Assembly: GCA_963666055.2 (NCBI GenBank)
Contig: CAXWPH010000005.1
Span: 32,001 to 96,000 of the forward strand
Source: Acidobacteriota bacterium
Lineage (GTDB): Bacteria; Acidobacteriota; UBA890; WLXD01
Direction of reading: 5' to 3'
DNA: 64,000 nucleotides
Made by a program: the position numbers and the translations under genes. The notes beneath the pieces were generated by a model. The model did not search any database. It was not told the DNA's origin and saw nothing but the letters and a program-made list of their open reading frames with translations. Each line of letters opens with the position of its first letter. Position 1 is the first letter of the stretch. Below are positions 1 to 64,000 of this stretch, piece after piece.

Positions 1-254
1 ATGTTGGTGTAGCCCTCCACCGTGCCCAGCTCTTCGAGCTCGTCGGGCTCGCGGACGTCGAGCAAGAAGACGTCGGCGTTGTGGAGCGCACTGGCGAGCG
101 CCTCGCCGGTGAGCTGCTGAGCTTCCGCAGGGGTGTTGACGGCGGGCTCGTTCATCGGCGTCTCCTCGGCCGGCGGGGCCGACTGACCCTGGCAAGCGAT
201 GCCGACAAGCCCGAGCGACAGCATGAACGCTGTGCACGACTTTGTCCTATTCAT
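1..254 (-). CDS. Rhodanese-like domain lipoprotein (partial, runs off the window start)
   Basis: Not in ORF track. ATG at 254 preceded by GGAGG; translates MNRTKSCTAFMLSLGLVGIAC...VFLLDVREPDELEELGTVEGYTN. LDVREPxE is the rhodanese N-terminal motif; lipobox-like GIAC. Confidence 0.8.
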   Translation of the reverse strand, partial: MNRTKSCTAFMLSLGLVGIACQGQSAPPAEETPMNEPAVNTPAEAQQLTGEALASALHNADVFLLDVREPDELEELGTVEGYTN

Positions 255-306
255 GGGTTCCTCCAGTTCGGGATCCGTCAAGATACCAGCTCGGCGTCGA
301 AGGACA

Positions 307-585
307 CTAGCAGGCCGTGGTGAAAGTGTGGTGGGTCTGGTTACGGCGAGTTGAGGCCAGATGCAAGGCGGCCTGACACTGGCGATGCCCCGGCCATCGT
401 CGAGGAAGGCCAACGCCGCAAATGGCCCCAAATCGCCGTAACCCTTCTGGCGACAGAGGGTTGCGCGCGCATGCTGCGTCGTTCCTCGTCAACGATGGGG
501 TACCCATCGCCTCCTCCTCTCTTCTTGCCTCCACTTCGCAAGACCCTGTCACCAGATCCACCACACTTTCACCACGGCCTGCTAG
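307..585. mobile_element. MITE copy 1 (non-autonomous, ~279 bp, CTAG-bounded)
   Basis: Terminal inverted repeats CTAGCAGGCCGTGGTGAAAGTGTGGTGG(G/A)TCTGG (34 bp including CTAG, 1 mismatch); further copies at 6263-6414 and 12993-13270; no transposase inside. Confidence 0.9.
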
Positions 586-2381
586 CTCCCTTCGACGTAC
601 CCCGGGCCGCGCACCACCATGCCCGGACGCGCTCCCGTGATGCGTCCCTGGTCGACCACGATCTGCCCGTTGACCAGCACGTATTCCACCCCTTCCGAGT
701 AGCGGTGCGGTTGAGCATAGGTGGACCTGTCGACAATGGTCTCCGGATCGAAGATCACGATGTCGGCGTAGGCCCCCACCCGAAGAGTCCCCCGATGGCG
801 GATTCCGAGCCGCTGAGCCGGTAGGGAAGTGGCCTTGCGGATGGCCTCCTCGAGGCTGATGTCGCCAAGCTCCCGTACGTAGCGCCCGAGGATCCTGGCG
901 TAGGTTCCGTAGGATCTGGGGTGAACGAGCCGATCCGACAGCGGCCCGTCGACGGCCGCGAGCCCACCGTCCGTACCTATCGCAACCCAGGGCTGCCGCA
1001 GGGCAAGGCGCATGTCGTCCTCATCGGTGAGGTGCGAGACGAAGCCGGCGGCGCCCGTCTGGACTATGTCCATGATCACGTCGCGCGCGTCTTTCCCCTG
1101 TTCGGCGGCGATATCCGCGAGGCTTTGCCCCTCTAGGTGCTTGAGTTCCGTATTGCCACCGACGTCGGTGATGACGAAGCCCTCGGCGCCGCCGACCCCG
1201 TAGTATTCGTTCTCCCACTCCGTCGAGGGGATCTCGAGCTCGCGCTTGATGCGTTCGCGGGTCGACGGATCCGCCAGGCGCTGTCTGATCTCCTCGCTGC
1301 TTCCCTGGCGCGCCCAGGGAGGAAGCAGGGCGCGCAGGCCGGCTGCACCCCAGAGATACGGATACACGTCTGCGGCAACGTCGAGGCCTTGCTGACGGGC
1401 GGCGGCGATGCGCTCGACAACCTCAGACATCTCGCCCCAGTTCTGCACATACGCTGCCTTCAGGTGGGTGATGTGGGCTCGGATATCGGCCTCTCGAGCG
1501 ATGCGGAACACCTCCTCGAGCGAGGCGAAAAGCGCATCGCCTTCGCTGCGCTGGTGCGTCTGATACGCACCGCCGTATCGAGACGCGACGCGTGCCAGAG
1601 CGATCAGCTCCTCGGTGCTGTTGAACCGGTCGGGCACGTACATCAGTGCCGAGTAGATGCCGAGGGCGCCATCCTCCATGGCCTCGGCAGTAAGCCGCTC
1701 CATCTCCGCGAGCTCGGTGGCGGTCGCGGGGCGGTCTACCGTGCCGATGACCAACTCGCGGAGCGTCGACGTGCCCACGTAAGTCGCGAAGTTCAGGGTC
1801 GGTGGATTGGCCTCCAGTCGCGCGAAGAAATCGTCGAGTGTTCGCCAGTCGGGATCGATTCCGAAGCGCTCGAACCGCCCCATTCTCTCGGCGAGGTGCG
1901 CATCGCTGGTGGGGGCGACTGAGCTGCCTTCTCCTTCGACCAGCAGGGTGATGCCCTGCGTTACCGCGCTGGCGGCGCGTGGATCGACCAGCAGATACCA
2001 AGACGAGTGGCTGTGCATGTCGATGAAGCCGGGGGCAACGATCTTGTTGTCGGCGTCGATCGAACGGGTGGCTGCCATGCCTGCCAGGTTGCCGATCGCG
2101 GCGATGTGCCTATCGCGAATGCCAACGTCGCCCCGGTACCACGGATTTCCGCTGCCATCGACGATGCGTGCGTTGCTGATTAACAGGTCAAAGGAGCTGG
2201 CCTGCGTTGCCTGTTCGGTCGGTGTACAGGCACCGGGCAACAGAGCCCCGACCATCAGCAGAACCGCCGCGACTCGGGTTGTCGGGTTGCCCAGCCGCTG
2301 TGATGGAGCTGATGCCCTCGACCCCGCTCGACGTTTGATCAAGCTCCACCAAAGCGCTAGCAGGAACCGCTCGTCGCGCAC
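582..2381 (-). CDS. N-acyl-D-amino-acid deacylase (D-aminoacylase family amidohydrolase), probable lipoprotein
   Basis: APGFIDMHSHS, HPRSYGTYARILG, IRKATSLPA motifs; lipobox-like LPGAC. The true start may be downstream of 2381. Confidence 0.9.
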   Translation of the reverse strand: MRDERFLLALWWSLIKRRAGSRASAPSQRLGNPTTRVAAVLLMVGALLPGACTPTEQATQASSFDLLISNARIVDGSGNPWYRGDVGIRDRHIAAIGNLAGMAATRSIDADNKIVAPGFIDMHSHSSWYLLVDPRAASAVTQGITLLVEGEGSSVAPTSDAHLAERMGRFERFGIDPDWRTLDDFFARLEANPPTLNFATYVGTSTLRELVIGTVDRPATATELAEMERLTAEAMEDGALGIYSALMYVPDRFNSTEELIALARVASRYGGAYQTHQRSEGDALFASLEEVFRIAREADIRAHITHLKAAYVQNWGEMSEVVERIAAARQQGLDVAADVYPYLWGAAGLRALLPPWARQGSSEEIRQRLADPSTRERIKRELEIPSTEWENEYYGVGGAEGFVITDVGGNTELKHLEGQSLADIAAEQGKDARDVIMDIVQTGAAGFVSHLTDEDDMRLALRQPWVAIGTDGGLAAVDGPLSDRLVHPRSYGTYARILGRYVRELGDISLEEAIRKATSLPAQRLGIRHRGTLRVGAYADIVIFDPETIVDRSTYAQPHRYSEGVEYVLVNGQIVVDQGRITGARPGMVVRGPGYVEGS

Positions 2382-2488
2382 TAGTCCGATTTACCCGATC
2401 TGTAGAAGCGGACCTCGACTCGCTCCGCGGTCGCCAAGCCCTCTTCGACGGCCTCGTCGATTACCGGCAGGAAGGCCTCGATCTCCGC
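2381..2488 (-). pseudogene. C-terminal stump of a DUF190 protein
   Basis: Minus strand reads AEIEAFLPVIDEAVEEGLATAERVEVRFYRSGKSD*, resembling the DUF190 C-terminus; no N-terminal part upstream. Confidence 0.6.
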
Positions 2489-2543
2489 CGCGAGAAACCG
2501 TCGCACTACTTCCAAGCCGGTGATCCTCTCTTAGAATCGCTGC

Positions 2544-3539
2544 ATGGTGTCGAGATCGTCAACGCGAACCGCGATCTCTCCAAGAGGCAATTCCCAACTA
2601 GACAGAGGGGTGAAGGTGCACAGCATCGGATTGAAAAGCCTCGCGGCATTAATCCCTGCCATCTTGTTGGTGGCATACGTCGGCGCGAACACGGGCGCAG
2701 TGGATGGCACCTTGGAGGACGGCTCCTTCCCGGAACACTGGATCGATGGGACCGACTGTGACGTCGAACCGCCGGTGCAGATCCACGCCTACAACGATGA
2801 TCTGTTCATCCTACGGCAGTCGCTTTGCACGGATTTCGAGGCACCTTTCATCTATCTCATCTTCGGACAAGACCGAGTACTGATGCAGGATACCGGTGCC
2901 GGAAGCATTCCAATCAGGGCAATCGTCGACGACATCATTTCCCGTTGGCTCGATACGCACGACCGAACCTCCATCGAACTGATCGTAAGTCATTCCCACT
3001 CGCACGGAGATCACGTCGCAGGCGACAGTCAGTTTTCCACCCGGCCTAACACCAAGGTCGTCGGGCGGACGCGGTCAGCCGTGCAGTCCTTCTTCGGAAT
3101 CGAGGCCTGGCCGACGCAAGTTGTCGAATTCGATCTCGGGGGCGGGCACATCGTCGACGTCATCCCGCTTCCTGGTCATCAGGATGCCCACATCGCGCTG
3201 TATGATCGGCGTGCCGGGCTGCTCTTCACGGGTGATTCTTTCTACCCGGGGCGACTGTACTTTTCAACATCGGAGTTGCCGGCGTACAGGGCAAGTATGC
3301 AGCGATTGTTGGCCTTCGCGGAGGGCAGGGAAGTCCGCCATATTCTGGGTACGCACATCGAGATGAGCTCGCGATCGGGGGTGGACTTTCCGCCGCAATC
3401 AACGCAGCATCCGAACGAGCATGGCCTCGAACTGCGGCTCAGCCAACTTGTCGAGCTCGTCAACGCCCTAGCCGCGATGGGGAACGAACCGAGGCTCGAA
3501 AGGCACGACGATTTCATCGTCTTTCCGCGTGCGCAGTAG
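2544..3539 (+). CDS. MBL-fold metallo-hydrolase, secreted
   Basis: HSHSHGDH, PGH, LFTGD and GTH metal-ligand motifs; hydrophobic leader. Start probably GTG near 2610-2617. Confidence 0.85.
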   Translation: MVSRSSTRTAISPRGNSQLDRGVKVHSIGLKSLAALIPAILLVAYVGANTGAVDGTLEDGSFPEHWIDGTDCDVEPPVQIHAYNDDLFILRQSLCTDFEAPFIYLIFGQDRVLMQDTGAGSIPIRAIVDDIISRWLDTHDRTSIELIVSHSHSHGDHVAGDSQFSTRPNTKVVGRTRSAVQSFFGIEAWPTQVVEFDLGGGHIVDVIPLPGHQDAHIALYDRRAGLLFTGDSFYPGRLYFSTSELPAYRASMQRLLAFAEGREVRHILGTHIEMSSRSGVDFPPQSTQHPNEHGLELRLSQLVELVNALAAMGNEPRLERHDDFIVFPRAQ

Positions 3540-3560
3540 GGAATCGCTGACCAATCATTT

Positions 3561-4259
3561 GTGATCGTCAAGTTCATCGAGGGGCCGGCCGAGCGCGAGA
3601 AAATGTGGGGCCATGGGGCCATATCGAAGCGTCGCGGACGCACCGCCTGGCTGACGCTGTTCGGGGGAGCCTTCGGCCTCCTCGAGGCCGCAGTGGTGGT
3701 GTATCTGCGCGAGCTCTACTATCCCGACGGCTTCCGCTTCCCGATCGTCGTCATTCCGGACCACATCTTGACGGTCGAGCTGCTGCGCGAGCTGACGACC
3801 CTGCTGATGCTGTTCGCCGTGGCCATCGTTGGCGGCCGCGACCGCATGGATCGTTTCTTCGTCTTTGCTTTCCTGTTCGGTGTCTGGGACATCGTTTACT
3901 ACCTTGGCCTGTGGCTCCTTCTCGGCTGGCCGCCGTCGCTGCTTACCTGGGACGTGCTGTTCTTGATCCCGGTACCGTGGCTCGGGCCGGTCATTTACCC
4001 GGTGCTGGTGTCAGTGTTCCTCATCGCCGGGTTCGGAGTGCACGAGCGCATCCGCGCGCGAGGAAACACGGTGTGCCTGACGCGCGCCGAGTGGGCCGTC
4101 GCCTGCGCCGGCGCGATGACGATCATCGTCGCCTTCTGTTGGAACTGGGGCGTCGTCGCCGAGGGAACAACTCCACAGAGCTTCCCGTCGGGGATGTTCG
4201 CCGTCGGCCTGGCCGCCGGCGTGCTTCCTTTTGCGCGGTCCGGATTGCGGTTGCCATGA
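3561..4259 (+). CDS. Hypothetical integral membrane protein
   Basis: Multiple TM segments; motifs LEAAVVVYLR, FGVWDIVYY, WDVLFLIPVPW look like a conserved hypothetical family. Confidence 0.75.
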   Translation: MIVKFIEGPAEREKMWGHGAISKRRGRTAWLTLFGGAFGLLEAAVVVYLRELYYPDGFRFPIVVIPDHILTVELLRELTTLLMLFAVAIVGGRDRMDRFFVFAFLFGVWDIVYYLGLWLLLGWPPSLLTWDVLFLIPVPWLGPVIYPVLVSVFLIAGFGVHERIRARGNTVCLTRAEWAVACAGAMTIIVAFCWNWGVVAEGTTPQSFPSGMFAVGLAAGVLPFARSGLRLP

Positions 4260-4305
4260 GACTCTCGATGCCGACCGGCCAGTGTTCGAGGCGTCAAGTC
4301 ACGCC

Positions 4306-6336
4306 CTACGGTGCGCCGTCGAGACTGCGGTAGATCATCTCGATCCAGCCGTCGGCGGACATGTAGCCATAGCCCCAGCTCTCGTACTCGCGACCGAGTC
4401 CGGCGGCGACGATCTGGTCGAGGCTGCGGCCCGCCGTCTTCCCGGCCCGCACCAGGTTGATGGTGTCGTCGAGCATCTTGCGCACGCGGTACAGCTCCGG
4501 CTTGTCGGCTAGCGGTCCGTGCCCGGGGATGACCGCGGCGTCGTCGGGAATCATCGGCAGCAGGGCATCGAGGTTGGCCAGCATCGCCAGCGCGTTGCCG
4601 CCCGATTGCAGGTCGGCGGTCGGGAAGCTCGATGTGCCGGAGTTGAACAAGTCTCCCATGTGCACGACGTTCGATTCGGTGAAGAACACGACGATGTCGT
4701 TGTCGGTGTGGCCGCCGGGGATCGCCAGTGCTCGCACTTCCTCGCCGTTGAAGTGCACCGAGAGGGTCTCGTTGAAGGTGATCGTCGGCCAGTGGGCGCT
4801 GTCCTTGGCAAGCAGGCGTTCGCGGGCCCGCTCGTGGGCGACCACCAGCGCGTCGCTGCCGCGTGTCAGGTTGGCGTTGCCATCGCTGTGATCGTCGTGA
4901 TGGTGGGTGTTGATGATGAAACGCAACGCGCCGCCGTCGAGCGCGCTCAGGGCGTCGGTGATGGCCTCGGTCAGCTCGGCCCATTGATCGTCGACGATGA
5001 GGATGCCATCGGGCCCCACGGAGACGGCGATGTTGCCGGCGACATCGCCGGTGGCCTCGAGCATGTAGATGTTGCCGGTGACCGGGTGGGTGACGATCTC
5101 CACACCAGTGAGATCTGGCTTCTGCGTCGACATCGCCGGGACTTCGGCGGCGCGCAACCCGTCGATTGCGATACGGAAACCCATATGGTCGTCGCTCGAA
5201 TTTTGCTCGTCGCCGGTGCGTGCCGCGGCGCGGATGCTGTGGCCCCCCTGCGGGGCAACCCATCCGTCGGTGTCGACCCCGGCCCAATCGACCCAGGAGC
5301 CGCCGCGGTTGACGCGGTCGATTTGCTCGTCGGGGACTGCGGGCGGTCGCTCTGGCCCGCTGGGGTTTCGACTCGGGGAGCGTGCGTAGTATCCCCTGTC
5401 GTAGATGTCGTAGACCCATTCGCCGAGGTTGCCGGCCATATCGTAGATACCGTATGGCGATTGGTCTGGACCGTAGGCGTCGACCGGCGAGGTCTCGACA
5501 TAACCGTCGTCGATCTCGGCGTCGGGGCGCCGCGTGTGCGGCCCGTATTTGCCGATGAAGTTGACGTCGGCGTAGTTGGCCCGGCGGCCGTCAGGGGCCT
5601 CGTTACCCCAGGGAAAGCGCAGGCCCGCGGCGCCGCGCGCCGCCTTCTCCCATTGAGCCTCGGTCGGCAAGACGACGAGGAGGCCGAGTTGGTCCGAAAG
5701 CCAGGCGCAGAATACCTGCGCGTCGTTCCAGCTGACGCTACCCACCGCATGGTTGTCGGCTTGCTCGAAGTAGATGTTGTTCCAGCCGCCGTCCAGCCGT
5801 GGCTCCCAGGGATCACGACGTTCGCCGGGCCCCGGAATCTCGCCCGTCCATTGCCACGAGCCCTGGCCCCGTTCGGCGTCGGTCACGTACTCGGTGGCCT
5901 CGACGAAGGCGCGAAACTGCCCCACGGTGACCGGGAACTTGGCGATCCAGTAGTCGTCGAGCTCGACCGTATGAACCGGGCGCTCGCCTTCGAGCCCCTC
6001 GTCCGACCCCATGGGAAAGGGCCCGGAGGGCACCAGCACGAAGCGATGGCCGTTGCCGAGATCGACCTCTCGTTGCCCGGCGGCGTTCGTGCTCGTCCGT
6101 GTGGCAGCGGCAAGCACCTGGTCGACGATCGACTGGCCGTTGGTTGAGGAAACCGGGTCGTTCGTAGCGGAGTCTACCGAGCCGACTTGTTCGGACGAGG
6201 GCGTGTAGCTCAGCGCCGGCAGCGCGGCCACGACAGTCGCTAGAATCATCGCCGCGCCGAACCGCCGTAACCCTTCGGGCGACAGGGGGTTGCGCGCGTA
6301 TGCTGCGTCGTTCCTCGTCAACGATGGGGTACCCAT
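4306..6336 (-). CDS. SUMF1/FGE-sulfatase-like domain fused to MBL-fold hydrolase, secreted
   Basis: LPTEAQWEKAARG, YDMAGNLGEWV, RGGSW and MGFR (FGE-sulfatase fold), then INTHHHDDHSDGN, GGHTDND, HMGD and IPGHG (MBL). ATG 6336 follows GAGGAGGAGGCG inside MITE copy 2. Confidence 0.85.
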   Translation of the reverse strand: MGTPSLTRNDAAYARNPLSPEGLRRFGAAMILATVVAALPALSYTPSSEQVGSVDSATNDPVSSTNGQSIVDQVLAAATRTSTNAAGQREVDLGNGHRFVLVPSGPFPMGSDEGLEGERPVHTVELDDYWIAKFPVTVGQFRAFVEATEYVTDAERGQGSWQWTGEIPGPGERRDPWEPRLDGGWNNIYFEQADNHAVGSVSWNDAQVFCAWLSDQLGLLVVLPTEAQWEKAARGAAGLRFPWGNEAPDGRRANYADVNFIGKYGPHTRRPDAEIDDGYVETSPVDAYGPDQSPYGIYDMAGNLGEWVYDIYDRGYYARSPSRNPSGPERPPAVPDEQIDRVNRGGSWVDWAGVDTDGWVAPQGGHSIRAAARTGDEQNSSDDHMGFRIAIDGLRAAEVPAMSTQKPDLTGVEIVTHPVTGNIYMLEATGDVAGNIAVSVGPDGILIVDDQWAELTEAITDALSALDGGALRFIINTHHHDDHSDGNANLTRGSDALVVAHERARERLLAKDSAHWPTITFNETLSVHFNGEEVRALAIPGGHTDNDIVVFFTESNVVHMGDLFNSGTSSFPTADLQSGGNALAMLANLDALLPMIPDDAAVIPGHGPLADKPELYRVRKMLDDTINLVRAGKTAGRSLDQIVAAGLGREYESWGYGYMSADGWIEMIYRSLDGAP

Positions 6337-6414
6337 CGCCTCCTCCTCTCTTCTTGCCTCCACTTCGCAAGACCCTGTCGCCAGATCCACCACACTTTCA
6401 CCACGGCCTGCTAG
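6263..6414. mobile_element. MITE copy 2 (right half only)
   Basis: Near-identical to 434-585 including the TIR and CTAG; the left half is replaced by coding sequence. Confidence 0.85.
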
Positions 6415-6548
6415 CCCCGTTTGCCCAACGGTGTGGGTGCCCACCCGCAACCAGGCTACCTATTGGCGCCGCCGGGCTCAACGCGTTTGGAACGTCGGCC
6501 TGCAGTCTGCACTTCGGCCTCGATATCCCGGTGCTCGCGTGGTCGTGC

Positions 6549-7031
6549 TCAGGGCCCGGAGCCGCGGACCAAAGTCATCACCTTGCCCTCGACCCAATCG
6601 ATCGGCGAGAAGAGGACACAGGCGAGGTGGGTGCGTCGGCCAAGAACGAGCGCCGGAAACGCCAGGACCTCGCATCCCGGGTGTCCGAGGGCGGCGATCA
6701 GCAGCAGGGAAGCGCCGATGAACACGACCGCGCCGGCATCGAAGACGCCGCCACGCAGGAACAACAGGAACACCGGGGTCACGGCGATGACGGCCCCGAT
6801 CCAAGGGTGGAGCCACCCGAAGTAACGGCTGACCACCAGGTGCACCACGGTGTAAAGAGCCATCAAGCCGACAACGACCGCCAACACTTCCAGCCGCGAT
6901 TCCCAAGATGCTCCTCGCAACGCCGGCGCCACCATGCCGATCATGCCGACACCGAGCGCGGCGCGGAGCAGGCGACTGATCGGCGTTGCCCGGGGGAGGG
7001 TGGAAATCTTCTCCGACGCAAGCGTGCTCAT
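6549..7031 (-). CDS. Membrane protein with GxPGCE...C motif (DUF6410-like)
   Basis: Four TM segments; C-terminal GHPGCEVLAFPAL...HLACVLFSPID. Confidence 0.7.
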   Translation of the reverse strand: MSTLASEKISTLPRATPISRLLRAALGVGMIGMVAPALRGASWESRLEVLAVVVGLMALYTVVHLVVSRYFGWLHPWIGAVIAVTPVFLLFLRGGVFDAGAVVFIGASLLLIAALGHPGCEVLAFPALVLGRRTHLACVLFSPIDWVEGKVMTLVRGSGP

Positions 7032-7576
7032 GACGATCCTCTCTTGGCTTCCCAGCGGTCCACGTTATCTATATGTCCGGGGCAATAGTGCTCCGGTCGG
7101 GCACGACCGGTGGCCAGCGACCATAGATGGGAAATCGCCCGCATCTCGCATCCCGGGGTGCCGATCGCGGCAGACAGAAGAAATGAAAAGCCCAGCCAGC
7201 CAAGTGTCAGCACTTGCCATCCGGCCACCGACCAGCCGAGCGCCGGCGACCAGAGCGCACCGGTCAGGAACCAGCTCACGGCCACGCCGGCGGCGATCCA
7301 CAGGCCGACGGCATAGCGTGGCCAGGCGCGCCAGCTCACACCCAGGCCGATATTCACCACGTAGGGCGTGACGACGAGCAACAGCACCGTGGTAGCCCAC
7401 CAGGTCCAGGCCGACGGCATCTGGTAGCCCGTGTGGTACCGCGTCGTCGTCGCAATCGACCAGGCGCCGTACGCGCAGACCACTCCCCAACCGAATCGAA
7501 CCAGTCGGCCGACCGGGCCAGGAGGCGCCAGGCTTCCCTGGCTTCGGAATTGGGTGTCGAGCTTGGATTCGCTCAC
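7028..7576 (-). CDS. Membrane protein with GxPGCE...C motif, paralog-like to 6549-7031
   Basis: TM segments; GTPGCEMRAISHL...HYCPGHID; stop overlaps the next ATG (ATGA coupling). Confidence 0.7.
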   Translation of the reverse strand: MSESKLDTQFRSQGSLAPPGPVGRLVRFGWGVVCAYGAWSIATTTRYHTGYQMPSAWTWWATTVLLLVVTPYVVNIGLGVSWRAWPRYAVGLWIAAGVAVSWFLTGALWSPALGWSVAGWQVLTLGWLGFSFLLSAAIGTPGCEMRAISHLWSLATGRARPEHYCPGHIDNVDRWEAKRGSS

Positions 7577-7618
7577 GCGGGCAGCCTCCCTCGGGGAGAA
7601 TGGGAATGATTCAAGACA

Positions 7619-7660
7619 TATGTACTACGATCATAGTAATTAATCAACTACGGTCGTAGT
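7619..7660 (-). promoter_or_regulatory. Putative sigma70 promoter overlapped by two palindromic operators
   Basis: ACTACGATCATAGT (7624-7637) and ACTACGGTCGTAGT (7647-7660) in an AT-rich patch; minus strand TTGATT-17 nt-TACATA. Confidence 0.6.
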
Positions 7661-7725
7661 AGTTTTGTTCACCGGCCAACGACAGATCCCCATCGGTCAC
7701 GCTGCCTGAGCCGAGGGGGCCGCCC

Positions 7726-8238
7726 CTACTCTCCCGCGAAGTCCGCGTCCGGCACGATCTTGCCGATCATCTCGCGTGCTGTGAGGCGCAGCTCCTCTGG
7801 AGTCGGTCGCCCGACGAAGTACCAGCCGTTGAACAACCGGTGAATGGTCAGGTCTGGGAGTAGTGCGAAGGTGAAGGGGACCGGTAGTGGACCATGTCGG
7901 GAATCAGTTGTCTCGCGGATGCCGAGCTCGTCGGTAAGCCGTCGTTCCGCGTCGCTCAGGAAGGGGAAGCGTGCTCCGAGCTCAGCTTTGAGGGAGGCTT
8001 GCACCTCGGGCGGGTCGACCGAGACCACTGCCAACCGGCAGTAAGCTACTGTGGCGGCGTCTTGGAACTGGACCAGTTCCGACAGCTGAAGCTGGCACTT
8101 CGGTCACCAAGGGCCACGGTAGAAGGCGAGAAACAGCGGTTGACGTTCAGCGACCTCGGCGATCGACATCACGTTGCCGCGGTCATCCGTGAGGCTGAGG
8201 TCGGGGAACTTCTGGCCGACTTCGTACTTGAGTGGCAT
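7726..8238 (-). CDS. Peroxiredoxin-like (AhpC/TSA redoxin) selenoprotein, UxxC
   Basis: ATG 8238 with GGGAG upstream; MPLKYEVGQKFPDLSLTDDRG...FYRGPW-TGA(8106-8104)-PKCQ, continuing in frame into the 7726-8034 ORF. Confidence 0.85.
8064..8103 (-). other. Candidate bacterial SECIS element
   Basis: Hairpin GGAACTG-GTC-CAGTTCC (8080-8064) with a G-containing loop about 30 nt after the in-frame TGA. Confidence 0.6.
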
Positions 8239-8268
8239 CGATGACTCCCGCTGGCGGTCCAGGCTGTG

Positions 8269-9507
8269 CTACGTCGACATTCCTCGTGCCGCGATGCGCC
8301 AGACGGCTTCGACGCGATCGCCACGAATGGCGTACATCTGATCGTAGAGGTTCACCACCGGGTCACAGTGCGACACGATCAACTCCAGCTTGTCGCCGAC
8401 GCTGTAGGTACGTGAGGGGTCATCGTAGCGGAGCACGCCGAACTCGTCGGATCCGCAGCGATACTCCATGCCGGACTCGCCCTTGACGATCGGCCATGGC
8501 TGATTGATGGTGCATGCCTTGGCCCCCGCGTCGGTGGTGACCTGACCTTCGTACTGGTCGTTGAGCACCGTCGCGAGAACGGTCAGCGAGGGCTGGAAGT
8601 CTGAGTACACCTGCGGGTCGTGAGCCCCGCCGATTGCCAGGTACTGCGCGTCCATGAAGACGTAGCTGCCCACCTGCACGTCGGTCAAGCCGGAGGTCTC
8701 GTGGTCGATGTTGTACGTACCGGTGCCGCCGCCGCTGAAGATCTCGGTGCTCAGACCGGAGCGCTGCAACATCATGAAAGTATCGGCGGCCGCAGCGAGA
8801 CGCTCGAGGGTCTGCTCCCGGCGCGCCTCGAAGCCGTGCTTGTGTTGTGAGCCACCGTCGTAGCACAGCATGCCGCGCGGCCGCAGCCCGGGCAGGGTGT
8901 CGACCAGCTGCGCCAGCTCGAGAGCGGGCTGTCCTGCGCTAATGCCGGTGCGATGTGTTCCCGGGTCGACGTCGACCACCACGTCGGCAGTGATGCTGGC
9001 CGCCTGCGCCGCATCCGAGAGGTGACGGGCATTCTCGGGTGTGTCCGTGGCCTGGACGAACTCCGAGCACAGCTTCCTCAGGCTCATCGCCCGGGCGATC
9101 TTGAACGGCGTCACATTGGTGGTCGTCATCAGGATCTGCTCGATCCCGTGCTCGAACATGACCTCGGCCTCACTCACCTTGGCGGTGCAGATGCCAACCG
9201 ACCCGCCCTCGAGCTGCAGCCGGGCGATTGCCGGGCACTTGTGCGTCTTGGCATGAGGGCGGCTGGCGATACCGTTGCGCGAGACTGTCTGCTGACACGT
9301 GGCCAGGTTGGCCTCGAGCGCATCGAGGTCGACGCAGAGTGCCGGCGTGTCGAGCTCCCACTTGGATACGTCGGCCTGCATCGCACCCTCTGAGGCCATC
9401 GAGCGCATCTCGGCGGCGGTACGCCCCTTCACTGACGTTGGAATCCACACGCCTGCCGCCCCGGCGGTCTGCAAGAAGCGGCGGCGGGATAGCGGCATGT
9501 TGGTCAC
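8269..9507 (-). CDS. DSD1/D-threonine aldolase-like PLP-dependent enzyme with Tat signal
   Basis: LDTPAL, RPHAKTHKC, SGGGTGT, QVGSYVFMD and HCDPVVN motifs; N-terminal SRRRFL. Confidence 0.9.
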   Translation of the reverse strand: MTNMPLSRRRFLQTAGAAGVWIPTSVKGRTAAEMRSMASEGAMQADVSKWELDTPALCVDLDALEANLATCQQTVSRNGIASRPHAKTHKCPAIARLQLEGGSVGICTAKVSEAEVMFEHGIEQILMTTTNVTPFKIARAMSLRKLCSEFVQATDTPENARHLSDAAQAASITADVVVDVDPGTHRTGISAGQPALELAQLVDTLPGLRPRGMLCYDGGSQHKHGFEARREQTLERLAAAADTFMMLQRSGLSTEIFSGGGTGTYNIDHETSGLTDVQVGSYVFMDAQYLAIGGAHDPQVYSDFQPSLTVLATVLNDQYEGQVTTDAGAKACTINQPWPIVKGESGMEYRCGSDEFGVLRYDDPSRTYSVGDKLELIVSHCDPVVNLYDQMYAIRGDRVEAVWRIAARGMST

Positions 9508-10016
9508 AGGCGGTCTCCGAACTCGGGACGGTAGCGGGCCACTCCTCGAAGTGGCTTGGTTCGGCTGGCGTCCAGCGCCAGGATCATGAACGCGTCGTCA
9601 GCGACACCCTCCCACTGACAGCGCACCCCGTACTCGGACGCGCAGACGAAGCCGAAGCGCGGATAGTAACGCGGGTGACCCAATACGACGACGAAGGGCC
9701 ATGCGGCGGCGCGTGCTTCGATGAGCGTGTGCTCCAGGAGCCGGGTCCCGATGCCCTGGTTCTGGTGAGCCGGAAGAACGGACATCGGACCCAGGCCGCG
9801 CCCCTCTGTAGTGCCACGCGGATGATGGATCGACACTGGGGAGAACAGGACGTGGCCGACCACCTGGTCGTCGATCAGCGCCGCCCACGAGGCCACGTTG
9901 GGCAACCCGCGGAGCCTCTCGACGATGTTCGCCTCGTCAGGCTGGCCGAAAGCCAGCTGGTTGACGTTCCGAATCGCCGCATAATCGCTCTGTTGCTCGA
10001 GACGAATCGTAACCAT
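9504..10016 (-). CDS. GNAT N-acetyltransferase (YhbS-like)
   Basis: LGPMSVLPAHQNQGIG and VVLGHPRYYPRFGF. Confidence 0.9.
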   Translation of the reverse strand: MVTIRLEQQSDYAAIRNVNQLAFGQPDEANIVERLRGLPNVASWAALIDDQVVGHVLFSPVSIHHPRGTTEGRGLGPMSVLPAHQNQGIGTRLLEHTLIEARAAAWPFVVVLGHPRYYPRFGFVCASEYGVRCQWEGVADDAFMILALDASRTKPLRGVARYRPEFGDRL

Positions 10017-10052
10017 GTTTTCCTGTTCGCAACCGCGATCGGGCGACCGGAC

Positions 10053-10316
10053 TCACACTACCCGCACGGCTCCCTGGTTGACCTTGGCCGCCGGGCGGCC
10101 GCGAATCATGTGGAGGGTCGCCACGCGGCTGCCACAGCCCGGGCAGTGGATCTCATCATGGAGCTTCGGCGGTGGCTCGGTATGGAAGATCCCGGCGCGA
10201 TCCACCGCGATCTTGTCGAGGAACATCTTCACCAGCCGACCCTTGCCGCTCTTGCGGTAGCGAGCCAGTGGGGCGCCGCAATCGCAGGCAACGTCGATGA
10301 ACTGGCGCTGGGCCAT
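10053..10316 (-). CDS. Small zinc-ribbon protein
   Basis: MAQRQFIDVACDCGAPLARYRKSGKGRLVK...CPGCGSRVA; two Cys pairs. Confidence 0.65.
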   Translation of the reverse strand: MAQRQFIDVACDCGAPLARYRKSGKGRLVKMFLDKIAVDRAGIFHTEPPPKLHDEIHCPGCGSRVATLHMIRGRPAAKVNQGAVRVV

Positions 10317-10553
10317 AGTCTGAGCTCGTCTTGCTCTTCCGCGCACGGCGTGAAGATCGATGTGTAGCTGCCGATCCAATCGGTCGCGATCAAGCCCAGC
10401 CGCGGGTCGCGATCGCGGTAAGCTGATCGTCGCCGATCGGGTACCGTGAGTCTATTGTCCACCAAATAGCGGCGCTGCTCGGAGCCCTGGACCGGAACCC
10501 GGAACAGATTGGCTGGACGGCGTTTGGGTGAGCCGCTGGGCGCCCGTTGAAGA

Positions 10554-11939
10554 ATGCGCCTGAGCGGCCGAACGCCGGGGATGGAAACGATGACGACTAC
10601 CGAAAAGCAGTCACGGTCAACGGCCCGCTACCTTGATGACACGTCGCGCTCCAAGGAGCTCTACGAGCGCGCCCTACGTGTCATGCCTGGCGGCAGCAGC
10701 CGGCACACCCTGGTGATGGATCCGTATCCAGCCTACGCAGCTAGCGGCCAGGGGTGTCGCGTGACCGACGTGGAGGGCGACGAGCGTATCGATTTCATCA
10801 ACAACTACACGTCGCTGATTCGTGGCCACGCGGATCCGGTGGTTACCGCAGCAGTGCGCGGGGTGGTTGGTCAGGGGACGGCGTTCTCGATGCCCACGGA
10901 GACCGACATTCGGCTGGCCGAGCTGCTCGTCGATCGGGTACCGGGCATGGAGCAGATCCGCTTTGCGAACTCGGGCAGCGAAGGTGTGCTGTTGACGATC
11001 CGCGCGGCGCGGGCGGCCACCGGGCGTTCCAAGATCGCCAAATTCGAGGGTTGCTATCACGGCGTCTACGACTACGCGCAGGCCAGCGATAGCTCACGGC
11101 CGCATAACTGGGGCGATCCGCAGCGCCCCAGCACGACGCTGGAGCCGAGCATGGCGCGCAGCCTACTCGACGAGGTTGTCACGCTCCCATGGAACGAGAT
11201 CGAGGCCTGCCGGGGGCTCATCGAGGACCACGCCGACAGCCTGGCAGCGGTCGTTTTCGATCCGCTTCCGGCCGCCCTCGGATTCGTCGCACCGGACCAG
11301 AGTTTCGTCGGGTTTCTCCGTGAGATCACCGAGAAGCACGGCATCCTGCTGATCGCCGACGAGGTGCTGTCGTTCCGGGTTGGCTACGAGGGTGCCTGCG
11401 CCGCCCACGCCATCGAGCCCGATCTAGTCTCCCTGGGCAAGATCATTGGCGGTGGGTTCCCGGTCGGCGCGGTCATGGGAAAGAAGTCGGTGATGGACGT
11501 GTTCGATCACCGCGTCGGCGAGAAGGTCCATCACGGTGGTACCTACAACGGCAACCCGGTCACCATGGTGGCGGGCTACGAGACCATGCGGCAGATGACG
11601 CGCGAGGCGTACGACCGTCTGGAGTCGCTCGGAGATCGACTTCGAGCGGCCGTTGCCGAGACAGTCGGTCGGCACGGGATCGCGCACCAGGTTACTGGGC
11701 GCGGGTCGCTCTTCGGACTGCTGTTCAGCGAGGCCCCGGTTCGCGATTTCCGTGGCTTTATCGCGAGCAGCTCCGCCGCGCCCGGGCAAAAGGAGATGTC
11801 TGTAGAGATGTTGAGCCACGGCATCCTGCTGGGACAGCGTGGGGTGCTGGGCTGTCTGTCGACCCCGATGGGCACCGACGAGATCGACGCCTTCGTCGCC
11901 GCGCTAGACGAGTCGCTGAGCGTCGTCGCGCGCCGCTAG
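10554..11939 (+). CDS. Class III aminotransferase (glutamate-1-semialdehyde aminomutase-like)
   Basis: KFEGCYHG, LIADEV, LGKIIGGGFPVG and HGGTYNGNP motifs. Confidence 0.9.
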   Translation: MRLSGRTPGMETMTTTEKQSRSTARYLDDTSRSKELYERALRVMPGGSSRHTLVMDPYPAYAASGQGCRVTDVEGDERIDFINNYTSLIRGHADPVVTAAVRGVVGQGTAFSMPTETDIRLAELLVDRVPGMEQIRFANSGSEGVLLTIRAARAATGRSKIAKFEGCYHGVYDYAQASDSSRPHNWGDPQRPSTTLEPSMARSLLDEVVTLPWNEIEACRGLIEDHADSLAAVVFDPLPAALGFVAPDQSFVGFLREITEKHGILLIADEVLSFRVGYEGACAAHAIEPDLVSLGKIIGGGFPVGAVMGKKSVMDVFDHRVGEKVHHGGTYNGNPVTMVAGYETMRQMTREAYDRLESLGDRLRAAVAETVGRHGIAHQVTGRGSLFGLLFSEAPVRDFRGFIASSSAAPGQKEMSVEMLSHGILLGQRGVLGCLSTPMGTDEIDAFVAALDESLSVVARR

Positions 11940-11942
11940 CTG

Positions 11943-12917
11943 CTAGCGGCTCGAGTTAGGGTCGACAAGCCGACGCAGCGCTTCCTGTACCGCCGCCCAC
12001 GCCGCGGCGAAGGGTACCGATGGCTCGAAGTGGCCAGCGCCGTCGATTCTCTCCAGTCGTGCACGATCGCCGGCGGCGATCGCGGCGTCGGCGAAGGCGC
12101 GCACGCCCCTGGTGGTAACGATGGTGTCCTGGGCGCCGCTTACCAACACCATCGGTGCTCCGATAGGAAGCCGCGCACTCGGCGAGGCGTCGGCATAGCG
12201 ATCGGGGTGCTCTTCCGGAGGGCCGCCCATCAGTGAATCGACAGCTCCATGACAACTCTGGGTTGGACCAACGCGGTATGCGGACAGGTCAGCGATCGGC
12301 GCTAGCCCGATCACGCCGTGGATCGCCAGCGGAAACGGGCGGTAGAGCTCGCTCTCAGGAGTCAGCCGGTCGCGGGTCGCACTCCACAGGGCAAGGTGGC
12401 CGCCTGCCGAGTGGCCGATAGCGACGACCCTTTGCAGGTCGAGCGGATAGATATCGCCTAGATTGCGCAGATGGTCGATGGCGTCGGCGACGTCGAGAAA
12501 GGTCATCGGCCAGCCACCGGCGCCTGCAACGCGGCGATACTCGATCGTCCAGGTGGCGATGCCCAGCTTGGTCACCGCCGCGGCCAGGTGGCGGAAGTAC
12601 ACATAGTCGAACTCTTGCAGCCAGCAGCCACCGTGGATCAACACCGCTACCGGGTGCGGTCCCGGTCCCGGCGGCAGGCGCAGCTCACCAAACTGGTCGG
12701 GCAGCGCCCCGTAGGCGATCCGGGTACCGGGCGGCGGAGCGAGCAGCGCCTGGACTTCCGACCATGTCACGGGGGAGCTCGGTTGCTCTGCTCCTGGGTG
12801 CGTATCCGCGATCGCCGGCTGCGCACCGACAGCGGAGCGATCGGCCACCGAGGCACAACCGCCAAGGATCGACATCCACACGGCCGCTGCGAGGGCGATC
12901 GATTTCCTGGTATCCAT
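11943..12917 (-). CDS. Alpha/beta hydrolase (esterase), probable lipoprotein
   Basis: HGGCW oxyanion motif, GHSAGG nucleophile, AGHF; lipobox LGGC. Confidence 0.9.
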   Translation of the reverse strand: MDTRKSIALAAAVWMSILGGCASVADRSAVGAQPAIADTHPGAEQPSSPVTWSEVQALLAPPPGTRIAYGALPDQFGELRLPPGPGPHPVAVLIHGGCWLQEFDYVYFRHLAAAVTKLGIATWTIEYRRVAGAGGWPMTFLDVADAIDHLRNLGDIYPLDLQRVVAIGHSAGGHLALWSATRDRLTPESELYRPFPLAIHGVIGLAPIADLSAYRVGPTQSCHGAVDSLMGGPPEEHPDRYADASPSARLPIGAPMVLVSGAQDTIVTTRGVRAFADAAIAAGDRARLERIDGAGHFEPSVPFAAAWAAVQEALRRLVDPNSSR

Positions 12918-12992
12918 GCCTGGTTACCCCATTCGCTACGCCAAATTATCAGGAATTGAGGGCATGCTATCGTGCAGGGCCGACACGCCGAC

Positions 12993-13270
12993 CTAGCAGG
13001 CCGTGGTGAAAGTGTGGTGGGTCTGGCGACAGGGTCTTGCGAGGTGGAGGCAAGGAGAGAGGAGGAGGCGATGGATACCCCATCGTTGACGAGGAACGAC
13101 GCAGCATACGCGCGCAACCCCTGTCGCCCGAAGGGTTACGGCGATTTGGGGCCATCTGCAGCGTTGGCCTTCCTCGACGATGGCTAGGGCATCGCCTGTG
13201 TCAGGCCGCCTTGCATCTGGCCCCAACTCGCCGTAACCAGACCCACCACACTTTCACCACGGCCTGCTAG
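12993..13270. mobile_element. MITE copy 3 (complete, inverted relative to copy 1)
   Basis: Perfect 34-bp TIRs including CTAG; the interior is the reverse complement of 307-585 with scattered substitutions. Confidence 0.9.
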
Positions 13271-13285
13271 CGGCGCGGAGGATCC

Positions 13286-14824
13286 ATGAGCGCAAGCATT
13301 TCGTCGAACCGGATGCTGTTCACCGCATCCTTTGTCGCCCTGGTCACGACCGCCTTCGCCTTCATGCTGCGCATCAATCTGATGGGAGTGTGGGAGATTG
13401 CCTACTCCCTGGACAAGACTCAGGTGGGCACGATCTTCGGCGCCGGATTCTGGCCTTTCGGCGCCAGCATCATCCTCTTCAGTCTGATCATCGACAGGGT
13501 GGGCTACGGCAAGGCGATGGCGTTCGCGTTCGTCTGCCACGTCCTCTTCGCAGTGCTCACGATAACCGCCACCGGCTACCGCATGCTCTATTGGGCGAGT
13601 GTCATCGGTGCGCTCGGCAACGGCGCGGTCGAGGCGGTGATCAACCCGCTGATCACCACCGTGTACGCGAAGGATAAGACCAAGTGGCTCAACATCCTCC
13701 ACGCCGGCTGGCCGGGAGGTCTCGTCATCACGGGCGTGCTCGTCCTCAGCGTGGGCGATGCGGTGCCCTGGCAGTACCAGATCGCGGTGATCCTCATTCC
13801 TACCTTCATCTATGGCGCGATGATGCTGCGAATGGAGTTCCCGGTGAGCGAACGGGTGGCCGCGGGCGTCTCGTATCGCGCCATGCTTGCCGAGGTTGGC
13901 TGGGGCGGTGCATTCGTCGCGTTTCTCCTCATCGTGATGGAATTAACTACCAACGTTCTCGGTATCGAAGCGTTGATGAACATCTGGGTCCAGGTAGGGA
14001 TCGCCGCTGCGCTGGCCGCGGTGTATGGCTTCTACGCCCGGTCGTTTGGCCGGCCCCTGTTCGTCTTCATGCTGGTGCTGATGCTGTTTCTCGCCACCAC
14101 CGAGCTCGGAACCGACAGCTGGGTCAAGGACTTGCTCGGGCCTGCGATCGGCACGACGCTCGGCATCGATTCAGGCTGGGTGCTGGTCTACACCGCACTG
14201 ATCATGATGGTCCTTCGCTTGTTAGGGGGCCCCCTGGTGAAGCGCCTACAACCGCTGGGAGTTCTCGCGGTCAGCGCCGTGCTGGCGGCCGCAGGCATCT
14301 ATTGGCTGTCGGTGCTCGGAGGCGAACCGAGCACCACGGCCATGGTGATCATCATTGCCGCGACGATCTATGGCGTCGGGCAGACGTTCTTTTGGCCGAC
14401 CACACTGGGCTTCATCTCCGAGCAGTTTCCCAGGGGCGGCGCCATGACCCTCAACGTCATCGCTGGCGTGGGCATGCTCGGCGTCGGCGTCCTCGGCAAC
14501 GTCTGGCTAGGCAATTTGCAGGACAAGTCCGTCGTCAGCGCTCTCCAGGAGCGCAGTCCCGAGCTGGTGGCACGCTATGTCGAGGAAAGGCCCCCGAGCA
14601 TCTTCGGCGACTATCGTGCCCTTACTGACGAGGCCGTCGAGGTAAGGGAAGCCAACGTAGCCCCCGACGCCGACGCACTTGCGACAGCCACCAATGAGGG
14701 CAAGATGACGGCGCTGCGCAAGGTCGTGGTCCTCCCCCTCATCATGCTGCTGGCCTACCTAGCACTGCTGTTCTGGTTCAGGTCGAGGGGTGGCTATCGA
14801 CCGGTTGAGTTCGGTTCCGGCTAG
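13286..14824 (+). CDS. MFS transporter (sugar-type)
   Basis: About 12 TM segments; LIIDRVGYG motif-A-like loop, HAGWPGG, ATTELGTDSW. Confidence 0.9.
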   Translation: MSASISSNRMLFTASFVALVTTAFAFMLRINLMGVWEIAYSLDKTQVGTIFGAGFWPFGASIILFSLIIDRVGYGKAMAFAFVCHVLFAVLTITATGYRMLYWASVIGALGNGAVEAVINPLITTVYAKDKTKWLNILHAGWPGGLVITGVLVLSVGDAVPWQYQIAVILIPTFIYGAMMLRMEFPVSERVAAGVSYRAMLAEVGWGGAFVAFLLIVMELTTNVLGIEALMNIWVQVGIAAALAAVYGFYARSFGRPLFVFMLVLMLFLATTELGTDSWVKDLLGPAIGTTLGIDSGWVLVYTALIMMVLRLLGGPLVKRLQPLGVLAVSAVLAAAGIYWLSVLGGEPSTTAMVIIIAATIYGVGQTFFWPTTLGFISEQFPRGGAMTLNVIAGVGMLGVGVLGNVWLGNLQDKSVVSALQERSPELVARYVEERPPSIFGDYRALTDEAVEVREANVAPDADALATATNEGKMTALRKVVVLPLIMLLAYLALLFWFRSRGGYRPVEFGSG

Positions 14825-14836
14825 CAGGCCGTGGTG
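14821..14836. repeat. 16-bp MITE terminal remnant
   Basis: CTAGCAGGCCGTGGTG is identical to the MITE TIR; it contains the MFS stop and the GTG start of the next gene. Confidence 0.7.
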
Positions 14837-16327
14837 CAGGGGCCTCGCGAGGCGCTGGTGATCGGGCTGGACCTGGGCACCGGTGGGGCGCGGGTGGTGA
14901 TTGCCAGTGCCGGCGGCGAACTCCGAGCGACGGGTCACGCCGACCTCGAGGCCGGTGCAAGAGTGCCGAGCCCCGCGCCGCCGGGCTGGCACGAGCAGGA
15001 TCCCGAAACCTGGTGGAAGGCTGCCAGATGGGCGATCCGCGACGCCCTGCGACAGGTCCGCAAAGTCCCGCATGTCGCAGACTGTCTGCGAGCCATCTGC
15101 GTCGATGGAACGTCGGGAACGGTCGTTGGCATAGACCGCGATGGCAACGCTACGACGCCCGCACTGATGTACAACGATGCGCGCGCCGAGGCGGAAGCCC
15201 ACCAACTCGACGCGCTGGCTCATGAGTATGGTGAAGCGACCGGTCCGCGCATCAGCGCGTCCTTCGGCATCGCAAAGATGCTGTGGATCCAACGGCACCT
15301 GCCGGAAGCATTCGCTGCGACACACATGTTCGCGCACCAGGCCGACTTCATTGCCGGCCGGCTTACCGGCCAGGTGGGCACGACCGACTACAGCAACGCC
15401 ATGAAGTCGGGGTTCGATCTCACCCGCGGGTCGTGGGCTGAATGGATCGACAAGTACCCCGACCTGCGCTCCAAGTTGCCCCGCGTCATGGCGCCAGGTG
15501 AGTCGCTTGGCGACGTATCTGGCGCCGTCGCCGACGAGCTCGGGCTGCCTCGTGGCCTCACTGTAATCGCCGGGGCCACCGATGGCACGGCCGCCTTTCT
15601 GGCGTCCGGGGCGCGTCGCATCGGCGACAACAACACCACCCTGGGAACGACGCTGGTGTTCAAGCGCGTGGCTGACCGCTACGTGCAGGATCCGGATGGT
15701 CTGCTGTACTGCCACAAGTTGCCTGGCGGATCCTGGCTGCCGGGCGCTGCCAGCAACGTTGGTGGAGATTGGATTCGAAAGGACTTCGCCGGCGCCGATC
15801 TCCGGCAACTCGACGATGCGGCAGGCGAGTTGCTGCCGACGCAGCAGCTTGCCTACCCGCTCCGCACGCGGGGCGATCGCTTCCCCTTCAAGTCCATCGA
15901 CGCGGTGGGCTTCTGCGAGCCGGAGGTCACCGAGTCGAGTGTGCGCTACGCGGCCAACCTCCAGGGCACAGCGTTTGTGGAGCGCCTGGGCTACGAAGTG
16001 TTGGATCGCGCCACAGCTGGTGGCGATCAGATCACGTCTGGGGCGGTCTATGCCACCGGCGGTGGCAGCCGAAGCGATGTCTGGATGCAGCTTCGAGCCG
16101 ACGTGTGCGGTCGTGCCTATCATCGACCGAGCTGCCACGAATCGGCGTTCGGAAGCGCCATCCTGGCGGCGGCGGGCACGATTCATGAGAGCCTGCGGGA
16201 TGCGAGCCAGGCTATGGTAAGAATCGCCAGGACGTTTCGCCCGGATCGAGCCCGCCATGAAATGTACGAAGAGCTCTACCAGCGATTCCTGCGGCTTCTC
16301 GAGCAGCGCGGTTTCCTGACCAGGTAG
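14831..16327 (+). CDS. FGGY-family carbohydrate kinase
   Basis: IGLDLGTGG, VDGTSGT, GATDG, TLGTTL and TGGGSRS motifs. Confidence 0.9.
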   Translation: MVQGPREALVIGLDLGTGGARVVIASAGGELRATGHADLEAGARVPSPAPPGWHEQDPETWWKAARWAIRDALRQVRKVPHVADCLRAICVDGTSGTVVGIDRDGNATTPALMYNDARAEAEAHQLDALAHEYGEATGPRISASFGIAKMLWIQRHLPEAFAATHMFAHQADFIAGRLTGQVGTTDYSNAMKSGFDLTRGSWAEWIDKYPDLRSKLPRVMAPGESLGDVSGAVADELGLPRGLTVIAGATDGTAAFLASGARRIGDNNTTLGTTLVFKRVADRYVQDPDGLLYCHKLPGGSWLPGAASNVGGDWIRKDFAGADLRQLDDAAGELLPTQQLAYPLRTRGDRFPFKSIDAVGFCEPEVTESSVRYAANLQGTAFVERLGYEVLDRATAGGDQITSGAVYATGGGSRSDVWMQLRADVCGRAYHRPSCHESAFGSAILAAAGTIHESLRDASQAMVRIARTFRPDRARHEMYEELYQRFLRLLEQRGFLTR

Positions 16328-16332
16328 CTCCC

Positions 16333-17016
16333 ATGACCCAGATCGTCACAGAGATGATTGAAGCGGCCCGACAGCTGGTGAGCACCGGCCTCGTAACGGG
16401 AGCAGGTGGCAACGTCAGTGCTCGCGACGGCGACCATATGTGGATTTCTCCGAGCGGATTCTCACTCGAGGACGCGCGGCAAGAGCACTATCCATGCATC
16501 TCGGTCGCAACCGGGGACATCGTCTCGGGCGATTTCCGTCCCTCTTCAGAAGTCCTGATGCACCTCTACGTCTATCGCGCGCGACGCGACGTGAACGCCG
16601 TCTTCCACGCTCATCCGAAGATGACCATCGCCCTATGTTCGGCGGGCCACGACCTGCTCCCCATGTTCGCGGACTACTATGTCTACCTGGGGGCCAATGT
16701 CCCGCACGTGCACTACGTCACGGTTACCACGCCGGAGCTGGCGCGCATCGTCGAGCGCGAGTTCAAGGCTTCCGATTGCAAGGGCATGGTGCTCCGGAAC
16801 CACGGCACAATCACGGTCGGGGCTTCGGTCAAGGAGGCCGCCTTCCGCACGTACGCGATGGAGGAGCAGGCGTTCATCCAGTGGCATGCGCTGCAGGTCG
16901 GCGATCCGACCTATCTGACAGCAGAGGATTGCGCGAAGCTCGATGCGCTCGGCAGCGAGGAGTACCGGAGACGGTTGCTCGCGGAGATGAAGTCGACCAC
17001 CTCAAACGCGTCATGA
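16333..17016 (+). CDS. Class II aldolase/adducin family protein
   Basis: GGNVSAR, PSSE, HAH and LRNHG zinc-ligand motifs. Confidence 0.9.
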   Translation: MTQIVTEMIEAARQLVSTGLVTGAGGNVSARDGDHMWISPSGFSLEDARQEHYPCISVATGDIVSGDFRPSSEVLMHLYVYRARRDVNAVFHAHPKMTIALCSAGHDLLPMFADYYVYLGANVPHVHYVTVTTPELARIVEREFKASDCKGMVLRNHGTITVGASVKEAAFRTYAMEEQAFIQWHALQVGDPTYLTAEDCAKLDALGSEEYRRRLLAEMKSTTSNAS

Positions 17017-17035
17017 GCACACGGAGCGCCCTGCA

Positions 17036-17749
17036 TTGACGTCCCGCGCACTGCTGTTCGACCTCGACAACACCCTCTACCACTACACCCCCTGCGACGA
17101 AGTGGCGCTGGTTGCGACGCGGGCGGTGCTTGCGCAGCACATCGACATCTCGGCCGCCGAGTTTCGGCGACTCCACGACCGCGTTCGTAGCGAGCTCGCG
17201 GAGCGCCTGGGCGGCCAGGCCGCGTCCCACAATCGCACCTTGTTCTTCAAGTCCATGGTCGAGCAACTTACCGGGGCGTGCGGCGGTGATCTCGCCTTGC
17301 GCATGTCCGACCGTTACTGGGAGACTTTTCTCGACTACATGAAGCCCGCGCCCCGCACCCGCGGTGTTCTGGAGAGCCTTGGCGCGAGGCACGATCTGGC
17401 GCTGGTCGTCAACCAAACGGCATATGTCCAGCTGAGGAAGATCCAGCGGCTCGGAATCGAGCGCCACTTCCCGGTGGTGGTAACGAGCGAGGAATGCGGC
17501 GCCGAGAAACCGGACGCGCGCGTGTTTCAGAGAGCCCTGAGCGCGCTGGGCGTCGAGGCGGCCGCGGCGGTGATGATCGGTGATGATCCACACTGCGATA
17601 TCCGCGGCGCCTCCGATCTCGGGATCTCAACGGTTCAGACGACGGAGTTCACCGGCGCGCGCCTCGGGGACGACCAGGTCGGCGCCGGACCCGACGACGT
17701 TATCGGCTCGCTAGGCGAGCTTCCGGAAGTGCTGTCCCGCCTTTCCTGA
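17036..17749 (+). CDS. HAD-family hydrolase
   Basis: FDLDNTLY, EKPD and MIGDD motifs; TTG start. Confidence 0.85.
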   Translation: MTSRALLFDLDNTLYHYTPCDEVALVATRAVLAQHIDISAAEFRRLHDRVRSELAERLGGQAASHNRTLFFKSMVEQLTGACGGDLALRMSDRYWETFLDYMKPAPRTRGVLESLGARHDLALVVNQTAYVQLRKIQRLGIERHFPVVVTSEECGAEKPDARVFQRALSALGVEAAAAVMIGDDPHCDIRGASDLGISTVQTTEFTGARLGDDQVGAGPDDVIGSLGELPEVLSRLS

Positions 17750-17826
17750 GATGCGCCGGACTCAAAATCCGGTGGGCTTACGCTCGTGAGGGTTCGAGTC
17801 CCTCCCTCGGTACTTTTGTTTTCAAC
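17749..17826 (+). repeat. 3' portion of tRNA-Leu(CAA), att-like direct repeat 1
   Basis: CCGGACTCAAAATCCGG anticodon arm, long variable arm, GAGGGTTCGAGTCCCTC T arm and CCTCGGTA acceptor strand; the 5' acceptor strand is missing; 17758-17826 is identical to 19563-19631. Confidence 0.85.
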
Positions 17827-17928
17827 AACTTACACAGATTCATTCCTTGCCGGCTCACCATCTCGTTGATCGCTATCGGGGCGAAGGGTGAGGTGCAACC
17901 CCGTGATTGAACGTGGGCTGCTCAAGCG

Positions 17929-17992
17929 GGATAACGGACACTCGCTTAAGCTGCAGCGCGAAGCGCTGTCAGTCTTCAAGCGATTGTTAGGC
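17929..17992 (-). mobile_element. Integron attC site
   Basis: Minus strand GCCTAAC-AA-TCGCTTGAAG-ACTGACAGCGCTTCGCGCTGCAG-CTTAAGCGA-GTGTCC-GTTATCC: RYYYAAC and GTT cores, paired L boxes, bulged bases, 64 bp. Confidence 0.85.
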
Positions 17993-18803
17993 CGCTGCAC
18001 CTTCTTGATCCGGGCACCAACGCCACGTACGCCCCCACTGGATCCTGAAGCACCGCATATGCGTACCCCCGATCGTTCGCCGGTGTCTCCTTGATGATCT
18101 TACCCCCTTCCTGCGGTACGCGACGGAGACTTTCGGCGAGGTCGCCAACGGGGAGGTAGAGCATCCAGACAGGCGGCACATCCAGGTTCACGCCGCGGGC
18201 ATGGCAGACGCCCGCCGCGGCGTTTCCATCATCGCCGAGCATATTGTAGTCGGCGTAGCGCTTGCTCGCGTCGTCCATCTCGACGTCCTTCGCGCTCCAG
18301 CCAACGACCTGTCCGTAGAACTCACGAGTTGCCGTGGCGTCAGATACCGTCAAGTCGAGCCAGGCGACGCATCCCACAGGCGCCGACGGGTCGCGAGATG
18401 CGGCGCCGTCTGATGCGGAAATTTCGTCCGCAGAAACGACTGGAATGATCCCGAACGCCGCCCCATTGGGATCGAGCAGCACCGCCCACTGGCTCTTTCC
18501 ATCGTCGTCCTTGCCATGCATGAGCTCGCTCCCGCCCAGACCCAGGGCACGCTCAACACTCGTTGCGACATCATCGACCTGAATGTGCGGCATCCATTGG
18601 AGCGGGAGCATCTCATGCTCCGTGCTACGCGCGCCCAATCCGATGATCGGCATGCCGAGGTTGTTCATTAGATCCTCGCGCCAAAGCGGGCTCTCACCCG
18701 TGCTGAGTACACGCGAGTAGAAGCGCACTTCACGTTCGTGTTCGGGAACGGCGATGTCGGCGCTGAGGACTCCGCCGACGCGTGGAGCAAAGGGGTCACT
18801 CAT
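17976..18803 (-). CDS. VOC family (glyoxalase-like) double-domain protein, integron cassette gene
   Basis: WLDLTVSDA, FYGQVVGW, WMLYLPVGDL and LQDPVGA; reads into attC; GTTAGGC core at 18876-18870 upstream. Confidence 0.85.
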   Translation of the reverse strand: MSDPFAPRVGGVLSADIAVPEHEREVRFYSRVLSTGESPLWREDLMNNLGMPIIGLGARSTEHEMLPLQWMPHIQVDDVATSVERALGLGGSELMHGKDDDGKSQWAVLLDPNGAAFGIIPVVSADEISASDGAASRDPSAPVGCVAWLDLTVSDATATREFYGQVVGWSAKDVEMDDASKRYADYNMLGDDGNAAAGVCHARGVNLDVPPVWMLYLPVGDLAESLRRVPQEGGKIIKETPANDRGYAYAVLQDPVGAYVALVPGSRRCSGLTIA

Positions 18804-18869
18804 GGTTTGACCTTCTCGAAGAATCGTGCCGGGTGAGGTCACACTTCGTGTCGGTTTGATCCGGGGTCG

Positions 18870-18930
18870 GCCTAACTAGTATTCGACTGCATTCATCGAT
18901 CCGCCATGGTTGACGATTCCCGCGTCTAAC
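18870..18930 (-). mobile_element. Cassette-start core site and upstream candidate attI or degenerate empty cassette
   Basis: Minus strand GTTAGAC (18930-18924) and GTTAGGC (18876-18870); the latter is the exact complement of the GCCTAAC in the downstream attC. Confidence 0.55.
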
Positions 18931-19048
18931 GCAACGGCCACGAGAGCTCCAAGTTACTGAGTGGAAAGGAATTGAACGGTCATGGCGAGGACGGCTGGCT
19001 GCGAGGTCCGCGGCTAAGGATCCCGGCGGAAACTCGGGGCGCTCGCGT

Positions 19049-19130
19049 CTAAGCGTCTTCGAGTTCATCGGCCGGGCTGACCACACCTCGGCCTTTGTTC
19101 AGGACGTGGGGTGTAGATAATCGTCGTCTT
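19049..19130 (-). pseudogene. intI: Integron integrase C-terminal remnant
   Basis: KTTIIYT/+1 frameshift/HVLNKGRGVVSPADELEDA*, matching the IntI tail TTMIYTHVLNRGGxGVxSPLD. Confidence 0.75.
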
Positions 19131-19157
19131 GGACAGGGTACGATTCGGACCGTCGAG

Positions 19158-19331
19158 GAAGTCCTGCTCCTCCCGCATCGACTGGGTAACCAGTGGAAAC
19201 TAGTCGGGTGACGAGCGCTAGCGAGGAGCCAACCAGTCCCCCCTGCTTGTCGGCGCCGATGTTGTCCGCAGGAGCGAAGCGACGAGGACTAGCCCCTCAG
19301 GGCTACAACATCGAGAGCCAGACTTCGGCCC
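19158..19331. repeat. Structured ~175-bp repeat, copy 1
   Basis: Homologous to 24526-24702; GAAGTC...GACTTC closing stem and nested hairpins. Confidence 0.8.
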
Positions 19332-19562
19332 TTTTGGTCGGAAGGTGCGAGCGTGCGAGCTCCTGACGATCCCGACAGCCGTCGAAACGATAGGAAGCGG
19401 AAAAGGGGCGAAAGTCGGGCTCGTGCCCGACAAGCAGGGGGAACCCGTAAATGCCTATCCCACAAGGGTTTTGTGGGAACCCCTACCCCTACAAACCCTA
19501 GACAACTCCGCCTTCGGAGCCAGGAAACTTTCACACTTACTTACACATTCGCGTGACGAACA

Positions 19563-19631
19563 GGACTCAAAATCCGGTGGGCTTACGCTCGTGAGGGTTC
19601 GAGTCCCTCCCTCGGTACTTTTGTTTTCAAC
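19563..19631 (+). repeat. 3' portion of tRNA-Leu(CAA), att-like direct repeat 2
   Basis: 69-bp identity with 17758-17826, starting in the anticodon stem; runs into hairpin GTTTTCAACGACC-TAT-GGTTGTTGAAAAC. Confidence 0.85.
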
Positions 19632-19712
19632 GACCTATGGTTGTTGAAAACCAGCGGCGCCCGCTGACTTCTACCAGATAGGCACGAGGTCCGGAGCGTA
19701 CGCCATCGGTCG

Positions 19713-21479
19713 TTAGCGGACACCTGGGAGCGAAATCCTCTCTTCACGGATCTCATGTACGACCCTACCGTCGAAGACCGTCATGTCAGTGCGGACTTTG
19801 TGGATCTCGAGCTCCGGTACTGCGAAGAGGTTCTTCTCGAGAACGACGAGGTCTGCCAGCTTGCCGACCTCGATCGAGCCTCGCTCCAGCTCATCGAAGG
19901 ACAGGTATGCACCGGAGATCGTGTAGGCGGCGATCGCCTCCGCCAGGGTGATCCTCTCGTTCGGTGCCCAGGACTCGTCGGTTTGGCCGTAGGTATCGAC
20001 TCCGCCGAGGTGTCTGCGCGTGACCGCAACCTCGAGCCCGTCCAAAGGGCGCAATGAGGTCACAGACCAGTCGGTTCCCCACACGAGTCGGGCACCGGCC
20101 TGCAGGAGCGTGCGGTGGTTGTAGACCCGTTGAGCCCGATCCGCTCCGAGGTGTCTCAAGTTGTAGATAGCCGTCCAATCATCGCCCTTGCCCCAGAAGG
20201 GTGTCATGTTCGCGGCCACCCCCAACAGGCGCAGACGCGGTACGTCGGCCGGATCGATCAGTTGCACATGCGCCATGTTGTGGCGCGCGTCGCGCGGGCC
20301 ATTGGCCCGGCGAACGGCCTCGAACGCATCGAGAGATTCCCGCACCGCCCGATCACCGATGGCATGGATCTGGACCTGGAAGCCCTCTCGGTCAAGACGC
20401 GTGACCACCCGTTTCAGCCGTTCCGCTTCAACATGGGGTTCGTAGACAACGGGTTGGTCGCTGTATGGCTCGAGGAGTGCTCCGGTGCGTTGCTCGATGA
20501 TGCCGTCGTTGCCGATCTTGATACAGGTCGCTCGGAGGTTGCCTGAGGAGAGTTCCTGGCGCCGAGCGATGAACTCCCGGATCTGCTCCTCGTCATCACG
20601 GGAAGGGCTGTAGCGCTGGCAGGTCACGGCCCGCAGGTTCATCTCGCCAGCGCTCAGCAGACGCGCGTAGAGTCGCTCCCCCTCCGCCGAGGATGAAGCG
20701 TCGTGGATCGAGGTGATCCCGAGACGAGTGAACTCGGTGAAGGCGCGCCGCAAGCCATCGACGCGTTCCTGATCTGTTGCCGGCGGCATGTGGCGGCGCA
20801 CGAGACCCTGTGCGCTGTCGATCAATAGGCCTGTCGGCTCGCCGTTCTCGTCGCGCCTGATGATGCCGTTGACTGGGTCGGGCGTTGCCGCTGTGATGCC
20901 GGCGATCTCCAAGGCACGGCTGTTCACCCAAGCGGCGTGCGTGCCGGAAAAGGTCAGGTAAGCAGGTCGATCGGTGACAATCTCATCGAGCATGTAGCGA
21001 TCCGGGTTCCCGGAAGGCTTGAAGGCGTCTGCTTCCCAGCCACGACCGACGATCCAATCGAGCTCGGGATGAGCCTGCGCGTATTCTTCGAGGAGGCGAA
21101 AGACCTCGTCTCGATCAAAGACACCGTTGAGCCGAATCCGGCCCAGGCCGGCCCCCCCACCGGCCGGGTGAACATGTGAATCCTGGAAACCGGGCAACAT
21201 CATGCGGCCGCGAAGGTCGACGACCGGTGTTCCAGCGCCGACGAACGGCACCGCACCGTCGTCAGTGCCTACGTAGACGATGCGGTTGCCCGCGACAGCT
21301 ACTGCCGAGGCCCAACTGCGCGCAGCATCGACCGTGTAGATCGCACCATTGCGAAATACCAGGTTCGCTACCTGACGCCCGTTGTGCTCCCCGATTGGCC
21401 CATCGTTCGCCGGAAGAACCGGTGTCGCGGGGGCCACAACAAGCAACAGGCTCAGCGCCGTCCTAGCCGTGAAACTCAT
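19713..21479 (-). CDS. Amidohydrolase (YtcJ-like, amidohydrolase 3), secreted
   Basis: PGFQDSHVH, WVNSRAL, HAIGDRAV and IEVGKLADLVVL; ATG 21479 with GGAGG upstream. Confidence 0.9.
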   Translation of the reverse strand: MSFTARTALSLLLVVAPATPVLPANDGPIGEHNGRQVANLVFRNGAIYTVDAARSWASAVAVAGNRIVYVGTDDGAVPFVGAGTPVVDLRGRMMLPGFQDSHVHPAGGGAGLGRIRLNGVFDRDEVFRLLEEYAQAHPELDWIVGRGWEADAFKPSGNPDRYMLDEIVTDRPAYLTFSGTHAAWVNSRALEIAGITAATPDPVNGIIRRDENGEPTGLLIDSAQGLVRRHMPPATDQERVDGLRRAFTEFTRLGITSIHDASSSAEGERLYARLLSAGEMNLRAVTCQRYSPSRDDEEQIREFIARRQELSSGNLRATCIKIGNDGIIEQRTGALLEPYSDQPVVYEPHVEAERLKRVVTRLDREGFQVQIHAIGDRAVRESLDAFEAVRRANGPRDARHNMAHVQLIDPADVPRLRLLGVAANMTPFWGKGDDWTAIYNLRHLGADRAQRVYNHRTLLQAGARLVWGTDWSVTSLRPLDGLEVAVTRRHLGGVDTYGQTDESWAPNERITLAEAIAAYTISGAYLSFDELERGSIEVGKLADLVVLEKNLFAVPELEIHKVRTDMTVFDGRVVHEIREERISLPGVR

Positions 21480-21585
21480 CGGTGGCCTCCTCGGTCTAGT
21501 GTCAACACACATGTACCCTGCAGCGTGGCCAGGCTAGTTCCCTGACAGGTTGCCGTCCAGGGCTGCCGTCGGTGGCTGACCCAGA

Positions 21586-24192
21586 CTACCGCTGCATCGT
21601 GAAAGTGAACTTAGCGGTGAGCGTGCGGTCGTCCAGGCGGTCGAACAGCCCTCCGAATGCCGTCGACTGCCGGTACACGAGGTAGAAGTCGTCGCCGGTG
21701 CGGTAGATGTAGCGCAACCGTACGAACGCTGATAGCTGGTCGGAGTCGCTGCTGTGTTGTAGCAGCGAGTCGACCAGCACGCGGTCGGAAAACGTCAGGT
21801 TGGCGCGTATCCGCCTCAGGTGGGTGTCGAAGCTGTCGCCGGGCAGATGGATGCGGTTGAAGCTGTACTGGGGGCTCAGGTTGAAGCGATCGCTGAACTT
21901 GAAGCTGGGCCCTCCGCCAATCCCGAAGCGGGTGCCGTCGTAGAACTCGCCCAGGTTGAAGGTAAGGTTGCCGCTCACCGCACGACGGGGAGCGGCGCGC
22001 AGGCTGATCTGGCCGTCGGTCCAGGAGTACTCGCCGATCGGAATGGTGACGTTCTCGTCGATTGGGAAATCGGTATCCAACAGCTCGTAGTTGCGGCTAA
22101 CGCGGAAACGCACGACGTCATTGGACTCCAGATCCAACTGCGTGCTCAGGCTCCCCAGCCGCGAGACCAATCGGCCACTGGTGTCCGTAATGCGCTCCAA
22201 TGAAGGGCTCACCGACACCCGCCGCATTAGCGGCCAGCTCGGGCGCGTCGACCAGCGCCCCTGGTATTTGTAGCGCACGATGTCCTGCCGCAGGATGAAG
22301 CCGAGATCGCTGTCAAAGTCGTCGGCCACATAGGTGACATCGCCTCCGAGTCCCCACGCTTCGGTGTCCCACCCGGCGCTGAGCTGCCCCACCCAGGAGG
22401 TGCCATCGATGTCGTTGTCCTGGCCACCGGCCACGAACCCCGACAGGAACAAGTGGTTGAACAGTATGAGATTGGTGTCGACGCCGAACACGCGATTGTA
22501 CTGGCCGTCGCGACCCTGGACGTTTGTGACCAGCGCGCCGACACTGGATCGATCAAGAACCGACTGCTTCCAGCGGAAGGCGGTGTAGTTCTGCCCGGCG
22601 CCGAACTGTGAGTCCCCGGTCTGTACGTTGACGAAACCGAGGTTGCCGCTGCCGATCGTCCCCGTTAGCTTGCCGCCGTAGCGAATCGGTACCGGCTGCC
22701 CCTCGGGCCCCAGGCCAATGCGACGCGAGAAGAACAGCAGTGCCAGCGGCGGTTGCCGCTGGAAGCCGCCGCCGCCCCCTGCCACACCCCGACGACTGAG
22801 CGTGCCGAAGGTGAAGTTGTCGGCAGCCTCCAGGAAGAACTCGCGTTGCTCCGGAAAGAACAGCGAGAAGCGCGTCAGGTTGACCTGCTGGGTGTCGGCC
22901 TCGACCTCGGCGAAGTCGGTGTTCACCGTCAGGTTCGCAGTGAGGCTGGGGGTCAGTTGTACCTGAAACCTCTCGATGCCGATATCGCCCCTGCCCTCGG
23001 AGAGCGGATCGTCGCGCTGCTGGAACGAGTCGTAGCCCCCGGTCACAAAGGGCTTGAGACGGAACCGGTCGGTGAGCGCCAGCTCCTGCAGCCCGACGAG
23101 GTTGCCGTACTGTGAGACGGCCAGCCAGTTGTAGTCGCGGCTGAGGTTGTTCCAGTTGATGCGCTCCTTGTTATGTGCAACCTCGCGCTCGAACTCGATG
23201 CCCCAGACGTTGCTGCCGGTCGGATACCGCAGCGCGGCAAAGGGGATGGCGAGCTCGGCCTCCCAGCCGCGTTCGGTGATGCTCGCGGCGGCCTCCCAGC
23301 TCTCGTCCCAGTTCATGTTGAGCTGACTCTCGTCGGTTATCGTGTAATCGAACTTGGCGCCGAGCGCGTTGACCTGAAAGCCGAAGGCGTTGCGGCGGTC
23401 GCGAAACGGGTCCAGGAAGACCGCCGCATAGTCCTCCCCGCCCATTGTCGCGTCGCGTCGCATGTCGTTGGCGACGATCTTGTCGGGTTCATCGTCGAAG
23501 TTGATCCAGCCGACGTACAGGTTGTCGTCGTCGTACAGAACGCGCACCTCGGTGCGCTTCGTCGGCGCCACGCGGTTGTCGGGATCCTTCTGGACGAAGT
23601 CGCTCACCACGTCCGCCAGCTCCCAGGCCGCGTCGTCGATCCGACCGTCGAGGACGGGGGGCGTGTTTGTCCGCGTCGCGGCAGCGCGTTTGCCGTCGAT
23701 GGGCAGGTCAGCCGTGAATCCCGAAGCCGCGCCTGTGTCCGTCCGCGGCACCGTGTCGCCGACGGAGTCGACGTTAGCGAGCATCAGCGTCGGGGCTTCG
23801 CTTTCTGGCGGCGTCGGGTCGTTTGCTGGCGTGATGATAGGGGCAGCCGCGACCGAGGGATCGGGCATCGTGCCGGAAACCTCGGATCCGTCCGGGATCG
23901 CGCCCGGGCTCGGTGTGTCGGACGGCGGTGTCGGCGGCAGTGTCGAGGGCAACGGGACAGGGCCGGTCTCGCCGGGTCGAATCATCCGCACCGGGATGCT
24001 CCGTCGACCCTGGCGCACCGGGCTCGCAGACTCGCCGGGCTGAACGAGGCGCACCGGAATCTGCCGTCGACGCGGTTCCTGCTCGTCGCGCTGTTGCTGG
24101 GCGATCACGGCCGGGCTGGCCAGCGTCACGGCGACGGCGGCGAGAGTCAGCGCCCCGCGCCCTGCTGCACCCAGCCCCGGCGTCAGGTTCAT
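21586..24192 (-). CDS. DUF5916 / CBM9-like domain outer-membrane protein
   Basis: PVLDGRIDDAAW, GWEAELAIPFAALRY, TVNTDFAEVEAD, LFFPEQREFFLE and FFSRRIGL; Pro-rich N-terminal linker. Confidence 0.85.
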   Translation of the reverse strand: MNLTPGLGAAGRGALTLAAVAVTLASPAVIAQQQRDEQEPRRRQIPVRLVQPGESASPVRQGRRSIPVRMIRPGETGPVPLPSTLPPTPPSDTPSPGAIPDGSEVSGTMPDPSVAAAPIITPANDPTPPESEAPTLMLANVDSVGDTVPRTDTGAASGFTADLPIDGKRAAATRTNTPPVLDGRIDDAAWELADVVSDFVQKDPDNRVAPTKRTEVRVLYDDDNLYVGWINFDDEPDKIVANDMRRDATMGGEDYAAVFLDPFRDRRNAFGFQVNALGAKFDYTITDESQLNMNWDESWEAAASITERGWEAELAIPFAALRYPTGSNVWGIEFEREVAHNKERINWNNLSRDYNWLAVSQYGNLVGLQELALTDRFRLKPFVTGGYDSFQQRDDPLSEGRGDIGIERFQVQLTPSLTANLTVNTDFAEVEADTQQVNLTRFSLFFPEQREFFLEAADNFTFGTLSRRGVAGGGGGFQRQPPLALLFFSRRIGLGPEGQPVPIRYGGKLTGTIGSGNLGFVNVQTGDSQFGAGQNYTAFRWKQSVLDRSSVGALVTNVQGRDGQYNRVFGVDTNLILFNHLFLSGFVAGGQDNDIDGTSWVGQLSAGWDTEAWGLGGDVTYVADDFDSDLGFILRQDIVRYKYQGRWSTRPSWPLMRRVSVSPSLERITDTSGRLVSRLGSLSTQLDLESNDVVRFRVSRNYELLDTDFPIDENVTIPIGEYSWTDGQISLRAAPRRAVSGNLTFNLGEFYDGTRFGIGGGPSFKFSDRFNLSPQYSFNRIHLPGDSFDTHLRRIRANLTFSDRVLVDSLLQHSSDSDQLSAFVRLRYIYRTGDDFYLVYRQSTAFGGLFDRLDDRTLTAKFTFTMQR

Positions 24193-24326
24193 GAGCTATC
24201 TCTCCCCCGAGCCACCCCGCCCGCGTGAATCGGAACGGCGCCAAAGTTGGCATTCTGCCACGTCGGATGTCTAATCTGATCAAGCTCGTGGTCGCCGCCC
24301 AGACCATGACGGCCAACAGCGGACTA

Positions 24327-24356
24327 GCGCTCACCGACCGGTTCCGTCTCAAGCCC
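24327..24356. repeat. 30-bp exact inverted copy of 23050-23079
   Basis: GCGCTCACCGACCGGTTCCGTCTCAAGCCC is the reverse complement of 23050-23079 inside the DUF5916 gene. Confidence 0.85.
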
Positions 24357-24525
24357 GATCGGCGGGTGGCGACTACCTACCCGTGGTACTTCTAGCCGAC
24401 GGCTCGGTGGGGGCCGTCACGCCGATTCAGGACGAACGACGGGGTCGCTGGAGCTTCACCTGGTGGCGGTTCAGTCGGCGGATGCGGGTCGAATTAGTTG
24501 CTGGCGCGCGCCATCTTCTCTTGGC

Positions 24526-24702
24526 GGGACGAAGTCCTGCTCCTCCCCTATCGACTGGGTAACCCGTGGAAACCAGTCGAGCGATTCGCATCAGCGATCG
24601 CTAACAAGTCCCCCAGCTGTCGGAGCCGATGTTGTCCGCAGGAGCGGAGCTCCGAGGACTAGCCCCAACAGGGCTACAACTTCGAGAGCCAGACTTCGTC
24701 CC
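24526..24702. repeat. Structured ~175-bp repeat, copy 2
   Basis: Perfect 11-bp terminal inverted repeat GGGACGAAGTC...GACTTCGTCCC; homologous to 19158-19331. Confidence 0.8.
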
Positions 24703-24734
24703 TTTGTGAGGCCGGTACACGGCTCGAGGAGACG

Positions 24735-26327
24735 GTGGCCGAGACCGAGCAGTGGGCGCAGCGTCGCGTCAACTTGTCCGACCTCGCGGGGCAGACGGTG
24801 TCGCTGACCCTGGAGGCGAATGCGGATCACGCCGGCAGCGTCGCGCTCTGGGGGGCACCGACCCTGAGCGGAGCCCGCACCAAGGAGACACCCAACATCA
24901 TCTTCTATGTGATCGACGGTGGTGGGGCTGACCTCATGAGCCTGTATGGCTACAACCGGCGTACCACCCCGCACCTGGTACGGATAGCCGCTGAGGGCGC
25001 GGTCTTCAACTACGCCTACAGCAACTCCACCTGGACGCGCCCCTCGACGCTGTCGTTCCTCACCTCGCTGCAGCACAGCGTGCTCGGGGGCCTCAGGAAC
25101 GGCCGCAACACGGCCCCTGAAGAGGTACTGACCATCCCACAGCACCTGCGGCGGGCCGGATACCAGACAGCCTTTTTCACGTCGAATCCCAATGCTGGCA
25201 GAATCAGCGGTCTTGATCGAGGCATCGATGTCCTCCGCGACGCGGGAGGCGGCGACAACTCCACCTCGTCCATGGAGCTGCACGGCGATTTCTGGCGGTG
25301 GCGTGCGGCGTACCCTGCCGAACCCTATTGGGTACGCTTCCAGACCACCGACGTCCACGCACCGAACACTCCGGTACCACCCTTCGCCGGCCTGTATGTG
25401 AGTCCGGATCAGCGAGCGACCTACAGGGCGTGGATGCGCCAGATCGACGCAGCCGGGGGCTCGTTCCCATACTCGGACGCCTTCGAGAAGACCGGCATCA
25501 ATCGACAGGCGTTCTTCGACGTCGCCCGCGGCCTCTACGACGAGACGATGGCGCATCAGGACTACCAGCTCGGGCGCTTCGTCGAGCGGCTGAAGGCGAC
25601 GGGGGACTGGGACAATACGCTGCTGATCGTGGCGGCGGATCGCGGGCACATCGCCGGCAGCGAGCATTTTGGTGTCGGGCTCGCCGACCCTATGCCCGCC
25701 ATGTGGGAAATCGCGATGGCGAGTTCCTACCACACGCGGGTTCCACTGGTGATCGTCTGGCCCGCTCGCATCCGCGGGGGGCAGCGGTTCGACGAACCTG
25801 TCTCGATGATCGATGTGCTGCCGACGGTTCTGGCCCTCGCGGGCTTGCCGATGCCGGATGTCATGCAAGGACAATCGCTCGCGCCTCTCTTGCTGGGCAA
25901 CGAAGGATGGGAGCCACGCCCGGTGATCCTCGATGAGTTCGACGTCGATCCCGGCACCGACGAGCTCCGAGGAACGATCGAAGTGATCGACGGGCGCTGG
26001 GCGGCGTCGCTGTTCATCGACCCACGTCCTGGCATGTCAACTCTGCCGCTCAGAGGTCATCACGACGGGCTCGCGGCCAAGAAGGCGGCATGGAATCAGC
26101 GCCCGCAGAGCGTCCCACGCCTGCTGTTGTACGACCTGTGGAGCGATCCGCGAGCCTTTTACAGCGTGCATGAGGAACACCCTGCGCTAGTCGAGCACTA
26201 CACGGCGTTCCTTGAGGCGCAGTTCGAGGCACACGAGTTGCTGGCGCAGAAGTTCACGCCAGGCGAGGATTCGCCACTGACTCCTGAGCAGCTACGGTCT
26301 CTTCGGGCACTTGGCTACATCCAGTGA
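24735..26327 (+). CDS. Sulfatase-like hydrolase, probably 5'-truncated
   Basis: [27 protein letters not shown] and LRALGYI motifs; begins mid-domain with no signal peptide right after the repeat. Confidence 0.75.
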
Positions 26328-26337
26328 GTTGAAGAGG

Positions 26338-29051
26338 ATGATCGGCACCAAACTAGGCCCCTACGAGATCACCGAGCAGCTCGGCGCTGGCGGTATGGGA
26401 GAGGTGTACCTGGCGCAGGACACGCGCCTGGGCCGCAAGGTGGCCATCAAGGTGCTGCCCGCCGAGTTTGCCTCTGACCCCGAGCGCCTCGCCCGCTTCG
26501 AGCAGGAGGCTCGCGCTGCCGCCGCTCTGAACCACCCTCACATCGCGGTTGTTCACGATATCGGCACCGAGGATGGCACCCACTTCATGGTGCAGGAGTA
26601 CCTGGAGGGGAACACGCTACGGGAGCCGCTACAGAAGGGTGCCCTGCCGCTCAAGAAGGCACTCGGGTTGGCCACCGAGATCGCCGAGGCACTCGCAGCA
26701 GCACACGCTGCGGGGATCATCCACCGGGATTTGAAGCCGGAGAACATCTTCGTCACCAAGGAGGGGCACGCCAAGGTGCTGGACTTCGGCCTGGCGAAGC
26801 TGACCGAGATAGCGGCAGGATCACCGCGGTGCAACGCAGTCACCCACGATGATGGGCACGGTGGCCGGTCAGGTGATGGGTACTGCCGGCTACATGGCAC
26901 CGGAGCAGGTTGAGGGCTCCGAGGAGATCGACCATCGGGCCGACTTGTTCGCCTTCGGCTGTGTGCTCTACGAGATGGCTGCGGGCAGGCAAGCATTTGC
27001 CGGTGAGAGCATCCACGACACCCTCCACCGCATCGGACACCGGGAGCCCAAGCCACTCGATGAGATCGATGACAGCCTCCCATCCCAGCTCCTTTGGATC
27101 GTCCGCAAGTCGCTCGCGAAGGAGCCGGGACGGCGCTACAGGGTGCTGATGACCTCATGGTGGACATGAAGGCATTGGCGCTTGAGGTGGAGTCGGGTGC
27201 GGCACAGCCGGTCAGCGGAGAGGCCCCGACAACCCCTGTCGCCGTGGAAACGGCTCGCGGCATCCCGTGGAAGCTGGCTGCTCCGATCGCGATTCTACTC
27301 GTGGTCGTTGCTGCACCGCTCGGCTGGTGGGCAAGGCAACCGGAGCCCAGAAGCACCATCCGCGTGCAGCTCGACCCCCTCGTCGACACGATCATGAGTC
27401 GGTTCGGCTCCGCAGTCGCGTTATCGCCCGATGGACGGCACGTTGCCTACGTCGAGGGTGACCTGTTGGATGGAAGCGCGCTGTACCTTCGCGCTCTCGA
27501 CCAGCAGGACTCGACGATACTCGCGTCGTCGGCAACCATCCTGGGTTCGCCGTACCATCCCTTCTTCTCGCCCGACGGGCAGTGGGTAGGGTTCGTCACC
27601 CAGACGGAGCTGAAAAAAGCGTCCGTAATCGGAGGCACCCCGCAGTCGATCGCGCCGGTGGACTTTAGTCGAGGTGCGGATTGGGGGCCCGACGATACGA
27701 TCGTCTTCACACCAAACCCCACCAGCGGCCTGTTTGTCGTGTCGGCTGTCGAGGGTGAGCCGGGACCGCTCACCGAGCTTTCCGGGGGCGAGCGCAGCCA
27801 CCGCTGGCCCCAGTTCTTACCCGGCGGAAAGGCAGTGCTATTCACTTCGGCCGAGACCGAAGACTTCGACAGGGCCAACCTCGAGGTCGTAGATCTCGAG
27901 ACCGGCGAGCGCCAAGTCGTGCACCGGGGCGGCACCTATGGCCGATACGTGCCGACGGGCCATCTGGTGTATTCAGACGCTGGAGCGTTGTTCGCGGTGC
28001 CCTTCGACCTCGATACCCTGGAGACGACCGGCTCGCCGATACCCGTGGTCGACAACCTCCCCGCCGACGACGCTGAAGGCGGGGTCTCGTTTGACTTCTC
28101 CGAGACCGGGATGCTCGTCTATCACATCAGAAGTGGCGGCGCTTCGGGCCGTTCCCAACTCGCCTGGGTGGAACGTGACGGCCAAGTCGAGCCGCTGCCC
28201 TTCGAGCCGCGTCCGTCTTGGTTCTTGGACCTCTCGCCGGATGACCAGCGCATCGCGCTCGAAATCCCCGGAGATGACGGGGAGTGGGACATCTGGATCT
28301 ACGAGGTCGAACGAGGAGGCAGCCAGGTGCTGCTGACCACGGAAGGCAGCAACCGAACCCCCGTTTGGTCTCCGGATGGAGAGTGGGTTTTCTTCCGATC
28401 GGATCGGAGTGGCAATGACGACATCTGGAAGCGGCGGGCTGACCGGAGTCTCGACGCCGAACTGGTGTTGGATACAGAGGCTCCCGTGTTCCCGACGTCG
28501 ATCTCGGACGACGGTGAGATGCTGCTGTTTGTGAGTGGGCTCCTCCCGAATCACGACGTGGGGATACTGGCTCTCGATACAGGTGATACGGAATTGATCC
28601 TCGATACCGCCGCCACTGAGTCTTGGCCCAGTTTCTCGCCGGACGGCCGCTTCTTCGCCTTCTTTTCGAACGAGACCGGGCAAGACGAGGTGAACGTGCG
28701 GGAAGTATCGAGCGGTCGGACGTTTCCGGCCTCTACGAGTACCCGTGGTGGCTGGTTCCCTAGCTGGTCGCGGGATGGAAGGGAGATTTACTACCGCTCC
28801 TTTAACAGCCCCGGCATCCTCGTTGCGGAAGTGGATTTGGAGTCGTTTTCCGCATCGGACCCTGTCGAACTCTCGGACATCGAAATGCGTGCCATTGGCA
28901 ACTTCGATGTCACCGCCGATGGACAGAAGTTCCTTGTGACGGTGCCCGTTGGAACTGATGAGACTGGGGCACGGCACCGGGCACACGACTCAACGTCGTC
29001 CTCAACTGGTTCGAGGAATTGAACCGGCTAGTGCCGACGGGCGGCTCCTGA
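26338..29051 (+). pseudogene. Ser/Thr kinase + TM + TolB/PD40 beta-propeller, three frameshifts (pseudogene or sequencing errors)
   Basis: [18 protein letters not shown], then SPDG repeats; split near 26826, 27139 and 28966 relative to the paralog at 36239-38927. Confidence 0.8.
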
Positions 29052-29217
29052 TGGTCGGCAAGACGCTCGGCCACTACGAGATCCTCGCCCCGCTCGGTGA
29101 AGGCGGGATGGGACAGGTGTATCGAGCCCGCGACACGACGCTGGATCGTGATGTCGCCATCAAGGTGCTGCCTGAGGACTTCGCCAGCGATGCTGGTCGG
29201 CTGGCGCTCTTCGAGCG
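29051..29217 (+). pseudogene. N-terminal stub of a second Ser/Thr kinase
   Basis: [44 protein letters not shown]...FER then unrelated sequence; TGATG-coupled to the upstream gene. Confidence 0.8.
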
Positions 29218-29402
29218 ACAGCCGGAATGGGAACTATTAGACGAGCTCCAGGACGCACGGCTCCTCGAGAGACGGCGGGTGGCGGCGCACGCTCCCCGGA
29301 ACGGACTACCTCCCGTGGTCGGCAAGACCTGATTGACCTGTGCCGCCGTCCCGAGTCACCATGGGCGGCCAAGAGGGGTCGGAATCTCGCGGGGAGGCAG
29401 AT

Positions 29403-31988
29403 ATGACGCTGCGTCGCAGCCAGCTCGTGCTTGTCACGATCGTCGCCGTCTGCGCGGTGACGGCGCTCGGCATCGAGTCTGCGGCGGGGACCGGCGGGCA
29501 GCAGGAGGAGGACTCCACGATCCCGGTCCTCACGGCTACCGCCGACGGGCTTGCTCGTCAGGCGTTCGCGATCCTCCGCGAGAACTGCTTCGAGTGCCAC
29601 GGCCTCGACGACGTGTTGGGCGGCCTCGACCTGCGCTCCGAGACGACCCTACAGGCCGGCGGCGACCACGGAAACGTGGTTGTGGCGCACGACGCCGACG
29701 CGAGCCTCCTGTATCAGGCCGTCGCCCGTACCAGCAGGCCGTACATGCCCTACGGCCGTGCCCCGCTGCCCGACGAGCAGGTCGAGATCATCCGGCAGTG
29801 GATCGTTAGCGGCGGCTCCCTCGCCGCGGTGCGTCTGGCGATGCCACACACCAGCGCTGCGGAGCTGGCTGCGCTCGAGGAGCGGCCGATCACCGAGGAG
29901 GAGCGCGCTTACTGGGCCTTCGTCAAGCCGGTGCGCCCGGCAGTGCCCGAGGGCAACCGTCGGAGCAGGAGCGACAACCCGATCGACGCCTTCCTGTTGG
30001 ACGCGACGCACGCCAAGGGGCTCACCCGCGCTCCTCCGGCCGACAACCGCAGTCTCGTGCGTCGCGTCTACCTCGACGTTCTCGGCTTGCCTCCCAGCCC
30101 CGAGGAGATCGACGAGTTCCTCAACGATGGCTCCCCCGACGCCTGGGAGCGGCTCGTCGACAAGCTGCTGGCTTCGCCCCACTACGGCGAGCGCTGGGCA
30201 CGTCATTGGATGGATCTGGCCCGCTACGCCGACTCCGGCGGTTACGAGTTCGACCTCGACTGGCCGCAGATGTACCGCTACCGCGACTACCTGGTGGAGT
30301 CGTTCAACAGCGACAAGCCCTACGATCAGTTCGTGCGGGAGCAACTCGCGGGCGACGAGATCGCCCCCGGTTCCGACGAGGCGATCGCGACAGGTTTCTT
30401 GCGCGTCGGTCTCGAAGGGACCGACGTAGAGCTCAACCGGCTCGATGAGGTCGACGACCTGATCAGGGCGACCTCGCTCACCTTCATGGGTCTCACAGTG
30501 GGCTGCGCACGCTGCCACAACCACAAGTTCGACCCCATTCCGCAGAAGGACTATTACCGGATGCAGGCAGTGTTCTGGCCGACGGTGAAGGCCGAGTTCC
30601 CCCTGGTGCCGGCCGACGAATGGGAGACAAACCGCGCCGAGCGCGAGCGGATCGAGGCGATGATCGAGCCTCTGTCCGAGGCCAAGAAGGCCACCGAGAA
30701 GCCGTACCACGACATGCTGGTCGTGCAGCACGTCGCCAATCTGCCCGAGCACATGCAGATCGCCTGGCACACCGCGGAGGAGGAGCGCACGGAGGCGCAG
30801 AAGCTCAACGTCGTCCAGATCGAGGCGGCCCTCAGCGTCGGCGACGTGACCGAACTCATCACCCAGGAGCACCTGATCGAGCTGATGCCCGCCGAGGTCA
30901 AGGCGGTCCATGCGATCGTGGCGGCGGCGATCAAGGATCTCGAGGAGAAGCAGCCCGAGCGCCTGGCGGCCGCCAGGGTCATCGGCGAGGAGGGCCGCGA
31001 GCCGGAGCCGTCGTACTTCCTGCACCGGGGCAGCCCCGGCGCCAAGGGAACGGTGATGTCGCCGGGGGTACTCACGGTGGCCAGCAACGGCGAGTGGGAC
31101 TTCGCTCGGCCGCCTGAGGAAGCGACCTCGAGCTGGCGCCGACGGGGGTTCGCGGACTGGCTCGTGAACGAGGACAACCCGCTGACCGTCCGCGTGATGG
31201 TCAATCGCCTGTGGCAGCATCACTTCGGCGAGGGCATCGTCAGAACGCCGAGCAACTTCGGCAAGATGGGCATGCCGCCGACCCATCCGGAGCTACTCGA
31301 CTGGCTCGCCGTCGAGTTCATGGAGCGCGGCTGGAGCATGAAGGCGATGCACCGGTTGATGCTCAACTCGCAGGCCTACCGGATGGCCGCAGCCGACGTG
31401 CCGGGCAATGCCGAGATCGACCCCGAGAACCTGCTGCTGTGGCGCATGCCCCGAGTGCGGCTCGACGCCGAGACCATCCGCGACTCGATACTGGCAACCG
31501 CGGGCACCCTCGACCGGACGATGGGCGGGCCGGGAGTCTTTCCCTACATCGACCCCGACCTGTTCGAGGTGACCTCCGAACGCGAGTGGCGAGGGCTTCC
31601 GGACAGCGATCCAGCCACCTGGCGCCGCAGCCTCTACGTGTTCTCCAAACGCACCATTCGCTACCCGATGTTCGAGACGTTCGACCAGCCCAACATGATC
31701 GACTCGATCGACCGGCGGCAGCGCACCACTGTGGCGCTGCAGGCGCTGATCCTGATGAACAACGAGATGGTGCTGCTGCAGTCCGACAAGTTCGCGGAGC
31801 GGGTTCGGCGTGAAGCAGGCAACGACATCGGCGCCCAGATCGACCGGGCGATTCAGCTGGCGCTGGGCCGGCCGGCAACCGCACTGGAGCGGGACCAGGC
31901 CATGGAGCTCGTCTCCACGTCGACCAAAGGGTTGGCCGAGCTCTGTCACCTGCTATTCAACCTGAACGAGTTCGTCTACCTTCCATGA
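29403..31988 (+). CDS. PSD1 and planctomycete cytochrome c domain protein (DUF1549/DUF1553)
   Basis: CFECHG, YGERWARHWMDLARYADS, CARCHNHKFDP and RVMVNRLWQHHFG; ATG 29403 after GGAGG. Confidence 0.9.
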   Translation: MTLRRSQLVLVTIVAVCAVTALGIESAAGTGGQQEEDSTIPVLTATADGLARQAFAILRENCFECHGLDDVLGGLDLRSETTLQAGGDHGNVVVAHDADASLLYQAVARTSRPYMPYGRAPLPDEQVEIIRQWIVSGGSLAAVRLAMPHTSAAELAALEERPITEEERAYWAFVKPVRPAVPEGNRRSRSDNPIDAFLLDATHAKGLTRAPPADNRSLVRRVYLDVLGLPPSPEEIDEFLNDGSPDAWERLVDKLLASPHYGERWARHWMDLARYADSGGYEFDLDWPQMYRYRDYLVESFNSDKPYDQFVREQLAGDEIAPGSDEAIATGFLRVGLEGTDVELNRLDEVDDLIRATSLTFMGLTVGCARCHNHKFDPIPQKDYYRMQAVFWPTVKAEFPLVPADEWETNRAERERIEAMIEPLSEAKKATEKPYHDMLVVQHVANLPEHMQIAWHTAEEERTEAQKLNVVQIEAALSVGDVTELITQEHLIELMPAEVKAVHAIVAAAIKDLEEKQPERLAAARVIGEEGREPEPSYFLHRGSPGAKGTVMSPGVLTVASNGEWDFARPPEEATSSWRRRGFADWLVNEDNPLTVRVMVNRLWQHHFGEGIVRTPSNFGKMGMPPTHPELLDWLAVEFMERGWSMKAMHRLMLNSQAYRMAAADVPGNAEIDPENLLLWRMPRVRLDAETIRDSILATAGTLDRTMGGPGVFPYIDPDLFEVTSEREWRGLPDSDPATWRRSLYVFSKRTIRYPMFETFDQPNMIDSIDRRQRTTVALQALILMNNEMVLLQSDKFAERVRREAGNDIGAQIDRAIQLALGRPATALERDQAMELVSTSTKGLAELCHLLFNLNEFVYLP

Positions 31989-33472
31989 GCAACCGCCGCC
32001 GGCCGCACCACTGCCATCATCACCACCATGGCTGCGGGCGCCAAGAGAAGCTGGTGTATTCGCGGCGCGGGCTGCTCGGGCGGCTCGGCGGTGGCATTGC
32101 GGGCCTCGCCTTTGCAGACCTGCTCAGTCGCGACGGCCTGCTGGTTCCCGCGGCGGCGGCGCAGCAGGCGATCAATCCGCTGGCGGCCAAGGTCCCGCCA
32201 CTGACCCCGCGCGCCAAGGCGGTCATCTCGATCTTCGCCTTCGGCGGCCCCAGTCACATCGACACCTTCGACCCGAAGCCCGACCTGATGAAGTGGCAGG
32301 GGCAGACGATGGAGGGCGTCGGCGACGTCAAGACGATCATGGGCAACCCCGGCGGACTCTTGCCCTCCCCGTGGGAGTTCAAGAAGCACGGCCAGTCTGG
32401 AATGGAAGTCTCGGCGCTATTCCCCCACCTGGCCCAGCACGTCGACGACCTCGCGCTGATCCGCTCGATGTATGGCGTCAGCCCGGCGCACTCGCCGGCG
32501 CTGTTCCAGATGAACACCGGTAGCATTCTGGCCGGCCACCCGAGCGTGGGTAGCTGGGTAACCTACGGCCTCGGCAGCGAGGCCGATGACCTGCCGGGCT
32601 TCATCGTCTTCACCGACCATCGCGGCGGGCCGATTAACGGCCCGCCGAACTGGGGCAGCGGCTACCTACCGGCAGCCTACCAGGGCACCCAACTACGCGA
32701 CGGCGCCACGCCGATCGTCGATCTAAAGCCGGCGGTCGACCGTCATCCCGACGAGCAGCGCCGCTGGCTGCGCATGCTGCACGAGATGAACGAGCGGCAC
32801 GCCGAGCAGGACCCGCTTGACACCGAGCTGTCGGCGCGGACCTTCTCCTACGAGCTTGCCTACCGCATGCAGACCGAGGCTCCCGACGCGATCGACATCA
32901 GCAAGGAGTCGGACGCGACCAAGCGGCTGTACGGCATCGGCGTGGAGCCGACCGACTACTTCGGCCGCCAGGCACTGATGGCGAGGCGGCTCGTGCAGCG
33001 CGGGGTGCGCTACGTGCAGATCTTCTCGGGCGGCGGCAACTTCCAGCCGAGCTGGGACGCTCACTTCGACCTGGTCGCGAACCACAGCATGCACTGCGCC
33101 GAGGTCGACAAGCCGATCGCCGGGCTGATCGAGGATCTCAAGAGCCAAGGCATGTTCGATGAGACGCTGATCGTCTGGCACGGCGAGTTCGGGCGCTTGC
33201 CGATCTCGGAGCGGATGGACGGACGCGACCACAACAACAAGGGTTTCAGCGTCTGGCTGGCAGGCGGCGGGGTCAAAGGTGGCACGGTGGTTGGGGCCAC
33301 CGACCGGTACGGCTATCGGGCGGAGCGCAACCGCAAGTCCGTCTACGAGCTACACGCCACGATCCTGCACCTACTCGGTCTGGACTTCGAGAACCTGACC
33401 TACCGGTTCAACGGCCGGGATAGGCGGCTCACCGACGTGCACGGGAAAGTGATCACCGAGATCCTCGCTTAG
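31985..33472 (+). CDS. DUF1501 domain protein (Tat signal)
   Basis: SRRGLL, GGPSHIDTFDPKP, WDAH, GEFGR and GRDH; coupled to the PSD1 gene. Confidence 0.9.
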   Translation: MSNRRRPHHCHHHHHGCGRQEKLVYSRRGLLGRLGGGIAGLAFADLLSRDGLLVPAAAAQQAINPLAAKVPPLTPRAKAVISIFAFGGPSHIDTFDPKPDLMKWQGQTMEGVGDVKTIMGNPGGLLPSPWEFKKHGQSGMEVSALFPHLAQHVDDLALIRSMYGVSPAHSPALFQMNTGSILAGHPSVGSWVTYGLGSEADDLPGFIVFTDHRGGPINGPPNWGSGYLPAAYQGTQLRDGATPIVDLKPAVDRHPDEQRRWLRMLHEMNERHAEQDPLDTELSARTFSYELAYRMQTEAPDAIDISKESDATKRLYGIGVEPTDYFGRQALMARRLVQRGVRYVQIFSGGGNFQPSWDAHFDLVANHSMHCAEVDKPIAGLIEDLKSQGMFDETLIVWHGEFGRLPISERMDGRDHNNKGFSVWLAGGGVKGGTVVGATDRYGYRAERNRKSVYELHATILHLLGLDFENLTYRFNGRDRRLTDVHGKVITEILA

Positions 33473-33607
33473 GCGATGGAAGCCGATGGCGACAAGCGGG
33501 AAACCGTGAAGGCCCTCATCTTGGACAAAGAGTTCCAACCGTAGCTCACTGTCCCGTCGGCACCCGCTGCTTCACCAGAGAAACCCGGAGGGACACGGGT
33601 TTAGCAA

Positions 33608-33685
33608 TGGCGCGCCCGGCAGGATTCGAGCCTGCGCCCGCTTGCATTAGAAGCCCGCTGCTCTATCCAGCTGAGCTACGGGCGC
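33608..33685 (-). pseudogene. Degenerate tRNA-Arg(TCT)
   Basis: GCGCCCGTAGCTCAGCTGGATAGAGC...CTTCTAA...CCTGCCGGGCGCGCCA; acceptor and D arms intact, anticodon stem unpaired, T loop CTCGAAT. Confidence 0.75.
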
Positions 33686-33845
33686 CCGTAGCTCAGCTCA
33701 GCCGAGTCTCGCGAGCCGAGCTGGAGCACGCTTTTTTGGCCGGGTGCCACCCTGGGTGCCACTCTGTGCAACTCGTGGCACCTGCACAGAGTTGCATGGC
33801 CCGTAAACGCTGGGTCTATTGGGGTTACGGAAGGCCCCAATAAAA

Positions 33846-33888
33846 CTCATAACCCGAAGGTCGCAGGTTCAAATCCTGCCCCCGCTAC
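33846..33888 (+). repeat. 3' half of initiator tRNA-Met(CAT), att-like remnant
   Basis: CTCATAACCCGAAGGTCGCAGGTTCAAATCCTGCCCCCGCTAC with no 5' half; preceded by GGGTGCCAC repeats. Confidence 0.8.
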
Positions 33889-33908
33889 TCGCATAAACGC
33901 CCATGAAC

Positions 33909-33942
33909 AAAGGGGATTCGGCCAGCGCGGCCGGGTCCCTTT
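33909..33942 (+). terminator. Terminator-like hairpin
   Basis: AAAGGGGATTCGGCC-AGCGC-GGCCGGGTCCCTTT downstream of the tRNA-Met fragment. Confidence 0.4.
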
Positions 33943-34207
33943 CGTCGTCTTTTCGGCCGAAATGTCACGTACATGCCGCGATTGGGGCTTTTCTTGTGAA
34001 CTAGTCTCGGTACTACAGACGAGAGGAAGGCGAATTTGGACGCGGCAGCTAGTACGAGGTTTGCACGGTTGGAGCCTAGTTCAGCGACAATTGGGGGACA
34101 CTGCGGCACAAAAGGGGCTGCGGGAGACCGACAGGGTTCTATGCGCTGATTGTGGCCAGCGGCACGCGCCTCGCTGCCGATATCGGGCCCGCGCCGCGAT
34201 CTGAGCG

Positions 34208-34885
34208 CTATTGCTGCTCGTCGTCCGGTTCGGTTTCTTCTTGCTCGGTTTCTTCCGCCTCCTCCAGCGGTGGCGTCGGAATCGCGGGCTGAGGGTTGAG
34301 CGGCGCCAGGGTGCGTCCGGACAGGGCGGGATGATCGGCAGGCACCGGGGTCGCGCGGAATACCGCGTTGGGGAACTCACCCACCGGATGCGGCGGTGAG
34401 CCGTCCGGCATGCGCACGTCGCCCGAGTAGGGGTCGCGATACTCCCAGATGATCTCGCCATCGGGGGTGACCTCGAAGAAGCGGCCGTGCGGCCCTGAAT
34501 TGACCAGCGTATTGCCGCTAGCTAGCCGGCTGGCGCCCGAGATGAACGGGGCGAGCCAACTCGTGGGGTCGGTCGCCGTATACGCCCACACAGGCTCGGC
34601 GGGTCCGAACGCCTCCTCCTCGGGAATGATGTAGTTGCCTTCGCTGTCGGTGGGCGGGGCGATCTCGTAGACCGCCGAATACTGCCCGCCCTCGGGACCG
34701 TTGCGGTTGCTGAAGACGGTCAGGTTGCCGGCGCCTGCGTAGCCCTCCGGGATCCAGCGCACGTCGTGCTGGTACCCCAGTTGCTGATCCTCGGCCGTAC
34801 CGCGGCTGTACACGCGCGGGTTGCCCCATCGGTACAGCAGATCGCCGCCATGTCCCCAGCGACCGCCGGTGCAGCCCGCCGCCTG
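34208..34885 (-). pseudogene. C-terminal fragment of aryl-sulfate sulfotransferase (ASST)
   Basis: GGDLLYRWGNP, QHDVRWI, ISGASRLASGNTL and GEIIWEY; N-terminal half absent. Confidence 0.75.
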
Positions 34886-34970
34886 GCAAGCATGCGAGGC
34901 CCCTCAACGCGGGACTCCCGCCGCCTTGGTTGAAGGGCTGTTTCGAGTTTCAATCTGGTTGTCTTGGGGT

Positions 34971-35570
34971 TCAGATCTCGTAGCCCAGCACTCCCCAATA
35001 AGCAATAACTCTCACCTTATCACCTTCCTTGAATCCTGAACCCTTAACCCTAACCTCGACAAGCAGCGACTCTGTTAGTTCGTGAGCCTTCTCAGTGCCC
35101 CTGCATATCGAGAAATCTGGGCTCGGAATCTGACGGGACGCCGTACCGGATCCATACTTGATTTTTGTGCTTCCTTTGGCCAGCACTTTCGAAGCTCCGT
35201 TGGCGCATAACAACTTCAGCTTCCACACCATTCGTCCCACGCTCACTTCACTTGCGAGATCATGGAAGTTCGACGACGCGCCCGCGGGGGTAGTCAGAAG
35301 AAAAGTGATTGCTAATGAAAGAGCGTCTACCCCATCCGAAATAAGAAATAGGTTCGGTGTCAACACGAGAGCTTCAGGTCTAAAACGCGAAGCCTTCGTA
35401 TCGCGCACAAACTCGTAGTCCATATATGCGCCCGTGCCTGCGATTGGGGTCCCTTCATCTTGTGCGAGAACCTTCGGTGCCAAAGAAAAGGTTCCAATCA
35501 ACACCCCAGCGAGCAGCAGCACGCCAACCGCTGCTTCAGGCAACCGCTTTGACAGCAAGAATACGTTCAT
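34971..35570 (-). CDS. Hypothetical secreted protein, lower GC than surroundings
   Basis: Signal-peptide-like N-terminus ending VLA; GGAG upstream; visibly more AT-rich codons. Confidence 0.55.
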   Translation of the reverse strand: MNVFLLSKRLPEAAVGVLLLAGVLIGTFSLAPKVLAQDEGTPIAGTGAYMDYEFVRDTKASRFRPEALVLTPNLFLISDGVDALSLAITFLLTTPAGASSNFHDLASEVSVGRMVWKLKLLCANGASKVLAKGSTKIKYGSGTASRQIPSPDFSICRGTEKAHELTESLLVEVRVKGSGFKEGDKVRVIAYWGVLGYEI

Positions 35571-35922
35571 GGGCATCTCCGTGCGCTGCCGCCAGGGACG
35601 GGTCCTGGACCAGATCAAGCGCGGCTACATGGGAGACGCCCCAGCGCGGGATTCTCGCCGTCAGGGCCTCTCCTCCGAAAGTTCCAGTGCTGCCCGCTAG
35701 CGCCGGCGGAGCCTGCGTGACGCATCCCGCGCCGAGAGGTAACACCATCCTAGACCCCCAGCACCCCGACCGGGTAGTGTCAGGCCGTGGCCCTCCCCGT
35801 GGTGCGCTCGAGGAACGCAGCTATGCGAGTCGTCAGGGTGTCCCGTGGCGGGTATGAGACGATTAGGGGGGTTGTGGGGAAGTGGGAGCGAGCTTGTGAG
35901 GGATTCGAAGGCAGCGTCGATA

Positions 35923-36153
35923 ATGCGCCTGGCTCCCGGCCGAATCATCTACAAGCAGAAGCAGCACCGCCGCCGCGTCTACCGCTGGTCCATCTGCGAC
36001 GCATGTGGTCGGCTCTGGTACACGCTCGACACCGTCCGCAACGTCATCAAGCGGGATGGCTGCTCACGTTGTCTGTACCCCGGCGCGACCAGGCTGCCGC
36101 CTAAGAAGATTCGCCCACGTACCCCCGGGATGCCGGCCAGGCAGACAATCTGA
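35923..36153 (+). CDS. Small basic Cys4 protein (hypothetical)
   Basis: CDACG...CSRC pairs; no clear RBS. Confidence 0.35.
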   Translation: MRLAPGRIIYKQKQHRRRVYRWSICDACGRLWYTLDTVRNVIKRDGCSRCLYPGATRLPPKKIRPRTPGMPARQTI

Positions 36154-36238
36154 CGCCGGAGAGACGCTGCCTCCCGTGGACCCCCGCGTACCCCGACGAT
36201 AGGCTTCACGCGCCCACCCTCCTCTCTGCGGGAGCGCC

Positions 36239-38927
36239 ATGGAACCCGGCACCAAAAGGCCCCTACGAAGTCACCGAGCAGCTTGGCGCTGGCGGCATGG
36301 GAGAGGTGTACCTGGCGCAGGACACGCGCCTGGGCCGCAAGGTGGCTATCAAGGTGCTGCCCGCCGAGTTCGCCTCTGACCCCGAGCGCCTCGCCCGCTT
36401 CGAGCAGGAAGCCCGCGCTGCCGCCGCGCTGAACCATCCGCACATCGCGGTGGTTCACGATATCGGCACCGAAGGCGACACCCACTTCATGGTGCAGGAG
36501 TACCTGGAGGGAGACACGCTCCGAGAGCCGCTACAGAAAGGTGCGCTGCCGCTCAAGAAGGCGCTCGGCTTGGCAACCGAGATCGCCGAGGCACTCGCAG
36601 CCGCCCATGCCGCCGGGATCATCCACCGGGATTTGAAGCCGGAGAACATCTTCGTCACCAAGGAAGGTCACGCCAAGGTGCTGGACTTCGGCCTGGCGAA
36701 GCTCACCGAGGTGGCGGGGGCAGGCTCACCGGGCGGTGCCACGCAGTCACCCACGATGATGGGGACGGTGGCTGGTCAGGTGATGGGTACTGCCGGCTAC
36801 ATGGCCCCGGAGCAGGTCGAGGGCTCGGAAGAGATCGACCATCGGGCCGACCTGTTCGCCTTTGGCTGCGTGCTCTACGAGATGGCTGCGGGCAGGCAAG
36901 CATTTGCCGGTGAGAGCATCCACGACACCCTCCACCGCATCGGACACCGGGAGCCCAAGCCACTCGATGAGATCGATGACAGCCTCCCATCCCAGCTCCT
37001 GTGGATCGTCCGCAAGTCGCTCGCCAAGGAGCCGGCCAAGCGCTACCAGACAGCCGGCGACCTGGTCGTCGACGTACAGACGCTCGGTACAGACGTGGAG
37101 TCGGGTGCGGCACTCCCGACAACCCCTGTCGCCGTGGAAACGGTTCGCGGCATCCCCTGGAAGCTGGCAGCCCCGATAGCCGTGGCCATCGCCCTTCTGG
37201 CAGCTTTCGGAGTCTGGATCACGATCCCGTCACTGCCAGAGTCCATCGTTCGCCGCTTCTTCATCGACTATCCGCCAGAAACTACTTTCCAGAGGTTTTT
37301 TAGCGCCGGCGTTGCGATCTCACCCGATGGCAGCTCGGTGGTGTTCGCCGCCAACCGGCAGCTTTGGCTCCGAGCGATCGACGATCTGGTAGCCACACCC
37401 ATCCGTGGCACGGAGGGAGCCAGAGGGCCGTTCTTTTCTCCCGATGGCCAACAGCTCGGCTTTTGGGGAAGCGATGGGCAAATGAAGAAGGTTTCGATTA
37501 CCGGCGGTGCGCCGCTGTCGCTGGGGCCAGCGCCTGAGCAAGCGTACGGGGCGAGCTGGGCAGATGACGGCTACATCTACTTCGGGCAGGGTGCCGGAGG
37601 GATCTTGCGTGTCTCGGAGAACGGCAGTGACCCCAAGACAGTCGCCGAGATGGCGGACGGCGAGCAAGCCTACGGCCCCCGACTTCTTCCTGGTGGCGAG
37701 TGGTTGCTGTATACGCTCTTGAGCGGTTCCATCTCGTGGAACAATGCGATCATCGTGGCGCAGCCGGTGGCCGGCGGCGAGCGCAAGGAGCTGGGCATTG
37801 TCGGCACCGATGGCCGCTACGTGCCCACCGGCCACATCGTCTATTCCCTCCAAGACAACCTCCTTGCGGTGCCCTTCGATGCAGGCAACATAGAGGTTGC
37901 CGGTGGACCTGTGCCCATCGTCGAAGGGGTCCGACAAGCGTTTGGTGGCTTCTCGGGAGCAAGCCAGTACGCCTTTTCGGATCGAGGTGGGTTGGTGTAC
38001 ATGCCGGGCGCTGGGGCTTCGGGCGCTTTCCAACTCGCCTGGGTTGATCGTAACGACCAGGTCGAGCTGCTGCCCTTCGAGCCGCGTTCGTCTCTCAACT
38101 TGGACCTATCGCCGGATGACCAGCAGATCGCGCTCGAAATCCAGGGAGATGATGGGGACTGGGACATCTGGATCTACGAGATCGGACGAGGGGGCAGCGG
38201 GGTGCTGCTGACCACGGAGAGCAGCAACCGATTGCCCGTTTGGTCGCCCAATGGAGAGTGGGTGTTCTTCGCGTCGGACCGGAGTGGCAGTAACGACATC
38301 TGGAAGCGGCGGGCTGACCGGAGTCTCGACGTCGAGCCGGTGTTGCATATGGAGACTGCCGTGTGGCCGAGGTCGATCTCGGACGACGGTGAGATGCTGC
38401 TTTTCGAAAGCGGGCTCCCACCGAATCTCGACGTGGGGATACTGGCTCTCGATACACAGGAACCGAAAATGCTCGTCGATACCCCCGCCAACGAGTTTTG
38501 GCCCAGTTTCTCGCCGGACGGTCGCTTCGTCGCCTTTCTGTCGAACGAGACCGGGCAAGACGAGGTATACGTGCGGGAAGTAACGAGCGGTCGAACATTT
38601 CCGGTCTCTACGAGTACCCGTGGCGGTCGTACCCCTCGCTGGTCGCAGGATGGCAGAGAGATTTACTACCGCTCCGCCGTTGGCTCCGGCATCCTCGTCG
38701 CAGAACTGGATGTAGAGTCGTTTTCCGCATCCGACCCTCTCGAACTCTCGAACATCATCACCCCTCTCTTGGGCCCCTTTGATGTCACCGCCGATGGCCA
38801 GAAGTTCCTGGTGACGGTGCCCGCTGGTAATGATGAGACTGGGGGCACGGCACCGGGCACACGACTCAACGTCGTCCTCAACTGGTTCGAGGAGCTCAAG
38901 CAGCGCGTGCCGACGGGAGGCTCCTGA
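36239..38927 (+). CDS. Ser/Thr kinase + TM + TolB/PD40 beta-propeller (2-nt deletion near the start)
   Basis: ATG 36239 (MEPGTK) after GGAG is out of frame with the 36297 ORF because CT is missing versus ACCAAACTAGGC in the paralog; all other kinase motifs and SPDG repeats intact. Confidence 0.85.
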
Positions 38928-39106
38928 TGGTCGGCAAGACGCTCGGCCACTACGAGATCCTTCCCCCGCTGGGTGCAGGCGGCATGGGGCAGGTGTACCG
39001 AGCACGCGACACGACGCTGGATCGTGATGTCGCCATCAAGGTGTTGCCGGAAGACTTCGCCAGCGATGCTGGCCGGCTGGCTCGCTTCGAGCGCGAAGCC
39101 AAGCTG
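38927..39106 (+). pseudogene. N-terminal stub of a second Ser/Thr kinase
   Basis: [24 protein letters not shown]...RFEREAKL then an abrupt end; homologous to 29051 and 53457. Confidence 0.8.
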
Positions 39107-39145
39107 CCGCCGGTGCGCATGGCGCATCACGGGCGCTGACCTCGA

Positions 39146-39890
39146 TCAGTAGCTCACGCGCGCGATCTTCGAACTCCAGGCACAGTCACCAGCAACCTTC
39201 GCACCGAACTCACCCGAGATCCATACGTCCTTTGTAGACGACGGGTCCGAGGTCACGCCCACGTAGTCGCCGGTGCGGACCGAATCCTCGTCTTCCGGCA
39301 GCTCCTTGGAGCACTTGCCCGAGGCAAGGAATTTCTGCTTGTCGAACCCGGCGGGGAGCCGCGCCGGGCCAAAGCGCGCGGCTCCTTTTTTCAGCCCGTT
39401 GTAGGCGAGCGAGAGGCGCTTCTTCTTGCCTCCATATTGGAACGCGACGACCACGTCTCCGCCCGAGGTGACCGCAATCCCGGGCATCCAGGCGAAGTGG
39501 TCGAAGACTCCGAACAGGTCCTCGAATCCCACCGCGGCGCCGTTGCCGGTTGGCAACAGCTGCCGGACCCGGATACAGGAAAAGACGTCTTCGGTGTTGC
39601 TGCCGAAAATGCATCCGGACGCGTGGGCGAACCACAGCTGCCCGTCACGGTACACGACCTGAGCCATCATCCGATGGCCGAGCGTGGCGATGTCCTTGTC
39701 ACTGCCCTTCTGGTGTGCTGGTGGAGCAAACGTGTAACCGTTGGTGGTGATGATCTCGTGGCTCACCCTGGGCTTGGCCCGCTCGCCGGCGCGCGCCCCG
39801 TTGGTGATTCGCCAGAGCGCATAGTGCTCCGCGAATCCGACCAACGGCGTGTTGATGGCGAACAGCGGCGTGCCGGCGATGTTGGCGGCT
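39146..39890 (-). pseudogene. C-terminal fragment of a secreted beta-rich protein
   Basis: Coding-like from about IAGTPLFAIN to RTGDYVGVTSDP...WISGEF (RWGDY-like family); upstream part not gene-like. Confidence 0.5.
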
Positions 39891-40329
39891 CGTGCCCACG
39901 AACCCCTAGCGGCGTCATGCGGCCACCACGCACAGCGCCACGTACTCCGCGTGGTGTTCGACATCGTGAACGTCGAGGCTACCCAACGAGACGCGGTTCC
40001 CTGGTTGCCCCTCGGTTGCCCACGGGCAACCAGGACGCGCTCCGGTGCGCAGACCAGCGCGCGGGGACACAAACGCTTCGTGTTTCAGCGTGAGCCAGAG
40101 GTAGCGCAGCGTTCACGACCCCTACCCGGCATCCCCGAATTCGGTTGGTGCCAAGAAAGTGCCAAAAACGGCTCCAAACCACCCATTTCCACGGCCTGTT
40201 ACCCCCGAAAACAGGCCGTATCTGCTGGTCCCGGTGAACTCGTTGTTCACTGAACCGACCCGCTGGGCCACATCGTTTCGATCCTAGGGTCGCGGTATGT
40301 GCGCAACGTCCTCGGTGGTTGTGTCGGGA

Positions 40330-40600
40330 GCTTCTCCCCGAGCCAGCACGCCATCGCGAGCGCCATTCGAGATCATCCGACCCACCCACCTGCGTGCGGT
40401 AGGTCAGATTGGCAGCCGCGGTAAGGTGCTGCTCCAACCCCTGGAGTTCCGAGATCAGGGCCTGGACTCCGGGGAGTTCGGGATCCAGGTGGATGCGCCT
40501 GAAACCGATCAAAGTACGCAACGTGGTGATCGGACGAGTCCGCGAGACTCGAAGATATGGAGGGTGTGCTGACTCGGCATCTCCGCCGTAATCGTAAGCT
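40330..40600 (-). pseudogene. Phage terminase large-subunit-like nuclease-domain remnant
   Basis: LTIT/GGD...RVSRTRPITTLRTLIGFRRIHLDPELPGVQALISELQ...AANLTY...DDL/MALAMACW with two frameshifts. Confidence 0.55.
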
Positions 40601-40658
40601 GATAGAGCTTGGCTCCGAGTTCCGGCGTTGCTGCAGTCGGCTTCCCTGGATCTTCTGG

Positions 40659-42458
40659 CTACTGCTCTATGGCCGGCGGCGACGCAACCGGTAGCTCGCC
40701 GTGCACTAGCACGCCTTCCATCATCACCGCCGTGGGCTGCACCTCGGGGATGTCCGCGGGATCGAGCATGAAGAGGTCCTCGTCGAGCACCACGAGGTCG
40801 GCGAGCTTGCCAACCTCGAGGGAGCCAATGCGGTCCTCCATGCGAAACGGATAGGCGCCATCGACGGTGAAACCGCGCACGATCGTGCGCAGATCGACAC
40901 GCTCGGTCGCCGGCGGTCGAGGGCTCGCGCCATCGCCCCGGGGCGCCTCCCGCGTATGGGCACCGTGCATGGTTAGATACGGGCTGATGACTGACAGCCG
41001 CCAGTCGTCGCTCGAGAAGGTCACGCGGGCGCCGGCGTCGAATAGCGACTTGGCCATGTAGATACGCGCCATTCGCTCCGGGCCCAGCGCCAGCGCCTCT
41101 GTCTCTTCGGGGTAGGCAGCGCCCACGGCGAACCACCAGGCCGTTAAGTTGGCGGAGACGTCGAGTGTCGCGAGGCGCGGCATGTCAGCGCGATCGATGA
41201 CCTGGACGTGCGACAGCGTGACACGCGGGTACAGCTTTCCCGAGACGGCCGCCCTCGCCGCTTCCACAGCGTCGAGCGCGGTGCGAACGGCGCGGTCGCC
41301 GATGGTGTGCAAGTGCAGGTCGAGCTGCGCCTCGTGCAGCTCGAGCAGGAAGTCGCGCAGCTCGGCCATCGATAACATGGTGTCGCTAGCGAAGCTCGGA
41401 TCATGAGCGTAGGGCTCGAGCAAGGCGCCAGAGTGGTTCGAGAGAATGCCGTCCATGAACAGCTTCACCGTACGAAACCGCAGCCGCTCGCCGCCGTACT
41501 GCCGCTGCAGCCGCCGCATCTCCTGCACCGCCTGAGTGCGGCGCTCGGGAACGAACACCTGGTAGGTGCCCTCATAGCGCAGCGGCAGCCTGCCGGCGCG
41601 TTCGAGACGGGCCAGCAGGCCGTAGACGTGGTCCTCGTAGCCGAAATTGCCGCCGTCGTAGACCGTCGTAACGCCTTTCTCCAGCAGCGTCTGCAGAAAC
41701 GCCACCACGCTGGCCTCGTGCACGTCGGTATCGACGTCGAACTGCGAAGCTAGGTGCTGCCAGCCCGCACCCTCCTTGACCCAACCGGTGGGAACACCGT
41801 TGGCGTCGCGAGCGTACATGGCGAGCCCGGGTCGCGGATCGGGCGTGCTGGCGTCGATCCCGAGCACCTCCAGCGCCTTCGAGTTCAGCCAGTTGCTGTG
41901 CCAGGAGCGGCTGGCGATCCACACCGGCCGGTCTGCAACGATGCGGTCGAGGTCCCGTCGGTGCGGCCCCCTGGACCCGTCGACGAACAGCTCGTTGGGC
42001 CAGCAGCAAAGTCGGATCCAGCCCTCCCCTGGATTGCTCTCGACGTGGTTGCGCAGCGATTCGAGGAACTCCTCGCGGCTGGAGCCGCTGACGGACCCGT
42101 CGTAGTCCTCGAGGTCGATGTAACCCGGATGCGTGTGACCGTCGATGAGGCCCGGGATTACCAGACGGCCCGCCAGATCGACCGTGCGCGTCGCGTCCGA
42201 CACGAAGGCCGCAGCGCCGGCGTCGTCCCCAACGTAGGTGAGCTCGCCGTCCTCGATCGCGACCGCAGTAGCCGACGGGTTGCCGTCGTCCATCGTCACG
42301 ATGTCGCCGCCGGTGAGCACCCAGTCGGCGCCAGCGGCGGATCCACCGCTCCCGTCGTCCCCGGCGTCGCAGCTCACCGTCAGCACGATCGTTCCCACCA
42401 GAGCCAACAAGAGGCTACCCGAGAGGATCGCGCCGCGCGCTCGCGTCCATAGAGTCAT
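40659..42458 (-). CDS. Amidohydrolase (YtcJ-like), probable lipoprotein
   Basis: PGLIDGHTH, WLNSKAL, KLFMDG, HTIGDRAV and LEVGKLADLVVL; start uncertain (42458 preferred to 42719). Confidence 0.9.
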   Translation of the reverse strand: MTLWTRARGAILSGSLLLALVGTIVLTVSCDAGDDGSGGSAAGADWVLTGGDIVTMDDGNPSATAVAIEDGELTYVGDDAGAAAFVSDATRTVDLAGRLVIPGLIDGHTHPGYIDLEDYDGSVSGSSREEFLESLRNHVESNPGEGWIRLCCWPNELFVDGSRGPHRRDLDRIVADRPVWIASRSWHSNWLNSKALEVLGIDASTPDPRPGLAMYARDANGVPTGWVKEGAGWQHLASQFDVDTDVHEASVVAFLQTLLEKGVTTVYDGGNFGYEDHVYGLLARLERAGRLPLRYEGTYQVFVPERRTQAVQEMRRLQRQYGGERLRFRTVKLFMDGILSNHSGALLEPYAHDPSFASDTMLSMAELRDFLLELHEAQLDLHLHTIGDRAVRTALDAVEAARAAVSGKLYPRVTLSHVQVIDRADMPRLATLDVSANLTAWWFAVGAAYPEETEALALGPERMARIYMAKSLFDAGARVTFSSDDWRLSVISPYLTMHGAHTREAPRGDGASPRPPATERVDLRTIVRGFTVDGAYPFRMEDRIGSLEVGKLADLVVLDEDLFMLDPADIPEVQPTAVMMEGVLVHGELPVASPPAIEQ

Positions 42459-42551
42459 CGGCCTTAGTAGTCGGACTGCTGCGAGATGCCGTTCACCGGG
42501 CGGTTCGCCACGACGCTCGAGGTTAGCGGCTTTATCGCTCTTCCTACTCAT

Positions 42552-42584
<33 letters not shown>

Positions 42585-42781
42585 TACCTGTACCTCGTCG
42601 CTCGCTCCATGCAGCTGCGATCCTATCGTACCGCAGGGGGCGACCCGTTCGGCCCCTGCAAAGCAACCGAGGCGACCGAAAACGCCCTCTGACGGCCGTC
42701 GAGGCTTGGGCGCAACCAAGTCGCGGAGGCCACTCCGGGGCCGTAACTCGGCCCACGAGCGTTTTGGTTCGCTGGTTCGCG

Positions 42782-44392
42782 CTAGAACCTGGAGGCAGTG
42801 ATCCAGGTGTCACTTCTGGCAGTGCTCTGGGCGAAGTCTCGCTCCACCTCTGGGTCGGTCTTGCCTTGGGCCTCCAATGCGGCTCTCAGGCCGTGGAGCG
42901 ACCAAACGTTGTGCGGATGGTCCGCGAGCTCGGTCCGGTACACGTCCTCCGCTTCGGCCGGGCGCCCGGCCTGAAGGAGTGCTGCGCCAAGCCAGTGGCG
43001 GGCTGCGAACGGGATCGGCTCGGGCTCGTCGTATTGCTGCTGGTCGTCGAGAGCGGCCGCGCGCTCGAATGCGTCGATCGCGGCCTGGAGGTCGCCCTGG
43101 GCGCGGAGGATCTCGCCTTCGAGGATCGCCGCTGCCAGGCCCATCAGCTGTTTGGCTGGGTGAAACCCGAGCGTTGCCTCGGAATGCTGCGCCAGTTCCT
43201 GAACCCGCGCCAGATGCTTGTGCGCGGCCGCAGCGTCGCCGGCCCGCAGCTCGGCATAGCCTTGGGCGAACTCCCAGAAGCCGCGAGCAACCTCAGCCGA
43301 GGGGCGCTTCTTGACTTGGAGGATCTCGTCGAAACGACCGAAACGCAGAAGGGTCAACACCTGATGCATCGTGTTGCCGCCGAGTTTCGCGAAATCCTTG
43401 CCCGCCTGCGTCGCGATCGCGCCTTGTCCGTCCATCGAAGCGGCGAACAGCAGCATGTGCAGGTTGTGTGTCCTCCCGTAGGAGAAGCCGAGCTTCTTCG
43501 CCGCCTTTTGGTCCGAGTGCCAGGCCGCAGTGTTGGCCTGGACCGACCGCCCCCACAGACCGACCTCGTTCCAGGTATGCGAGGGCATGTGCTGGACGTG
43601 GCTGGCTACCGGCACCGCCCGACCGAGATGTTCGACACACTCGAGCGCCAACTCCGGGTGCTGGCTCGATTCCGTGGCGTGTACGTAGAGGTGGCAGGCG
43701 CCCGGATGCTCGATGTCGCCCTCCAGGACGCCGGTCAGCACTCCGTGAAGTCGAATCAGATCGGGGTCCTCGACATCTCGGTGACCGAGTCTCTCCTCGA
43801 GCAGGAACAGAGCCACCGCATAGACGACCGCTACCTCGTGATGGTCCGGGTACTTCTCGTACACCTGCGCCATTTCCTCGGCGAACGATTCGTCGACTGG
43901 GCGCCGTTGTTCAGGGTCGTAGTCCGCCGGGTAGCGATCTCGCGCCGCCAGGATCAGGTCGCGCTCGACAGCTGTCGCGCTGCTGGAAAGAGCGACTGCT
44001 TCCTCGATCGCCGCGTGTGCCCGCCGCGATCGATCGACGCTCATGCCGCCGTTGAGAAACGAGCCCAGGGCGAAGGCCTCACCCCAGAAGCACATCGCGC
44101 ACTGGGGATCCAGGCGCCTCGCCTCGGCCATCGAGCGAGCTGCCTCCGTCACGTTGTAGGCATACCGGAGCTGCATTCCCTGGTCGAAGTATTCCTGGGC
44201 TCGTGGCTCGCTGGTGCTGATGGTCCAGGAGAAAGGTCCGAGAGCGGACGGAATCAGATCGATCGGTTGGAGAAACTCAGGCGCGCCGCCAGTTCCCGGC
44301 GCCGCAACCACGGATCGAGTGTCGGCACCCCGGCTGGTCGCGCAGGCCGACAACAAAACACCCGCAAGGGTGACGGCAGCAAGACTTCTCAT
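42782..44392 (-). CDS. TPR-repeat lipoprotein
   Basis: AQEYFDQG, CAMCFWG, HPGACHLYVH, HMPSH and WSLHGL; ATG 44392 with lipobox LSAC. Confidence 0.85.
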   Translation of the reverse strand: MRSLAAVTLAGVLLSACATSRGADTRSVVAAPGTGGAPEFLQPIDLIPSALGPFSWTISTSEPRAQEYFDQGMQLRYAYNVTEAARSMAEARRLDPQCAMCFWGEAFALGSFLNGGMSVDRSRRAHAAIEEAVALSSSATAVERDLILAARDRYPADYDPEQRRPVDESFAEEMAQVYEKYPDHHEVAVVYAVALFLLEERLGHRDVEDPDLIRLHGVLTGVLEGDIEHPGACHLYVHATESSQHPELALECVEHLGRAVPVASHVQHMPSHTWNEVGLWGRSVQANTAAWHSDQKAAKKLGFSYGRTHNLHMLLFAASMDGQGAIATQAGKDFAKLGGNTMHQVLTLLRFGRFDEILQVKKRPSAEVARGFWEFAQGYAELRAGDAAAAHKHLARVQELAQHSEATLGFHPAKQLMGLAAAILEGEILRAQGDLQAAIDAFERAAALDDQQQYDEPEPIPFAARHWLGAALLQAGRPAEAEDVYRTELADHPHNVWSLHGLRAALEAQGKTDPEVERDFAQSTARSDTWITASRF

Positions 44393-44643
44393 TCTTCCAT
44401 CTTCCTTGGCTGGTTTTCGACACACGCGCGCGCCGGGACCTGGCGTCGCCCCGCGATGCGGTCGATAGTGTAGACGGCGAAGGAGATCACTCAGGCAGTC
44501 GTGCTCGATAGCGACATCGAGCACAACCCCAGCGGCTCGTGCCGACGGACCCGTAGCACCCGTTGCGATAGCAGCGAAAAGGGCGAGGAAAACTCGCCAT
44601 GACGTATGCTTGACTCCCGATTTCGAGTCTGGAAGGAGAGGTC

Positions 44644-46518
44644 GTGCGCCACCCCGACGACGACAGCACCGTAACCGCGCGGACAAGCCCGATACGTCGA
44701 CCGCGCTCTCCCCGACTCCTGCTCGCCCTCTCGCTTCTCTGCGCATCCCTCGCGGCGCCGGGTCTCGAGGCGACCGGCAACAGCACCGCCGCCGGGCCCG
44801 CCGAATGGATCGGCGACCTCGACCCTATCGGCCCCGCCGATTGGAGCTACGAGCGTGCCGCTCATCTGATGGAGCGCGCCGGCTTCGGTGCGACGCCGGA
44901 AGAGATCGAGCTTCTGGCCAAAGCGGATCCCCGCCAGGTCGTGCGACGTCTGGTCGACTACCGGTCGACCGCCAATCCCTCGGTGGGCCCGTTCGAGCAT
45001 TCCGGGATCTTCGACGAGGGTATGGACCCGTTTCCGCCGAGCCGGGCCGAAGCGGTCCGCATCGGCAGGGAAAAGGGTCGCGCTCTCGGAGTCGACATCC
45101 TTCCGGAAGGGTCGTCGCGGCGCCTTCAGCCGGTGGTCGACAAGTTCTTCTACGGTCTCCGGGCCGACCGCCTCGAGGCGCTTCGACTCGGCCTGTGGTG
45201 GGGCGAACGCATGCTGAAGAGCAAGCGACCGCTCGAAGAAAAGCTCACATTCTTCTGGCACGGTCACTTCGCCACCTCCGACGTCAAGGTCCGTGACTAC
45301 CGCAAGATGCTGGTCCAGAACCAAACATTGCGCCGGCACGCCAACGGCAACTTCCGCAACCTGCTGCTGGCGATCATGAAAGACCCGGCGATGCTCGTCT
45401 TCCTCGACAACGGCGAAAACGTCAAGGACCATCCCAATGAGAACTTCGGCCGCGAGCTGCTCGAGCTCTTCACCATGGGAGACGGCAACTACAGCGAGCA
45501 CGACATTCGAGAGGCATCGCGTGCCTTTACGGGTTGGACCAACGATGTCCTCGAGTTTCGCTTCGACGGCAAGCTGCACGACTATGGAGAAAAGGAGTTC
45601 CTAGGCAGGAAAGGGAAGTTCGACGGCGACGAGATCATCGACATCGTCCTCGAGCAGCCGGCGACGGCTGACTTCATTGCCGCGAAGCTCTATCGCTTCT
45701 TCGTCGCCGAAGAGGCGCCGCCGGGCATCCTCGCCGAGCTCGCGGCGCTCTTTCGCGAGTCGGACTACGAGCTCCGTCCGGTGCTCGAGAGGATCTTCCT
45801 GTCGCGTGATTTCTACGGCCCCAGGTCCTTCGCCACCCAGATCAAGAGCCCGGTGCACCTGGTGGTCTCGACCTATCGCAAGCTCGGACTCGAGAAGCTG
45901 CCGACGGTTCCAGATTTCAACGGGCTCACCGCGAGCCTCGGTCAGTCCCTCTTTTACCCACCCAACGTGGCGGGATGGGCCGGCGGTCGGACCTGGATCA
46001 CTCCGGCGACTCTCCTCGAGCGCGGCAACCTGATGCGCAACATCCTTTTCCCGCCCGACCTGGAGTCCTATGGGGCACCCGACCGCCGTATGCCCGGGAT
46101 CTACCGACAGGTGGGACGCCGTCTGGCGGAGGGAGCCAACATCACCTCCGCGACCCAGGTCGGCGACTCGGCGTCCAGCATGATGGCCGACGCCGATGAG
46201 GACTACAACACTCGCTACGGGGGCTACCGCGGATACGTCATGGCCTACGAAAGGGTCAAGCTCGTTCCTCGCCACGCCATCGATCTCGACCTCGTGGGGA
46301 TGCTCTCGGCCGAGGGCGCAGAAACCAGCGCCGAAGTGATCGATCGCCTCGCTCGCCGGTTTCTGCACATCCCTCTCGAGCGCGATGCGCAAGCGGATCT
46401 CGCCGCCTTCCTGGAGAAGCGACTCGGTGAGAGCGGATCGTCAGTCGGCGGCAGGGAGGACGCTCTACGGGCAGTCCTCTACCTGGTCTTGAGCACTCCT
46501 GAGTACCAGCTGGGGTAA
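44644..46518 (+). CDS. DUF1800 domain protein
   Basis: AAHLMERAGFG, FWHGHFATS, PNENFGRELLELFTMG, PPNVAGW and PEYQL. Confidence 0.9.
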   Translation: MRHPDDDSTVTARTSPIRRPRSPRLLLALSLLCASLAAPGLEATGNSTAAGPAEWIGDLDPIGPADWSYERAAHLMERAGFGATPEEIELLAKADPRQVVRRLVDYRSTANPSVGPFEHSGIFDEGMDPFPPSRAEAVRIGREKGRALGVDILPEGSSRRLQPVVDKFFYGLRADRLEALRLGLWWGERMLKSKRPLEEKLTFFWHGHFATSDVKVRDYRKMLVQNQTLRRHANGNFRNLLLAIMKDPAMLVFLDNGENVKDHPNENFGRELLELFTMGDGNYSEHDIREASRAFTGWTNDVLEFRFDGKLHDYGEKEFLGRKGKFDGDEIIDIVLEQPATADFIAAKLYRFFVAEEAPPGILAELAALFRESDYELRPVLERIFLSRDFYGPRSFATQIKSPVHLVVSTYRKLGLEKLPTVPDFNGLTASLGQSLFYPPNVAGWAGGRTWITPATLLERGNLMRNILFPPDLESYGAPDRRMPGIYRQVGRRLAEGANITSATQVGDSASSMMADADEDYNTRYGGYRGYVMAYERVKLVPRHAIDLDLVGMLSAEGAETSAEVIDRLARRFLHIPLERDAQADLAAFLEKRLGESGSSVGGREDALRAVLYLVLSTPEYQLG

Positions 46519-46522
46519 CGCC

Positions 46523-47791
46523 ATGAGACGACCACGTATCGGACGGGCACATATCGGTTGCCCCTACTCGCGGCGCGACTTCCTGCGTCGCGGCCTCTAC
46601 GGTCTGGGAGTGACCGCCGGACTACCGATGGTTCTGGACCGCACCTCGGCGGCTCTGGCGGCTCAGGCGCTCGGTGGAACCGCTGAGAAGCACCCGCAGC
46701 GAATCCTCGTCGTCGTCGAGCTCTCCGGCGGCAACGACGGTCTCAATACGGTGGTGCCGTTCGGCGACGACGCTTACTACCGAGCGCGTCCGAATCTCGG
46801 AATCCCGAGGAACGACCTCCTGCCGATCACCAATGAAGTGGGGTTCCACCCGTCCCTGGTCGGTTTCGAACGGCTCTACAAAGACGGCATGTTGGCCGTC
46901 GTCGAAGGTTGCGGCTATCCCAACCCCAGCTTGTCGCACTTCACCTCGATGGGCTTCTGGCACACCGGCGTCCCCAACGGCGGCGAAAAGCTCGGTTGGG
47001 TGGGTCGCTTCGCCGACGCTCACACCCCCGACGGCAAGCGCAACTTGATCGTCAACATCGCCAACTCGCAATCACTGGCGGTGCGCGGAAAGGTGAACTC
47101 GCCGCTGGTCTTCAACGATCCCGGCCGCTTTCAGCGTCAGGGAGAGGAAGACGAGATCGCAGCTCTTACTCGACTCTCGGGTGCCCACGCGACCAGCAAC
47201 AGCGAGCTCGACTTTCTACGTGCAACAGCGGAGAACGCCACTGAGAGCTCCGCCTTCGTGCGTCAGGCCTGGTCCGGCTATCGCACACCGGTCGACTACG
47301 GTCTCGGCGGCGCCGATCTGCGCAAGGTGGCGGCTCTCATCGCCGCCGACATGCCCACTCGCGTCTACTACGTCAGCTTCAGCGGCAACTCCTTCGACAC
47401 CCACGTCCACCAGGCCGACCTCCACGCCCGACTGCTCATGTACATGTCCGACGCCGTACGTGGCTTCATGGAGGATGTGCAGCGCCTCGGACGCGCCGAC
47501 GATGTCGCGGTGGTCCTGTTCTCGGAGTTTGGCCGGCGAGTCGAGGAGAACGCCAGCCTCGGCACCGATCACGGTACCGCCGGGCCGATGTTCGTGGTGG
47601 GAAAGAAGCTCGAGGGCGGCTTCTACGGCAAGACACCGGGTCTCACCGATCTCGACGACGGCAATCTCGTGATGACCACCGACTTTCGACGCGTCTACGC
47701 CACGGTGATCGACGAGTGGATGGGCTACAGCGATACCGGGGCTATCCTCAAGGGCGACTATCAGCCTCTCGGCGTCTTCAGCGCATCTTGA
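46523..47791 (+). CDS. DUF1501 domain protein (Tat signal)
   Basis: SRRDFL, GGNDGLNTVVP, FDTH, SEFGRR and GTDHG; typical DUF1800 partner. Confidence 0.9.
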   Translation: MRRPRIGRAHIGCPYSRRDFLRRGLYGLGVTAGLPMVLDRTSAALAAQALGGTAEKHPQRILVVVELSGGNDGLNTVVPFGDDAYYRARPNLGIPRNDLLPITNEVGFHPSLVGFERLYKDGMLAVVEGCGYPNPSLSHFTSMGFWHTGVPNGGEKLGWVGRFADAHTPDGKRNLIVNIANSQSLAVRGKVNSPLVFNDPGRFQRQGEEDEIAALTRLSGAHATSNSELDFLRATAENATESSAFVRQAWSGYRTPVDYGLGGADLRKVAALIAADMPTRVYYVSFSGNSFDTHVHQADLHARLLMYMSDAVRGFMEDVQRLGRADDVAVVLFSEFGRRVEENASLGTDHGTAGPMFVVGKKLEGGFYGKTPGLTDLDDGNLVMTTDFRRVYATVIDEWMGYSDTGAILKGDYQPLGVFSAS

Positions 47792-47809
47792 GCTTCGGCT
47801 GCCGCGGTG

Positions 47810-47824
47810 ACCACGGCCTGCTAG
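47810..47824. repeat. 15-bp MITE terminal remnant
   Basis: ACCACGGCCTGCTAG is identical to the MITE end; its CTAG is the stop of the minus-strand gene. Confidence 0.65.
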
Positions 47825-50361
47825 CGAGTCGCTTCGGACAGAAGCCGTTGGTAAATCGCCCGCGCCTCGTCGAACTGGGCGAAAACGTGCGCCCGCTCCC
47901 GGTCCGAACGCCAGCCGGGCCACGCCTTGGCCATCTCCCGTAACTTGTCGATCCATCGGATCGAGTACTCGGCCGAGGCACGATCGCGCACCGGCTGATC
48001 CCCGACGTCGACCCAGATCGGATTGGTTAATCCTTGCGCATAAACGGCATCGAGCGGAAAGCGCTCCTCCGGGTCGCCCTCGGCACGAAGATGGAACCAG
48101 CCACTCTCGCTCACGGGATAGGACTTCTTCAAGTCGAAGCTGGTGCGCTCCCCGGACGGCGCGAACTCCTCGATGACCTCTCCGTTGTAAACGAGGAGGA
48201 TCGCTTTCAGCGGCGTGATGCTGCGGACCCTCGCCTCGACCTCGACGCTTCCGCCCCCCGGAGCGAGCGCCACCCGATCCCCAGGCATCTGCCCGTCGAC
48301 GGTCAGCTCGACCAGCGGTCCGGTGGAGACGAACGCACGTCCTTCACGCAAGCCCTCGAACCACGCTTCCATGTCGAGCCCGCGCTCACCGGTGTAGACA
48401 TAGGTGCGCACCGATCCGACCAGCTTGCTCAAGTGCAGGTTGCTGATCGAGTCTTCACCTCCGGTCGCGGTGACGTGGACGCCGTTGTTGAGCGTCGCGT
48501 ACCACGGATAGAAGCCGGAACGGCCCGCCTGCGACCATTCGACCGCGTCCGTGGTGCCGAGCGCGGCGTCGACCATGTACCCCTTGGCTCCGCCTAGATT
48601 GCCTTCGAGCGGATCGTTCTCGCCGGAAAACGCGTGCACGTAGCCGACGGTCGCGCCCTGCGCTCTCGCTTTGCGGAACATGTCCGTGTTGCTCGGATAG
48701 AGGCTCTCGATGGCGGTACCCTCATAGCCGGTCGTATAAGGCGAGATGAGATGGTCCTCGAGGCCGAACATGAACACGTGGCCGTAGAACGGCGGCCGGT
48801 ACTCCTGGCCCACCACGAGGATTCGGTCGGGCGTCGACAGCGGATGCGGCCCGCCGCCGGGAACGAAGAATTGATAGTCGAGGATACGGTTGTCCTTGTT
48901 CGCCACCTGCTCGTTGACGATGTCCTGGTCCTCCGCCTCCGACATCATCATCAGATTCTCGAGCGTGTTGTGCAGGTTGCCAGCGTAGTTCATGTGGACA
49001 TGGGTCGAGCCGCTGTACCAGCCCTTCGCGGCCATGTCCGTCATCGGCTCCAGTGCGACGGTGAGCTGGCTCACCCCGCCCGCCTCGATGTCGGCCTCGA
49101 GCGTCTGCGGCCAGTACTCGAACCCTTTCACGATGGTGAGCTCCACGGGCCCGGGCGGCACCTCGACGCGGAACGTGCCTTCGTGATGGAAGATATCGTC
49201 GCCAACACCGGTGCCGCGCGCATAGGCCGTGGTCGGCGCGTAGAACTTTCCATCCGACGCGCGCAGGTGAACCCGCGAGCCTACGGGCGCGGACGATCCG
49301 GCCACGACGGTCCGTACCGATAGCACGCCCATCGGACGGCGCCAGCGACGATCGGTGATGTAGATCGTCCTCTGGGCCCCCCCGTAGGTCTCGAGGAGCT
49401 CGAGCTGGGGTAGACCCTCCTTGTTGCCGATGTAGGCGATCCACTCTCCATCCGGTGAGAACCGCGGATGAAAAGCGTCGTGACTGAAGAACGTCATCTT
49501 GTACGGCTCACCGCCCACCGTGGGCTGGACGTAGAGGTTGGTGAACTGATCGGCGGAGCCGCCCGTCGACGCGTAGATGAATCGCTTGCCGTCGAGAGAC
49601 ACGTCGGGACGGGTCCGGTACAGGGTTTGCTCGGACAGCACGGTTTGGGATTCCTCGATGCTCGAAGGAGCTACCGCCGCCCGCAGCACGTTGCCCGAGC
49701 CGAGGGGCGTGTTGCGGTTCGACACGAACAGGAGTTCCCGCCCATCGGGGAGCCACGTCGGGGTAATCGCCATATCCCACGCGCCGAAGTAGAGGCGGTC
49801 GTTGCCGTAGTTGTTGTCTTCGGTGATGGCGATCTCCTCGCCGTCCCATTGGCCGTCGCGCACGCCGCGGACATAGAGGTTGAAGTAGCCCGAGGGCTTC
49901 GTGGATACATACGCGAGGCGCGTGCCGTCGGGAGAGAACACCGGGTCGACATATATCTGGTCGTCGTTCGTGAGGGCGTGGCTCTCCCCGGTCTCGAGGT
50001 TCAGCATCTCCAGCTGGATCGTGCGACCGCCGTCGTCCGCCGTATAGACCAGCCACTTGCCGTCGGGCGAGATATCCGGAAGCGAGTGATACTTCTCGTT
50101 GTAGGTGAGCTCGCGCGCCTGACCGGTCTCGGGATCGACACTCCAGATCGACCCGTTCATGGCCACCGCGATCCACGTGCCGTCGGGAGACCAGTCGGGA
50201 GCCCATGGGGTCGAGCTGGGCGCCGGCGGGAAATAGAAGTTGTGCATGTAGTTCCCACCGTGTCTCGACGCCGGATAGCGACCCTGGGCCAGCACGCTTA
50301 CAGGAAGGATGAGAAGTAGAAGAGCCCCGACCGTTAGCCGGAACCGTGAGTTTCGCGTCAT
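47821..50361 (-). CDS. CehA/McbA-family metallohydrolase with N-terminal PD40 propeller
   Basis: SPDG repeats, GWYSGSTHVH, GQEYR..GH, YVH and GGED; ATG 50361 with GAGGA and signal peptide. Confidence 0.85.
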   Translation of the reverse strand: MTRNSRFRLTVGALLLLILPVSVLAQGRYPASRHGGNYMHNFYFPPAPSSTPWAPDWSPDGTWIAVAMNGSIWSVDPETGQARELTYNEKYHSLPDISPDGKWLVYTADDGGRTIQLEMLNLETGESHALTNDDQIYVDPVFSPDGTRLAYVSTKPSGYFNLYVRGVRDGQWDGEEIAITEDNNYGNDRLYFGAWDMAITPTWLPDGRELLFVSNRNTPLGSGNVLRAAVAPSSIEESQTVLSEQTLYRTRPDVSLDGKRFIYASTGGSADQFTNLYVQPTVGGEPYKMTFFSHDAFHPRFSPDGEWIAYIGNKEGLPQLELLETYGGAQRTIYITDRRWRRPMGVLSVRTVVAGSSAPVGSRVHLRASDGKFYAPTTAYARGTGVGDDIFHHEGTFRVEVPPGPVELTIVKGFEYWPQTLEADIEAGGVSQLTVALEPMTDMAAKGWYSGSTHVHMNYAGNLHNTLENLMMMSEAEDQDIVNEQVANKDNRILDYQFFVPGGGPHPLSTPDRILVVGQEYRPPFYGHVFMFGLEDHLISPYTTGYEGTAIESLYPSNTDMFRKARAQGATVGYVHAFSGENDPLEGNLGGAKGYMVDAALGTTDAVEWSQAGRSGFYPWYATLNNGVHVTATGGEDSISNLHLSKLVGSVRTYVYTGERGLDMEAWFEGLREGRAFVSTGPLVELTVDGQMPGDRVALAPGGGSVEVEARVRSITPLKAILLVYNGEVIEEFAPSGERTSFDLKKSYPVSESGWFHLRAEGDPEERFPLDAVYAQGLTNPIWVDVGDQPVRDRASAEYSIRWIDKLREMAKAWPGWRSDRERAHVFAQFDEARAIYQRLLSEATR

Positions 50362-50399
50362 GTCAGCATCCTCGACTAAATGCGACCGACTATAGCAGC

Positions 50400-50598
50400 A
50401 GCTTTTCCAGCGACAGGCGAGGAGACGGGCGATTCCGAACAAGACCAACGCGCTCACGAGAAGAACCGACAGCTCCGGCCACAGCTCGCTCGCGGGAGCA
50501 CCGCGCCTGTACACTTTCGTGTACCCGTCGAGTGCCGATGCGTTGAACGTGATCCGCCCGAACGCCTGCATCGCCTCGCTCATCGCGTAGCGAGGCAC
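50400..50598 (-). pseudogene. C-terminal stump of an ABC-2 permease
   Basis: PRYAMSEAMQAFGRITFNASALDGYTKV...LWPELSVLL...ARLLACRW; its stop is lost, so it reads into the next gene. Confidence 0.6.
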
Positions 50599-50647
50599 CT
50601 ATTGGCCGGGTAGTCTGCGGGCGTTCTCCAAGCAGCCGGGGTGCTGA

Positions 50648-53371
50648 ATGGAAGCAGGTAGCAAGCTCGCCCATTTCGAGTTAATCGAGCCGCTGGGTGC
50701 AGGCGGTATGGGCGAGGTGTACCTGGCGCAGGACACACGCCTGGGTCGCAAGGTGGCCATCAAGGTGCTACCCGCCGAGTTTGCCTCTGATCCCGAGCGC
50801 CTGGCCCGCTTCGAGCAGGAGGCCCGTGCTGCCGCCGCCCTCAACCACCCGCACATCGCGGTCGTTCACGATATCGGCACCGAAGGCGACACCCACTTCA
50901 TGGTGCAGGAGTACCTGGAAGGGGACACGCTCAGGGAGCCGCTACAGAAGGGTGCGCTGCCACTCAAGAAGGCGCTCGGGTTGGCCACCGAGATCGCCGA
51001 GGCGCTGGCAGCAGCACATGCCGCCGGGATCATCCACCGGGATCTGAAGCCGGAGAACATCTTCGTCACCAAGGAGGGGCACGCCAAGGTGCAGGACTTC
51101 GGGCTGGCGAAGCTCACCGAGGTGGCGGGGGCAGGATCACCGGGCGGTGCAACGCAGTCACCCACGATGATGGGCACGGTGGCCGGTCAGGTGATGGGTA
51201 CTGCCGGCTATATGGCCCCGGAGCAGGTCGAGGGCTCCGAGGAGATCGACCATCGGGCCGACCTGTTCGCCTTCGGCTGCGTGCTGTACGAGATGGCGAG
51301 CGGTCGGAGGGCATTTGCCGGCAAGAACGTCATCCAAACGCTCGATCGAATCGTCAACGAAGAGCCAGGACCGCTTACCGACGCGAATCCCGACCTGCCG
51401 TTACATCTCGGGTGGGTGGTGACGAAGTGCCTGGCGAAAGCCCGGTCGGATCGTTACCAGACAGCGGCAGAGGCGGCGATCGATCTGAAAGCCCTGAGTG
51501 CGGCAGTTGAAGCAGGAACTGCAATTCGGGCGGCGAGTCTGACCGGCAGTGGCCAGCACCCTTCAGAGACCCGCCTGCTAGTGCCGCTGGGCGTATCCAT
51601 CGCCGCCACAGCGATCGTTTTCACAGCAGCCGGGTACTGGGCTGGAGTCGGGGGCAGCGAAGCTGTTGATGCAGCGGGCCAACAGGGTCGCGTCAGCACG
51701 GCAACCGAGATCAGCCTTCCGTTGGAGACGCCTCTCCCGCTCGGCGGACGAGCCTCTGAGGTGGGCTTTGACAGCCCTTCGATTGCTCTTTCACCGGATG
51801 GTTCGTTGCTTGTTTTCGTCGGTATGTCCGGTGCCACAACGCAACTGTACCGGCGGGAGATGAACGGTTTCGATGTCAACGCGATCCCCGGCACGGAGGG
51901 AGCCACTCACGCTTTCTTCTCGCCCGATGGCGAGTCTCTCGGGTTTCTCACCAACAACCAGGTGAAGAGAGTGTCGCTTCGGGGAGACCCGCCGCAGACC
52001 CTGTGTAATGCACAGAGCCCGGTTACCGCAACCTGGGCACGCGACAACGCGGTCTACTACACGTCGGGGCAAGGACGGTCGTTGTGGCGAGTCGACGCCG
52101 GGGGCGGGGAATGCCGGGAGGTTGGGTCTGCAGTTTATGGCCGCCGCAGCTACGGCAAAGTACTGCCTGAGGGCAAATGGGCGTTGATCGGCGACAGTGG
52201 CGTGCACACCGCCGGTGACTACTCTGACATTCAATTGCTGTCGCTTGAGACCCTCGAAACGAGGCTGCTCATCCGTAATGGGTACGACGCTCGCTACATC
52301 GGCACGGGCCATATCCTTTTTGGGCGCTCCGGAGGACTCTACGCCGTTCCCTTCGACCTCGCCGGCCTGACGGTGACGGGCGAGCCGGTGCTGGTGGCTC
52401 GTGACGTTCGCATGGACTCGTTCTTTTCCATCATCCAGGTGGCGGCGTCTGACAATGGCGTCGTCGCCTATGTCCCGGGAGGCGACGCCTCGGTCGGGAA
52501 AATGGCCTGGATTGATCGTGACGGCACTACGGAGTATCTGCCCCCGGAGGAGCGGCTCTACGGCTCCCTTGACCTGTCGCCGGATGGAAATCGGATCGCC
52601 GTGCACGTCGCGGACGTGAACGACTACATCGGGATCTACACGATCGATCGCAACGAATGGAAGAGGCTGCGGGCTCCAGAAAACGATGGCTGGCCTGCAT
52701 GGTCGCCCGACGGCAGCCAGATAGCTTTCATCAGCCGGCAGGAAGCCGACGCGAATCGAGTTGTGATCCAGGACGTTGACAATCCAGACTCAGCACAGGT
52801 GTTCTCCAGTTCCGACCGAATCGCCTATTACGTGTCTTGGAACCCTACCGATCGGGTCATGGTTCTAGGACTTCTCGCCGCCGCCAGGAGAGGTTCCGGG
52901 TTCTTGGCCTTGTCGGACGATGCGAGTTCTTCGTCGGATTTGGACCCTGTCTTCGGAGGTGGTTTGGCCTCGTTTTCTGGCGACGGAACCCATGTCGCCT
53001 ACAACTCAGACGAGTCGGGACAGACTCAGATATACGTCCGCTCGTATCCTGGGAACGCGCTGACCGGACCGATCTCCGACGGGTACGGCATCGAGGCGCG
53101 CTGGTGCACGCGGTGCAATGCACTTTTCTACCGCAGCAAGAACCAGTTCTTCTCGACCCTGGTTCAGCTAGAGTCGGCCTTCGCATACGAACCGCCCATG
53201 AGTGTTTTCGAGACGGACCGCTTCATCGACACCCCCGGGCTGTCCTACGACATCACATCGGACGGCCAACGGCTGCTGGTGGTCAAACGGGCCAGAGAAA
53301 TGCCGCGCACCACAATCCATGTGATTCAAAACTGGTTGGAGGCGACGGACGGCGCGTCTTCTCCGAACTGA
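50648..53371 (+). CDS. Ser/Thr kinase + TM + TolB/PD40 beta-propeller
   Basis: Kinase domain nearly identical to the 26338 and 36239 copies up to about 51297 (KVQDFG variant); divergent propeller. Confidence 0.9.
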   Translation: MEAGSKLAHFELIEPLGAGGMGEVYLAQDTRLGRKVAIKVLPAEFASDPERLARFEQEARAAAALNHPHIAVVHDIGTEGDTHFMVQEYLEGDTLREPLQKGALPLKKALGLATEIAEALAAAHAAGIIHRDLKPENIFVTKEGHAKVQDFGLAKLTEVAGAGSPGGATQSPTMMGTVAGQVMGTAGYMAPEQVEGSEEIDHRADLFAFGCVLYEMASGRRAFAGKNVIQTLDRIVNEEPGPLTDANPDLPLHLGWVVTKCLAKARSDRYQTAAEAAIDLKALSAAVEAGTAIRAASLTGSGQHPSETRLLVPLGVSIAATAIVFTAAGYWAGVGGSEAVDAAGQQGRVSTATEISLPLETPLPLGGRASEVGFDSPSIALSPDGSLLVFVGMSGATTQLYRREMNGFDVNAIPGTEGATHAFFSPDGESLGFLTNNQVKRVSLRGDPPQTLCNAQSPVTATWARDNAVYYTSGQGRSLWRVDAGGGECREVGSAVYGRRSYGKVLPEGKWALIGDSGVHTAGDYSDIQLLSLETLETRLLIRNGYDARYIGTGHILFGRSGGLYAVPFDLAGLTVTGEPVLVARDVRMDSFFSIIQVAASDNGVVAYVPGGDASVGKMAWIDRDGTTEYLPPEERLYGSLDLSPDGNRIAVHVADVNDYIGIYTIDRNEWKRLRAPENDGWPAWSPDGSQIAFISRQEADANRVVIQDVDNPDSAQVFSSSDRIAYYVSWNPTDRVMVLGLLAAARRGSGFLALSDDASSSSDLDPVFGGGLASFSGDGTHVAYNSDESGQTQIYVRSYPGNALTGPISDGYGIEARWCTRCNALFYRSKNQFFSTLVQLESAFAYEPPMSVFETDRFIDTPGLSYDITSDGQRLLVVKRAREMPRTTIHVIQNWLEATDGASSPN

Positions 53372-53456
53372 CGCGGGCAGAAGCGCCGAACTCAAGTCGT
53401 TGGGAGAGTCTGCTGGTCCCGTTGTCCCTACGCGCCGTCGTGCGTAGAGTCGGGCG

Positions 53457-56165
53457 ATGGAACCCGGCACCCGACTCGGCCACTACGAGATCCTGTCCCC
53501 GCTCGGCGAAGGCGGGATGGGGCAGGTGTATCGAGCACGGGACACGACGCTGGATCGTGATGTCGCCATCAAGGTGCTGTCAGAGGACTTCGCCAGCGAT
53601 GCCAACCGACTGGCACGATTCGAGCGGGAAGCAAAGCTGCTTGCCTCGCTGAACCATCCCAACATCGCCACCATCTTCGGATTCGAGGAATCGGACGGTG
53701 TGCTCTTCATCGCCATGGAGTTGGTGGAGGGTGACAGCCTCGCCGAACGCATCGCGGCCTCGGGGCGCATCGAGATCGACGAGGCACTGGAGATCGCCCG
53801 CCGGATCGCATTGGCGCTTGAAGCGGCTCACGAGGCTGGTGTCATCCATCGGGATTTGAAGCCTGCCAACGTGCAGGTGTCACCCGATGGCACCGTCAAG
53901 GTGCTCGATTTCGGGCTTGCCAAAGCCTACGAGGTGGAAGGCAGCGATCCGTCGTCGGATCTGAGCCACTCACCCACGATGATGGCCGCCACTGGCACCG
54001 GCGTGATCATGGGTACGGCTCCGTATATGAGCCCCGAACAGGCACGAGGTACACCGGTCGATAAACGTAGCGACATATGGGCGTTCGGCTGTGTGCTGTA
54101 CGAGATGCTTGCCGGCAAGCGTGCTTTCGGCGGGGAGACCGTCAGCGACACCATGGCGGCAATTCTCAGAGCGGAGCCGGATTGGAGACTGCTGCCAGAA
54201 AGCACGCCATGGGTGATCCAGCGGCTGGTGAAGCGTTCCCTAAAGAAGAACCCCGCTGAGCGCCTACATGACGCAGCTGATGCTCGGGTCGAGATCGTAG
54301 ACGCCATCGCCGATCCGGACGCCGGCTTCGTACTCGTGACTGGCTCTGGTGGGGCTGGGAAGCCGTCGTGGCGACGGTACGTTCCAACTCCCGTAGCCGC
54401 CGGCCTCGGTGTCGCGGCTGTTGCAGCCACGTTCCTTGCAGTCTCGACCTCGATGCGCCAGGTACCGACAGCGCCGGGACCAACAATGCGCCTGGAGGTG
54501 CGACTCACCGATGATCTCCTCCTCCCTACGGGTGTTGTTTTATCGCCGGATGGCACACAGATCGCCTACGTCCTGAGTAGTGGGGTGGCCCAAAGCGAGC
54601 TATACGTTCGCTCATTCGATGAGCTAGAAGGCATTCGCCTGGTTTCTGGCTCTCCACACTCACCCTTCTTCTCACCAGACGGCCAGTGGGTCGGTTTCTT
54701 CACGGGCTCGGACCTCAAGAAAGTGCCCGTCACCGGGAGCATCCCCCAGACTGTCGTTTCCTCCGACGTGCTCCCCGCCACTGGGGCCTGGGGGGTTGAC
54801 AACACAATCATCTTTGGCTCCGTCGGCGGTGGCCTGTTCCGTGTGTCGGCCAACGGCGGGGAGCCGGAATCATTGACACGGCTGGATCAGGCAGAGGCCG
54901 GGCACGTTTTCCCGCAACTGCTGCCGGACGGCAAGGCGGTGCTGTTTACGTCCGTTACCTTAGACAATTCGATGGCCACCGAAGTGCTGCATCTGGAGAC
55001 GAGACAACGACGTGTCGTGCAACCGGGTGGCCAGGGACGTTACGCACCTACCGGGCATCTGGTGTATCAAGATCAGGGAGCCCTGTTTGCCGTCCCGTTC
55101 GACCTGGGACAGCTGCAGGTGAAGGGCTCGGCGGTACCCGTCGTGCAGGGGCTTGCCACCTTTTTTGATGCGCAATCCGCGCAGTTCGACTTCTCGAGTA
55201 CAGGAACACTGGCCTATCTGGGCGGTGCCGCTAGCGGCTCTCAGAGGTATCCCGTCGTATGGGTAGACCGGCAGGGCAACACGACACCGCTGTGGGACGA
55301 GCCCGGCGTCTACAGTACTCCTCGGTTGTCTCCGGACGGCACACGACTGGCCGTGCACGCCTCGCGGAACGACAACGAAGATGTGTGGATCTATGACCTG
55401 GAACGGGATGCGCCGACCCGGCTGACGTCTGATGCAGCCCGCGACACGAGTCCTGTCTGGTCGCCGGACGGGCAGTTTCTCGCATTCCAGTCGAACCGCG
55501 ACGGCACGTTGAACATCTATCGGACTCGTGCCGACGGCTCAGGAACCGTGGTGCGGCTGACAGACAGCGACAGGTCACAGTTCCCGGAGTCATGGTCTGT
55601 GGATGGAGGTTTTCTGGCCTACGCTGAAGTCGGCGTCGGGACCAACTGGGACCTGTGGGTGTTGCCGCTCGAGGGGGATGGGGAACCGCGGGTCGTCGGG
55701 AACAGCGTTGCCGCCGATACGTGGTCCGCATTCTCGCCGAATGGTCGCTGGATCGCGTACGCATCTTTCGAATCAGGAAGGAATGAAGTCTATGTCCGGC
55801 CCTTTCCTCCTGGGCCTGGGAGGCACCAAGTCTCCATCGGCGGTGGCGGCCAACCCAAGTGGTCAGGCGATGGACGTGAGCTTTTCTACCGAACCCATAC
55901 AGGGATCATGGTGGTTGCTGTAGAGACGGAGGGTGATTCCTTTGGCTACGGTACAGCCGAGCAGCTCTTCGAAGGGAGTTTCCGTGGTGGGCTATACGGA
56001 ATGATCGACACCGGTTTCGGATACGCGGACTATGACGTTACGGCCGACGGTCAGCGGTTCGTGATGTTCCCTGGCGGGAGTCAACGCCTGAGAGACAGCA
56101 GCCATGTGACGTTGGTCACCAACTGGTTCGACGAGCTGAAGCGGCTCGTGCCGACGGACCCGTAG
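53457..56165 (+). CDS. Ser/Thr kinase + TM + TolB/PD40 beta-propeller (second kinase type)
   Basis: LGEGGMG, HRDLKPAN, DFG, MSPE, SPDG repeats and terminal NWFDELKR. Confidence 0.9.
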   Translation: MEPGTRLGHYEILSPLGEGGMGQVYRARDTTLDRDVAIKVLSEDFASDANRLARFEREAKLLASLNHPNIATIFGFEESDGVLFIAMELVEGDSLAERIAASGRIEIDEALEIARRIALALEAAHEAGVIHRDLKPANVQVSPDGTVKVLDFGLAKAYEVEGSDPSSDLSHSPTMMAATGTGVIMGTAPYMSPEQARGTPVDKRSDIWAFGCVLYEMLAGKRAFGGETVSDTMAAILRAEPDWRLLPESTPWVIQRLVKRSLKKNPAERLHDAADARVEIVDAIADPDAGFVLVTGSGGAGKPSWRRYVPTPVAAGLGVAAVAATFLAVSTSMRQVPTAPGPTMRLEVRLTDDLLLPTGVVLSPDGTQIAYVLSSGVAQSELYVRSFDELEGIRLVSGSPHSPFFSPDGQWVGFFTGSDLKKVPVTGSIPQTVVSSDVLPATGAWGVDNTIIFGSVGGGLFRVSANGGEPESLTRLDQAEAGHVFPQLLPDGKAVLFTSVTLDNSMATEVLHLETRQRRVVQPGGQGRYAPTGHLVYQDQGALFAVPFDLGQLQVKGSAVPVVQGLATFFDAQSAQFDFSSTGTLAYLGGAASGSQRYPVVWVDRQGNTTPLWDEPGVYSTPRLSPDGTRLAVHASRNDNEDVWIYDLERDAPTRLTSDAARDTSPVWSPDGQFLAFQSNRDGTLNIYRTRADGSGTVVRLTDSDRSQFPESWSVDGGFLAYAEVGVGTNWDLWVLPLEGDGEPRVVGNSVAADTWSAFSPNGRWIAYASFESGRNEVYVRPFPPGPGRHQVSIGGGGQPKWSGDGRELFYRTHTGIMVVAVETEGDSFGYGTAEQLFEGSFRGGLYGMIDTGFGYADYDVTADGQRFVMFPGGSQRLRDSSHVTLVTNWFDELKRLVPTDP

Positions 56166-56238
56166 CGGCGTCAGCGGAGTGTCGCGAGCCGATTCCCGTT
56201 GCACTATTTCTTGCACCACCGCGACCACACCCACCCGG

Positions 56239-57255
56239 CTACCTGTGCTCCTCGCTTCTGTCCTCATAGCGCGCGCCGCTCAACGAGTTGGAGAGGGAGT
56301 AGTTGCCTTCGTGACAGGAATACTCGTAGAGCAAGTCGTCGAAGCGCTCGAACAGAACCTCGCCGCCCCAGGTGCTCGCATACATCGTCGGGTCGTCGAT
56401 GGTGAACTCGTAGTGAATGGTCTCCTCATCGACTAGGGTGAAGCGCTCGATCACCTTGGCATCTTCCGAGGGAGGGACGCCGCGGTCCTCGACGTCGGCC
56501 GCGTTATCGCTGTGGAGCGCGTTATCGGGATTCAAGTTGGTGGTCTCGACAACGAGCGTGTCCCCCTCCCAACGACCCCACGAGTCACCGAACCAGGGGC
56601 GAACGTGGTTCGGAAGCGGTACGGGCTCACCGAGCCGGATGATCCGGACGTCGTGCACCATCTCGGTCATGATCATCACGTGATCGGCGTTCTGCACGAT
56701 CGTGTAGTTGCTGAGATAGAAGTAGTTGGGGAGCATCGGCGGACCGGCATTGGAGCCGAACGATACGAGGCAACGGTCTGCCAGCAGTAGGAGCTCGGGA
56801 TGATCGTTAGGACCAAACTGGCTCCTGAGCGCTGCACGCTCCTCGACCCGCCGGTGTCCCTCCAGCGTTAGCTCCGGCACGCGGCCATCCGCCGGATGTG
56901 TGATCAGAGAGCTTCTGGGCTCGCCATTGACGACCGTCACGCGCTCACCGGCCTCGCTCGGCGTCGTGCTGCAGCTCCAGCATTCGCCTGGCCCTCCTCG
57001 ATCCTCGATCTCCGCAACCTGTTCCGGGTTGAGAACGGCCCCCAGCCCTGGCGGACGCTGGACGGGAGTAAGTGTGGCGTTGGTCCAGTTCCCCTGGAGA
57101 TTCGGGTGGCCGTGCGGCGTCCTCGGCACCTGCCACTCTGCGGCGTCGGAGGCAGCATTCTGTGCCGCTGCGGTCGACCACAGTGTCGCCGCCGAAAACG
57201 AGATCACTGCTGTAGCCATGGCGCACAGCTTGAGCGGCAGCGCACATCGTCGCAC
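56239..57255 (-). CDS. Conserved hypothetical secreted protein
   Basis: PRTPHGHPNLQGNW, GDSWGRWEGDTLVVET and YEYSCHEGNY; start uncertain (57255 or 57219). Confidence 0.8.
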   Translation of the reverse strand: MRRCALPLKLCAMATAVISFSAATLWSTAAAQNAASDAAEWQVPRTPHGHPNLQGNWTNATLTPVQRPPGLGAVLNPEQVAEIEDRGGPGECWSCSTTPSEAGERVTVVNGEPRSSLITHPADGRVPELTLEGHRRVEERAALRSQFGPNDHPELLLLADRCLVSFGSNAGPPMLPNYFYLSNYTIVQNADHVMIMTEMVHDVRIIRLGEPVPLPNHVRPWFGDSWGRWEGDTLVVETTNLNPDNALHSDNAADVEDRGVPPSEDAKVIERFTLVDEETIHYEFTIDDPTMYASTWGGEVLFERFDDLLYEYSCHEGNYSLSNSLSGARYEDRSEEHR

Positions 57256-57271
57256 CAGGCCGGGCCAATAA

Positions 57272-58837
57272 CTACTGAATGAGCAGGAGCTCTCGTTGCG
57301 GCGGAGACAAACGCTCGACCCCATTTTCAGTGGCGATCGCTTGTTCATGGTTCCAAAAGGTCAAGTATTGGTCTTCGCCTTCGTCGGCAGGCGACGGCAT
57401 ATAGAAGAAGTACTCCAGAACGAAGTGGTGATTGGACGAGAGCGGCATGTCGAAAGCCCATTCCGGACCATAGGAACCCATTCTGGGGCCTAGGCCGGCA
57501 TCGAACCTCGCCTCACGCGCTCCCTTTCCCACCCCGTGGAGGTCGAAAGTAACCTGGGTATTCTCGGGGTCGAAGCCTTCAGGATAGACGTGAGAATCGT
57601 TGTCCCAGCACCCTTCCTCCATATATTGATACTGGCCGAGCACCGGCTTCAGGAAGCAGAGGCTCTCGAAGAGGTTCGGCTGAACCATAGGCACTTGCGG
57701 ATCTCTGACAATGATGCCGGCGTCGGCAAGCTTCTGCTGGTAGCTCTTCATTATTTCGCGGGGGGTAAGACCCGCCCGGATGGTCTCCGACAGGATCTCG
57801 GCGATCGTCAGATGTTCCTCCCACAACCTCTTGATGTCGGCGGGCGGTTCGGTCTCTCCGTCACGAAGCACATAGGCGAACAGTCCCTGGCTCGGCGCTG
57901 CAAGGATGTCGCCTCCTTGAACCACAGGGTCTTCCAAACCTTCACTGTTTCCGCGTTGCGATCGTCCGGCGCGCATACGGCGAAAGACAGTCAGGTCCAC
58001 CTCGCGAGTCTTGGTTACGCCCGGCACGATGTCGGCAAGAGCGCCCTTGAGGCGTTCGAGCTCGTCCGCGCGCATCTTCTTGAGCAGCTCGACCTCGCTC
58101 GGCACCGGACTGATGTTGTAGTCCATGATCAGATATTCGGACGACACCAGCCTGTCGGCGTATTCCTCACCGAGCTCCTCAGCTAGCAGGAGGTAGTCTG
58201 CGTGCGAAATCCCGTCGTCTGTTCTGGTGGAGGTCGCCCACGGAGCGAGACGGTCTCGGTAATTGACCGCGATGCGCTCCGGGTCGCGCGCTTCGACGAA
58301 GGCTCCGAGGCCCTTGAATCGGTAGTCATACTCCGTCATCGGGCTCGACAAGGGTTCGCCATAAACAACCGGCTCGCCGACGATGTCGTAGACGCCGAGC
58401 GCTTCCATCGGATCCGTGTAGTCGCTGCGGCTCTTCGCCAGCTCAGCCGACCAGTCCGAAAACAGGACACGCTGTGAAGCTCGCCAGCGACGCCCGATAA
58501 TTGCCCGCTCGATCCGATCAACACCACGGTCTGTGAAGACGAAGACACCGGAGGTACTGCCCAGCTCTTCCGCCCCGAACGGATCGGGAATTGCGGCGCG
58601 CATCACATGGATCCACATGTCGATGCCACGGTTCTGCATGATCTTCGGCAGGATGAGGTCGAACTTGTCCCGACGAATCTGGTTGTTCTCTTCGACGTAG
58701 CGTGAGGATCTGGCGCGCTCTTCTTGAGCCGAGGCAGCGGCGGGCAACAGGGTTGCAAGACCGAGCAGCAGCAACAGGCTCAAGGGGTTGGAGCAAGTCG
58801 TGCGGGAAACCGTCGAAGTGCTCCGCATGTGCGTCAT
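57272..58837 (-). CDS. Peptidase M24-like (Xaa-Pro aminopeptidase-like) secreted protein
   Basis: IDMWIHVMR, HGVG, LEY and HEQ resemble this family; ATG 58837 after AGAGGAG; signal peptide. Confidence 0.65.
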   Translation of the reverse strand: MTHMRSTSTVSRTTCSNPLSLLLLLGLATLLPAAASAQEERARSSRYVEENNQIRRDKFDLILPKIMQNRGIDMWIHVMRAAIPDPFGAEELGSTSGVFVFTDRGVDRIERAIIGRRWRASQRVLFSDWSAELAKSRSDYTDPMEALGVYDIVGEPVVYGEPLSSPMTEYDYRFKGLGAFVEARDPERIAVNYRDRLAPWATSTRTDDGISHADYLLLAEELGEEYADRLVSSEYLIMDYNISPVPSEVELLKKMRADELERLKGALADIVPGVTKTREVDLTVFRRMRAGRSQRGNSEGLEDPVVQGGDILAAPSQGLFAYVLRDGETEPPADIKRLWEEHLTIAEILSETIRAGLTPREIMKSYQQKLADAGIIVRDPQVPMVQPNLFESLCFLKPVLGQYQYMEEGCWDNDSHVYPEGFDPENTQVTFDLHGVGKGAREARFDAGLGPRMGSYGPEWAFDMPLSSNHHFVLEYFFYMPSPADEGEDQYLTFWNHEQAIATENGVERLSPPQRELLLIQ

Positions 58838-59037
58838 ACTTTCTCCTCTACAGTGAAGGTGGCCGAACTCTGCCACAGGCACTGGCTGGTTTCCCGCAAA
58901 GCGCCGGCGAGATCCAGACATTCCACGAGCCACCGCTATCGCCGTTCGAGAGCGCAGGACTACCCACGCGCCGCGCGCGGTTCTGAACCACCGGTCAAGA
59001 TCAGACGCGTATCTCGATAATCTCCAGAGGGACCGAC

Positions 59038-59796
59038 ATGGACTTCACCGACAAGCGAGTTCTGGTAACGGGGAGCAGTCGGGGTATCGGCTTTGCGATT
59101 GCCAAAGCCTTTGTCGAGGCTGGCGCCCGCGTCGCCATCAACGGCAGAACAACGCACTCCGTGAGCGCCGCCATCGAGAGACTGGGCGATGGTGCGCGCC
59201 TGGTCGCAGCGCCCGGCGATATCGGCACCGTTCCTGGCTGCGAGTCGGCAGTGAGCACTGCGAACGAGGCTTTTGGCGGCCTCGATATTCTGGTGAACAG
59301 CGCCGGTATCGTGTCGGCCAAGCCCATCGAGGACAGCGACGAGGCGATGTGGGACGCTCAACTCGACATCAACCTGAAGGGCACTTTCTTCTGCTGCCGC
59401 GCGGCAATGTCCGAGTTGCGCAAGTCGAACGGCAATATCGTCAACATCGCCTCGGATGCCGGGCTGATGGGGTATTCAGGGGTCGCCGTCTACTGCGCGT
59501 CGAAGGCAGGGGTCGTCAACATGACCCGTGCCATGGCGTTGGAGGTCGCGCCAGACGTACGGGTCAATTCCGTATGCCCGGGCTATGTCGATACCGACAT
59601 GATCCGCCGCGACAATATCGACAAGAAAGAAGACCCGGCCGCGGCCGAGCAGAGGATGATCGACTACGCGCCGATGAAGCGCATCGCAACGCCAGCCGAG
59701 ATCAGCCACGCGGTGCTCTATCTGGCTTCATCCGAAGCGCGTTTCGTCACTGGTGCGGCGCTGGCGATTGATGGTGGCGTGACCGCTGGCCGTTGA
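59038..59796 (+). CDS. SDR family oxidoreductase
   Basis: TGSSRGIG, NSAG and YCASK. Confidence 0.95.
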   Translation: MDFTDKRVLVTGSSRGIGFAIAKAFVEAGARVAINGRTTHSVSAAIERLGDGARLVAAPGDIGTVPGCESAVSTANEAFGGLDILVNSAGIVSAKPIEDSDEAMWDAQLDINLKGTFFCCRAAMSELRKSNGNIVNIASDAGLMGYSGVAVYCASKAGVVNMTRAMALEVAPDVRVNSVCPGYVDTDMIRRDNIDKKEDPAAAEQRMIDYAPMKRIATPAEISHAVLYLASSEARFVTGAALAIDGGVTAGR

Positions 59797-59871
59797 GCTC
59801 TCGTCTGGCCCACCGGCAAGATCGAGCACCATCGTTGCCCTCGAGGTGGCCCCGTCTCGAGGGGGGATTTC

Positions 59872-61302
59872 TCAGGCGTATCCGATCCATACAGCCACGG
59901 CCAATGCGATCGAGCCCACGATCCAGATCTTCACCATGAAGGGCAGGATAAAGCGCAGCCAACGGTCGTACGGGATTGCCGCCATGGCCAGGGCCCCGAC
60001 GAGCACGGCCTGGGTGGGAACCAGGACATTGCTGAACCCGTCGCCGAACTGGAAGGCCAGTACCGCCACCTGCCGGCTGACGCCCGCGAGGTCAGCGAGG
60101 GGCGCCATGATCGGCATGGTGACATAGGCCTGACCGGTTCCCGAGGGGATGAAGAAGTTGGCGAGGCTCTGAACGAAGAACATCCCGACGGCGGAGAGCG
60201 CCCCTGGAAGCTCCTGAATCGGAAGGCTGATTCCGTAGACCAGCGTGTCCACGATGCCGCCCTCGTTCAGCACCACCGAGATGCCCCGGGCCACGCCGAT
60301 CAGCAGGGCAACGCTTGTGAAGCTCGCTGCGCCGGCGCCGAACTCCACCGCTGTGCGGTCGGGCCTCATGCGGGCGATGATCGCAATGATCAATGTGAGA
60401 GCGACGAAGAGTGCTTGCATCTCGACCAGAAACCAGCTCCATTGGCTCAGCCCGTAGACAAGCACGATCTGCGAGATGGCAACGGCGGCCAGGACCTGCT
60501 TGTGCGTAGTGGTCATCGGGGGATGGTCGGCGCCGGCCTCTCCATCTCCGCCACTGGAGATCGACGCCCCTTCGGGGGCGCTCACGTCGGCCACCAGGCT
60601 CGCCGCCGGATCCCGCCCCACCTTCTTGGCATAGGACCAGACGTGGTGAATGCCGATCGGCAGGAAGACGACCATGAGCACCATGCGGTACCAGAGCCCC
60701 GATGCGGGTTGGAGTCCCGCGATGTCCTGGGCGAGAAGAACGGTGAAGGGGTTGATGAGGGCAGCGCCGAAACCGACGCCATACCCGATCATGATGATCC
60801 CCACAGCCGTGATCCTGTCGTATCCGAGGGCGAGAGCCAGGGTGATGAGGACGGGTACGAAGGGAAAATACTCTTCGCCGAATCCGATGGTGCTCGAACC
60901 GACAGCGAACAAGGTAGTTCCGCCGGCCACCAACCAGAAAGGCCGATCCCCCCATCGCCTGAGGAGGGCCCCTATGACGGCATCCACCGCCCCCGTGGCG
61001 CGTAGAACGGCGAACGCACCCCCGATGATGAGGAGTAGGAAGATGATCTGGTGCGCTCCGCTGAGCCCCTTGGGAACGGCGGTCAGGCTGGCCAGGGGCG
61101 ACAACGCCGGAGCGTCGACGGTGAACTCGAAGCTACCGGGAACGACCTGGAGTCGCCCAGCGGCATTCTCCACTCGTTCGAACGACCCGGCGGGAAGCAG
61201 GTAGGAGAGGACCTGGCCCAGGATCACCATCGCGAACAGGATGACCAGCGTGTGTGGGACCTTCAGCCTACTTTCCGTCACCACCGGATCCTTTCTGCTC
61301 AC
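59872..61302 (-). CDS. YfcC family (DcuC-like) transporter
   Basis: VPHTLV, INPFT, FFIPSGTGQA and FQFGDG; multiple TM segments. Confidence 0.9.
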   Translation of the reverse strand: MSRKDPVVTESRLKVPHTLVILFAMVILGQVLSYLLPAGSFERVENAAGRLQVVPGSFEFTVDAPALSPLASLTAVPKGLSGAHQIIFLLLIIGGAFAVLRATGAVDAVIGALLRRWGDRPFWLVAGGTTLFAVGSSTIGFGEEYFPFVPVLITLALALGYDRITAVGIIMIGYGVGFGAALINPFTVLLAQDIAGLQPASGLWYRMVLMVVFLPIGIHHVWSYAKKVGRDPAASLVADVSAPEGASISSGGDGEAGADHPPMTTTHKQVLAAVAISQIVLVYGLSQWSWFLVEMQALFVALTLIIAIIARMRPDRTAVEFGAGAASFTSVALLIGVARGISVVLNEGGIVDTLVYGISLPIQELPGALSAVGMFFVQSLANFFIPSGTGQAYVTMPIMAPLADLAGVSRQVAVLAFQFGDGFSNVLVPTQAVLVGALAMAAIPYDRWLRFILPFMVKIWIVGSIALAVAVWIGYA

Positions 61303-61554
61303 GAGCTTCGTTCGTACGCGGGGCGCCCAAGCGATGGTCGCTGGGGCGAGGGTGCGGGTGAACGCGATCTCGCCCCGGCTACGTACTCACCCCGATGTAG
61401 CGGGCAGAGTACACTGCCGCCACGCTCGATTCGGTGAAGCGGAAGACCGTTCGGTCGACACGCGAAGCCGGAGGAGATCGCGGCACCGTTCGCCTCCGGC
61501 CGCCCCCGGGCGGGACGCCGGAGCAGCCGCTAATCAAGAAAGGGAATCGCTCGC

Positions 61555-62316
61555 ATGAGATTGGAAGGCAAGGTGGGCCTGATCACCGGGGGCACCGCCG
61601 GAATCGGCACTGCCACCGCGGTGCGCTTCGCGCGCGAAGGGGCATCCGTGGCACTGACGGGACGCAACTCGGAGCGCGGCGAGGCGGTGGCGCAGTCGAT
61701 CGCCGACGCCGGCGGCGAGGCGATGTTCATCCGCTCCGACGTGCGCCTCGCCGAGGATTGCCGGCAGGCCGTAGAGCAGACGCTGGAGCGCTTCGGCCGC
61801 ATCGACATCCTGTTCAACAACGCCGGGGTGTTTCATCCGAAGACCGTTCCGGACTGTACCGAGGAGGAGTGGGACGAGACGATCGACTCCAGCCTGAAAG
61901 GGGCCTTTCTCATGTCGAAGTACGTCATCCCGTCGATGATCGAGAGCGGTGGCGGCTCGATCATCCACACCAGCTCCGGCTGGGGCATCCTCGGCGGCGA
62001 CAAGGCGGCGGCGTACTGCGCGGCGAAGGGAGGCCTGATTGTCATGGCCAAGGCGATGGCGATCGACCACGGCCCCGACGGCATTCGCGTCAACTGCGTG
62101 TGCCCTGGCGACGTCGATACCCCGATGCTCCCCGACGACGCCGCCAAGCGTGGCCAGTCGTGGGAGGAGTATCTCGCCGGCTGCTCGGCACGGCCGCTGG
62201 GGCGCATCGGCACCGCAGACGAGATCGCGGACGCGGTGGTCTTCCTCGCCTCCGACCAATCTTCGTTCGTCACCGGCGAGTTTCTGGTCGTGGACGGTGG
62301 TGGCATCGCCGGCTGA
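61555..62316 (+). CDS. SDR family oxidoreductase
   Basis: TGGTAGIG, NNAG and YCAAK. Confidence 0.95.
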   Translation: MRLEGKVGLITGGTAGIGTATAVRFAREGASVALTGRNSERGEAVAQSIADAGGEAMFIRSDVRLAEDCRQAVEQTLERFGRIDILFNNAGVFHPKTVPDCTEEEWDETIDSSLKGAFLMSKYVIPSMIESGGGSIIHTSSGWGILGGDKAAAYCAAKGGLIVMAKAMAIDHGPDGIRVNCVCPGDVDTPMLPDDAAKRGQSWEEYLAGCSARPLGRIGTADEIADAVVFLASDQSSFVTGEFLVVDGGGIAG

Positions 62317-62367
62317 GCGCCCCAAGGGCAGAATCGCGCTCCGCCTTTGACAGCGCACGTGGTCGAT

Positions 62368-62811
62368 TTATCGCACCGTCGTGGCACCACCGATTCGGTC
62401 TTCAATCGCGGCCCTCTCTTCCGGCGTAATCGGTCGATCCGGTTCCGATGTAACGCGCTCGTGAAGCGCACGAAATTGCTCGACTAACTCCGGACTGTCC
62501 ATGAAATAGACGACCTTTAGGGGCTCGTCATTGTCCAGGTTCTCGATGCGGTGAACCGCGCTCTGTGGCACAAGAATCACGTCACCAGGTTCAATTGCTT
62601 CGGTTTTGTCACCCAACGTCGCGGCGCCCCGACCTGACACGACATAGAAAAGCTCATCGCCCTGGTCGTGAGTGTGAAGATTCGTTGTGTAGCCCCGCTG
62701 GAATGTTTGTTCAACCAGAATAGAGCCCAACGTTCCGGTCGTCGGCGATGCCTTGACGACAATGCCGTTCAGCAGCGGTTGACCCTCTCCCGTCTTGAGA
62801 ACGAATCCCAC
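62368..62811 (-). CDS. Cupin domain protein (possibly with a disrupted lipoprotein leader)
   Basis: HTHDQGDELFYVVSG and PQSAVH; an out-of-frame TVLCAIILIGVGAC leader lies upstream. Confidence 0.8.
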   Translation of the reverse strand: MGFVLKTGEGQPLLNGIVVKASPTTGTLGSILVEQTFQRGYTTNLHTHDQGDELFYVVSGRGAATLGDKTEAIEPGDVILVPQSAVHRIENLDNDEPLKVVYFMDSPELVEQFRALHERVTSEPDRPITPEERAAIEDRIGGATTVR

Positions 62812-62928
62812 CTGCTCCCTCAGTCCGCGTCGCTGTCATCGGCTCCATCTCGCGCAGAGCCTGGGCGGAGTCTCTTCGGTGCACGCTCCAACTCCGATCA
62901 AAATGATCGCACAGAGAACCGTCGCATC

Positions 62929-62991
62929 ATCGTTAGGACCAAACTGGCTCCTGAACGCCGCACGCTCCTCGACCCGCCGGTGTCCCTCCAG
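62929..62991. repeat. 63-bp direct copy of 56803-56865
   Basis: 61 of 63 bases identical; flanks unrelated. Confidence 0.85.
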
Positions 62992-63111
62992 TTGGGGAGC
63001 AGGTCACTGCTTGTCTTCAAAGACGGTGGCGGTGGCCCAAACACTTGGGGCAGGTCAGTACCGCCTGGACCACGAACCGCTATGTAACGCAGTGTCTCCT
63101 GTGCGCGGATC

Positions 63112-64000
63112 TCAGTAGGGCAGAAAGTAGAGCACGATCGCCAGAAATGGGACGAGCAAGATCATCATGGTGATCGCGTAGCCGAACATGTCCCGAGCAC
63201 GGAGGCCGGTGATGGCTAGCAACGGGATGGCCCAGAACGGGTTGAGGAGGTTCGTGTGTGCGTCCCCGACCGCGTAGGCGGCGATCGTTTGGCCGTGAGG
63301 GATACCCAACTCGGCACCGGCCACCATCATGGGGCCACCGATGATCGCCCACTCGCCTCCGGCTGACGGCACGAAGATGTTGAGGACCCCTCCGGTGATC
63401 CAGGCGGTTACCGCGAAGTTCTCCGGTGTGGCGATCGAGAGCAGCGAGGCGGTCATGGTATCGACCAGCCCCGTTCCGGTCATGATTCCGATGATGCCGG
63501 CGTAGAACGGGAAGAGCAGGACGACTCCCGCGCTCCCCTGAACGGCGTCGTAGAACTCGCGCAGGTATTTGGTGGGACTGACGTAGAGCAAGAGTCCGAT
63601 CATCAGGAACCCGAAGTTGAAGTTATTCAGGTCCAGCGCCCCGAGGCCTTGCGTGAAGAACTGCCTCAGAAACAGCACGACACCGGTCAACGCGAGGACG
63701 CCACCGAGGATCCTGCTGTTGTCGATTCTGTCGGCTATCGCAGGCTTGGCGGCGCCGGCGCGATCCTCGGCCGGGGTCGGCTCCGGTGGCGCATCCCCAC
63801 CGTCGTCGTCCACGTAATACCCGATCGGCCTGCAGTTCTCATCGGGCGGGCTCAGCAGATACAGCATGATCGAGCAGAAGATGATCGACAGGACTGTGAG
63901 AATCAGCGGATAGGGATGGAACACCCACTCCGTCGAGGGGATCACGCGATCGACGAAGCCCATCTGCATCAGCGCATTTCCCTCGGTCGCTTGAAGGAGA
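63112..64000 (-). CDS. Short-chain fatty acid transporter (AtoE/TIGR00366 family), partial
   Basis: FPFYAGI, NIFVPSAGGEW and NLLNPFWAIPLL; frame open to the window end. Confidence 0.9.
   Translation of the reverse strand, partial: LLQATEGNALMQMGFVDRVIPSTEWVFHPYPLILTVLSIIFCSIMLYLLSPPDENCRPIGYYVDDDGGDAPPEPTPAEDRAGAAKPAIADRIDNSRILGGVLALTGVVLFLRQFFTQGLGALDLNNFNFGFLMIGLLLYVSPTKYLREFYDAVQGSAGVVLLFPFYAGIIGIMTGTGLVDTMTASLLSIATPENFAVTAWITGGVLNIFVPSAGGEWAIIGGPMMVAGAELGIPHGQTIAAYAVGDAHTNLLNPFWAIPLLAITGLRARDMFGYAITMMILLVPFLAIVLYFLPY

Follow-up and report, generated by a model that had tools for sequence, protein, structure and literature searches.

The window examined here, a stretch of 64,000 nucleotides from an Acidobacteriota genome, contains a gene in which an in-frame TGA at codon 45 is very probably decoded as selenocysteine, as judged from comparison with homologous loci. 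The whole explanation, in which an intact gene of 170 codons would encode a predicted thiol-disulfide oxidoreductase with Sec45 in a U-P-K-C site, is held with high confidence. For the main reaction of the protein, disulfide exchange is slightly favored.

The gene and its surroundings

The selenoprotein gene, at 8238-7726 of the window, is read from the minus strand and runs from ATG to TAG through 170 codons, its translation containing a single internal stop, in the context FYRGPW-U-PKC. The original prediction had described this frame and the position of its TGA correctly, with the strand missing; the plus-strand reading of 7726-8238 was rejected, as its frame bears no relation to this one and is broken by two TAG codons. 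The same prediction stated that the ORF track reports the 3' part of the gene only, and this was confirmed. The features of the locus are as follows.

7726..8238, minus strand: coding sequence of 170 aa with TGA as Sec, predicted AhpC/TSA (PF00578) thioredoxin-fold protein (translation, Pfam and structural model)
8104..8106, minus strand: in-frame TGA, codon 45, putative selenocysteine and first position of UxxC (homologous loci)
8095..8097, minus strand: Cys48 (TGC), second motif position, TGA in most relatives (homologous loci)
8064..8080, minus strand: SECIS-like hairpin, 7-bp stem, GTC loop (sequence, conservation and the model constraints of PMC13188914)
7876..7878, minus strand: Pro121, invariant, in the alignment column that holds the catalytic Arg in true peroxiredoxins, putative thioredoxin-type cis-Pro
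8245..8249, minus strand: putative Shine-Dalgarno-like GGGAG, 6 nt upstream of ATG (sequence only)
7726..8034, minus strand: 102-aa 3' fragment produced by standard ORF calling, active site not included

A contig of 1,982 nt from sequencing run X3 covers positions 7400-8371 with 0 differing letters, and contigs of runs X1 and X4 span the gene with 6 differing letters each. No variant at 8104-8106 is among those listed for the contigs of the three runs, which may include the source sample; an assembly error at codon 45 is therefore unlikely. The contigs of X1, X3 and X4 all have TGA, not the TGC or TGT that the original prediction had named as a result that would refute it.

The gene for a PLP-dependent enzyme of the alanine-racemase fold, D-serine dehydratase-like (8269-9507, minus strand), stops 30 nt before the start of the selenoprotein gene. 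This upstream neighbor is common to six loci only, namely those of four same-genus genomes, one duplicate record and one further locus (L184), and no shared neighbor that might give a clue to the substrate was found in more than 10 of 160 loci. The ORFs downstream of the gene match no Pfam family above cut-off. Between positions 6400 and 10600 there is no sigma-70-like promoter, and a single terminator-like site was found, at chance level. No Rfam family was detected at the selenoprotein locus, the sole Rfam match of the window being one tRNA elsewhere.

Several other features of the window were recorded. A tRNA gene at 33608-33685 (minus strand) was called as Pyl(CTA) by ARAGORN; its first 39 nt match the tRNA-Arg(TCT) of the genome on contig C15 with one change, while it diverges in the anticodon stem (3' arm) and in some of the 3' half, and the call likely represents, from this sequence match, a degenerate tRNA-Arg copy rather than a pyrrolysine tRNA. 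An element of ~280 bp with long terminal inverted repeats, MITE-like in appearance, occurs at 307-590 and 12990-13274 and partially at 6254-6418, and has 108 matches in the genome, 78 of them of at least 250 nt. A 714-aa ORF (4306-6450, minus strand) combines sulfatase-modifying-factor-like and metallo-beta-lactamase-fold domains; since its first codons overlap the partial copy of the repeat, its true start is likely further in.

Selenocysteine machinery of the genome

The original prediction had named selA, selB, selC and selD as the genes to look for, and all four are present. Profile search of the genome gave matches for selA (533.6 bits), selB (367.5 bits) and selD (326.6 bits), all above the curated cut-offs, and tRNA-Sec(TCA), the product of selC, was called twice by ARAGORN. 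Both calls fall within an 8-kb duplicate (G000 C6:1-8030 and C13:58156-66188), 99.9% identical and located at two contig ends; it is likely an assembly overlap, so that the two copies likely represent one locus.

These data also bear on the proposal that a variant code or leaky readthrough inserts Trp, Gly or Cys at the TGA, or that the assembly is wrong here and the codon is TGC or TGT. The presence of Cys in the codon-45 column of homologs would agree with such a proposal, but the long selA, selB and selD matches (305-622 codons) are free of in-frame TGA, so that TGA is not a general sense codon in this genome; the only TCA-anticodon tRNAs among its 60 tRNAs are the Sec calls, and the contigs of three runs carry no listed variant at the codon. 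We regard it as highly improbable, and decoding of the codon as selenocysteine is retained.

The genome is rich in selenoprotein genes. A genome-wide scan for redox motif plus hairpin yielded 2,288 candidates, most of them spurious, and the survey was therefore based on family searches. Eight of its 17 PF00578 matches, including the gene described here, contain one in-frame TGA, each at the redox motif. The other seven (G000 C15:816092, C15:747740, C6:385813, C15:548067, C15:964675, C12:215962 and C14:571245) each have a hairpin downstream of the redox-motif TGA. Among the molybdopterin-family matches, one of seven has an in-frame TGA (G000 C3:78655). SelD itself (G000 C2:114268-115182, locus L011) is the cysteine form (CAGC) and closes an open frame of 758 codons, the N-terminal part of which is FAD-oxidoreductase-like; this arrangement resembles the Ndh-SelD fusions described in the accessible text of PMC2398784.

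TGA and cysteine forms of the family

The full-length 170-aa protein is absent from the protein collection searched. Among the 120 listed of 586 database homologs, 109 are fragments beginning after residue 48, and the remaining 11 are full-length and read CPKE without exception. JGI labels fragments "peroxiredoxin". As the database proteins are mostly fragments and the full protein is missing, the survey was moved to DNA. It comprised 164 loci: four from this genus and the top-ranking 80 each from GTDB (of 84) and metagenomes (of 236). The site is covered by 162 of them, with duplicates among the rows, and the distinct contexts amount to 99 of the TGA form and 40 of the Cys form.

All 114 site-covering loci of at least 55% identity have TGA at codon 45, with UxxU in 95 and UxxC in 19; codon 48 is TGA in 95 of them, TGC in 11 and TGT in eight. 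The other 48 site-covering loci, all below 55% identity, have TGC or TGT at codon 45 and a CxxD motif. According to the GTDB records, the TGA form is carried by Acidobacteriota, Actinomycetota, Myxococcota, Latescibacterota, Binatia, SAR324 and Spirochaetales, and the four genomes within this genus are divided between two UxxC and two UxxU. A profile search, examined for 150 of 7,150 representatives, gave 57 CxxE, 48 CxxD, one CxxC, eight others and 36 without a motif match. The alignment of homologs suggested by the original prediction thus places Sec or Cys in the column of codon 45. Its description of AhpC/TSA-like proteins as having CxxC at this position stood in part: Cys homologs do occur at the Sec column, but the Cys-only sisters are mostly CxxE or CxxD and the TGA-form relatives mostly UxxU.

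The TGA form is associated with selB, which exceeds its cut-off in 41 of 42 TGA-form genomes versus 14 of 35 Cys-form genomes; the count omits one locus with the site uncovered (L088) and two second copies (L114 and L121), and the single miss is a 1.8-Mb assembly. No p-value is given for this co-occurrence, because related genomes are not independent, and the presence of selB in 14 of 35 Cys-form genomes indicates that the Sec machinery does not force the Sec form.

The TGA might alternatively be a true stop, the gene being a nonsense pseudogene or the 102-aa 3' fragment its sole product. In favor of this, ORF callers recover the 3' part only, as do 109 of the 120 database entries listed, and a broken copy exists elsewhere in the family: one distinct context (L138/L139, two metagenome contigs, UxxU) has TAA at codon 54, inside the SECIS stem, and is likely, from its sequence, a dead copy, so dead copies do occur in the subfamily. 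Against a true stop, all 114 loci, which come from several phyla, have TGA and never TAA or TAG at this codon, the 5' part of the gene stays in frame in four orthologs with synonymous changes, the TGA form accompanies selB, and the fragment, according to the structural model, would be devoid of the active site and of the first core strand (E35-39). We consider this alternative extremely unlikely. The original prediction of a Sec-containing thiol oxidoreductase is supported by the Sec machinery, the contigs, the homolog column and the fit of the SECIS model, the protein remaining a predicted one.

In the Cys sister group, the redoxin is fused to a C-terminal cold-shock domain (PF00313) in five of eight long representatives (P0139, P0143, P0146, P0149 and P0150), of which P0139 and P0143 are CPRD forms. 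A link of this sister group to nucleic-acid binding is possible, to judge from the domain.

The SECIS-like hairpin

The hairpin GGAACTG-GTC-CAGTTCC occupies positions 8080-8064, its stem starting at +24 and its loop lying at +31 to +33 after the TGA; the perfect GGAACTG/CAGTTCC stem with a G-containing loop about 30 nt downstream, noted in the original prediction, was therefore borne out. The bSECIS model, as given in the accessible text of PMC13188914, has a loop of 3-9 nt, a stem of 4-16 bp, G in loop position 1 or 2, a spacing of 16-37 nt and an energy of at most -7.5 kcal/mol. With its GTC loop, 7-bp stem, loop at +31 and -10.9 kcal/mol (+18..+46), the hairpin fits these published constraints, in keeping with the earlier view that a bacterial SECIS lies just 3' of this UGA.

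Taken alone, the hairpin is evidence of modest weight, because 1,251 of the 135,899 TGA triplets genome-wide (0.9%) are followed, at the distance set by the model, by a G-loop hairpin with a perfect stem of 7 bp, and the folding energy of the 81-nt region is no better than that of shuffles (z -0.51). Its weight, seen across the homologous sequences, is in its conservation. Of the 99 distinct TGA-form contexts, 98 retain all five core pairs and 89 have the hairpin in their predicted fold; for the 40 Cys-form contexts these counts are two and 0. Six pairs are kept in all 18 distinct UxxC contexts. The loop GT is found in 99 of 99 TGA-form contexts and also in 37 of 40 Cys-form contexts, as GT belongs to a Val codon. 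Paired cells amount to 99.8%, falling to 22-52% after sliding the partners, a control biased by the derivation of the hairpin structure from the same sequences.

Two-sided swaps were observed at three pairs: C-G to T-A (12), A-T to G-C (9) and G-C to A-T (25). The A-T to G-C swap comes at the cost of a Phe58-to-Leu replacement, which occurs only together with the matching Glu codon GAG (9/9). On the tree, each pair shows 2-6 changes of the 3' partner, with 1-2 independent pairs on starred branches; the independent paired events are too few for a sign test or a tree-aware covariation result. The conservation of the hairpin is partly protein-driven, since the stem overlaps the conserved codons E-L-V-Q-F.

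Protein fold, active site and proposed mechanism

The PF00578 match (68.7 bits versus a cut-off of 26) extends over residues 7-125 and spans the TGA, as does a match to PF08534, while no NCBIfam model reached its cut-off for the 170-aa protein. The structure predicted from a 111-sequence alignment, with Sec as Cys, has a pLDDT of 94.7. In this model residue 45 immediately precedes helix 46-64, and the fold begins at residue 4 with no leader, which suggests a cytoplasmic location. The best structural match is Bcp4 (3hjp; Z 23.4, rmsd 1.8, 156 residues aligned), and the nearest solved folds in general are those of BCP/PrxQ, AhpE and other peroxiredoxins, at 10-20% identity.

When the peroxiredoxin of the genome itself (L207) is aligned with the protein, its Pro pairs with R41, its Thr with U45, its peroxidatic Cys with C48 and its catalytic Arg with P121. 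The protein thus appears from its sequence to keep the scaffold of a peroxiredoxin but not its set of catalytic residues. Pro121 is invariant in 111 of 111 aligned sequences and presumably occupies the site of the thioredoxin cis-proline. Among the aligned members, position 48 varies between U, C, E and D, but position 45 is always U or C, and residue 45 is therefore the probable nucleophile and essential residue.

The following mechanism may be proposed, its decoding step from the established bacterial pathway. SelB with Sec-tRNA would bind the hairpin (8080-8064) at its GU loop and deliver Sec to the UGA, and failed decoding would stop translation, leaving a stub of 44 residues. Sec45, just before the N-terminus of helix 46-64, would attack a substrate disulfide as a selenolate; Cys48 would resolve the adduct, forming an internal Se-S bond, which the cellular thiol system would then re-reduce. 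Historically, a UxxU subfamily would have given rise to this lineage by exchange of the second Sec for Cys, with the hairpin left in place. Recoding at such sites in E. coli is 30-40% efficient according to the accessible text of PMC4513850, so that a truncated product would be expected alongside the full-length protein.

A different main function, hydroperoxide reduction through Sec45 in the manner of a glutathione peroxidase, would leave the gene a selenoprotein gene and is tentatively considered, though with less confidence than disulfide exchange. The closest solved folds being those of BCP/PrxQ, AhpE and other peroxiredoxins is in its favor, as are the peroxiredoxin-like GR...E.LR stretch, which is retained, and the JGI label of the fragments. 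Furthermore, the Cys sisters are one-thiol proteins, with CxxE or CxxD in 105 of the 150 representatives listed and CxxC in one, and the nearest Cys homologs are without a second cysteine; judged by these motifs, a one-thiol mechanism would fit them better than classical two-thiol exchange. However, R41, U45 and P121 stand in place of the peroxiredoxin Pro, Thr and Arg, the thiol-peroxidase NCBIfam models are all far under cut-off (28.4 versus 140), and a fold in common proves no function. Disulfide exchange is thus kept as the slightly favored reaction.

Hairpin register and the probable history of the second selenocysteine

The position of the hairpin was compared with that of 28 other single-Sec Prx-like loci, 24 of which matched the search pattern. 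The loop centre is at +22 or +23 in 21 of these 24, whereas 96 of 99 contexts of this subfamily have it at +32 counted from codon 45, equivalent to +23 from codon 48. In the copy described here the loop lies +22 to +24 from codon 48, which is TGC (Cys), and the hairpin is 9 nt further from its UGA than in 21 of the 24 other genes; the longer spacing could lower decoding. For comparison, in the E. coli element, according to the accessible text of PMC8659212, 11 nt separate the upper stem from the UGA, and the loop contains G23/U24.

A quick IQ-TREE phylogeny of 115 rows (104 distinct TGA-form sequences and a CxxD outgroup of 11), with positions 45 and 48 removed, placed UxxC nested inside UxxU, with eight changes between UxxU and UxxC, three of them forced by starred branches; 40 of the 112 inner branches of this tree are not resolved. 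A single UxxC clade was rejected (p-AU 3.2e-6), and the sister group of this copy within the genus is UxxU. We infer from the tree that UxxU is ancestral and that the second Sec changed to Cys several times, some reversals being possible. It is fairly probable, taking register and tree together, that a widespread, unannotated two-Sec (UxxU) redoxin lineage exists in which one hairpin at codon-48 distance serves the first UGA as well, across a further 9 nt, and that step-downs to UxxC occurred several times independently, one of them giving rise to this copy with its hairpin left stranded.

The same-genus UxxU and UxxC orthologs are 75-76% identical and have an identical 17-nt hairpin. If this history is true, the pair would constitute a natural test of one SECIS serving two codons, of the stretch in spacing and of diselenide versus Se-S, and would test the benefit of a diselenide on a peroxiredoxin scaffold with thioredoxin-type chemistry. 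The literature searched, which included few subscription papers, contained nothing on this subfamily or on a shifted hairpin register, and held no answer for a Prx-like subfamily as to two-codon decoding by one bacterial SECIS or the benefit of a second Sec.

Comparison with known systems

The accessible text of PMC9312934 and PMC13188914 describes a "Prx-like thiol:disulfide oxidoreductase" group (PF00578, UxxC/UxxU, one or two Sec, representative WP_010940744.1) as predicted selenoproteins, and that of PMC2398784 describes Prx-like 1 (pfam00578, UxxC, 225 sequences) and, within Prx-like 2, cases of UxxU. On sequence features, the present gene is assigned to this catalogued class: it shares with it a PF00578 score over cut-off, a UxxC/UxxU motif, here UPKC with Cys homologs at the Sec column, a downstream bacterial SECIS and the Sec machinery in the genome, the placement being by these criteria. 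It differs in forming a distinct subfamily of 170 aa with a GWY.xGRP motif, in which UxxU prevails, the Cys sisters are CxxE/CxxD and the loop centre is at +32 instead of +22/+23. The other Prx-like selenoproteins of the genome are ~30% identical to this protein.

BCP/PrxQ and AhpE peroxiredoxins (3hjp, 5epf, 1xxu) are the closest solved folds, with C48 aligned to their peroxidatic cysteine, but they are 17-20% identical, and their PxxxTxxC motif and catalytic Arg are missing here. A true peroxiredoxin identity was rejected: the fold is present, R41, U45 and P121 replace the catalytic triad of the PxxxT/SxxC motif and Arg, and the PRK09437 score is 28.4 bits versus 140. Sec-containing Prx are TxxU, not UxxC. 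The SelL-related redox proteins (NF040769) have in common a thioredoxin-like fold, the UxxU of most relatives and a weak match to 107 of 111 members, but this copy has a single Sec; this identity was rejected at 37.1 bits versus a cut-off of 120, the best member having an E-value of 2e-12. SelL itself has a UxxU diselenide. A ResA/TlpA identity was likewise rejected (19.1 bits versus a ResA cut-off of 170; ResA structures rank from 27th in Foldseek).

The closest full-length homologs are the Cys sisters, the CPKE, CPKD and CPRD redoxins (CPKE 54-58% identity, CPRD-type 36-45%), with which R41, G42, P46, P121, G138, GRP, R151 and R155 are held in common. They differ in having Cys at 45 and an acid at 48, and some in carrying a C-terminal cold-shock domain; the CxxD loci examined are without the hairpin.

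As far as sequence can place it, the gene is an additional member of a class already catalogued, and it is thus no surprise to the specialist; the supplementary sequence sets of PMC9312934, PMC13188914 and PMC2398784 may already include this subfamily. What is added here, from the comparison of homologs, is the likely repeated origin of UxxC from UxxU and the keeping of the hairpin at codon-48 distance. The value is also practical, as public protein sets carry this branch as fragments (109 of 120 hits listed) and both PMC9312934 and PMC13188914 treat the Prx-like class as no more than predicted. The UxxU/UxxC pair of one genus, with the same hairpin, represents a clean system for two-codon decoding and the benefit of a second Sec.
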